A stretch of 64,000 bases of DNA, from assembly GCA_964016885.1 (NCBI GenBank), contig OZ024743.1, forward strand, positions 107,136,001 to 107,200,000, read 5' to 3'. Every line of letters starts with the position of its first letter. The stretch's first letter is position 1. Shown in pieces: positions 1 to 64,000 of the stretch. A program made the position numbers and the translations under genes. Below the pieces are notes generated by a model. It searched no databases. It was not told where the DNA came from and saw nothing but the letters and a program-made list of their open reading frames with translations. The stretch is from Eledone cirrhosa. Taxonomy: Eukaryota.

Positions 1-1149
1 TCAAGCTAGTTAGCTATGCTTCAGGCGAAAGGTACTCATTACATTCCAGATAGCGGCCATTGTCTTTCTGTATATCCATACTCCTGGCCTACATTGCAAA
101 TAGCATACCATTACCATATTGTTGTCTCATTTGTCCATTCAACAATTTTTCCGTTAACAGTCTCCTGAAGACAAGCGAGCCCATCCTGCTGATCAATGGA
201 ACGCGTGCCACACGACTTTCACCTTATGTTCCACTCCCAATTACGCCATTTTATATTTTTAATGTATTTGACATATTCACTCTTTTGAGGTGTTATGTTT
301 TAATGGTTTCTCTTCGCAGTATTTTCATTGACATCATCACTACATAGGTTGTCCTCCGTGATTTAAAGAGCCTCTATCTACTCTCATATAGAGGTTCTCG
401 AAATGGTATTTATCATGTTCCGTTTGGTTTCTCATCAGAGTTTCCGTCTCTTATAAGAATGCCGTAACACCAGTTGATTCCAACTATTACCGAGTACATA
501 TAGGTTTTCATAATTATGACTAAAGAGTCCCCATCTGCTCTAGTTTTGACATCATAGTGATCCATTTCCTAGACAGACTGCCACACAAGGCTGACTAATT
601 CTGTCAATACATATAACATATATTGCACACATACTTACAAACCTGTACACAAAAAAACATAAACACAAGCATATACATTTATTTATATACTTTAACACAA
701 AATTATTATATACATGTACATATACACATAAATGCACACATACATATAAACACATATGTACATATACATCAACATACAAATATACATATATATACATCGG
801 TACATACACCTATACATGTATTTACCATCTCACTCTACTTTTTATAGTTACAGCGGCGAACTTTATACAGTATGTATGTAGTAGCAGTTTAGAACGATTC
901 GTCTTGTATTGCAACATGTTTTGCTCCTGAACAACGGTATGTCCAGTGTTGAAATAACATTTGTTTAGTTTACTTCACTGTCCTTTCAAAACGCTAGTGT
1001 ATAACGCTACAATCCATTCTCGAAATAACGTTTCTTTAAAATGTTTGCATCACTTTGAAATAAATCTTTCTTTAAATTGTTCTCAACAACGGTTCATACA
1101 ATAGTGAAATAACTTTTGCTTATGCTACTTCATTGATTGGAAATAAAGA

Positions 1150-3365
1150 AAAGGACTAACATGCAGCTATGAAGGAAGAGAAGGTTCCATGACAATGGTA
1201 CACAATTGAGGAAGGGTCTAAGCAAATCTAGGAATAGGAGTTTACAGAACATATGGAAAAAAGAAACACTGTAAAGACAATATCATTGGGAGAATAAGGG
1301 AAATAATATAGTGGTGGAGGGGATGTACAACGAATAAAAGTAAATACTGAAATACTAAAGAAATACGAAGAAAGTAATAAAACATTTATGTGCAATAAAC
1401 ACTTCCAAAATCAACCCCAAAAAGTTGTTTGAAAAGCTGGAAGGAATCAAAAGGAACAATGATATAAGGTCAGATGCAAGAGAAAGCATTGCTTTTTGGA
1501 ATATCATTTGAAGCAAATCTGTTCAATACGATACTAAAAAAAGCTTGGATATAGAAGGTTGAGAAACAGGCAAGCGGTGTACAGAAGCAAGAAAATATCA
1601 ATAGTGAAAGCTCAGTGAAAAACATGGTAAAATGGAAAGCAAATGGCCCAGATCATATAAATGGAAATTGGTTTAAAAAAATGCAGCAACTAATAGGAAG
1701 TAATTACTAAACAGTTATATGAAGTCTTGAGTTCTGGAGAAACACCAAAATGGAGCACTAAATGACACACATGGTGGGTACTGAAGGGTGAGAGTAAAAA
1801 GTAACGAAGTTTCAATTTTCAGACCAAATACATGCCTTCCATTTGTGTGAAAGCTTCTAGCAGGAACATTTACGCAGGAACTGTATACACACAAGAAGAG
1901 GAAAAAGCTTCTAATCGATGAGCAGAAGATATGTAGGCGTAATAGCAGAGGAATGAAAGATCAGATGATGATTGATAAATTGGCTATGAAGTACTGAAAA
2001 AAGCGGCTCGCCAATCAATGTCTTCCTTGGGTTCACTACAAGAAGATATAATACATGGCGAGGCATTGTTTGATTCTTCGATGTTTTAAGGTATTAGACA
2101 ACATAAAGATCCTTATAGAGAAATTAATGGCTTAAGGGGAAGATAATTGACCTCAGCTGGAGAACGTTTACGTGAAGTTTAAATAAAGTGTGGCATCTTC
2201 CAAGTAGATAGTCCATCACAAAATGTTGTATGCTGCTGCAATGATACCACTATCAGTTGTTCCGAAAAGCGGACACAATCATCTAGTATTCATGAATGAT
2301 CTAAAACTATACAGTCGTAATGTAGAAGTGCTGACACTTTAGTGCAAACAGCCAACTTAATTGTCGAAAACACTGGAATGGAATTTGATAGTTTAAAATG
2401 TGCGATGTTAGACATAACTCGGGAAAGTTGGTAAGGTGTGGTGATATTGAACTACCAAACGATGAAAGAATGAAGTCACAGGAAACAGATGAAGCATTTA
2501 AATATCTAGTAAAAAGCAAAAAAAAAAAATGAAAGAAATTGTCAGGAAAGATTACCTCCTTAGATTCAGTATGGTCTTTAAGTCCAGTTTGAACCCGGGA
2601 CATACGGTGCACGTAATAAATGCCAGAGCTGTTTTAATAATTAGGAATGGTACACGTGTAATAGAAGGGATGAAAGTAGAGTTGAAGGAAATTGGTTGAA
2701 AAACTAGGAAAATGCTCACTATTAATCGAAGTATGTACACATTGGAATTGCTAAGTGTACAGAAAAAGGCTTCTCATAGAGTTCGTCAGAGAACGCTTAA
2801 TTGTGAATAATGGAGACCCAAAGAATGCAACCTCTGTGATTGCTGAAAAGCACATGAAAGCGTTTGATGAATAGTCCCTGCATTCAGCCTTCTTTAAAAA
2901 CAAAAACAAAAAAAAAACACTAAACTTAGTTATGCATATTGGAAGGCTATCTTAAGAAAGAAATTTAAGGACTTATATTAGCAGTACAAGATCAAGACAT
3001 AAGAACAAGAGAAGGCTTGAGAATGTCAAGATAAAGCTATCATGGGATTTCCCAATACTGATGTTGGTGTGGATTGGGCACAACAAACAATATTATCGTA
3101 ATTGATAGAGAGAACCTGGACGTTCATAGATGTAGTCTATCCTGTTGAAACCATAATTAAGGAGAAAATAGAGGCTTATATAGACCTAAATTTTGCGATC
3201 TTGAAATGTTGGAAGTAACAACAGTCAATATTGTTTGGTGGTCTTGGCATGGTGACAAAGCACCTTGAGAATTGCCTCTCGAAGATAGACTTTAAACCAG
3301 GGACTAAACCGCTTCAGAAGTCTACAAGGTGGCACTCGTGTATTGAGAAAGGATCTGGACTACAA
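1150..3365 (+). mobile_element. Decayed R4/Dong-like (RLE-type) non-LTR retrotransposon
   Basis: Ordered, frameshifted RT motifs: WKANGPDHINGNWFKK (~1633), SNFRPNTCLPF (~1812), EQKICRRNSRGMKDQMMIDK (~1920), IKCGIFQVDSPS (~2183), NHLVFMNDLKLY (~2277). A C-terminal RLE-like GGLGMVTKHLENCL follows (~3237). Boundaries are approximate. Confidence 0.8.
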
Positions 3366-3599
3366 ATAATAGCTAGATAATGAGGAAGGATATAAGAAGT
3401 TTGGAGTTAACATCAAATTTATGTATTGATAGACAGCATAGTAGTAATAAGAAATAATAATGATACATGAATGAATATAAATAGGAATAGCAATAGGGAG
3501 AAAGAAAATATGATAGGACTGTAAATGTTAATTTACTAGGATAATATGCCATCCCTTATTACGATGATACGCACAAAACAATGGTCTCTTAAGATATTC

Positions 3600-3730
3600 C
3601 GAGTCGGACAATTGCTTAGCGGTATTTGTTCCGGCTCTATTTATTGTGAGTTTCAATCCCGCTGCTGTCAACTTTGTATTTCATCCATCGAGTTTAGATA
3701 TTATCGAGATTGACTTCCCAAAAATTACTG
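3600..3730 (+). mobile_element. Diverged fragment of the major tRNA-derived SINE
   Basis: gagtttcaatcccgctgctgtcaactttgtatttcatcc matches the B-box and core of the intact copies at 9992, 23176 and 42255. Confidence 0.6.
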
Positions 3731-5229
3731 AAATTTAACTTCAATTAAATACTGTTATTAGTTAAATTAGAAATAATTATTTTCCGTCACTCTAGAACAC
3801 ATTATAATAGTCACATTTAGCATACTTATACTCCCAAAGTTCACCCACATTTCAGAATATTTACTGGAGAGTATCGCTTCTTACTTTTTTTCACTTTGCA
3901 CATCAAGTACTACTTGATGTGGTTATTGATGACTTGACTCAAGTGGAAAAGCTCTCTTCCCATCATTTTAAACGCAGCCATCACTGCACATCCATCTCCA
4001 TAAATAGAAGCGAAGATTGTGTACCCGCTTCTTCTTACCTAAAAACATATGATGACCACATGTTCACAATAGACACCAGTAGTGATCGGATCTTTTCTAC
4101 ACTTGATAACGGTTGATTGACATGAATTCACACTTTAGTAATACATGAACTTTGAATGATTGTGTGTGTTTGGCTTTCGTCAACCTACCGCCATCCGTAT
4201 TTGGGGTGACACATTCATGACAATAGTTCTAATGTATATTCAACTTCAGGAGCCCTTCTAAACAAATAACGTTTGTAAATTTGTCATAATCCTAGACCTG
4301 AAAGTTACACAGACTAGGCTGCACGCAATATCACCATTGATGATCATCCTTAATGCAAGGCTATAATGAATCCTGCTGAACATTAGATCGCTTTTTAAAA
4401 GCGAGGGATGTCATAGTACAAACAACGTGGGATGAGGAGGACGAAATGGAGGGGGAGGGGATTATGAGGAGTTGGAAGAGGAGGAGGAGGAGAAGAAGAA
4501 GAAAGAAGAAGAAGAAGAAGAAGAAGTAAGAAGAAGAAGAAGTTAACAAACATTACAAACATAACAAATAGAGTATGATATACATGAGATAAAATAATGT
4601 AGGATCTCATATATGTAATACAGTGAGTTGGAAATCTTCGATTAGTTGTGGTAAACGCAGTTAAAAGTTTTTACAACTTATTATATTACATATGTAAGAC
4701 ACCACACTACTATTTATTAATATTTTTCGTATTATACAGAAAGCTGCTCTGAGGTATTTTATATTCACCAAATCGTTGATATACCTCAGATACACACCGA
4801 ACATGAATTGATTGTTGTTTTTTATTCATTTTGTTTTTATTGACGTAGTTTTACCGATTTTGTTTTCTTTTTACCAAAAAATGCCCATGGCATGGTTTTG
4901 GAAAGATTCTTGTTTTATGATCTCTCCTACCTACATGTTATATTCACTTATGGCCTGTGGGGTTAGCTCTACATGGAATGGTTGGATAAATTTACTATCT
5001 TATACGACACACTGACGCTATGCTGCGGCTCAAACAAAAGGGGATTTAATATACATTTATTATATGTATGTTTGATGTTTGTTTGTTTGTGTATCTTGTG
5101 AAATCTTATGGGGGCCTCTACAACTATAAAGTATTAGGTTACAAAGAACGTTTTCACATGTTTTCCTGTTTATATTTTATTATATTTGCTTCCTTTCTGC
5201 GTCTCTTGGCAGCATAGATACACGTAAAT

Positions 5230-5650
<421 letters not shown>

Positions 5651-6405
5651 ACGCGTATCTGCGTCAGTTTTGTTTTACTATCTGGACATATAATGATTTC
5701 CGAGATAATACGCGAAAGACACCATAAAACCTGTTTGTATATCGTAAGAATATTATTTATTCGTGGAACTAATTTTTTTTCTTTTTATTTCCATTCTATT
5801 TCTTTAGTTTAATTTGTATTTGTTGTTTAAACAGTTTACCAAATACAATCTAACTTCCAATGAAAACTACGTCATCACTAAGAAAAAAATGACTAACAAA
5901 AACATTAGGAAACTTCCTGTGCGGTAAATGTTTAGTATTTCATTTTGTTTCATCTTTTCACCGTATTTTAATTCATCTATCTATGTATTTATTTATTTAT
6001 CTATTTATTTATTATACTGTTACTATGTTTTTACTGCTCATTCGTATGCTCTTTTCCGCCGAGAAACTGGTCTTGTATTCGTTTTTGGAGTTGGGGAATT
6101 TGTAGAGTAAAATACTAAAGAACAATACACGCGTTTACCTACTCCTTGCCCTGTCATCTCGATACAAGCAAGGAAGGAAATAATTTTCAGATGAAATAAT
6201 ATAAAAAGGCCCCGACACAGCGACAACCCTATAAATTGCTATGGAAATAAAGTAAACGTTATCTTTGTCATTACTTGTGTATTTCACCCACCCCCGCACA
6301 TAAAACACATGCACGCACGCACACTAACACAAACACAAACACACATACATACGCACCCACACAGTCACACACACACACACACACAGACAAATAGACACAC
6401 ACAGA

Positions 6406-6479
<74 letters not shown>

Positions 6480-7050
6480 ATATCCGGTATCACTCAGCAA
6501 AATGGAGTGCATTTCAGTGCGTATGTAAATCTATAGATAATCTAGCCAGCTATTCACATCTTAGCATTGCGTAAAATCATTGTTCACATCTTTCGGTTAA
6601 GGTACGGGGCTCTAAATTACACTTCTACTGTTTGTTTCAACATACAAATGTTGGTTATTATATGTGTCGTTACAATGGATAACAGCAAAACTATCAAGCG
6701 TAATGCAACTTTATGGGTAAAGCCGTCCATGTATGGGCAAAGTCAATCCCTCTTTTCTTCAATAATGTGTTGTATGTTATATTGCACCATCACAGCGTAT
6801 GCTAGTTAAGATCTGTCTAATCCTTACTCTAGCAAGTCTATTTGAATGCACTCCTTAATTTATCTCAACATTCATATGCCCCTCTACACCACAGACAAAT
6901 ACATATAGTCACACTCAATAGCAACATTTGAATTTCCATATCCTTCATAGAATATAACTTTCGTTTTGTTTGTACACATAGTCGAAAGCGCCCAAGCAAA
7001 TTGCACGAAAGATGAAACAGAAGTGCACATGTGAATATGTGTGTGTGTGG

Positions 7051-7121
<71 letters not shown>

Positions 7122-7671
7122 CGTCTGCGTGTCTTGGAGTATGAGCGTGTGTTAGAAATTGAATGAGTTTTGTTATAAATAAATTAAACTGATCATACAA
7201 TGCCGCATTATGCTTTAGCCTTATATAGAGCTAAAACTGAAATCTGTTTCGATCTGCAATAAATTCCTTGACAACATACATCATGCAACACACGATACAC
7301 TTGATTATAGAGGAAAATATGCATTGGTTAAACGGTCAACTTTTATCATTATTCTTGTCAGTAATTTGTTATAAATGCTATTGAACAATTATGAAACAGA
7401 GAATTCAATACGAATTATAAGAAATTATAGAAATATGCATTTACGGGACCTTATATCAATCGCATCACCTTTAAAAAATAACTTCTATGGGTGTATCAGT
7501 TTCAACGATGAGTGTTCAATTTTTTTGATGAATGGTACAGACTGCTCACGTTCGATGTAAATGGCGGAGAATCCACAGTTACATGTGTTCTTACCTATTA
7601 CCCAGTATTATTCAACGTGCTACGAGAAGGACTCTTTGAATTACATATGCAGGTCATACAGTTTCTGGTTG

Positions 7672-7985
7672 CCCAATTTCCCTCACCTGAAATGGGTTGA
7701 GTCAAAGCTATCGAAGATGACGACTGTTCAAGAAGCAAGGTTTCGTGTACAGAAATGTGTTGAGCCGAGGTTATGGAAAATGACATCTGCTCAAGAAGCA
7801 AGTTTTCACTCACCTCGAATGAGCTGAGCCTAGTCTATCGAAAACGACAGCTGCTCCAGAAGGAACGTGTCCCTTCCCTGGAATTGGTTAAGCCGAGGTT
7901 AGGGAAAAGAACATGCGCTTGAAATGCAACGATTTCCATTACAGGAACGGATTCAACCGTGGCTATGGAAAATGAAAGATCTGCA
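7672..7985. repeat. Degenerate ~63-bp tandem repeat (about 5 units)
   Basis: Recurring gttgagtcaaagctatcgaagatgac / gttgagccgaggttatggaaaatgac / gctgagcctagtctatcgaaaacgac / gttaagccgaggttagggaaaagaac / attcaaccgtggctatggaaaatgaa at ~63-64-bp spacing. Confidence 0.7.
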
Positions 7986-8289
7986 AGCTGCAATGCAGTG
8001 GATCGATCTCAGATTTTACTGATTGTGAAGTAAACTCCTTAGGCATTCAGATATACTACGTCCACATGATATAATAATATACATAGACATATAACAAAAC
8101 GTTAAAAAGTATATCTTCGGAATACCATGAACATGTAAATAATCCGTAAAGGAATGGCCTTTTGAATGTTGGTACTATAAAAAATAATACATATATATAT
8201 ATATCGACAGTCGATCGACTTTCGTCGAATCGGACCGAGGAAACAATGTTTCCATTGGTCTTTCCAATTGCTAATACTATCTATCGGTC

Positions 8290-8422
8290 GCAACTCCAGG
8301 TAGAAGGAGCAACGTGAAATAAAGTGTCTTGCTGAAGGACATAACGCATCGCCTGGTCCGGGAATCGAACTCACAACCTCACAATTGCGAATCCAATTCT
8401 CAAACCACTCATCCACGCGCCT
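8290..8422 (-). mobile_element. tRNA-derived SINE, family 2 (5' part)
   Basis: Minus strand reads aggcgcgtggatgagtgg (A box), gagttcgattcccgg (B box), then tgtccttcagcaagacacttt (resembles the Meta/V-type SINE core). Confidence 0.75.
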
Positions 8423-8500
8423 ATATATATATATACATATAAAGATACATATATACATATATATATAAGTATATAAAGATACATATATACACACACACAC

Positions 8501-8690
<190 letters not shown>

Positions 8691-9991
8691 GTATCTCTCT
8701 CTCTCGCTATATATATATCTTTAGGTTTGTTGGTTCGCCACTGGATAGAACTGGTCATTCGGTATGGTCAATCTTGGTGTAATTTTGCGAAGAGCACTCA
8801 ACGCAGTGCAGTTCACCCATCTTCGTTTGTGTAGTTTGTGGTGCGAATACGGAGTTAATTATAAATTAAATAAAATAACAGGAGGCTGGACTGGTGTAAA
8901 TCCTTGAAAGGTTTAGTATACTATGATCATTTCAATGACCGGGTTCCATATGAATCCGGTGATATCATCAGGTATTGGAATATAACAATGGAATATGTAA
9001 AAAACCATGGGTCCGAAAAATCAGAGACAGAGACAAAGAGGACGACTGACCAACTAGCTGCTCGGCCAGTCGCCCTCAAAGTGGTGGCAACTGAATCTAC
9101 TAATGAACATCTGGTGAGGGGGCGAAGGCTTATAATGCACTACCACCACTCTGTCAAAGCAAAAGGGGAGAGAAAGAAAGGGAGAAAGAGGTCAGTGTAT
9201 GGGTCACACTACATTCATGCTAGAAAATGCTGCGAAGAAATGCTTCTCCAAAGAATCTATAATGGGTGTCTGTATGGACCGAAGATTGGAATGTTAAACT
9301 TATGTTGCGAGTTATAGGATGAAATTAAATTAAATTAAAAATATTAAATTGCAAAATGATAAATTGAAAAATAAGTTATTAGAGAATTAAAGGTTAAGGT
9401 AGCGAGATTTATTTATTTAATGAACTAACGGAGTGAGTCATGATACAGCTAATAGTTATGCCTAAACCTGGTGTTTATAAGTATAAGTATAATGTGGCGA
9501 CCAAAACAGGCGACGCGGTGGGACTGGGACAAACCTCCGCTCCGAGTAATTTTGTTTACCGAAAGAGGAGAAATTTTTCCGAGCACTCAAGGAAGGCTGA
9601 ACATTCCGAGTGCCCAGCGCGCAGCCGGGAAAAGCCACCACACGAGTCGAAGGTAGCAACCCAATGAAAAGTGCAAATAGATCAAAATGATTTTAAAGTC
9701 CCAGTTAGTTCGGGTTATAAGTAGTGTGGTTCTTAGGTGCGTAGAGGGCTATGAAAGGTGCATAATGACCTGAGTAAGGAAAGTTACAAAAAAATAATTG
9801 TTTCTACTTTAGGCACAAGGCCATCAATTACCCAGTGCATTACTGGTAAAAAAATAATAATAGCAGCATACAAAGATGAAATACAAATATAAAGATAGAA
9901 TACATTGATAAAAATACATTAATAAAATAATAAAAAAAATAATAAAATAATAAAATAATAAAAAAATATACATAAATGAAATAATTAAAAA

Positions 9992-10177
9992 AATAACTGT
10001 TTCTACTTAGGCACAAGGCCAGCAATTACACAGTACATTACTGGTACTTTATTTTATCGACCCCGTAAGGATGAAAGGCAAAGTTAACCTCGGCGGGATT
10101 TGAACTCAAACTGTAAAGGGACGTAACTATGCTAGAAAACATGGCGTCCAACCCTCTACCGATACTGCCAATTCACC
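9992..10177 (-). mobile_element. tRNA-derived SINE, family 1 (Nin/Deu-like core)
   Basis: Minus strand: tggcagtatcgg (A box), gagttcaaatccc (B box), gcctttcatccttacggggtcgataaaataaagtacc core, AAT-rich tail. Multiple near-identical copies in the window. Confidence 0.85.
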
Positions 10178-11165
10178 AAGAATCAATATAGATCAAATTG
10201 TAGTAAGATAACACAGGTTGTACATATAGATCTAGGTATAGAGGATGGAGGAGATGGAATGGTAACATGTTGTACCTAGTGTAAAGTTCGGGTCTCCACT
10301 TTCAGTGTGAGTCAAAAAAAGTCCTGTGGTATAGAGTAGAGAATTCAGTCAATACAATACATGTTTTAGTATAATACGTAGAGTTTTGTCGGAATCGGAA
10401 TCATCCCAACAAGGATGTAGTATCAGGTGGCGGTAGATAAGGCGCAGAGCAGTCAAAATCCGAATGGTAAGTAAATCAGTTATTCACATGCTGGAAATAG
10501 CTGTACACTGAAGTCAGTGCCGCTGTTCAATATTACATTTTGAAGTGCTCAACATTATTGGAGCATTATTTTATATATATATATATATATATAGTTTTGC
10601 GAGGTTTTTTATATGAAATCGTGTGTCGAAACAGATATTGTTATATTTGGGGAGGGTCATATTTGCGTAATATTGCCAGAATTAATAACAGAACACACTC
10701 ACTGTTTGGTTGGTTTTCGCTTCTCGCTGTCTTTTATATATATATATCTGCGATCTAACTTACTCGGTCCTCAATGTTGCCATTGACTGACCGGCGGTCA
10801 AAAATAATACAGATACAATATAGACAAACACATATATATATAGTTTACATAATTTACATAAATCTTTCGTTGCACATCTGCAACATCGTCAGTGGTGTTA
10901 TATTCATTGTTCCTCCTGTTGTGTTGTATGTCTACGCCATTTTTTTTTGTTCAGTCTGTCTATATATTTATTTATTTATTTGCTTGTTTGTTTATCTTAT
11001 TTTATTTTGTCTTCTTTGCGCATGCGTTTGCGTGTGTGTATAGTGTTATGTGTGATGTGTGACTAGTGTGTATAGTGTTGTGTCTGCTGGGTGACTAGTG
11101 TGTGTTTATGTGCTTGTGTATGTATTTATTTATCTTATTTTATTTTATTTAATTTACTTATTTAT

Positions 11166-14100
11166 TTATACTTCTCTTAGGTCCGTGTTGTTTGTTTGGG
11201 TGTTGTTGTTGTTCCACTCATTCTTTCTGTTTAGCTTTGGTCTTCTAATTTCTATTTCACTGGCCTCTCTGATTTGCCTATCTGCTGGGTCATTCCTATG
11301 TTTAGATATTATTCTAATTTCTATGTTGTCTATGTTACCGTCATGTTGTTGTCTAGCATGTTCGTATAGTACTGACCCGTTTTTTCGTCCTTTTAGTTCC
11401 CCCCAGTGTTGGTCTATCCATTCACCTATGCTACGAGCTGTCTCACCTATGTATGTTGTTGTCGTGTTTCTGCAAGTACCCTCTGTACATCTTATGCTAT
11501 AGACTACGTTTCTAGTTTTACAGTTTATCCGGGGGTTCACCTTACATATGATACATTTCCTATTGGTACAGTGGGTTTTCTTAAAAGGGAAGGTTTTGCT
11601 GATCAGGGATTTTATGGTGGTTCCTGGCTTTTCTACCACCTTTATTTTTAAGTGGGTCTTTCTCAGGGCCTTTCTACACTGGTTAGCTAATTTCCCTCCA
11701 GGGGTGGCGTCCACAAACATGACACTCTGATATCTCTGGTTGTCGTACCATGATGTGGCCTTCCCTATCTTATGTCTAGCCCTATCTAAGCTATTCCATG
11801 ATTTGCTCCTGTATAGTGGGCAAATTCCTTTCATGTCCAGTTCTATGAGGGTCTTATACTTTTCCATGGCTCCTTCGTATACTCTGACTCTGTCTCTTTG
11901 GTTGTAGCCAGAGAACTGCATGCGGTTGATGAAGTGTTGGATGTGTCCTTCCATTTCTGTTGGGTCGCACATGCTGGACACATTCTTCATCACTCGTACC
12001 AAATCTGCGATCAGAATATTAAACTTAGCACTACTGGACATTGCTGAGTTTTTGAGTATCAGGTATTTGGAGGCCATGGGTTTAGCATAGTGTGAGTGGA
12101 GAATTTGGGCTCTCTCGTCTATAGTGTTAATCCAGAGTTCTGTGTCTAATACAGGTAGTCTATTGTTAGGGTGTTTGGAAGGGAAGTCTATAGTTACAGT
12201 TATACTCTGGTGTATGGAATTAGCTATCTGCTGGATGCTTTCCATCGTGCTACGTTCTAAATCAAACTTGTTAGTGCTCTCTAGTGGGGGTGTTCTTATA
12301 ACTATATTGATATCGTCTACATAACGAGAGTACATGATGAGGTCTATGGAGCTTTCATTAAGGAGATCTTTAAGTCTCCTTTCCCACCATACCATGAAAA
12401 GGTTGGCAACATCACCAGCTATGCTGACGCCGATGGCTGCTCCCTCATTTTGGGTGTAGATTTTCTCATTGAACTTAAATATGTGGCCCTTTAGGGTAGT
12501 TTTGATACTAGCCCCTATTGCATGTGCGACCATTTTTCTTACCTGATCAGTGTTTTGGGGGGTCCGTATAGCTTTGGTCCACCCAATCCACCTTCCTATG
12601 GGAGTCTTTTTAGCCATTGAGGTTATGGTGGGGGGTCTACCTCTTATAGGTCTACTAGGGCAGAAACATCTAAGGTCATGGCTGTCTAGGTAGTCAGTGT
12701 CGTAGGTAAGTCTAAGTAGGAGGCCCAGTTCGTCTGTGTCGACGTCGCAGAACTCCACCTCACTCTCAATGATCATCTCCACACATCTTTTCACAGCAAA
12801 ATCAATGTTAATGGATGGGTACAGTGACACCACATCCATGCTGCCTATTATGCAGTTGGATAGGCTCCTGTTTTTGTTGCACTCACTGATTCTGCTGAGG
12901 AGGTCCTCTGTACTTTCACATACATCTGGGGACATTTTGATTATGGGGCGTATAACCATTGAGAGGAAGTAGGAGATCCTGTAGTTGCTAGCTATATTAG
13001 CTCCGCATACGGGTCTTGTTGGTGGTCCTGTTGTCGGGTCGTCGACTGTCTTGTGGTCTTTGCGGAGCCCATACAAGGGTGGTATGCCATTGTTAGACGC
13101 CTGGAAGTTGTTGGCAGTGCGTCTGCTTGGCTTTAGGATGTCAGTCCACATCATCATGTGAGCGTTGAGGATTTTTTCTCTCCCATCGTGTGTTAGTTGT
13201 GCAACTTCGCTCGTGTTGGCATTGTCTCGATGTAGTTCGGCATGCTATCTATTGACATCCTACCAGACTTATCTGTGGGTAGACACACTACCTCACCATC
13301 CCTTGTGCGCTGCTTGAGGCTAACCAAGCCTTCTACAGGTTTTATCCCAAGTTGTTGGGCCTCTGGTCTGCTCTGTCTCATAGTGTACCTGTCTATTACT
13401 TGTCTAATCTTATTTCTAGCTATGGTGAACTGTGCCTCCGTCTCGTCATCTATTTGCTGTGGTATGCAAACTCTTTTATTAAAGGGTAACCTCGTAGGAT
13501 AGATATTACCCATCTTATATGTTTTGTCAGCTGGGTTGAAAAATAGTTTCTCTAAGGGGTTGTCGTTATTTCTATCGTCATAGTTGTGTGTGTTGCTATT
13601 ATTGTTATCATGGTGGTTGTTGTTGTTTCTATCATTAGCATTAATATTATTATTGTTATGATTGCTAGATGTATTGTTGTTTACTTCACCGTTATTGTTG
13701 TTGTTGTTACTGCTATTTCTACCATTGTGGTTGTTACTATTATTATGTTTCTTGTTTTTGTTGATGTTGCTACATGTACTATTTCCATTATTACCACTGT
13801 GGTTATTGTTGTTGTTGTTGTTCGTATTGTTACCGTTATTACTACTGTGGTCACTGTTGCTGTGTCTGTGGTTAACGTTTCTATTATTATTATTATTGTG
13901 GTTGTTGTTGTTCTGTCTATCGCTAGTATTATTACCATTATCACTATTTCTCACTTTCCTGCCATTGTTATGGTTATGGCTGTTATTTCTATACCCAGAG
14001 TTATTGTTTATATTACTACTACCGTTATTATTGTTGTTGTTGTTTACCTTTGCATTCCAACGTATTTTGTGAAACACTTTTCCAGCTCCGTTTTGCATTC

Positions 14101-14784
14101 CATAGGGTTAATCTTTTTGTAGATGGCAAATTTTGGTGGTAACTTTAGGATTTGTTGTTCTTGTTCACTGATTAAAGTGTTCCCATAGATATTTACTGTG
14201 TGGTCATTGGTAAATTCTTCCGGTAGTTTTACATCACTCATACGGATGTTGTCGATGTTATCTGGGTATTTTTGAGAATATTCGATTTTCCTTTCTTGTA
14301 GTTTTTTCTTATTCATCCATTCTAATTTCTTCTTGAAATGCCTACAGCATTCGTTTTGAGCATATTTCGTTTCGCGTCGGATGACGCTCATGAAGTCATC
14401 TCTCTCGTTTGCTGTGATGAGATTTCGGATTTCCTTACCGTTGATGCGTTTTTGTCTGTAGAGTGCGTTGACTTTTGTGTATGTTGTTCTTTTCATATTA
14501 ACTGTTATTGTGTGTTTTAGCCGTTCAGCTTGTGTTTTGTTCAATAATAAATTATTTACTTGTTTTGATATGTTTGTTGTGTATGTTTTGGAGGAAACAC
14601 AGTGTTTTAAGAAGCGGATTTGTTCTGTTGTTATTGTAGTTTTTATATAACAGAAAACAGTGTCTTTCAATAACCTTTCAGCTTGGCACAAGCTAATGCC
14701 ATAGCGGCGATGAATTAGTTTTGCGAGGTTTTTTATATGAAATCGTGTGTCGAAACAGATATTGTTATATTTGGGGAGGGTCAT
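11166..14784 (-). pseudogene. PLE polyprotein (N-terminal region, Asn-rich insert, reverse transcriptase, C-terminal GIY-YIG endonuclease) split by two frameshifts
   Basis: ORFs 14044-14784, 13193-14098 and 11166-13157 are collinear. Motifs: LYGLRKDHK, RPVCG, SMDVVSLYPSI, YSRYVDDI, LPVLD, CxxxxCxxC linker, NVVYSIRC...YIGETARS. Frameshifts lie near 14065 and 13215. Confidence 0.92.
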
Positions 14785-15289
14785 ATTTGCGTAATATTGC
14801 CAGAATTAATAACAGAACACACTCACTGTTTGGTTGGTTTTCGCTTCTCGCTGTCTTTTATATATATATATCTGCGATCTAACTTACTCGGTCCTCAATG
14901 TTGCCATTGACTGACCGGCGGTCAAAAATAATACAGATACAATATAGACAAACACATATATATATAGTTTACATAATTTACATAAATCTTTCGTTGCACA
15001 TCTGCAACATCGTCAGTGGTGTTATATTCATTGTTCCTCCTGTTGTGTTGTATGTCTACGCCATTTTTTTTTGTTCAGTCTGTCTATATATTTATTTATT
15101 TATTTGCTTGTTTGTTTATCTTATTTTATTTTGTCTTCTTTGCGCATGCGTTTGCGTGTGTGTATAGTGTTATGTGTGATGTGTGACTAGTGTGTATAGT
15201 GTTGTGTCTGCTGGGTGACTAGTGTGTGTTTATGTGCTTGTGTATGTATTTATTTATCTTATTTTATTTTATTTAATTTACTTATTTAT

Positions 15290-16557
15290 TTATACTTCTC
15301 TTAGGTCCGTGTTGTTTGTTTGGGTGTTGTTGTTGTTCCACTCATTCTTTCTGTTTAGCTTTGGTCTTCTAATTTCTATTTCACTGGCCTCTCTGATTTG
15401 CCTATCTGCTGGGTCATTCCTATGTTTAGATATTATTCTAATTTCTATGTTGTCTATGTTACCGTCATGTTGTTGTCTAGCATGTTCGTATAGTACTGAC
15501 CCGTTTTTTCGTCCTTTTAGTTCACCCCAGTGTTGGTCTATCCTTTCACCTATGCTACGAGCTGTCTCACCTATGTATGTTGTTGTCGTGTTTCTGCAAG
15601 TACCCTCTGTACATCTTATGCTATAGACTACGTTTCTAGTTTTACAGTTTATCCGGGGGTTCACCTTACATATGATACATTTCCTATTGGTACAGTGGGT
15701 TTTCTTAAAAGGGTAGGTTTTGCTGATCAGGGATTTTATGGTGGTTCCTGGCTTTTCTACCACCTTTATTTTTAAGTGGGTCTTTCTCAGGGCCTTTCTA
15801 CACTGGTTAGCTAATTTCCCTCCAGGGGTGGCGTCCACAAACATAACACTCTGATATCTCTGGTTGTCGTACCATGATGTGGCCTTCCCTATCTTATGTC
15901 TAGCCCTATCTAAGCTATTCCATGATTTGCTCCTGTATAGTGGGCAAATTCCTTTCATGTCCAGTTCTATTAGGGTCTTATACTTTTCCATGGCTCCTTC
16001 GTATACTCTGACTCTGTCTCTTTGGTTGTAGCCAGAGAACTGCATGCGGTTGATGAAGTGTTGGATGTGTCCTTCCATTTCTGTTGGGTCGCACATGCTG
16101 GACACATTCTTCATCACTCGTACCAAATCTGCGATCAGAATATTAAACTTAGCACTACTGGACATTGCTGAGTTTTTGAGTATCAGGTATTTGGAGGCCA
16201 TGGGTTTAGCATAGTGTGAGTGGAGAATTTGGGCTCTCTCGTCTTTAGTGTTAATCCAGAGTTCTGTGTCTAATACAGGTAGTCTATTGTTAGGGTGTTT
16301 GGAAGGGAAGTCTATAGTTACAGTTATACTCTGGTGTATGGAATTAGCTATCTGCTGGATGCTTTCCATCGTGCTACGTTCTAAATCAAACTTGTTAGTG
16401 CTCTCTAGTGGGGGTGTTCTTATAACTATATTGATATCGTCTACATAACGAGAGTACATGATGAGGTCTATGGAGCTTCCATTAAGGAGATCTTTAAGTC
16501 TCCTTTCCCACCATACCATGAAAAGGTTGGCAACATCACCAGCTATGCTGACGCCGA
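15290..16557 (-). pseudogene. 5'-truncated PLE RT/GIY-YIG copy forming the upstream pseudo-LTR
   Basis: Near-identical to 11166-12433. The N-terminal MRIFSLPSCVSCATS of the listed ORF is read-through across the inversion junction. Confidence 0.92.
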
Positions 16558-18603
16558 GCGAAGTTGCACAACTAACACACGATGGGAGAGAAAAAATCCT
16601 CAACGCTCACATGATGATGTGGACTGACATCCTAAAGCCAAGCAGGCGCACTGCCAACAACTTCCAGGCGTCTAACAATGGCATACCACCCTTGTATGGG
16701 CTCCGCAAAGACCACAAGACAGTCGACGACCCGACAACAGGACCACCAACAAGACCCGTATGCGGAGCTAATATAGCTAGCAACTACAGGATCTCCTACT
16801 TCCTCTCAATGGTTATACGCCCCATAATCAAGATGTCCCCAGATGTATGTGAAAGTACAGAGGACCTCCTCAGCAGAATCAGTGAGTGCAACAAAAACAG
16901 GAGCCTATCCAACTGCATAATAGGCAGCATGGATGTGGTGTCACTGTACCCATCCATTAACATTGATTTTGCTGTGAAAAGATGTGTGGAGATGATCATT
17001 GAGAGTGAGGTGGAGTTCTGCGACGTCGACACAGACGAACTGGGCCTCCTACTTAGACTTACCTACGACACTGACTACCTAGACAGCCATGACCTTAGAT
17101 GTTTCTGCCCTAGTAGACCTATAAGAGGTAGACCCCCCACCATAACCTCAATGGCTAAAAAGACTCCCATAGGAAGGTGGATTGGGTGGACCAAAGCTAT
17201 ACGGACCCCCCAAAACACTGATCAGGTAAGAAAAATAGTCGCACATGCAATAGGGGCTAGTATCAAAACTACCCTAAAGGGCCACATATTTAAGTTCAAT
17301 GAGAAAATCTACACCCAAAATGAGGGAGCAGCCATCGGCGTCAGCATAGCTGGTGATGTTGCCAACCTTTTCATGGTATGGTGGGAAAGGAGACTTAAAG
17401 ATCTCCTTAATGAAAGCTCCATAGACCTCATCATGTACTCTCGTTATGTAGACGATATCAATATAGTTATAAGAACACCCCCACTAGAGAGCACTAACAA
17501 GTTTGATTTAGAACGTAGCACGATGGAAAGCATCCAGCAGATAGCTAATTCCATACACCAGAGTATAACTGTAACTATAGACTTCCCTTCCAAACACCCT
17601 AACAATAGACTACCTGTATTAGACACAGAATTCTGGATTAACACTATAGACGAGAGAGCCCAAATTCTCCACTCACACTATGCTAAACCCATGGCCTCCA
17701 AATACCTGATACTCAAAAACTCAGCAATGTCCAGTAGTGCTAAGTTTAATATTCTGATCGCAGATTTGGTACGAGTGATGAAGAATGTGTCCAGCATGTG
17801 CGACCCAACAGAAATGGAAGGACACATCCAACACTTCATCAACCGCATGCAGTTCTCTGGCTACAACCAAAGAGACAGAGTCAGAGTATACGAAGGAGCC
17901 ATGGAAAATTTATAAGACCCTCATAGAACTGGACATGAAAGGAATTTGCCCACTATACAGGAGCAAATCATGGAATAGCTTAGATAGGGCTAGACATAAG
18001 ATAGGGAAGGCCACATCATGGTACGACAACCAGAGATATCAGAGTGTCATGTTTGTGGACGCCACCCCTGGAGGGAAATTAGCTAACCAGTGTAGAAAGG
18101 CCCTGAGAAAGACCCACTTAAAAATAAAGGTGGTAGAAAAGCCAGGAACCACCATAAAATCCCTGATCAGCAAAACCTACCCTTTTAAGAAAACCCACTG
18201 TACCAATAGGAAATGTATCATATGTAAGGTGAACCCCCGGATAAACTGTAAAACTAGAAACGTAGTCTATAGCATAAGATGTACAGAGGGTACTTGCAGA
18301 AACACGACAACAACATACATAGGTGAGACAGCTCGTAGCATAGGTGAATGGATAGACCAACACTGGGGGGAACTAAAAGGACGAAAAAACGGGTCAGTAC
18401 TATACGAACATGCTAGACAACAACATGACGGTAACATAGACAACATAGAAATTAGAATAATATCTAAACATAGGAATGACCCAGCAGATAGGCAAATCAG
18501 AGAGGCCAGTGAAATAGAAATTAGAAGACCAAAGCTAAACAGAAAGAATGAGTGGAACAACAACAACACCCAAACAAACAACACGGACCTAAGAGAAGTA
18601 TAA
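16555..18603 (+). pseudogene. Inverted 5'-truncated PLE RT/GIY-YIG copy
   Basis: Near-identical reverse complement of 11166-13213, with a 1-bp frameshift at ~17910 (atggaaaatttataag vs atggaaaagtataag). Confidence 0.92.
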
Positions 18604-19126
18604 ATAAATAAGTAAATTAAATAAAATAAAATAAGATAAATAAATACATACACAAGCACATAAACACACACTAGTCACCCAGCAGACACAACACTATACC
18701 AACTAGTCACACATCACACATAACAGTATACACACACGCAAACGCATGCGCAAAGAAGACAAAATAAAATAAGATAAACAAACAAGCAAATAAATAAATA
18801 AATATATAGACAGACTGAACAAAAAAAAATGGCGTAGACATACAACACAACAGGAGGAACAATGAATATAACACCACTGACGATGTTGCAGATGTGCAAC
18901 GAAAGATTTATGTAAATTATGTAAACTATATATATATGTGTTTGTCTATATTGTATCTGTATTATTTTTGACCGCCGGTCAGTCAATGGCAACATTGAGG
19001 ACCGAGTAAGTTAGATCGCAGATATATATATATAAAAGACAGCGAGAAGCGAAAACCAACCAAACAGTGAGTGTGTTCTGTTATTAATTCTGGCAATATT
19101 ACGCAAATATGACCCTCCCCAAATAT

Positions 19127-19241
<115 letters not shown>

Positions 19242-19392
19242 ATATATATATATTAGGTATAGGATTATCCAAGATGTAGTAATGGTTAATTACTACACTG
19301 GATATGGTTGACGTACGGTGAGAGGTTGCTCTACGAGTTATGGAAGAATTGCTGAAGAAACTTAGTTCCTGATCCTTCTGTATTCCGGAGTG

Positions 19393-19491
19393 TATATAAA
19401 GAATGAATAATAACAGGTAGACATCATAAAAAGCAAACGGAATAAATTATCTTTTTATGATGTCTACCTGTTATTATTCATTCTTTATATA
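19393..19491. repeat. Inverted repeat (41-bp arms, 17-bp spacer)
   Basis: tatataaagaatgaataataacaggtagacatcataaaaag ... ctttttatgatgtctacctgttattattcattctttatata. Confidence 0.9.
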
Positions 19492-20074
19492 TCGTTCTTT
19501 GAATCTTTACCCTTTCTAGCAGTCTCTCTCTCTCTCTGTTAGCCTCTTCCTCACCCTTCACTCACTCATTCTCTGTCACTACCTCTCCTCCTCCTCTTTC
19601 TTCCTGTTTGACCTGTCCGTAATTCTTTTCTCACGCGCTCTTGGCCAAGCCGGTATGAATTTTTTTTCTCTCTCTCTCTCTCGTCTGCGATTTCACAGAA
19701 CTTATGTTTACCGAATTCGCAGACCAGACCCCTTCTTCCTCCTGTTAGACCTGTGCGAAATTCCTTCCTTGCTCACATTTCAACCAGGTTTGATGGTCTT
19801 TATTCTCTCGTTCACGATTTCACCGAATTTATATTCATAGAAATCTGGGACTTGTCTCTTTCTTCATCACTTTCTGTTGTTTAAACCATTTTTTTTGTTT
19901 ACCCTAGCGTCCCCTTTATTTACGTGTCCCAACGACTTTTTTTAGCCGTTGCTCGCACCAACCTGAGGTATATGATCTTTAAAGCGATGAAATGCCTATG
20001 ACGGTTGGAAGACCACTGATGAAGGACAAACTTTTTCATATGTAACCCATTTGCAACGCCGCAGCTCCATTATG

Positions 20075-20110
<36 letters not shown>

Positions 20111-20512
20111 ATTTACGTATCGAGAGAAAGAAAGAAAAGGAAGGATAGGTGATACATGCAGTTATTTGCCAAGTAGCGTATGCCAAAGGTGCTCAATACT
20201 AGTGCCGGCAGTATTAAACATTAGAAGCGTTAATATTTAGTGGGAGAGAGATTTAGCAGAGCGCAAGCACGTGGAAGAGTAAGAAATCGGAGAAAAAACC
20301 GTTAAAACAGCACCAGTTTTGCGAAACGTACGTAGGTGGTGTTTTAAATAAACATGTATTAACGGTCTATTCTCCGATTTCTTACTTTTCGACGTATATA
20401 TATATACGTCGAAAAGTATAACATATACATATATATATAAATATAGAAAGATACGTATATACATATATATATATATAAAGATACATATAAAGATATGTAT
20501 ATATATATAATA

Positions 20513-20553
<41 letters not shown>

Positions 20554-20564
20554 GTATATATATA

Positions 20565-20602
<38 letters not shown>

Positions 20603-20678
20603 AAGATATAAAGATATATATATATATGTATAAATATACACACACGCATATATATATATAAATATATATAAATAAATA

Positions 20679-20721
<43 letters not shown>

Positions 20722-20878
20722 TGGAATAAATGCTCTGAAATAGCGATATATATGTGAATATAGACACAGAATATTCGAAAATATTCTGTATGTTTATAAT
20801 AAACATTTTGAAGACCTAATCGCTATAGAATAGAATACGTCACGTATTACAATTAGATTCTCGATAAAAGCAAGGGAA

Positions 20879-20922
20879 GTAAGTCTACGCGTTTCATTCT
20901 TGTTAGAATTCATCAGGACTAC
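20879..20922 (-). ncRNA. Minimal type I hammerhead ribozyme (array unit 1)
   Basis: Minus strand: gtagtc CTGATGA attct-aaca-agaat GAAA cgcg TA gacttac. Stems I and II pair, stem III is palindromic CGCG, GUA cleavage triplet. Confidence 0.88.
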
Positions 20923-21189
20923 ATATCCAGTGCTTTCATCGAGAATGACACAGCTAGAGACTTATAGAATACTTAGCTGTGTACAGGAACTGGTTTGAAA
21001 GAGCGGTTGCCGGTCCGGCAGAAATTAGAAATTGGAATAAATGCTCTGAAATAGCGATATATATGTGAATATAGACACAGAATATTCGAAAATATTCTGT
21101 ATGTTTATAATAAACATTTTGAAGACCTAATCGCTATAGAATAGAATACGTCACGTATTACAATTAGATTCTCGATAAAAGCAAGGGAA

Positions 21190-21233
21190 GTAAGTCTACG
21201 CGTTTCATTCTTGTTAGAATTCATCAGGACTAC
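21190..21233 (-). ncRNA. Minimal type I hammerhead ribozyme (array unit 2)
   Basis: Identical to 20879-20922. Confidence 0.88.
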
Positions 21234-21577
21234 ATATCCAGTGCTTTCATCGAGAATGACACAGCTAGAGACTTATAGAATACTTAGCTGTGTACAGGAA
21301 CTGGTTTGAAAGAGCGGTTGCCGGTCCGGCAGAAATTAGAAATTGGAATAAATGCTCTGAAATAGCGATATATATGTGAATATAGACACAGAATATTCGA
21401 AAATATTCTGTATGTTTATAATAAACATTTTGAAGACCTAATCGCTATAGAATAGAATACGTCACGTATTACAATTAGATTCTCGATAAAAGCAAGGGAA
21501 AACATTTTGAAGACCTAATCGCTATAGAATAGAATACGTCACGTATTACAATTAGATTCTCGATAAAAGCAAGGGAA

Positions 21578-21621
21578 GTAAGTCTACGCGTTTCATTCTT
21601 GTTAGAATTCATCAGGACTAC
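21578..21621 (-). ncRNA. Minimal type I hammerhead ribozyme (array unit 3)
   Basis: Identical to 20879-20922. Confidence 0.88.
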
Positions 21622-22509
21622 ATATCCAGTGCTTTCATCGAGAATGACACAGCTAGAGACTTATAGAATACTTAGCTGTGTACAGGAACTGGTTTGAAAG
21701 AGCGGTTGCCGGTCCGGCAGAAATTAGAAATTGGAATAAATGCTCTGAAATAGCGATATATATGTGAATATAGACACAGAATATTCGAAAATATTCTGTA
21801 TGTTTATATATATATGCATACATACATATAAATATATAAAATATATATATTTATATGTATATATGATAGATATATAAAAGTATAAATCTGGGTAAATATT
21901 AGTTAAATACAACTTAAAATATATTAAACATACACACACAGGAATGTATGCATATACACACATATATATACATACGTATATCCCTAATTATATATATATA
22001 TATAAAATTCTACCGAAAAAATTATGTAGTTAAATAGAAAAATATTCGTTCATACTCCATGTTTTAGAGCTGGATAACAAAACACCAGGGGCGGAAATAT
22101 ACGTTAGTTTAATCAATAGATTATAAACATAGATTATATGTATGTTTCACTTACACTTATCGATTAAAAACAGCGTGTTTTAGAAATTAAAAACATACAC
22201 TAAAAATGTACAATAATAGTTTTTACCAAACAAAAATATTTCATAAACTTTTTATTAATTATAAACGACAAAGTTTCTAATTAAGCTACTAGACTTTCTG
22301 AACAATAATAAATAAATTATGGAGCTTGCCATTATGTATTTGGTTGTATTTTGTTGTATATATTTTCAAGATTATGTATATTTCTCCGTATTATTAATGT
22401 AACTATCGCGTACGGTAATTAGATTTTCTTTTTTGTAATTTATTTATTTATCTAAACAAACATGCATATATATATATGTATATATATATAGTGTATATTA
22501 CACTATCTA

Positions 22510-22553
<44 letters not shown>

Positions 22554-22949
22554 ACATTTATATATATATATGTGTGTGAGTGTGTGTGCGTGTGTGCCTC
22601 TGTGTGTGCGTGTGTGCCTCTGTCTGTGCATTGATATTTTAGCCGTTAGCAAGCGCGATTTTTTAAATTTTAATTTCAATGCCTAGCAAAAATCTACAAT
22701 GACTTTCGTTAAATGAGAGTAATAATAAATCATTCCCTTTGAAGAGAACATGAAATGTTTTCTGAGCAGGCATTTTTAAACAATATTCAACCGTGTATAT
22801 TGTTTGTTGTTGTACTCTAATTCTTTAAACTAGAAAACAGCAGGTATACCAATATTGTAATAGGTGTGTACGTTGAATGTATTACACTTAACACTTCTTT
22901 CAATATAAAAGCGAACACTACAATCAGCCAACATGTCAGTGTGAGGAAA

Positions 22950-23362
22950 ATAATAATTATTATTTTAGGCACAAGGTCAGAAAATTGTCGACTAATTGAA
23001 AGGTGATTTTATCAATGTCAGTTATTTTACTGTTATTCATTATTTTATCGACCTTGGATGGATGACTGTTAAAGTTGGCATTGGTGTGATTTGAACGCAG
23101 AACCTAAAGAAACGAAACAAATACGCTTATCCGACGTTGTACAACTCTCCCAGTCCACCCGCTTCGTATGAATAAAATAATTGTTTCTACTTTATGACAC
23201 AAGGCTAGCAATTACCCAGTACATTACTGGTACTTTATTTAATCGACCCCGTAAGGATGAAAGGCAAAGTCAACCTCGGCGGGATTTGAACTCATATCGT
23301 AAAGGGACGTGACTATGCTAGAAAGCATGGCGTCCGACCCTCTACCGATACTGCCAATCCAC
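22950..23362 (-). mobile_element. Two adjacent SINE family-1 copies (old 22950-23162, younger 23176-23362)
   Basis: Both carry ggcacaagg...cgacc...ggatga...gatttgaac matching 9992-10177. Confidence 0.8.
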
Positions 23363-25716
23363 TGAACCATAGTAACGCAACAGAACCTTTAAGAGAAAAA
23401 ATTGATTTAATGTTAACACTATTATTTTATTTCTGTTTCGATATGTCTGGAAATATTGAACGAAACACGGAGCTGTTCCTCACCTTATAAACATTAAGCG
23501 ACAGAGTAAACAAACCTTCCACTCAGAAAATTCGCCAGTCTATCACAGTGTTAAACCCTGAATATACTGAAGTATGGTGAAAGGAAATGATTTGCTCATT
23601 GACTCAAAAAGTCGCTCTTTCTACGAGTCATATTCATGACCTAATGAATGCCAGCCCAACTCTATAACAATGTAACCACGCTCTTTCAATATTGAATCAT
23701 AACAATATCCAAAATATACAATGGAGATTTAAGGCTCATTAAACCTATCTACGCCGTACACTACTCCATAAAGTCGTTATGACAGGTTGAGCAAAACATG
23801 GGGTTATCTGCTGAAGCTTATTAAATTATACAGGGCATTTTGTTCGGTTGCTATTTGGGGTGCACACTTCATAAGATACTCTTATTTTAATCCAAGTATT
23901 CTGCGTGACGTATAGGATTGCCATACTTTCGAATAGTACATCAGTATATAACATCACGGAAAATCATTTAAGTTAGCTTCTGTTTACATTTATCCTTTAT
24001 TTCTTGCCGTCAATGTTTTCGTCACGCTGTTTGCGAACAAGATGCAGTAAAATTATATCAGTAAAAAGGTGACAAGCATTGCGTTAGAAATGTTGATACC
24101 AAAATATATATGCTAAATGTAAAATCAATTTGACAGTTGTTATGGTTTTGTGTAGCTAAAAGTGTCTTTTCCAGCAGGTAATTGATTTAGTTTCAACATT
24201 CGGTCTCATATCAGGTCACTTACAAAGCAAATAAAATTCTAGTGTCATTTAGAGACACGTAGAAACTGCCTGAAACTATCTAATTTTGAGTAAGTTAATT
24301 ATCTTACTAAATTCATCAAATTACTAATTTCTTTTCAAAATATCTGAAAGTGATAGTGAATGACTTTCGTTTGAAATATGGCAACAAAGGGAAACATACC
24401 TAGATACTTAGTTCCACCATTTCATATGATTATTTTCTTCATAACTGAATAGCCTTTCTAACAATAATATGAAGAATATCAGCTAAGCAATATGATGTGT
24501 AAAAACAAAATCCGCTTTAACATTTTGGATACAGTATTGTTTATACCAACCATGGTTCTATGATACAAAACTATTTCTTAAGTATTTAACTAGAAACATA
24601 CCATAAATCTATATGAAAATTGTTTTACGTTATGTTTCAAATACCAAACTAAGAAACTTACATATCTGAATCTTAGTTTTTGGATTATTTGAAAATCATA
24701 ATGCAGTGTATTTTAGTAGAACTAAAAGGGTTAACCTTATTGTTGTACAGACACAACAAAATGAGCAGTATGTTGTTCGTAATGTTTCATATTATCTAGG
24801 AAAACTCACATAACCTGGAGAAGATGAGACTACTTAGCTGTCAACAGGTAATGCCGGCTGTTGTTTTTCACACACATGTCATTTGTATTGAACAGATAAA
24901 TGGTTAAAAGGTTTTCTCGTCGTCATGACCAGCCTATGTTTTCTCTTTTTCACACTGGCTGTATCCATGCTGTTATCTATTTCTTTAATAAACCATGTTG
25001 TTTTTAAGAGAGTTTAGTAGCTATTTCTAGCAATTTCGGTTAATATGTACTGGAGTCCATCCCTGGCTTCTGTGATCCAATCTGATAAGGATCTCCAATG
25101 CTGCCAGCAATTGTTTCTGTGGCTTAAACTGGACAAGTGTTTAATTAATTGTCAGATGCCCATTGTTTATTTTGTTCTTGATGTTGTGACCTTGCGTTAT
25201 ATCCAAGTAAAAACAAGTGGAGAAATATTGTTTTGGTTTTATCAGCATTGTTACTGAAAAGACGAAGACAATCCAATGAATATAACAGCTTGATGTTCCC
25301 TTCTGTTTTCGTAACTCTGTTTCAAATTACACGCTCCATTATATTCAAAGTAAATAAAGAAAGAAACAATTATATAACTTTTCAATTGCGTTAATAAAAG
25401 CATACTAGTTGTATTATAACTGCAGGTTGATTCTAAATGTTCGATTTGTTATATACATATAATATTAAACTTTGACAAACGATACCTAACAACATTGAGG
25501 TATTTATATATCATTGCCATATTTCCTACTTATACGATAAAATTGCAGAGAATGACAATTATCATGTTTATAAAACATTTCTGTACAAGACGCCATGCTT
25601 ATATATCAATACATTTTTCAATTTACAGAGAACACCGTTAATTTAGCGTTCTCGTATAGCTAAATATTCAAAGTGTAAATCTATATGCATATTCACACAG
25701 TAACATTTGCCTCTGC

Positions 25717-25798
<82 letters not shown>

Positions 25799-25805
<7 letters not shown>

Positions 25806-25916
25806 AACAAACGAAAAATCAGTGATGCATCTAGACTCAGTTTATTGCGTGTTACAATTGTAACACGCAATAACCTGAGTCTAGATGCATCACTGATGTT
25901 TCGTTGGTTTATATTA
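25799..25916. repeat. Near-perfect palindrome abutting (TA)n
   Basis: Centred on caattg (25855-25860); ~59-bp arms with few mismatches. Confidence 0.92.
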
Positions 25917-26444
25917 TTCACAATCTGCTCTGTTAGAACATTGAGTGCTCAACTGGCATACCGCTTATGGAAGCAACATAGATATCATTAAACACACGTA
26001 TATATATATATATATATATATATGAAAGACGTAAATAAGATGTTATGAAAATTGACTTACTTACTAAAATTTCACTCCAACTAATTAGTTTCTGTAAGGG
26101 GATAAATATGGTTACGGAGCGTTTCCATAGAGAAGCCTTACGTCATCAGGGAGTCTATTCTCAGCTAAGCTTCCAGGCAATGCGGGGACACTGGGAACTT
26201 ATATAAAAATAATTCAGTGGATGGATGTAAAAAAGCGAGCGGGGACTAGATTCCAAGACATTGAAAAATTCGCTGCCTACTTGGTCAAGTGGCAAATTCA
26301 AAAGAATCAATCACGTGACACTGAGGTTAATCAGCTAGGGGTGGGGTGCTATTAAGACAGAGCCTAGCCACTACTATTAGTCACAGTAGTAATTTCAACA
26401 AATAATTTGGAGATAATTATATATATATATATATAATTTGGAGA

Positions 26445-26488
<44 letters not shown>

Positions 26489-26958
26489 TAGAGAGAGAGA
26501 CAGAGAGAGATCCAGGCGTTACTCCAACGGTACCATCATGTAATGTGACTTCCGAAATGTGACTGAGTAAGAAATTTCAGATATTATATGGATAGTCATA
26601 TCCGAATAATATTTACTTACACTCAAAGAGCGAAATCTGTAGAGGTTGCCTCCATCTAATATCTCAACTGCTTGCTAGGTGAAAATATTCAACTAATTCG
26701 ACTGATTTTTTATCACCTTAATTTGATTTATATACTTCCGTAATATCTTGTTTTCTTTTTCTGTATCCACACTTACATAATTCAATACACTTTCTATATT
26801 ACTATAATCGATACATTAATAAATATTTCCGTCAATATATTGCATTCCACCACATAATACAATATTTCTGGTCTCTTTCGATAGAGCACTTTTTTCCATT
26901 TTCCTTTTCACATCTATGGATATTGTTATATACACGCACAAACACACACACCACACAT

Positions 26959-27071
<113 letters not shown>

Positions 27072-27074
27072 TAT

Positions 27075-28322
27075 ATATAAGAAAGTAAGTCCATAGAATC
27101 ATTTGATAAAATATATACAGTATTTCTCCTCCCAATCAAACTGATTAATCACACAAAATATCAATTAAACGAGGCTATAAGTTTAAAATGTACCTATGAA
27201 GAAGCAGTAGATAAATAAATGATACCTATTTTATCCGTGATCAACAGCCACACAAGATTTACCTAGTATTTCTAATAGCCCGTAGAAATGGATTAGACAT
27301 ATAGCCAACCATACACAATTAGGTATAAAATCAACGTTAGAAGAAAAAATGTACATAAACATACCAAAATTATGTTTCTGCCCCATGAGATTCCATTCGC
27401 TTTTTGGAAATATCAGATCATGGATAAATTCACGAGTTTCGAAATCATCAGGAAACAAACTCAGTTGGACAAAGATTTTTCTTAAATGATCCCCGCCAGA
27501 AACGAATTCAAAATGGCTAAGAACTGTCACGTGGCCAGTGGTCAAGTCAGAAAGCTTGTGATTGGTGCCTGACGGCGAGTAGGCTGGTTGTTAGAAAGCG
27601 CAGCCGAATACTGCCTAAATTGTTACTCAACCATATGGGAGTATATAAATATATAGGTTTACATATACATAAACTAAACAGAGCCATAGGTATATATATA
27701 TGTGTTATTGGCAACCATTCATGGTGTGGCTCAATGACGAATTAATTAATTGAATTATCAACAATCAGAGCAATATGTAAGAAAGTAAGTCCATAAAATC
27801 ATTTGATAACATATATACAGTATTTCTCCTCCCAATCAGAATAATTAACCACACAAATAATCAATTAAACGAGGCTATAAGTTTAAAATGTACCTATGAA
27901 GAAACATAATTTTGGTATGTTTAAGTACATTTTTTTCTTCTAACTTTCATTTTATACCTAATTGTGTATGGTTGGCTATGTGTCTAGTCAATTTCTACGG
28001 GATATCAGAAATACTAGGTAAATCTTGTGTGGCTGCTGATCGCGGATAAAATAGCTATCATTTATTTATCTACTGTTTCTTCATAGGTACATTTTAAACT
28101 TATAGCCTCGTTTAATTGATATTTTGTGTGGTTAATTATGGTGATTGGGAGGAGAAATACTGTATATATTTTATCAAATGATTCTATGGACTTACTTTCT
28201 TATATATTGCTCTGATTGTTGATTATTTAATTAATTAATTCGTCATTGAGCCACACCGTGAATGGTTGCCAATAACACATATATATATATATCTATGGCT
28301 CTGTCTAGTTTATATATATGTA

Positions 28323-28326
<4 letters not shown>
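27075..28326. mobile_element. Non-coding element: 700-bp unit with terminal redundancy plus inverted arm
   Basis: taagaaagtaagtcc... occurs at 27078 and 27778. 27900-28326 is the reverse complement of 27075-27380 plus 27655-27778. Flanked by (TA)n. Confidence 0.8.
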
Positions 28327-28375
<49 letters not shown>

Positions 28376-28407
28376 AGATCAAAAGATGGTTAAAGGAGTT
28401 CCATGTA

Positions 28408-28474
28408 TTTTATTATGCGCATTTCAAAAACAAACATCATCATGCAATAATATTTGTGTTTTCATCAGATAAAA
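28408..28474 (-). ncRNA. Type I hammerhead ribozyme (left arm)
   Basis: Reverse complement of 28583-28649. Confidence 0.75.
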
Positions 28475-28582
28475 CAGGAGAACATGATATGAAGGCTAAA
28501 AAACACTTGTGGATAGTGCAGTTTTAAATCAAAAACTGCACTATCCACAAGTGTTTTTTAGCCTTCATATCATGTTCTCCTG

Positions 28583-28649
28583 TTTTATCTGATGAAAACA
28601 CAAATATTATTGCATGATGATGTTTGTTTTTGAAATGCGCATAATAAAA
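28583..28649 (+). ncRNA. Type I hammerhead ribozyme (right arm)
   Basis: ttttat CTGATGA [~16-bp stem II aaacacaaatattatt/gatgatgtttgttttt] GAAA tgcgca TA ataaaa. Palindromic stem III, AUA triplet. Confidence 0.75.
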
Positions 28650-28777
28650 TACATGGAACTCCTTTAACCATCTTTTGATCTTATATTATATTATGCATAC
28701 TCCAGTCCTACAAACTGTAGAGTGCTTCTTATCCGATATCTGCATTGCTTTATTGTACTACAATAAAACTCACCTCC

Positions 28778-28843
<66 letters not shown>

Positions 28844-28848
<5 letters not shown>

Positions 28849-28939
28849 GTGGTAACACAACAGTTAGATCACCATACCGAGAACAATTGTTTCAGCTTAG
28901 CGGAACTATGGTGAACTAACTTTTGTGTTACCACTTCTA
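28844..28939. repeat. Fold-back (inverted repeat) insert next to (TA)n
   Basis: tagaagtggtaacacaacagttagatcaccata ... tatggtgaactaacttttgtgttaccacttcta. Confidence 0.85.
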
Positions 28940-29001
28940 CCCAACTCGTCCCATTGACTGAGTGCTCTACCACTACGGATATTACCTTCCAGTGTTCTAC
29001 A

Positions 29002-29148
<147 letters not shown>

Positions 29149-29199
29149 CCTATTCGTGACCGAATAGGATTTATATATTTTTCAAAGACCAGAAGTTGC

Positions 29200-29425
29200 C
29201 AACGCATACAAGTCTGCCTTCATCACACCACCGATGTTGTCCACGGCAAAGGCAAAAGTCGATACATATTGGCACCAGCGACGCTCAACTAATTTCTACA
29301 GCTGAGTGAACTGGAGCAACGTGAAGTAAACTGTCTTGCGCAATCACACATCGCATCGTACGTTCTGAGAATGGAATGCACAACTTCACGAATTTAAACC
29401 CAACTATCTAACCACTAAGCCATGA
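29200..29425 (-). mobile_element. SINE family 2, diverged copy
   Basis: ctggagcaacgtgaagtaaactgtcttgc...ctaaccactaagccatg is homologous to 8300-8420. Confidence 0.7.
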
Positions 29426-30224
29426 AATTCCCCCACACACACATACACATACATACCCCCCCCCCCCCTCCCCTCACACACACACACATACGCGCATAGA
29501 CATTCACATTTACACACGAATATGTAATTCCGGGTTTTATATTCATAGCTATTTTCCAAGACATTCAAGTGAAAGTGCGAAAAGAAAATCTCCTTAACCT
29601 GCAAACCAACCTTCAAACATTGTCGGTGAAAAATCACAGGATTGATATTCCGAACTCTCAGACAAAATGGAAATTTTGAACATTTTATAATGACAATAAA
29701 ACTAAGTTTACGAAATCTAAAGTGAAAATTGATTGTAAAAAAAAAAAGCGGATTTCAATATATGATATAATGCATAGGACTAGAATAAATTCTCAGGTGT
29801 TAATTTCTATCCCTCCATATATTATCGGTTTATCTTAAGTGTAAACTATAGTCCTAATTATGTGAACATCACACATGGCCTAGTTTGTGTTTGTTCGTTC
29901 GTTTGAGTCAATGTAGTTGTTTATTCCTGCATATATGCCTCTTCATGTATGCATGAGTCACAAATAGCTTGCACAAATCTATATTTTATTACTGCAATAA
30001 CATTTAAATTCTAATTATAAGATAATACATAATTTATACAAAATATATACAAAATTCTTCAACTATTTCAGGTTGAAAAAAGCATATCACCAACGATTAA
30101 ATGCGTGCATGCGGCATACAAATGGTTAGAGGCTCAGTCACACGCTATCATCTTTGTCAACCCTTTTACATCTCTGGGAGAAATTTACATGATATAACTA
30201 AATAACGTTATAATTTTCTGGATT

Positions 30225-30415
30225 AGAGCATCAGATATATGCTTTACGATATAGAGTTATGTCCATTTAAGTTCTGAGTTCAAATGCGACCGAGATTAAT
30301 TTTACCTATCATCCTTAGGAGCTTGCTAAAAAGTGGCAATAACACACTAAAGTCGATTTAATGGACTTTCCTGTCCCCAAGGAATGGTTGGCATTGTGCC
30401 TAAATCAGAAACCAG
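30225..30415 (+). mobile_element. SINE family 1, diverged copy
   Basis: ttctgagttcaaatgcgaccgagattaattttacctatcatcc...ttgtgcctaaatcagaaac. Confidence 0.65.
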
Positions 30416-30666
30416 TATAAATATCCGTATTGTGGCGACTAGATTTCCAAATCTCCTATAGCCAACCTAACCTATATATATATACACACACACACACACA
30501 CAGTCAGACACACAAACACACAGACACAGACAGACACACACACACGCACACGCACACGCACACGCACAGACACACACATACACACACAGACACACACAGA
30601 CACACACACACACACACTAATATATATCTATATCTATATATATGTAAATATATATGCGCGCAAGCA

Positions 30667-30733
<67 letters not shown>

Positions 30734-30734
30734 C

Positions 30735-30816
<82 letters not shown>

Positions 30817-31337
30817 TAATTTGGTAGATATGTAGATAGATAGATAGAAAGACAGATACGATCATAAATGCATACATCAATAGTAAAATACCTGCACTAC
30901 CCGTTGTTCATAACAAAGAGGGCTGAACGTCCAATAAATCATAGGAGAGATAAGAAAACGTGATGGTAGGAGCTTAAATAGCTTTATACCTTTATACCCA
31001 CTAAACGTCTTACAATCTGTTGAATAGAAGCAGTTTGTTGAGAGTGGCGCCTTGTGTATTCAGCTGGGCGGGAAAATGCTCGTAGTGTGACAGACATGTA
31101 TTCGTGTGGCAAACAAAAGCTATTTTAACTGTATATTTCCAACTTCAGAATAAAATCTGGCATATGTAAGCTTCTGAGTATATATTTATAAACAACACTC
31201 TCGCACGCGCATAAATATATAGACATCCTACACACACATCTGTACATTTGTATATGTATGTGTATCTATCTCTTCGTCTGTCCCTTTCTTTCTCTCTTCC
31301 TCTTTCTCCCCCCTCTCTCTCTATATATGTACATACG

Positions 31338-31369
<32 letters not shown>

Positions 31370-31798
31370 TTATTATAAATATATATATTTGTATATATAT
31401 ATATATATAAGTATATATAGAGACAGAGGGGGGTGGAGAGAGAAATGGAGAGACAAAGAGAGTGATACATATATATATATATGTATATATATGAACAACT
31501 ATATATAAATATATGTGTGTGCGTATGTATGATAATCATATATATATATATATACATATATACATATGATTATCTATCTATATGTGTGTACTTGCGAGAT
31601 TGTGTGAATGAATGTGTTTCAGCGATTATAAATATATGCATTTTTTTGCACGAAAGAATCCATTTCTTAAAGCAATCGATAGAATATAAAATATAACTAG
31701 GTACGTTCCTAAACACATACATACAAATATACAAATATACGTACAGAGAAACACACACTCAAACACACACGCACACACACGCCCCCCCCCCACACACA

Positions 31799-31847
<49 letters not shown>

Positions 31848-31892
31848 ACACACACACACACGCGCGCGCGCGCACACACCCACATACACACC

Positions 31893-31976
<84 letters not shown>

Positions 31977-32215
31977 GAAGGCATGTACAAAGTGATGGCA
32001 ATTATGGCATCGGAAGATGGAAAACAATGTGCCTCGGCCGGTGGACCCAACATCTTTTGAAAACATAACCAAAGAAAACAAGAAACCAAATGTAAGTAAC
32101 GTACATAACTGCGGCATAAGCAGTCCTAAAGACTCATGTTCGTGCCACCCATGTTTGAGAGTGGAAGTGACGTGGCGGAAATGTTTGAATCCGAGACACA
32201 GCCATATATATATAT

Positions 32216-32268
32216 GAGCTTCCTGAAGATTTCATCTGAATGAAACAGTACTAGTCCCGTAGAAGCTC
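32216..32268 (+). ncRNA. Type I hammerhead ribozyme (family A variant) in a ~31975-32356 pLTR-like element
   Basis: gagcttc CTGAAGA tttc-atct-gaat GAAA cag..ccg TA gaagctc, with a 7-bp stem I. The downstream tail (tactctgccatgtattgagtaccttacttactgtggtta...caacccgg) is shared with the 53600 and 62400 copies. Confidence 0.8.
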
Positions 32269-32857
32269 CTTCTATACAATAAACATTTTTTTACTCTGCC
32301 ATGTATTGAGTACCTTACTTACTGTGGTTATCCCCGACTCAACCCGGGACCTACGTATATATATATATATATATATACATACATTCAACCATTCCTTTCA
32401 AAGGGTCATGAATTCAACTAAAGTGAATTACTTTTCACCTTAACATCATATGAAAAAAACAATTTGATTGGTTAGTTCTTCAACTACCTCCAAATAAGGA
32501 CAAGATACTAACATACTACGAATTCTGAATAAAATTATTATTGCTTTTGAATACAGCTGGTGATATGCATGTAAGTAAATATTCTCTTTATTTGATATCT
32601 TGTAACTGACCTTACATAGTTCAATAACAAAGTATAGCTACAATGTATTATCATCACCTAGAAACGATCGTAAAGCAGTGAAGTATATTTCTAATGACTT
32701 GATTTTTTATTTCATTGTTTTAACTTATATCATGACTCTGTTTTCCTTTTAATGTTTTATTGTTTACCGGGATTTAGCTTAACCTACAACATGTTCAACA
32801 TATGGATTGCACTGTGTTCTTCATGCAGAATAGACCCCACAACTTACCGTGGATATC

Positions 32858-32943
<86 letters not shown>

Positions 32944-33273
32944 GTATGTATGCATATATTTGTTTATGTATATGTATATATATATGCGCCTCTATATCAA
33001 TATATGTATATATTTGTGTACGTCTATGTTTATGAGTCTATGTAGGTAAACTTATTTAATGCAGTGATGTTACTTTTATGTATGCAGAAGTATACGGGTA
33101 TATATTGGTATATACGGGTATATACGGGTATATACGGGTACATATGGATATGAAAAATAATCTACCATTTTTCTTGTGGAGAAAAATGCCTCCATAATTA
33201 CATGTTGCATGCTGCACTTATCTGCGTACTCCATATGCACTCATACTTACTTAAATACCTACGTACATACATA

Positions 33274-33392
<119 letters not shown>

Positions 33393-35848
33393 AATATATA
33401 TGGCGTATATGCATTTATACATGCATTTTCGAACACACATATCTATCTATATATACATATTATATGCATATATATATATATTCATGAATACATAAGCGCA
33501 TTCCAAATTTCATACCTACATAAATACAGACCTACAGACAAAAATACATACTTCCATAAATGCATTAATATATACTTGCCTTTATAAATACATGGAACAG
33601 TTGAATATACATACAAGTGAAATGTGTCCACAAACATGTTATAAGATACATAATAAATATCTAAGCAGCTATTTAAATTTAAACCATCTTGTATAGAAAG
33701 CTTTTTAAAGTCGAAATCTTGTCATACATAATCTTCGTCTATTTTTGTCGTTATCTTCCATTTATAAAATCTCTTAGTATTCAATACTTATGTACACATA
33801 AATATGTCGCCATCGATTATCTCGACATAAGGGCACATTGACCAGGTTGTATTTTTTCTCATTTTCATCCGTTTTATGGTCACTATTTCGTGTTGAAATT
33901 GATAGGTACATTTGAAATTGATAGGTACAATTGATAGGTACTAAATGTTCAAGAAATTCATTGGTGATAGTACCTAATAGGCAGTAATCAAACTTAAACT
34001 CACAGCTGCAGTGTGATCTTATACCGAATGAAATTATGTAGTACTATATTTCTACTAGCTGCATGCACTTTCTTAAATTTTCGCAATGGCAACATCTAAA
34101 CATTTCACCTTCTTCATAATAGATACGAATCGATCATAGAGAATTGATTATATTATGTTTATATGAAAAAAAAAACAGAGTCAAAACTCATTGAAGTCAA
34201 CGTTGAATTTCATCCTTTAGAAGTCAATAAAAAAGTACAAGTTCAGTATTGCGTTGATTCTTCTTGTAGATCTTTTCACACTTACTTTCACTCTACTTCA
34301 CTGGAAGAAATATGTAGACAGTAGATTGGCTGCACCAAGTTTAGGGAAGTGCCGAAGACTTGCTCTATGTCACTACGATACCGCAGAGTTGCGGGTCCTT
34401 ACAAACCAAGTCAGTTTCTGTTTGAATTGAAATAGGCAGGAATGGCTTCGTCATACACTAGTGCGCGCTCGATAAAATTAGCAGTTCACATGTAAACGTT
34501 TCAATTACTAATCAACTTTTGTGTTTATTCCCAGGCATAAGTGCATATCAAGTATTATCTACGTTGACGAGTGAGGTAGAGCGGATGTTAATTTGATGGT
34601 GATTCAAACAAATTCGTTTCCCTGTAATGACTATTTCACTAACTGCACTCATTTCACAATATCCTGATGGCAATACGAAATTTCATTAATACATATATAT
34701 CATATCACAACTGATTTACCAATTGTCTCTATTAATTGTATAAAAGTATTGGGACTAGAATGTAGCAATGACAAAAAACATTGAATAAATATATTCGCTT
34801 TTATGTGACTAAAGTTAAATGCGGTTTTATGAATGTAACAGGACGCGGCCTTCAATTTGTCTCAGTTGTTCAATGATAACAAGTCATGTGTTTACATAGT
34901 AGCCTATTTTGTATCCAATGTGATATTTGTTATTCCTAAAAATTAGTTAGAGTGTTCGTAACACCTTAGAGATCCATCATTCCATTGCTGCCTCCTTAAC
35001 TTCCTAGAGAGTCGTAAGGGACCCGTAATATACGATGCGTCTTGGGTAATTGAACCTGGCGGAAACCATTATTCTCTAAGTCGAAATACAGCAGATGTTG
35101 TGTAGAGAAAGAGAGAGAGCGGGAGCAAAAGAAAGGAATTGAGAAATAGAAATAGAGGGATAATCGAGAACAGTATTAACGACGCTACCAAATTTGCCGT
35201 CTTACTTTATATATAGAAAATGCTAGAAAATTTGTGTACAAGCACCTTACGGAATTTTTAACGAATCTGAACATGGAATTTTGCAAAATAATTAATGTGG
35301 GAATATATGAAAATCAAAACTGAATTGTAGGTTCGATTTGTCGTAGTTGTTTATGTTTATTCTAAACATCTTGCACTTGATTTTGGAATATACTTCTGTA
35401 TTCTGCAAAGATTCGCTGACATTCAGCAATGAAATGCTAATAGCATACACTCCATAGTGTAAAGATGTATGATATGAAGAAATATACAAAATGGGATTAA
35501 ACCAAACAAACGCAGAGATGATAAATGTATTGGGTAGATTTTAGAAAGGGCTTATTCAGTGCGTAAGAATTGTCGGAAAAGAGAAAGACAGATAGGAAGA
35601 CAGAAAGGGATGGTGAACATAGCACGTATGTTTGACAGAAGTAGAAGGAAGGGGTATCTCACAATCAGACAAACTGATATATAGACAAAGAAACTGAGAT
35701 GTTGATTGCATGGAATTAAAAATTGTTTGAGAGAAAAAGCGATATAGAGCCGTCTACATACACTCATTCTCTCAAAAACGCACTCATACTCACACCTACA
35801 CACATATATATAAATGTAAATCTATATGCATATATAGATACATATACA

Positions 35849-36104
<256 letters not shown>

Positions 36105-36819
36105 CTACACGTAAAGACACACGCACATACCATATATGTGTGTATATGAAGTGACAGGAAACGAGAGAGAGAGAGAGGGAGGGAGAGACAGAGAGAGTGA
36201 GAGAGAGGGAGAGAGAGGGAGAGGGGGGGGAGAGTTCACTAAATTCAACTAACTTGCATGTTAAGCATTCTACCGAACACAACAGAAACCATGACAGCCA
36301 CCACCACAACCACCACTACTCCAACCACAGCCACGACTATCCCAACTACAATCACTACCACCACCATCAACAAGAGCATCTTCGTCATCCCCACCAACTC
36401 CAATATCACCAACACCAAATTCCTCGAACGCAGAGAGAAACAATTCAAAAGCTATGCTAGATATCGTGAAATCAATGTATTTGCTTGCACTGCAAGGACT
36501 ATGTGGTATTTGAATTGCAAGTGTTATGGAACAAGTAAAAGACATTCAGTTAAAGATATATGGTAAATTGTAAATGTCAAGATGTCCATATGTTACCATC
36601 GAAATAGTGAACATAGAGTTACGTATAGGCATTTGTATCCCTTCTAATAGCCACCGCCTACCCCCCCCCCCCCCCCTCTACCCACATCTCCGCTGCCTAT
36701 ACTAAACATTTGCTACATAAGGATTCTTAGAAGAGAGGCGCAGATCGAATTTTGAACAGAAGTAGATGCGGTATTATGCATGGTATTCTTAACTTAACGT
36801 TCATATTGCTTTTATTGTT

Positions 36820-37046
36820 CCTATTATTGGTGTTGTTGTTGTTGTTGCTGTTGTTGTTGTTGGTGGTGGTGGTGTTGCTGTTGTTGTTGTTGGTGGTGGT
36901 GGTAGTGGTGGTAGTGGTGGTGATGGTGTTTGTGGTGGTGATGCTGGTGGTGTTTGTGGTTGTGGTGTTGGTGTTTGTTGTTGCTGGTGTTGCTGTTGTT
37001 GTTGTTGTTGCTGTTGTTGTTGTTGTTGGTGTTGTTGTTGTTGGTG

Positions 37047-37078
<32 letters not shown>

Positions 37079-37723
37079 GATGGTATTGGTAGTGGTAGTG
37101 GTAGTGGTAACGGTGGCTCTGGTTGTGATGTTGGTGGTGTTTCTGGTGGTGGTGGTGGTGGTGGTGGTAGTGGTGGCTGTGGTTGTGATATTGATGATGG
37201 TGGTGGTGGTGGTTGCGGTGATGGCAGTGCTTGTGGTTATGATGTCGGTGGTGGTGGTGTTAGGGTTGGTAGTGGTGGGGTTGGTGTTGATGAAGGTGGT
37301 GATGGTGGTGGTGATGGTAGATGTCATTGAAGTTCCCGTTGTTATTGGTATTGCCGTTGCAGTTGTTGTTCTTGCTGTAATGTATGTTGCTGCTATTGTT
37401 GATATTTGTGTTGTCCTTGATGATATTGTCGTCTATATTTACTAGTTTCTTTTATCTTCTCATCACTATCAATGTCATTACCAGCATCATCATCACTATC
37501 AACGTTATCGTTGTCATCATCATCATCATCACCATCACCATCACCAATCATCACCATCATCATCATCATCATCATCATCATCACCATCACCATCATTATC
37601 ACCATCATCATCAACAACAACAACAATAAGAGCATCAACATGAACAAAACATTATCATCATTGCCCTCGTCACCAACATCATTAGCATCGTCCCCATTGC
37701 CATCATTGTCAGCATCATCCTCG

Positions 37724-37771
<48 letters not shown>

Positions 37772-37860
37772 CCATCACCCTCCTCGTCTTCGCCGTCGTT
37801 GCGCCGTCGTCGTCTTCATCATAAACACCAACGACATCATCCTCATTCATCATCCTTGAT
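36820..37860. repeat. Compound trinucleotide low-complexity region (GTT/GGT then CAT/CAC)
   Basis: Directly visible; accounts for the poly-V/G/T/H/S ORFs in all frames. Confidence 0.9.
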
Positions 37861-38654
37861 GTAATTCGTGTTTCTTGTGTTGAGAATATACAGAATATGC
37901 AGCATGACATTTCGGTATTGTAATCCTCTGAAGTATGTTACATTTCAATCTCTATAACGTTTCATTTTCCCTCTTCACTTGTATCTCTTTCTATTATTTC
38001 TTTATTCATTTCCTTTAACATTCATTGGTTTCATCTTCATCTTTTTTCTTTTATTTTTTTTCTGCATTTGCATTGCTTTATTCTACACTGCTTACCACTC
38101 CATCCTCATAATGGAAAGGTTTTCATTTCTTTTCCACTCACAGTTAGTGTAATGTTTAAAAGGTAATGAAAACCCTAAACGTCCGGTACCACATAAAGCT
38201 CATTACCAAGTCATTCTTGAAGTGTACAAAAAAACATTACTCTGACTGCATCACATCAATCATTAAATTATTTACTCCAATACTGCAGTTTTTAACAATA
38301 TATCTACTAATAAAGATACTATAATATATGTAAATAAATAAACAAATATGAAACCCCATTAGCAAGGTATTCATTAAAAGTAAAAAAAAAAACCCCAGCA
38401 AAATGACTATTTTATATTAAAAATTAAATCCTTTAGTTTAATACTGCAAAGTTTCACAACATGTCTGCAACTAAATATTCTATACAAGCTTCTTTTTATA
38501 TATTGCCATTACTGTTTAATCATCAAATGTTTATAGTTATTAGTGTAAGTTTTCACAACCAGTCCACTAGTCAACATACGATAAATATTTGAATTATCAA
38601 GTTGGTTGTTAGATATTTCCATTTCTGTTAAATGATTACAGGACGTTAATAATG

Positions 38655-38884
38655 TTTTTTTTATATAGGTACAAGGTCATCAATGTTTTCTTTTTTTGGG
38701 GGGGGGAGGGGGGAGTCGATTAAATCGACAGCAGTGCTTGACTGGTACTTTGTTTTATTGACATAGTGAGGATGAAAGGCAAAGTTAACCTCGGCGGGAT
38801 TTGAACTCACATCATACAGGGCTGTAACTCTATGCTACAAAGCATGGCATCCGACTCTCTACCGATACTGCCATTCCACCGCCC
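38655..38884 (-). mobile_element. SINE family 1 with 18-bp target-site duplication
   Basis: TSD tacaggacgttaataatg at 38637-38654 and 38885-38902. Confidence 0.9.
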
Positions 38885-40027
38885 TACAGGACGTTAATAA
38901 TGAAAGCCATCCAGAACATATTAGGGTTATAATAAAGGAACCGTGCACAGCTGGAATTCTACATTACACAACTGCTCCGTACTAGAATCTCTTTATTTAG
39001 ACTTCCTGTAATTTTGTGTAGGTTGATGGTTAGCTTTCGATATACGGCGGCACATTATGACCTTGGACAATATATGTTATTTCCCATTGCTCCAGCCCAA
39101 TGGGCTGATAAAAGTGAATTGTATGCCCGTATTTTAAAGGGTCTCCCTGCTACATGTCCTGTCGTAGTGAGTCTACTTCCCTGAGAAAAAACGTTACATG
39201 TGCAGCTGTCCTGAGAATGCACGGTAAATTCTTGAGCAGTTTGTTCTGTTGTTTGGACATCTGGAACTCTCATCTTCGGAAACGAGGCAGGCTAAATAGT
39301 GTAATGTTAACATAGTTGTAGACGTAAACACCAAATATCCTGTATTTTTATAATTCCCCTCGATTTTATTCGTTATAGTGAGGTGGGATCTACTTTACCG
39401 AGAGAGTTAGTGAGAGAAAATGTACACTATTCTAGAAATAAAAGTGGTGAGGTTCCTGCTTAATGTGATAAGTCACAACATTGAAATTAATTAAAATAGC
39501 ACATATGGTGAGGAGAAATAATCATTTGGCTAATAATTAGTTTGGGTGCAGAAAGGCATGCAGACAACTCATAAATCTTAATTAGTTAAATTAATAAAGA
39601 TAGTATTTGGACAATATAGTGTGGGGGTGAGTTTGAACTTGGCAATATGGCGACAAATTCGAATGTGCTTCGGTTTTATTAAACCGCATTAGCAAAGTGT
39701 ACTCATTAGAGTTAATGTTAGAAAAGATTAAGAGAAAGAGAATAAACAACTAGATGTGTAATGATTTGACATAAGAAGTCAAGAAAAACGAAATGGTAAA
39801 TCTGTTGCTAACGTAATTAAAATAGTTTACTTAGAAATGTCAATTAATTAAAATTACACCTGTGTTGAGATGAAATAATCGGCAACTAGCTGTGAAAGAC
39901 ATAAAGACAATTTCGCACAATTTATAGCATATGAATAGAAGAATATAATGTTTTTCACATTTATATACCTCCCATCATAAACACTAGTAAGACATATATG
40001 ATATATATTTTATTCCGTATAATGTGA

Positions 40028-40114
<87 letters not shown>

Positions 40115-40189
40115 AACCCCCCACTCCCACTCCACCCCACACACACACACATCCGTTTATGTTTGTGTTCTGAAAGATTCTTGATGTGA

Positions 40190-40970
40190 AATCGAGTGTG
40201 AAACCGAACCGATATTGTTATGTGTTAGGTCATGTTACTAGTATTGCCAATAAAAAGAAACGCACCACCATGTGATTTCAATTCATCTTTGTTGCTTGTT
40301 ATTCAGTCTTTCATCAGAATTCCTTCGTCACATGCTATGACCTGCTTAATGGCTATATGTTCTCTTTCCTAGTCCAACTTTTATTTGTTTTGACATGGGT
40401 GTTGTGAGGGATGAATAAATGGGGGTTGACAGTGGGGGATAGAGAAGGATGTGATAGGTGATGGACTCAAGTAGATGGAAGAGGTAAAGAAGGGGGTATA
40501 TGTATATATGTTTAATAGTTGTTTCTTGGCGAATAAAATTTGGATGGTTTCTTGGGAGCATGAATTGCACGGGCGACGTTCACCTTGAAAACGGTACTCC
40601 ATTACAGGTTATAGGTATACGTTTGCTGCGTGAGTCCATATGTAGCTGGATAGTGTGGCACCATTCCTCCGGCTCAGGTTCTTTAGCTTTGTTGGTACTG
40701 GTAGAATCTTGTCTTAATTCACAGGTCGTTAATCTGATCTAAGCTCTGTCGGGTCACTTGTAGATAAGGTTCTGTAGCCGGCATTTGGTGTTTATAGGAC
40801 AACTGTTCTGGTCCCTGCAATTACATGGCCAAGATTTCAAATCGCTGACGTCTGAGCTGGTTATGGAATTAAGTTTGGCAGTGTTGTAGGAAGCGATGAC
40901 TGATTTGTGCGAAGTTGGGTGTGGTGCTGAAAGAGAGTTTGTGTGTTACTTTTAAAGGTATTAGTGCTGC
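40190..40970 (-). mobile_element. Decayed PLE 3' fragment (GIY-YIG region + pLTR)
   Basis: Minus-strand remnants KLSFSTTPN, PCNCRDQNSCPINTKCRLQNLIYK, KTRFYQ, TLSSYIW. The end (gatattgttatgtgttaggtcat...tattgcca) resembles the pLTR end at 10634-10680. Confidence 0.7.
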
Positions 40971-41025
40971 AATATATATACAAATATATATATATGCACA
41001 CAAACACATACTCATATATATATAT

Positions 41026-41372
41026 ATATATTGGTAAAAGGAAAAGAAAATGCTGACAAATTGTTCCCAGTGAAAAATAGTTTAATTAGGAATAAGTAAA
41101 AATTAGTAATAAGTATTGGTTAGTATTCAGTTTAAGTTTTAAGTTTTTACCGGTTGCTCATTTCTAATGCTTTTCAAAAATAATTTTGAGATAGAGCGCC
41201 CGTGATGTTTGCTCTAATCTGATTAGAGCAAACATCACGGGCGCTCTATCTCAAAATTAATACTAAACTGAATACTAACCAATACTTATTATTAATTTTT
41301 ACTTATTCCTAATTAAACTATTTTTCACTGGGAACAATTTGTCAGCATTTTCTTTTCCTTTTACCAATATAT
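41026..41372. repeat. Palindromic insert in (TA)n; left arm has an extra ~45-bp segment with a degenerate HHR
   Basis: Centre at 41220 (gctctaatc t gattagagc); outer arms ttggtaaaagg.../...ccttttaccaa. Confidence 0.92.
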
Positions 41373-41982
41373 CACAACACGTGTTTTACACCTCTATTCT
41401 TTTAAATATATATATATATATATACATATATATACATATATATACATATGTGTGTGTGTGTGTGTGTTTGTAACAAAGAGTGTGTGGTAAGATACCAGGT
41501 GGACCATAACGTGCCAGATTACTCAATACTCCGATCTAGCCCAGCCGCCGGGGTCCTGATTCATTAGTACATGTGCTACAACATTACAGCATACATCAAC
41601 ACAATGTTTCATTCCAATAGAGGGTGTCTCACCAAACTATGTATTGAATCATTTTCTCTCTAAAGAGTGTATGTATACATGCATACACATACATATCCTG
41701 ATGGACAGTTTTCTATCCAACGTATATCAAGTTATCAGAAATCAACGAACAAATACGTGTTTATTAATTTTCCATGAGAATGTAACATCTGTTCGGATAC
41801 TTTAGTAGCAAAACGTTGACAAGAACTATTAGATAATTTAAATCAAAATTAATGGATCTAGAAGAACACATAAATTTGAAGATATTTGCAGCATCACCTT
41901 CGCTTTTCACCGAATTCGAAACACAAGAGACAGAAAATGAGATTTTCTAATGTATCACGCTGATATTGTTATATATATATAA

Positions 41983-42038
<56 letters not shown>

Positions 42039-42046
<8 letters not shown>

Positions 42047-42149
42047 GAAAAGGTGAAGAATAACATGGTCAACAGTACCAAAAAGTGATTTAAATAAATC
42101 CACTTTTTTGTTCTGTTGACCATGTTATTCTTCACCTTTTCAATTTTAT
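42039..42149. repeat. Fold-back insert next to (TA)n (~50-bp arms)
   Basis: ataaaattgaaaaggtgaagaataacatggtcaacag ... ctgttgaccatgttattcttcaccttttcaattttat. Confidence 0.9.
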
Positions 42150-42254
42150 TACTCCAATATAAACTTACATAGGAATACAAGTGAAATCATAAACTCGTCA
42201 TCTACGTAAACCTCCTGTTGAGTCAAAAAACGTCGTACGCTAACTATTCATAAT

Positions 42255-42438
42255 TGTTTCTACCTTAGGCACAAGGCCAGCAAATACGCAGTACATTACT
42301 GGTACTTTATTTTATCGACCCCGTAAGGATGAAAGGCAAAGTTAACCTCGACGGGATTTGAACTCAGACCGTAAAGGAACGTAACTATGCTAGAAAGCAT
42401 GGCGTCCGACCCTCTACCGATACTGCCAATTCACCACT
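42255..42438 (-). mobile_element. SINE family 1 with 15-bp TSD
   Basis: TSD ctaactattcataat (42240) / ctaactatccataat (42439). Confidence 0.9.
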
Positions 42439-42505
42439 CTAACTATCCATAATAAGGAGTATTCACAACCTCTAACTGGATTACCTATAACGATATTTTG
42501 TTATC

Positions 42506-42600
<95 letters not shown>

Positions 42601-42911
42601 AGTATTTGTTGGTTACTTATCGATACTTCAGTATGCAGGGCAGAGCACTCAACGAAGTTCGCGTGCAGGTCTGTTTAATTCGAAGTAATTTAAAATAACG
42701 TAAAAACAACACCATAATTCGGGACAGGACATATCAAAAGATCGAATTAACAGACGTAAACTTCGTTCCATCATTATGTCTTTCTGTTTTTCTGTTCAAG
42801 TTCTAGCTATCTGATGATGTCATAGCTATTGAATAATGGTCATCACCGAAATATATATACCAGCGAATATGTATAAACGAAGTTAATTTTAACCTGTTGA
42901 CTTACACATTC

Positions 42912-42946
<35 letters not shown>

Positions 42947-43385
42947 TTAATAAAATGTGATACCAAGTAAAGCGAGCAAATGCATGTAGCAATATTTATA
43001 CCACAAACAGGTCGAAGACTAACCTGGACCATCTCGAGTAGGTAAGATTCAATAGAAATGGATAAAAATTTCGGGAAGACACACTACAAGTTGCATAATG
43101 GATATGCAAGTCATACTTGCATTTTCTAGATGGAGGCTTTGTTCCGTATAATCCAACGTGGTTCAGTCAGGAGATATTGAGGCTTTCTACCATTGTAGTA
43201 AATTCGCCAGTCACCTCACGTGACGTTTCTCAAAAAAAGAAGGTCTGGTTTGCCGAAACGTTGGCGAGTAAATTCAGGGTTTCAAGAAAGAAATTATCAC
43301 AGCCTCAAATAAAATCTCTCAACTATCTTTTATAAACAAAAATAACTAACACCTTATCAATTGAATGAAAGTGTGACATTAATAA

Positions 43386-44185
43386 TCATAATTGTTTCAA
43401 GATTAGGCACAAGGTCAGCAATTACCCCAGTGCATAACTGGTGCTTTATCATATCGATCCCGTAAGGCTGAAAGGCAAAACTATCCCCGGCAGTATTTGA
43501 TCTCAGAACATAAAGGGCCATAACTCTATGATGCAATACGTGGTGTCTGACGCTCTACCGATACAATATAGGTATGAATCGAAGTTATAGCCACAGTGGT
43601 GCAGATACCATTGGGATTGTTTCGTAACCCTTGAAGACCAACGAAGTAAACACACAAAGTTAAGAATGTGTAACGACAAGAAAAGCGGCCAAATATATGT
43701 GGCCATACATATATCAGAACAACGATTATTACCAATAGGTCGGAAACTAACCTCTTTTTACTTTGGACAAAAATGTTTTAATTGTTGGCACATTTCAATG
43801 CATTATGTCTACCTCAAACAATTTGATTGGTACTGCTTTACTGCGGGTACAACTTCGATTTACGGGTAGAGAGTCGGACAACCTGCTTCATGGCAATTTA
43901 CGTTCCGAGTTCAAATCCAGCCAAGGTTAGCTGTGCCTTTCATCTTGTGGAGTAGATAAAATAAATTACCAGCTACGCACTGGCGTCGATTTAATCCACT
44001 TTTCCCACCCCCAAAATTGATGGCCTTTTGCCTATATAACAAATCATTACTGCCCTTGCTATTCTGAGTTCAAATCCCACCGAGGTTAACTTTGCCTTTC
44101 ATCATTACGGGGTCGATAAAATAAAGTACCAGTAATGCACTGGTAAATTGCTGGCCTTTGTGACAAAAATAGAAACAATTATTAT
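43386..44185. mobile_element. Cluster of SINE family-1 copies (43386-43565 -, 43860-44045 +, 44055-44185 +)
   Basis: Each carries the B box gagttcaaatcc and/or the gcctttcatc...gataaaataa core. Confidence 0.78.
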
Positions 44186-44269
44186 TTTATATATACATAT
44201 ATGTATGTGTAAAAGTTAAACATAAATAGCAACACAAACGGTACATTATATGGAAGGAATATATTACTT

Positions 44270-45570
44270 TGACGCTTGAATTAGCAGTCTTAACGTTTCG
44301 GACGCGATTCCTTCACTATAATAAATAATGAGAAATTAGAAAGATTGAGGGGAGGGGTGGGCGGTATCTGAAAAAAATTGTTTCGAGAAAAATAACAGAT
44401 CCATTCATGTTGCCGTTTCTTGTAAAACTATTGTATGATAAAGATATACTTTTTTTTTTAGAATAGTGGATGACGAAGCGCGTCTATCTGAAAAAAGAAA
44501 AGAAAAAGCATTTTGCATATAGAGCTGCGCGCGCGCGCGCGTGTGTATCCAGAGATGTGAGGGAGAAAGTAGAGCTGTGTTTGCACAATTAGGTGGTCTG
44601 TATCAGCTGTTAAAGTATATGTTTCTGACCTAAAGAGAGCCATAGGAATCTAGGGGTGAACGTACAAGCGCGTGTGTGACAACGGACGGAGTATTCGTGA
44701 CGGTGGCAAAGGGTAGAAAAGTAAGCACAAACGTAAGTGTGTAATATTAAATAAATTGAAGAGAGGAAATGATTCCAATAGAGAAACAGGACCCAATGCG
44801 GAAAATCAAACTCTGTTCAGTCCTGGTGTGCGAGGCCTGGGATAAGTGATGTTAAAAGACACAAAGGACTGAGACATGTTGGGAAGTGTGATCTGGGAAA
44901 TGGAAATGACGGGCGAAGGGAGTACCCACACCGAGTCGTACGTGCCAATGGTGCCTGTGAGAGTGGTGAGGATGGAAATGAAAGGACAGGTGTTACAGCA
45001 GGGTTGAGAACAAGGATGAGAACCGGGTGGAGTCTTAGGAGAGGAAGGGAAGAAACTGCGTTCCATGAGGTCGTGAGGTTTACGAGCGCGCATAAACGCT
45101 GTGATAGGTGGGGATGAAAAAAGAGAGAAGTTATAGGGTCAGAAAAGAGGGTACGGAAGAAACGGAGAATATGTCACCGGAGAGGTAGTGTGATGGAGTG
45201 GTAGGTGAGAGGGACAGGAAGGCGGGTGTTATGAGGTTCGTGATCGGGTGAGAGAGCTGTTGTGAGGTCGTTTTCACGGGTGAGTGTGAGGGAAGCTTGG
45301 ATCAGCGTGGGGGGATTTCCTCGCTGGAGGCCATGTGAATCGTGGTCCTTCTACAGAGCCGACGAAGACGGAGGAATTATGAGTAGGGTTTTGAGAGTTT
45401 GGTGTGGATTGGCTGGGAGGAGGTGAAGTCGAGATAAGACAGGGATTCAATAGGTTTGTAGAAGGTGGAATTAGTGAGGGTGTGGTAAGTTTGATCGACA
45501 GATAGATGTCAAGAAAAGTGACTGAAGAATCGGACACTTTGGTCGTGAAGGTGAGAGAGGGATGACAAAA
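44270..45570 (-). mobile_element. Decayed PLE (Neptune-like) 3' half with pLTR/HHR remnant
   Basis: Minus strand HPSLTFTTKVSDSSVTFLDI, FYKPIESLSYLDFTSSQP, FLRLRRLC, PGSHPCSQPCCNTCPFI. An HHR-like remnant gaaggaatcgcgtccgaaacgtta lies at ~44290-44315. Confidence 0.78.
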
Positions 45571-46100
45571 AAAATGTAATTTTTAATTATTTTTACTTAT
45601 ATATTTTTCTTATTTTTGAATTTTTAAACATTTTTGAAAAATGTTTAATTTCTTTAAATTTCTTTAGAATTTGTTTTAATTTTATTAATTACTTTTAATT
45701 ATTATTTCTTAGATTATTTTTAAATGATTGTACTTAAAATTATTATTATTTTTTAAATTATCTTTAATTGCTTATGTTTGCTTTTGTGTACCTTCACATG
45801 CCTCAGTCTCCTGTGGGAAAATCTTCCTGTATTATTGTATAATCATGTTTTGTTGTAATGTTGACTCATAAATCCAGTACGCATTCTTTCCATCCTTCTC
45901 ATACCCAATCTCCCTCATGCTATCCTGTACTGTTTCTCTATCGTTCTGGTGACTAAGCTCGGTAGAGCTTATATTCAGCACAATATTTTTGTGTATTACG
46001 CTCTGAGGTTTCCTGCCCCACAGTATGGATGAAACATTGTTATCGAATAAAAATTGTATAAGTATGTAGGCGTTCTTTGATTTATTTTCTCTCTCTCTCT

Positions 46101-46169
<69 letters not shown>

Positions 46170-46237
46170 ATATTAACAAATGGAAACTATATTTATAAAA
46201 TATTTTGCTTGTTGTATCCCAACAAATTAATTATAAC

Positions 46238-47113
<876 letters not shown>

Positions 47114-47138
47114 TATATACATATATATACATATATAC

Positions 47139-47219
<81 letters not shown>

Positions 47220-47230
47220 CATACATATAA

Positions 47231-47311
<81 letters not shown>

Positions 47312-47365
47312 CTTATATATACATATATATACATATATATATACATATATACACACACACACACC

Positions 47366-47419
<54 letters not shown>

Positions 47420-47793
47420 GCTGCATCGATACTTCTATTTTTCTATTTAAATCTTTGTGTCTCGTTCTATTCTCCGACGAATGACTAGCGTTCGAAATGC
47501 TAAGACATTTGACCTACTATAAAACGATTGTCTAATCCCACGTATGCTTTATCTCTAAAAAAATGTTTACTTATCTTTCCTCTGCTGAGTGTCCTCTAAC
47601 TGTAAATGAAGCACTGACGGCCGAAATCTTAAGATATTCTTCCTAATATATCAAGCGTGAAAATAATACCTATATTCACTCTAATCTTTTGTTTGATAAG
47701 TTGTTTTCCGTTTACATTTCGCAAAAATACACACATGCATATCTATCTATCTGTTTATTTATCTATCTATTTACATGTCTGTATATATATATG

Positions 47794-49226
<1,433 letters not shown>

Positions 49227-49241
49227 TATATATATATATAT

Positions 49242-49285
49242 ATATTTATTAAAATAACAGATTAATCTGTTATTTTAATAAATAT
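49242..49285. repeat. Perfect 44-bp palindrome next to (TA)n
   Basis: atatttattaaaataacagattaatctgttattttaataaatat. Confidence 0.9.
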
Positions 49286-49358
49286 TTGCTCTACGGTTGA
49301 TATATATTTATCCTTATCGAGCCCTCTTTGGATTTTAGTCTTCAAATTTATTATTATA

Positions 49359-49441
<83 letters not shown>

Positions 49442-49466
49442 CATAAATATATATATATATGTATAA

Positions 49467-49743
49467 GAAAGTGAGGTTTTTTTACAAAATGAAAAGTAAC
49501 CGAAGTGTCCTACACGAGTGAGTGTATAAAGAAAAAAAGATGAAATCGAAAATACAATTGGAGTCTTATTTTTTTTTTAATTATATATATTTATTTGGTT
49601 TCTTTACCGGTTCGCAGTTCTTCTATTTCATCTTTTTTTCTTTCCTGATGATTTCTAAAGAATAAAACAGTTCTAGTCCTGTAGAATCTCATCTATATTA
49701 AAACTGTTATACTCTATATATATTTTTTTTTTTCTAGGGCGGG

Positions 49744-49774
<31 letters not shown>

Positions 49775-50008
49775 AAAAAAAGATGAAATCGAAAATGCAA
49801 CTGTGAGAAAAACCACAGACCCTCCATCTTAACTCTACTTTTGAAAAGCAGACGAACTGCGAAACCGGTAAAGGAACCAAATAATATATATATTTTTTAA
49901 AAAATAAGACTCCAGTTGCATTTTCGATTTCATCGTTTTTTTATTTATACTTTCACTCGTGTAGGACACCTCGGTTATTTTTCATTTTGTAAAAAAAACC
50001 TCACTTTC
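49467..50008. mobile_element. Head-to-head non-coding element with a nested family-A HHR fragment (49642-49715)
   Basis: 49467-49620 is the reverse complement of 49854-50008. The nested copy has GAAA mutated to AAAA. Confidence 0.8.
49838..49873 (+). ncRNA. Minimal hammerhead ribozyme, U3-A8 core variant
   Basis: ctt TTGAAAA gcag-acgaa-ctgc GAAA ccgg TA aag. Confidence 0.65.
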
Positions 50009-50010
50009 CA

Positions 50011-50040
<30 letters not shown>

Positions 50041-50044
<4 letters not shown>

Positions 50045-50878
50045 TAGAATGATCGAGTATCGAAAAATCGGCGCACGAGTTCACGATAAACAAAATTCGA
50101 TATGAGCGGCAGAGTGCTCGCTGATTTAGATAAATCAGAGCTATAACTATCGTTAAAATACCGTCACACATAGAACTAGTCTATATTCAACCGCACGATC
50201 GAAAAAATCGATAACGGAAGATTCGGGACACTCAGATAAAAAATATCAATAAATTAATACTTTAAATGAATGTAAAATCATACCCGGACCCACTAGAAAG
50301 GTGATAAATCTAGCTTCTTGGGTTTCTGTAAATCCTTAAACTGTACTCTATCAGCTCACATATAAATATATAAGACTTCTAGAATTCAGGGGACAGGAAA
50401 TTTACTTCTTCAACGAGCTTCGTCCGAACGGATAAGATGGCTAAACCCAGGCTAAATACGCACATGGAATTCGGCAAGGGAGATAACCTCTACATCCGCG
50501 AAAACTATTCGAGAAAATGTGGAAATACACATATCGAATAAAAATGCTCAATAGACATGTTAAAATAAAACAGGAGCTATTCATCACTCAATAGAATCGA
50601 CAAAAAATGAGCAATAAAATTAACTGGTGGATAGCTATGTCCAGAGCTAAATATATTAGAATGATCGAGTATCGAAAAATCGGCGCACGAGTTCACGATA
50701 AACAAAATTCGATATGAGCGGCAGAGTGCTCGCTGATTTAGATAAATGAGAGCTATAACTATCGTTAAAATACCGTCACACATAGAACAAGTCTATAAAC
50801 AACCGCACGATCGAAAAAATCGATAACGGAAGATTCGGGACACTCAGATAAAAAATATCATTAAATTAATAATTTAAA
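50041..50878. repeat. 612-bp unit with ~225-bp terminal direct repeat, in (TA)n
   Basis: atattagaatgatcgagtatcg... at 50041 and 50653, near-identical to ~50878. Confidence 0.9.
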
Positions 50879-50904
50879 TATATATATATATATATATACA
50901 GACA

Positions 50905-50951
<47 letters not shown>

Positions 50952-51720
50952 ATGCGTAAGCGTATGTGTATGTGTGACTGTGTCGGTCGTGTGTGTGAGT
51001 ACAGGTGTATACACTATCTCTCTATTTATCAATCTATCTATCCGTCTATCTATTATCATGCATACATACATACAGATAAATGTGTGCGAGAGGGAGAGAA
51101 AGAGAGAGAGATGGAGAGAGAGAGATGGAGGCGTAAGTAATTATACGAGGATTCTGACAGAAATGTGTTGCTGACTTGTTTCACTGTAACTTAATAAATG
51201 AATTCTTTTTTTTTTAAGATTTGAAATGAAAATAAATATAAAAAATTTCACATGTGTTGACGTAAAACCGAATTTTGTATTTCAACCTTCGACCTTCGCC
51301 AACATGTCTGAACTAACTTCATTTTGACATTTAGTACAAACACATATATACAATTTCACATACACTGGGCGTGTGCAGCTGTGAAACTGAAATATTGTCT
51401 AATTATTAGTAATCACCTTCTTGTTTGACATTATCCATAATTCTTCGAAGCGTTTCGTTTTTCTATCTTCCGTCTTTCTATTTTTTCTCACACACTAAAA
51501 GACCTCCCTATTTTTATATTACTCATTTCCTACAATTGTACCTGGTAAAATGTTGATATGATTCTCTGTTGGGGGAAAAACGTTGTTCATTTTTATTTTA
51601 TTCAATGTCGTTGTGTGTGTGCTTTTTTTACTTTCATCTTTTTTTTAAATCGGTCTGTTTTACGGAAACAAAAATCAGTAAATATATGTCTATGCACTTT
51701 TTGTATATTTATATATATAT

Positions 51721-51787
51721 AGTTTTAATATAGATGAGATTCTACAGGACTAGAACTGTTTCATTTTTTAGAAATCATTAGAAATCT
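51721..51787 (-). mobile_element. Family-A HHR fragment (mutated core CTAATGA)
   Basis: agttttaatatagatgagattctacaggactagaactgtttc matches 49102-49145 and 62462-62503. Confidence 0.8.
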
Positions 51788-51898
51788 GGCTTGGTAAAAT
51801 AAATATTGTGGTATTTATAACTTTTCCGGTGGTAGGAGAGGGTGGGGAGTGGGGTGGGTGGAGGTCATTGGTTGAAAGAAAAGGGAATTCAGTAAAAG

Positions 51899-51948
<50 letters not shown>

Positions 51949-51962
51949 TGTGTGTGTGTGTG

Positions 51963-52037
<75 letters not shown>

Positions 52038-52550
52038 GCGTCTGTGTGTGCAGAAAGTTCAGTAAATCCGAAGAAAAGTGGCGAGAGAACCAAAGACATC
52101 ACTCGATGCACGGTAGAGTGTATACATTAAAAACAATGTATAAATCTAACATAGGAGATGTTTTGCTCCATCCTGGTTGAAGCAGCTCGCTCATGGTGTG
52201 GGATGGCACACCCAAACGAGATGAGAAGTCTACCTGATCTTCAGACCAGTGAGAACACAACAAGAATCACATTACATCTGTGGACGAACCATATATATAT
52301 ATAAGCACGATATAGAGTTAATTCGTCATCTGTAGTTAAATAACATCTTGTATATTTAGGTATAAGCAAAGAAACTCGTAACTGGATAAGAGTGTAACTT
52401 TTGAAATGATAATTGTTCTCGTATCATAGATGTAATATCCAATCAGTATGGCGTACAAATATGGGTTCCTTAAGAGTAAATAAATTCCAAGAAACATTTA
52501 ACAGAGAGAAGAATCTAATCAACTCTATATAGTTTTCTATTTCTATACTA

Positions 52551-52609
52551 ATTATATATACTAGCAGAAAAACCACCCCTCGGGTGGTTTTTCTGCTAGT
52601 ATATATAAT
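52551..52609. repeat. Perfect hairpin/palindrome
   Basis: attatatatactagcagaaaaaccacc-ctcg-ggtggtttttctgctagtatatataat. Confidence 0.9.
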
Positions 52610-53045
52610 GTGCATATTGATATTATACGCAAATATGCATGTAGATATGATACATCAAATAAAATCACAATTGACAATATCCACTGAAATTGAACGTAGA
52701 CTACGTTATACTCGCTTATGTAATCAGTAACGTAATCCATGATACATTAAAAAAAAGACGATATTATATATAAACAGCATTAGGAGAAAATTAGTGAGGG
52801 AAATATGTGAATTTTTATTTAAGCGATCGCTAATCGGAAGTGTTGACATTTGAAAATTTTAAAGAAGTGAATCTTAAAATAAGCCACAAAATTAATTTAT
52901 ATTTAATCAAGAATAGCGAAATTTAGTAGATAAATTTTGTAATAGTCATTCATTATTTATTCAAAGTAATCTAACTTATTTTACAAACGGGATAAAAAAA
53001 TATATTTTGGACGCAGTCCCACACTACTTACTTTATTATAGTTTT

Positions 53046-53076
<31 letters not shown>

Positions 53077-53080
<4 letters not shown>

Positions 53081-53540
53081 CACGTACATATATGTATACA
53101 GACGTACAGTAGTATGTATATATACATACATGCACACATATATATATGTACGTATGGATTCACCGAACATTTATTATAATGCTCGGTGCGTTTGTAAACA
53201 AACATCCCGTATTCAAGCCGTAGTGTCCAGCAACCATCGTTGCTCGTTTGTTCAACACTGACAAAGGAACGCTGTACTAGTTTCAAGCTTATTAGCTATC
53301 GTCAGCAACGTATACCTTTCTGCCAGATTGTTGAACGTATATACTTACCTTATGCATATTAACAGCTGAGAATCCCAATTTGCATATCGAGTGGGTTAAT
53401 CGGCCGGGTGCACCGAAAACGATAAACGGAAAAAATGAAACGAAATTTCATTTCCCACTTTTAGTACGGCTGTTACTTAAATATAAGTATGTACACGTAC
53501 ATACATATATGTATACAGACGTACAGTAGTATGTATATAT
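53077..53540 (-). mobile_element. 413-bp retrozyme-like monomer with ~50-bp terminal redundancy
   Basis: gtacacgtacata...gtatacagacgtacagtagtatgtatatat occurs at 53078 and 53491; one internal HHR. Confidence 0.72.
53269..53311 (-). ncRNA. Minimal type I hammerhead ribozyme
   Basis: Minus strand: acgttg CTGACGA tagct-aata-agctt GAAA ctag TA cagcgt. Palindromic CTAG stem III, GUA triplet. Confidence 0.85.
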
Positions 53541-53684
53541 AAATCATCAGGAATCCTGATGTTTTCTAAAGAATGAAACAGTTCTAGTCCTGTTGAATAT
53601 CATCTATTTTAAAACTTTTATACTCTGCTATGTATAGAGTACCTTACTTGCCGTTGTTACCACCGATTCAACACGGAATAACGT
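53541..53684 (+). mobile_element. Family-A HHR mini-element (degenerate) with a short inverted 5' stub
   Basis: aaatcatcaggaatcctgatgttttc fold-back, then the family-A body ending gattcaacacggaataacg|TA. Confidence 0.8.
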
Positions 53685-53690
53685 GTATAT

Positions 53691-53776
<86 letters not shown>

Positions 53777-53780
<4 letters not shown>

Positions 53781-56780
53781 AGTAGTTTAGAAAGCCACAA
53801 CAATGCAGAGGGAAATCTCGAGGTAGGAAGTGAATGATAGATAGGAGAAATAGGAGAAAGTGAAAATTGAGAGAGACAAAGATGAAAACAAAACAAAGGT
53901 AGAAGGGTTACCGTAGTGGAGATTTAATCCCAATATTTCGGGCTCACGCCCATCAACGGGGGAAAGTTCCAAAAGGGGGGGAACAGGCTAAGCGGAGAAA
54001 GTTGTGATGTCGTTAAAACAGGAATGCCGTTATGGGGAGAAAATTATTTAAAATTTAAATGAGGGAAAGAATGCGCGTGCGCGTGATAGGCTGTGGCAAA
54101 AGCTACTGACCAAATGGGTTAAATCAAGAGGGTGCGCTAGCGTGTGAAAGCCGTAAAATATGTGTGTGTAAATATATATGTGTGTGTAACTGTGTGTGTA
54201 TATGTGTAAGTGTGTATATGTGTGAGTGTGTGTGTGTGTGAAAGATAGTGGGCTGTAGAAGCTGGAAATCAAAGGGTGTGAAAGGTGGTAGGTTGTAAAA
54301 CATGTGTGCGTGTATAAATATAGATGTGTGTGTGTAAGCGTATGGGTATACATGTGTGTGTAACTGTGTGTGTATATGTGTGAGTGCGTGTGTGTGTGAA
54401 AGATAGTGGGCTGTAGAAGCTGGAAATCAAAGGGTGTGAAGGTGGTAGGTTGTAAAAACATGTGTGCGTGTATAAATATAGATGTGTGTGTGTATGCGTA
54501 TGGGTAAGCATATACGTGCGTGTGTGTGAAAATAGCAGGCCGTAAGGGCTGTGAATGGTCACTATGGTTAAGTTAGCCATGTCAGCTCATTTCTCTCAGC
54601 CCGGTCGTTAAGTGGGGGTCTGAGGTTCTTAATAACAAGTGCTTCCTTTATCCTTAAGGATCCGATGCTGCGTTCAGTCGCTAGGACTGTGACCAAGGGT
54701 CTACCCTGTGGGTTTCCGCATTTAAGGATGTGTTTACGGAAGGAAGATGCGTTGGTGTTGATGTGTTCCTTGATACGAACATGTAGGGGTCGGATGGTGC
54801 TACCTATGTAAAACTTGTTACATTTATCGCATTGAATCTTATATACGACATAGGTGCGTAGGCAATCTGTCCCCCGTATCGGGCAGTTGCTGAGGGAACA
54901 CGTCCCATCTGACTCGTCGGGTTTGTTGGAGAGGCATCTTCGCAGCGAAGGTCCTGTGTGGGCCAAATGTATGTCAAGTCCCTCCGTCCGTGTGGCCCTG
55001 CGGATGGCGTTCGTGGTATATTCACTCAGGTGGGGGATTTTAAAGAAGCACCTGCTTTTATTTAAGTTTCTACTGGGTGTCTGTCTATTGGGTCTGGGGT
55101 CTCTAATTCCGTTAATCAGTCGCTTGGGATATCCATTAGACCTGAGTAGATTACGGAATTGCGTTGTATGGTTGAGACCACCCATCGGGTCGCTGCATCT
55201 GTTAGTGATCCGTGTCAGTTCATTTAGGACATAGCCTCTCTTAGTGTTGTTGGGGAGGGCTGAGTTGTAATGCACAAATAAGTCCTTGCACGCTGCTTTG
55301 CGGTAGAAGGTGGTGTTTATGTCTCCTTCTTCCGAGATGTTGATACGGAAGTCGAGGAGGGCGAGTGACCCGTCTTTTCCTGGGTGTTCGATGGTGAAAT
55401 CGACGTGATGGTCAGTATCGTTGAAGATTTGGTGAATTTCATTCGCCATCTCCCGGGAAGAAGTAAGTATCAGGATGTCATCAACGTATCTGGAGTAGAA
55501 GGCGACGGCGTTGTGTTGGCAGGTATTGAGTGCCTTGCGTTCCAGGTGGTCCATGTACGAGATCGCAAGTATGCCGGACAGACTAGAGCCCATAGGTAGC
55601 CCAGAGATTTGTTTGTACGTGTGGCCGAGGAAATAGAAGAGTGCATTATCCACAACGAAGGAGAGGAGTTGGTGGATGTCCGTGTGTGTGAGTCCGAAGC
55701 AGTGTAAGTTAGATGCTCGGACTCGTTCGGTCAACAGGTCGACGGCTGGGGATGCTGGTACGGAGGTATAAAGGGCGACCACATCAAGACTGAAGGCATA
55801 ACCGTTGTCCTCTCTGGTGTTGGGCGCCAGATGGTGTAGTCGCTCCAAGACCTCCTTTGAGCTGCAGACGTGGGCTGGTAGTGTGTGTAGAATGGGTTTC
55901 AGTAGTGTGGAGAGCAGCCACGATATTTTGTAGAGTGGGCCCTCCACGCTAGAGACAATGGGCCTGATTTTCAAATCGGGTCCTTGTTTATGTGTTTTAA
56001 CCAGGTGGTAGAAGGTGGGTAGTTTGCTGTTTCAAGTCATTATGTTGTTTTTTACCTTCTTTGGCAGTTTTCGTTGGACACAGATGTTAGTCCATATGGT
56101 GTTAATGCCTTCCTCGATTAGAGTCGAGGAGGTCCCTGTGACTTTCGAGTAGAGGCTGTGGTCATTAAGATGTTGGAGAGCTAAGTTGTTGTAGGTCTCT
56201 CTCGAGATGACACAGAATTCTTTCCCCTTGTCAGAGGGAAGGTACACAAGGTTCCTGGATCTTAGGTTGGTGAGAGTATTAAATTGTGCATTGGTGAGGT
56301 TGCGTTTATTGTGTGTGTGTGTGTGTTGGGAAAGGATGTTAGAGATAGAATGTTTCAACCTGAGTAGTTTAGTGTCAAGTTCGTGGTTGGTGGGTGGGGG
56401 GTGGAGTGGGTTGTCGAGGTGGTACGTGGGGAGCGTGGGGTGGGTTGTGGGGTTGTAATCGATCTCGGTGTTGTTTTGGATGGCGGTTAGCCATTTCAGT
56501 TGATATGCTGTCCGACAGAAGTTGGTTTCGATGTCGAGTTTCAGTCTATCATCGAGACGCTGTGTAATGATGAACTTGGGTCCGAGGCGCAGAAGTTCGA
56601 GTTCGTCGTTGGTGAGGGTACCGGTTAGGTCGGTAACGAGGTGTGAAGCATCGTTGGTAGGTAGTTCGATGTTGGGGGGTGTAGCGGAGGGTGTTGTATA
56701 GCTGTTGCCCCTGGTGTGGTTGTAGTCGGTCCGTCTGTGGGAGCGGATGTTGTCATTGTAGTATTTGTTTACAGTCCATA
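53777..56780 (-). mobile_element. Second Penelope-like element (5'-truncated), in (TA)n
   Basis: RT + GIY-YIG coding region. The 3' UTR has a 158-bp internal duplication (54237/54395) and an HHR-like remnant at 53928-53963. Confidence 0.92.
54568..56775 (-). pseudogene. PLE RT-GIY-YIG polyprotein with one in-frame TGA (56032-56034)
   Basis: ORFs 56032-56787 and 54568-55974 are in the same frame, bridged by NSKLPTFYHLVKTHK. Motifs: LRLGPKF, PSDKG, RPIVS, SLDVVALYTSV, GLPMGS, YSRYVDDI, VVYKIQCDKC..FYIGST.RPLHVRIKEH. Confidence 0.92.
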
Positions 56781-56966
56781 TATACATATATATATATATT
56801 TATATATATATATATATGAAATAATTCGGGAACCCGACGGCGGAAGCTTAGCCGACAGGCTCCCGAATTTTATCATATTACCCACTCTACTAACCCGAGT
56901 ATATAGTAGTGTGGTGAGTAATGGTCTAACTGGTATTTACTGCATCTATTCTGATTTATATATATA

Positions 56967-59564
56967 TTAGGGTGTTCCAGAATCCCACATTTTACACAAA
57001 AGTGATTTTTTTTCAGGACCCTATGCATTTTCTCGTGCCATTTTGTATATTATCAATTTATAATGTAATTTTGATTATTTCAGACTAATTTAAGCCTTGC
57101 CTAATAGTTGCAAATAGGCAGAATAATGGCGGAAACCCGTGGGCCTAGTTGTAGCTACTCGTTCCGTTGTGATGATCGAGAAATATGGCTGCTGGGGCAA
57201 TATGTTACACCCTTTTACACCAAACAAAATACCAACAAAGGGGGATGTTCTATGAATACAGAAATTTACAAAAACAACAAAGGTTCTAAGTAAAACAAAG
57301 AAAAGTTGCACTATTTATTTCTGAATTGCATTCGTATTTCTACATTGCACATACTGATGCTGAAAAGAAAATTTTGAAAAACCATCTTCGTAACAATGAA
57401 CAGAAAATGTTAGATGCTACATTTCTCGAAGCCCTGCGTTGCCAGAAAAAAGTATATCTGGGTGCTGAAGCAAGGGTTACCAGAAAAAGGTATCTTCAAA
57501 TTTTAAGCGTAATCAGGCTTCTGTGGCTCGTCGAGAGTCAGAGAACCATAGAAAGCGTTTGTCAGGATCTGTAGCAGCACAACTTCCACGTAATGAACTG
57601 AGTGATTCAAGTTCAACCAATGATGAAACTGAAGATGAACTGGATCCTGAATTTCAGGCCTCAAACCCACCCAGAGACAGCTCAAAGTCAGACAAGCAAC
57701 GAAAAATCCAGCTGGAACTCCCAAAGAATCCATTTCAAAGTCCAAAAATGTATCTAATGCCTGATCGTTTAAACCTGACACTGGGCCAGAGATCAGCATT
57801 TATGGCATCGATTATTTCTGAGGGTGAGACTGACAACTCTCTCCAAGAATAGTAGCAGACGTGCAGCCAAGAAGATCATAACTGTGGGGGCTGAACACGT
57901 AAAGGAACAATTTGCTGTACCAGACTTTGTTACCTTGCATTGGGATGGCAAAATAATTCCCGGTGACCACGAGAGTCCTGGTGTGCTAGTTGCTGGAACT
58001 CCGGACTTCAGAGAAGGTAAACTCCTCGGTGTTCCCATAATTCATGATGGCAGTGAAACCACCCAAGCCAAAGCATCATTTGATCTTGTTTAAGATTGGA
58101 ATATTGATGGGTCTGCGGTGGGCTTGGTCTTCGACACAACTGCTTCGAATTCCGGATGGGAAAATGGTGCCTGCGTGAAACTAGAAGAGATGCTCAACAA
58201 AAAGGTGTTTTATTTTGCTTGACGGCACCATGTCATGGAGCGTATCTTGTCTGCAGAGTGGCAAAAACTATGCGGAGCAATGTCCAGTCCAGACATCCCA
58301 GAGTTCAAGGAGTTCAAAAAGGATTGGGTGTCACTCACGGACAAAACCAACTTTAAAACATTGAACGTTATCGACCAGAGACCCAAGCGTCTGTGTGCTG
58401 TGAACATCAAGTTCCTCCAAAATTGGCTGACATCCGACGATGGGAAAATGAGTTCTCTTCCACGGGACGACTACCGAGAATGTGCCGAGTTGAAGTTGAT
58501 CTTGCTTGGTGTCACCCCTCCTCGTAGAACTCATTGGATGCTACCTAGTGCACATCATAACGCTCTGTGGATTTCCACAATCATCTATAGTGTAAAGATG
58601 TATGCATTTGGTGAGCAACTCAATTACGATCAAGCTAAAATGGAAAAGTTGCGCCGGATCTGTATGTTCAATGCTCTGTTCTACGTGCGATACTGGCTGA
58701 CAGCAGTCAAGTCTGCTGATGCACCATCCAATGACCTTCAACGTGGAGTTGACACAGTACAGTAAGGTTGACAGAGATCTCTCGCAGACAGCCACTACTG
58801 CTCTGAGCAGGCATCTTTGGTACCTGACGGAGGAAGCCATTCCACTAGCGCTGTTTTAAAATCGGGTCGAAGAGTCCGAGAAGAAACAAATAGCCCAACG
58901 TCTTGTCAAAACGAAAACGTCTGGGCCTCTCGACTGTGGAGCTCCAGTATTTCCCGAGTTGAAGTCGTCCACGAAAATACCTCGTCTAGTTGTGAAGAAA
59001 TAAAAGCTTCTGTTCGATCTCCTTGGTCTCGACGATACTTGGCTTGAGCTGTCACCTGCAACTTTGTCATCACAAGCGTCATATCAAAATGCCTGTGTTG
59101 TTGTTCACAATATTAAGTTAGTCAACGATCTGGCGGAGTGAGCTGTCAAGTTGATAACTTATTTTGTTACCATCACCAAGGATGAGGAGGAGAAGCAGTC
59201 GGTTCTACAAGTAGTCGAATCTCATCGTCGCAAGGTCCCTGATTTCAAAAAAGAAACTGAATAATATATGACTATAGTTAACTTAACTGAACATGTTTCT
59301 TCCTTGTAAGCCTTTATATTCAAATCTGGTTTACTAAATATAATGGATTAATAAAATAAACAATTATCGTATGGTCATATTTGGTTTCACATTTTCATTA
59401 TTTCATGCGGCATAATCACAATTTCCACTATAATCACCATAATATAGGCAAGGCTCAAAATAATTTATTTTATACAAAATATGTTTTATTTACAGAATTG
59501 GGGCATTTGTAATGGGGAAAAACACAGCGTTAATATTGTGTCCTTGCTTTGTATAGTACACTCT

Positions 59565-59566
<2 letters not shown>
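56967..59566 (+). mobile_element. hAT-superfamily (hATm-like) DNA transposon with decayed transposase (~57127-59260)
   Basis: Termini TTAGGGTGTTC / GTACACTCTAA and a subterminal IR agccttgccta/taggcaaggct. Motifs LHWDGK, FDTTASNSG..GAC, RHHVME, PRDDYRE, RHLWYL, VNDLAE, with multiple stops and frameshifts. Confidence 0.8.
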
Positions 59567-59655
<89 letters not shown>

Positions 59656-60724
59656 GTGTGTGTGCGCGTGTGTGTGTATGTATGTTAGTATGTATATATA
59701 TATATATCATAATCGTCATAATTTTGTACATGCCTTCTATATAAATATATATACGTGTTTGTGTGTGTGAGGGGGTGTGAGTGTGTGTGTAAACGCGTGA
59801 GTGTATGTGTGTGTATGTGTGTGTGTGTGAGTGTAAAAAGGAAACCGAAATAACTAAACAAATGACAGTACTTGGAAGAAATATATTCGTTTAACACTTG
59901 AAATAGTAGTAAGGTAGTCATAAAGTTTCAGAAACTACTCCTTCATTAGAAGATATAAATAAATATTAAAGAGTGATAATAGGAAAGAACGAGAGAAAAT
60001 GGGGAAAAATATAGGGAAAAAACAGGAAGTAATAATATATTATTAAAAATATATAATGTATTGCGCAACTCAAGTCCGAAGAGCGTGTTTGAATATAAAT
60101 ATTAAGGCAGGTAAGTACGTTTCCATATACCCGAGGACCAACTTGTTCAACCTGTGCCGATGAAAATCTGGTTATAAATGAAGGTGTATGCCTGACTGCG
60201 ACGCCAAGCTCTTTCGTCTTTTGTTTAGAAAGTTTTCCCAAGGGTGTATCTGGCAAGAAATGTTACTTTTCTCTCTGGAATTTATAAGGGATATGTCAAA
60301 TCAGGTCTCTAGCTTGGTTGCTACTTCTATGGTAAAATTTGTCATTGGGATAAGCTGGCAGAAAGTGGACAGTAGATGTGGGGTGCCAGATGTTGGTAGG
60401 AGTCAAGAGAAGGAAATAATGCTAGGTGCACTTACGAATTTCATATGCATTGTTAAACACGTGGTGAACATTCACGAGGTCCCAGACACATATCTAAGAT
60501 TTTTATCCATTTCTGTCGATTATCTACAATTTGCATTTATTGTATATGTGATTTTAAACTATTGCCACAAAGCTTTGCTCGTTTTATTCATGGTGTCACT
60601 CTTTCTTAACTTGGTCTTTATTCAGGAAGGAAATGTAATAACTTTCCACACCATTGAGTGCTGTGTTACTGCATCAAACAATTTCGATTGGTATCTGCAC
60701 TATTGTGGTTACAAGTCCAATGTA

Positions 60725-60853
60725 TACTGAGTTAAAATCCCGCCGAGGTTAACTTTGTCTTTCATCGTTACGGGGTCGATAAAATAAAGCACCATTAATG
60801 CACTGGGTTATTGCTGGCCTTGTGCCAAACGTAGAAACAATTATTATTATTAT
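60725..60853 (+). mobile_element. SINE family 1, 5'-truncated
   Basis: ctgagttaaaatcccgccgaggttaactttg...gtagaaacaattattatt. Confidence 0.85.
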
Positions 60854-61374
60854 TCTCATTGTCTCATTTAATTGATTAATAGCGTATTTTTCATTTGTTT
60901 ATAAGTGCGAACTGTGAGCCTTTTTAGTCTGTTAAAGAAAGCCTCTTTGTTCACGCCGTGAATTCAGCTGCCAATGTTCGGCAATAAGATCTTCCTTTTT
61001 TTTGTCTCGTCCAAACTAAACTACGTCGGGTAAAATTGAACGAACAAGTGGTGACGCAATGATTTCCCGTTCCATAGCTAGGTGAACATACGAATTGCAT
61101 ATGCATTGTGCAACTTGTGGTGCACCATATTGAAAACTTTTAACGATTTCGATCGGTTATTTATTTATTTTGAGATGGTCCTTTATCTGTTTGTATTTAT
61201 CGTTGGTTATGGTTATAAACTGTGGCCACCTAAACGTAATAGTTTTATTCATGGTGTCACGCTTTCTTAACTCTGTGTTTCTCAGGAGGAAAATGTACTA
61301 ACCCTGGTTTGAGACAGCCTCAAACATTTCAGTTGGTATCTAGTCTACTGCGGCTACAACATCGATATATACCT

Positions 61375-61447
<73 letters not shown>

Positions 61448-61527
61448 TATATATGTATATATGTATTTGTGTGTGTGTGGATGTGGGTGTGTAAGTGTGG
61501 GTGAGTCTCTGTGTGCGTATGTATGTA

Positions 61528-61595
<68 letters not shown>

Positions 61596-61653
61596 CGCGT
61601 GTGCACGTGTGTGTGTATGGGTGTGTGAGTGTATGTGTGTGTATGTGTGTATG

Positions 61654-61721
<68 letters not shown>

Positions 61722-62303
61722 CATATATATATGTCTGTATGCTTGTTAGTGTGTCTTTGTGTGTGTATTTATTTCCGTGTATTCGTGTGTGAGTGACTGT
61801 TTCTGCGACGGCACGTGTATATGTGCATATTTATTTGTATATATGTAGAAGCATATATATTGACACTACTTCGAAAAATACCGTTTCGGATCCAATTTAT
61901 TTCAACGATTTAATTGCGAACGCAAACAAAATACTCTTTACACTTTGCATGCAAACGCAATTCGTAAGATCTAACACAGGATATAAAGGTGATAAAAATT
62001 CTGTTTATATATCTATTTGGCTGAAGGTTGTGTATTAAATTAGAAATCAGTAAATATTTAATGCAGCAATAGAAAATTAATTGAAAAAGTGGGAATGGGT
62101 ATATTTAAAAATATATTTTCAAAATTTAAATACCTTTTAGCATATCAGTTTATTTAATACTTTATAGGTATTCCTATACTAACAATAAATACACAAATTT
62201 ATCTCGCCTAGGAATCAAATTGGAGGTTAGAGCAATCTCTTTGTTTAATATTTGCGATCTGGAATGTCTGTATAAGTGTACAGTGATACTTACTGAATAA
62301 TTC

Positions 62304-62392
<89 letters not shown>

Positions 62393-62478
62393 TAAGTTAT
62401 TCCGGGTTGAATCGGAGGTAACCACAGTAAGTAAGGTACTCAATACATAGCAGAGTATAAAAGTTTTAATATAGATGT

Positions 62479-62527
62479 GATTCTACAGGACTGGAACTGT
62501 TTCATTCTTTAGAAATCATCAGGAATC
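62479..62527 (-). ncRNA. Type I hammerhead ribozyme (family A)
   Basis: Minus strand: gattc CTGATGA tttc-taaa-gaat GAAA cag-ttccagtc-ctg TA gaatc. Confidence 0.82.
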
Positions 62528-62799
62528 TCGATGATTCTCAGATAAGTACGCTATAAGTACGCTATAAGATCTTTTTGCCGAACATTGGCAGTTGAATTCA
62601 AGGCGTGAACAAAGAGGCTTTAACAGACTAAAAAGGCTCACAACTACCGCTTATAAACAACAGATAAGTACGCTACTAATCAATTAAATGAGGCAATGAG
62701 AATAATAATAATTGTTTCTACGTTTGGCACAAGGCCAGCAATAACCCAGTGCATTACTTGTGCTTTATTTTATCGACCCCGTAACGATGAAAGAATCTC

Positions 62800-62850
62800 A
62801 GATTCCTGATGATTTCTAAAGAATGAAACAGTTCTAGTCCTGTAGAATCT
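62800..62850 (+). ncRNA. Type I hammerhead ribozyme (family A)
   Basis: agattc CTGATGA tttc-taaa-gaat GAAA cag-ttctagtc-ctg TA gaatct. Confidence 0.82.
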
Positions 62851-62860
62851 CATCTATATT

Positions 62861-62909
<49 letters not shown>

Positions 62910-62938
62910 GAAATCAGTAAAATTGAATCTCTGGCGGT

Positions 62939-63312
62939 TTGCAAGTAAATTCGGCCTACTTATATGAAAAGATGAGTTAGCAAAGCACTCGATAAGATAG
63001 GGCGTTAGAGTAATAACATACGGTTAAATAGCTTGACAAATCGAACATTGTGGTAGGCGAATCTAACACACAATATATACCAAAGTAACGATAGAACTAA
63101 TCAGGTTGAGAAAAGTACACCTGTTGCAAGTAAATTCGGCCTACTTATATGAAATGATGAGGTAGGTAGCAAAGCACTCGATAAGATAGGGCCTTAGAGT
63201 AATAACATACGTTTAAATAGCTTGACAAATCGAACATTGTGGTAGGCGAATCTAACACACAATATATACCAAAGTAACGATAGAACTAATCAGGTTGAGA
63301 AAAGTACACCTG
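62939..63312. repeat. Tandem dimer of a ~185-bp unit between (TA)n tracts
   Basis: ttgcaagtaaattcggcctac...gagaaaagtacacctg at 62939 and 63124. Confidence 0.92.
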
Positions 63313-63323
63313 ATATATATATT

Positions 63324-63440
<117 letters not shown>

Positions 63441-63529
63441 GCATATATATATACATAAATATATATATATAAATTTATGAATATATATATATATATATAT
63501 ATTCATACATTTATATATATATATTTATG

Positions 63530-63638
<109 letters not shown>

Positions 63639-63845
63639 TTATACATGTATATATGTACATATATATATATATATGTATATATATATATGTATATATGTGT
63701 ATAAATATATATAATATATGTATAAATAAAGACTAAATTTAGTGTCTAAAATTACGAGGGTAGAGAATGCCACAAACGTTTTAAATATTTAATCTTAAAC
63801 ATACAGTAGGATATAATTCTATACTGACCGTATCAAAAATATTTC

Positions 63846-63934
63846 ATCTCTCGGACAGATTATAGATTTAATCTGTTTCGCCCTGAAAATTGTGTTTGTA
63901 ACATATGATCTGTAGGCTTTCATCAGCGAGAGAT
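63846..63934 (-). ncRNA. Full type I hammerhead ribozyme with stable stem III
   Basis: Minus strand: atctctcg CTGATGA aagcc[long loop]ggc GAAA cagatta-aatcta-taatctg TC cgagagat. 8-bp stem I, 7-bp stem III, GUC triplet. Confidence 0.88.
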
Positions 63935-64000
63935 TAGATCAAATGAAACAAAACACATCTACCAACAACTCAAGGAGTAAAAATGTGCACCTCGTGAGCT

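Follow-up and report, generated by a model that had tools for sequence, protein, structure and literature searches.

Introduction

Inverted units of endonuclease-bearing Penelope-like elements, as described in PMC8557442 and PMC11167929, share with the locus reported here a 5'-truncated inverted copy, an extension on one arm, a hammerhead, and an AT-rich target. How such units form was called open in PMC8557442. According to PMC11167929, the Penelope-like protein of Anolis cleaves both strands of AT-rich DNA, extends them, and starts at two internal sites, which account for the one-sided tail, and ribozyme cleavage is reported not to be needed in this system. In Adineta vaga, the Penelope terminal repeats (pLTRs) enclose unrelated host DNA, for which self-priming and template jumps were invoked (PMC3846280). 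L1 insertions that show a local inversion or an inverted duplication contain a near-target copy primed by 2-nt homology after resection within ~10 kb, and the inverted duplication of nearby DNA is explained there by resection and self-annealing (10.1101/2024.12.14.628481). Insertions made by polymerase theta are described with repeated short flank-templated units, 1-5-nt priming, and aborted extensions (PMC5068794, PMC2895639), all of which recur at our locus, and retrozymes of the non-LTR kind are non-autonomous, Penelope-linked, and equipped with a type I hammerhead (PMC7229834, 10.64898/2026.07.22.740005), like the arm family described below. Here we follow up an earlier note on a locus in Eledone cirrhosa (genome size 3.0 Gb) at which two hammerhead-bearing arms enclose a copy of neighbouring DNA.

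Two outward-facing arms of one family

The locus occupies positions 62304-62905 of the window, by which we mean the whole stretch of 64,000 nucleotides that was analysed (G000:C4:107136001-107200000). It is bordered by a (CT)n(TA)n microsatellite on the left target side (62304-62390) and by (TA)20 on the right (62866-62905). The earlier note had seen two arms of the same hammerhead family pointing outward into (TA)n, and we could locate both with their CTGATGA..GAAA cores: a long arm of 137 nt, including the optional 3' extension, on the minus strand (62392-62528, core 62500-62522) and a short arm of 65 nt on the plus strand (62800-62864, or 73 nt by BLAST, which runs into the TA repeat; core 62806-62828). 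Each arm starts just 5' of its hammerhead-like core, both are intact up to their normal 5' ends, and the long arm is 98-99% identical to its nearest relatives. No (TA)n lies between the arms and the cargo, and no target-site duplication is readable in the TA. The structure of the locus is real.

The arms belong to a non-coding family whose full copy is ~480 bp long and which has the features of non-autonomous Penelope-like elements: an inverted 5'-truncated copy at the 5' end, a one-sided tail (an extension of ~65-75 nt), and an AT-rich or microsatellite target. The type I hammerhead motif, consisting of CUGAUGA, GAAA, a 3-bp stem III, GUA, and a 6-bp stem I, is complete in 257 of 381 motif hits, and the left arm forms 5/6 stem I pairs. 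Rfam returned no hammerhead at the gathering score, with three chance hits at E up to 10, and the minimum-energy fold of the arm differs from a hammerhead (z ~0); the motif is thus predicted from sequence, and the arm hammerhead is putative, with membership assigned by motif. There is no tandem array of the non-LTR retrozyme kind at the locus, and the sampled loci of the family are head-to-head or single.

The window contains several other elements. Five older copies or relatives of the arm family lie at 49046-49234, 53542-53682, 51721-51937, 49642-49724, and 32217-32347, two of which have the usual cargo-free head-to-head junction. A 487-aa open reading frame on the minus strand (54571-56031) encodes a reverse transcriptase (RT) domain (E 1e-10) and a GIY-YIG domain (E 3e-4, below cut-off); it has no match to the arm-family body, and its predicted domains assign it to a different family of Penelope-like elements; a search for the autonomous driver of the arm family did not find one. 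At 11169-13244 (-) and ~15150-18650 lie open frames resembling RT (E 1e-4) whose direct and inverted ends are repeated; they look like a tandem and inverted retroelement unit. Tandem units of 311/388 bp at 20720-21843 share 95-100% identity, with one CTGATGA..GAAA core per unit on the minus strand, and probably form a retrozyme-like array of another family. Just beyond the locus (62939-63312), a TA-associated repeat that also occurs beside L222 is present as two tandem copies of 189 bp (96%).

The cargo is an inverted copy of a local donor

Between the arms, 62566-62794 is a 229-nt copy, on the minus strand, of 60758-60993. The earlier note had described it as an inverted and moderately diverged copy from about 1.6 kb away, and this holds: the cargo aligns to the reverse complement of the donor at 90.3% over 236 columns, with 16 substitutions and two indels, and the gap between the two is 1,573 bp. 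The donor (+) is made up of a SINE's 3' part (to ~60852) and of the old dispersed element in which this SINE is nested (~60853-60993); in the copy, the old-element part spans 62566 to ~62700 and the SINE tail ~62700 to 62794. We take the SINE in donor and copy to be cephalopod-like by its look. Aligned to its own genome, as the earlier note had proposed, 62566-62794 found 60758-60993 as its best match and its only other full-length match among the 40 candidates scored out of 1,379. Two SINE variants that the note had named, GTAACGATGA and CCAAACGTAG, are each confined within the window to donor and copy. Copy and donor have 4/5 rare SINE letters in common, and 128 other SINE matches have at most two.

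The note had also read the copied junction as that of a SINE tail with unique flanking DNA. The junction is there; its uniqueness is not. The donor flank belongs to an old dispersed element that is matched by all 40 scored candidates, 39 of them other copies at 73-84%, and the same SINE junction is found in five of 15 fetched element copies (L221, L223, L226, L228, and L235). The lead to this element was a paralogue at 43232-43506 (-), a further composite of SINE and element that is 72-74% identical and not the donor. The segment is therefore a dispersed repeat, which the note had given as one half of what would speak against its reading; the other half, a better match elsewhere, was not found, the best composite relative being 82% identical to the copy versus 90% for the local donor. 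Within the window, copies of the old element lie at 60421-60727, 61077-61372, 43232-43564, and 42245-42423. One of its subfamilies contains the SINE, nested at a fixed AAT position, and has apparently been dispersed as a composite.

Because the local match exceeds all others scored and rare SINE letters are shared, we conclude on sequence grounds that the donor is local. What was copied, however, is old repeat DNA and not unique host sequence. We consider it very improbable that the cargo derives instead from another, closer composite copy, now unassembled, lost, or present as a divergent allele, with the local match reflecting shared ancestry. In favour of such a source, the composite is dispersed, the distance between copy and donor exceeds what the age of the arms would lead one to expect, the filler described below disagrees with the present donor, and the genome search skips very common words and missed even the arm (a 65-nt short-arm query gave no match). 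However, 14 other fetched copies that could be matched reach no more than 82%, the non-SINE part of the donor as a genome query matched at the two local places only, and in a genome of 3 Gb a distant source would hardly land 1.6 kb from its nearest relative by chance. Were the source a divergent allele of this locus, the capture would be local all the same.

The donor stretch 60832-61271 is identical in public run X8. Runs X2 and X3 have almost no cover of the non-SINE part of the donor, run X1 has none past its edge, and in runs X6 and X7 even this non-SINE part is missing. In the contigs of X6, X7, X8, and X1, positions 62539-62554 are uncovered at a single-copy depth of ~5, which makes them uninformative on presence or absence. 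An assembly artefact was rejected in view of the 16 differences between donor and copy and of the changes on both lineages. A Pol III transcript of the SINE was considered as the template on account of a T8 run that lies 3 nt from the start of the copy; it is a weak candidate, since the SINE copy starts just before a motif that we take to be B-box-like.

Filler, stutter, and the age of the parts

On the plus strand, the long arm ends in GGAATCT and is followed by CGATGATT and CTCAGAT, which by their sequence are pieces of the arms. This filler (62529-62543) resembles the arm-derived fillers of sister copies L033, L181, L184, and L337. Its terminal CAGAT overlaps the start of a stutter (62539-62568, +), in which a 15-mer identical to the cargo-internal 62661-62675 is followed by two re-primed units, giving 2.5 copies of an 11-nt unit and ending in AAG, which overlaps the first bases of the 229-nt copy. 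The earlier note had placed a stuttered filler at 62539-62565 and derived it from the 15-mer at 62661. The identity was borne out, with a 15-nt match in 0/1000 Markov-shuffled copies (longest 14), and so was the stutter; its start was set too late, as the arm-derived piece already begins at 62529. At the right junction (62793-62803, +), GA/ATCTC/AGAT comprises a 2-nt GA overlap with the donor and a fold-back remnant of the short arm, such that the end of the copy passes through GA into GAATCTC-AGATTCC, the short arm. Every template switch at the locus involves 2-5 nt of microhomology. The 8-mer TCTCAGAT occurs at both junctions (62536-62543 and 62796-62803), which ties the two ends to one event.

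The filler 15-mer matches only the copy in full and differs from the present donor at four positions, with a longest match of 8 nt. It follows that either the donor mutated at this site or the new copy served as template for the filler.

Off the family column majority are 3/137 letters in the long arm and 1/72 in the short arm (family median 1.5% in 118 long arms). Copy and donor differ at 16/222 positions (7.2%), compared to 1-2% between the arms and the family majority, and a common age of arms and copy has P ~0.07. Nine of the 16 substitutions fall within 26 nt of the donor (60887-60912; cluster P 0.0003), and P for a common age rises to 0.51 only if they are counted as one event. The tension between the ages of arms and copy is mild. 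This cluster overlaps the site that templated the stutter. Outgroup polarisation of the element part assigns four substitutions and a short insertion to the donor and five substitutions to the copy and leaves five ambiguous, with one of the polarised changes shifting under hand alignment.

These junctions could also have arisen in two steps: a head-to-head element inserted first, the centre of its palindrome broke later, and host microhomology-mediated repair inserted the copy and doubled TCTCAGAT. Removing the cargo and one TCTCAGAT indeed restores a junction like that of L033, stuttered microhomology-primed inserts are described as typical of polymerase theta (PMC5068794, PMC2895639), and the filler agrees with the copy, not with the donor. 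Against a later break, the cargo has diverged from its donor at least as much as the arms from their family, so that no time gap shows, neither arm is truncated at its normal 5' end, and pre-tRNA at the same pivot in sister copies (see below) points to capture during reverse transcription. We regard this two-step history as unlikely, though it is the strongest of the alternatives.

Head-to-head pairs across the genome

We surveyed 266 loci of the family, a non-random sample picked by similarity or junction pattern, including 120 more from pattern lists; five duplicate or window loci were dropped, and partners at least 1.2 kb apart were counted as unpaired. Head-to-head pairs, the norm in this family, make up 185 of these loci and single arms the other 81. 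One arm of at least 125 nt is paired with a shorter one, mostly ending at 60, 67, or 73, in 181/185 pairs, which matches the one-sided tail and the two RT start sites of Penelope-like elements, and (TA)n lies outside both arms in most family loci, as it does here. One additional region (L220:4450-5600; G000:C1:304848150-304849300) has two complete head-to-head elements ~700 bp apart in one long TA tract.

Spacers are at most 16 nt long in 165 of the 185 pairs. The longer ones are element body, arm stutter, or separate insertions, save for the present locus and two with tRNA. Among the candidates rejected as cargo, the long spacers of L028, L048, and L106 have TA tracts inside and were read as separate insertions, and those of L034, L097, L109, L112, L246, L255, L264, and L266 are element body. 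The earlier note had suggested surveying other head-to-head inserts for fillers and for the distance to their donors. Fillers recur in sister copies; cargo of local DNA comparable to 62566-62794 was found in 0/184 other sampled pairs within flanks of 1.5 kb (first set) or 3 kb (second set), a search that misses donors farther away. Local capture, as at the present locus, is rare.

The frequency of single arms and the apparently older duplication are what could be said for two independent single-arm insertions on either side of a pre-existing inverted duplication. Yet many single arms have TA on their 5' side, which is absent at the present locus, and the pairing of a long with a short arm and the shared junction 8-mer speak for one event, so that we give two insertions hardly any credence.

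The two arms of a pair tend to carry the same variants: subfamily letters agree between the arms in 8/9 informative pairs, and 12 non-majority letters are common to both arms, compared to a shuffled mean of 1.2 (reached in 0/1000 shuffles). Such sharing, together with the self-priming proposed for such palindromes (PMC3846280), fits a single cDNA that made everything, in which the long-arm cDNA copied the local template, folded back into the short arm, and annealed to the TA overhang. However, double priming on one RNA would also give concordant arms, and the excess outside positions 9-30 is weak (4 vs 0.6; reached by 1/1000 shuffles). A fold-back also leaves L312 and the pairs of different families, described next, unexplained. 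We consider this variant improbable; the capture step itself would be identical.

Pre-tRNA cargo and chimeric pairs

Two sister copies have tRNA sequence at the pivot. In L312:2900-3130 (G000:C1:310432565-310432700), a pre-tRNA-Ala(AGC) lies between two family arms, with a genomic trailer and no CCA, and the cargo extends from the oligo-T terminator through a complete tRNA-Ala to the 5' leader. The left arm is a 34-nt tail only, and the right arm holds positions 1-60. The nearest parent gene by trailer is L360 on C15, two letters off; no exact parent of the trailer was found in the genome at up to one mismatch. L257 (G000:C2:319598280-319598370) has a piece of tRNA-Ala(AGC), again with no CCA, and the start of its trailer matches gene L364 on C546. 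For both cargoes, the best parent gene is located on a contig other than that of the insertion. The tRNA cargo enters or leaves by 1-4-nt overlaps, and in both copies it follows the tail-primed cDNA, which corresponds to the top strand at the present locus. Pre-tRNA at the pivot indicates jumps onto RNA, which favours a reverse transcriptase as the jumping enzyme. A tRNA-Ala copy with a trailer matching L362 also follows (TA)n directly in L359 (G000:C3:291480560-291480680), with no arm on that side, and may have arisen by retrocopying of a pre-tRNA into a TA target.

Other pairs are chimeric. In L035 and L130, a family arm is joined 5'-to-5' to the 3' end of an ORF that resembles GIY-YIG (Pfam E 0.0038, below cut-off), and in L050 and L122 to another hammerhead family. 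Together with L312, these pairs make it likely that both ends are primed separately. Short inverted copies of adjacent DNA occur at 5' junctions of L050 (43 bp), L130 (99 bp), L151 (31 bp), and L271. That of L130 is identical to the partner and adjoins the predicted ribozyme cut site. In the literature covered, which consisted mostly of open-access articles and of their main texts, we found no pre-tRNA or local DNA at a head-to-head pivot beyond PMC3846280, and PMC13580325 contains nothing on junction repair.

A probable single insertion with a template jump

With a probability of about 0.7, the locus arose by a single insertion into (TA)n with separately primed arms, in which the end of the long-arm cDNA captured local sequence 1.4-1.6 kb upstream. 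Both strands of the TA target would be cut and primed, yielding a long cDNA on the top strand and a short one on the bottom strand, and the two 3' ends would halt immediately 5' of hammerhead stem I, opposite one another across the pivot. Short aborted extensions of the top-strand end on the arms would leave CGATGATT and TCTCAGAT. This end would then prime via (C)AGAT at 60890-60894, slip twice (TA overlaps), and re-prime via AAG at 60993 so that 229 nt are copied; finally, the copied end would anneal via GA/TC to the short-arm end and be filled in. As the long-arm end lies on the top strand and primes upstream, an inverted copy is expected from the long-arm side, which fits the orientation and the side observed.

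The template may have been the top strand at the same break end, made single-stranded by resection, or a plus-strand transcript; we lean towards the resected strand over a nascent transcript. The choice of enzyme is closer still, and we only slightly favour the element RT over a host activity of the polymerase theta type. The stutter and overlaps fit polymerase theta equally well, with microhomology at each switch and repeated flank-templated units, but its inserts are usually much shorter and closer. An origin within tens of bases applies to the short fillers alone, whereas 229 nt came from 1.4-1.6 kb away.

The earlier note had proposed that nascent cDNA ends jumped templates during integration. 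In favour of one such integration are the long-short pairing norm, the lack of inner (TA)n, and the microhomologies; against a single event stand the 7.2% divergence of copy and donor versus 1-2% for the arms, the mismatch of the 15-mer to the present donor, and the mixed polarisation. Against separate priming of the arms, their concordant subfamily letters fit a fold-back of one cDNA too. The note's further suggestion, that ribozyme mini-elements may duplicate host sequence, is upheld in that a local duplicate is present, and tempered in that the cargo is old repeat DNA and the event is rare (0/184). The effect on host duplication accordingly looks small.

More tentatively, and in our view doubtfully, Penelope RT, which is related to telomerase, may in general realign on and re-copy short template stretches and jump by microhomology onto any nearby single strand, such as cellular RNA (pre-tRNA) or DNA resected over ~1-1.6 kb. 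If so, head-to-head pivots would in general preserve germline RNAs and the length of resection as a fossil record, and short inverted duplications could arise by this route.

Comparison with known systems

Where a pivot contains foreign cargo, its switch points can be read. Pairs that include pre-tRNA or a second family speak for two cDNAs, each primed on its own, and templates of resected DNA can be told apart from nascent RNA by the side on which local cargo lies, its orientation, and its distance. The main new lead lies in the pre-tRNA sister copies and chimeric pairs, which make the model of double priming and template jumps testable genome-wide.

Compared to the Penelope-like units described in PMC8557442, the arm family is non-coding, its extension is ~65-75 nt rather than 30-40, and its pivot can hold foreign cargo. 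Retrozymes, as characterised in PMC7229834 and 10.64898/2026.07.22.740005, are head-to-tail tandem units, whereas the arm family occurs mainly as dispersed head-to-head pairs or singles. The L1 cases involve a different retroelement class, in which mostly an un-extended end folds back, and are described with neither a second cDNA arm nor a stutter (10.1101/2024.12.14.628481). Polymerase theta inserts are given as mostly <25 bp, with priming no farther than 10 bp from the break, and only ~3% of them map to distant sites (PMC5068794, PMC2895639). Capture of host DNA by Penelope elements has already been published (PMC3846280), and the present locus is a rare local variant of it: the spacers described from Adineta vaga are 0.9-1.5 kb long or comprise a whole gene and lie upstream of the 3' pLTR or between direct pLTRs (PMC3846280), whereas here 229 nt lie inverted at a head-to-head pivot, 1.6 kb from their donor, with switch points that can be read at nucleotide level.
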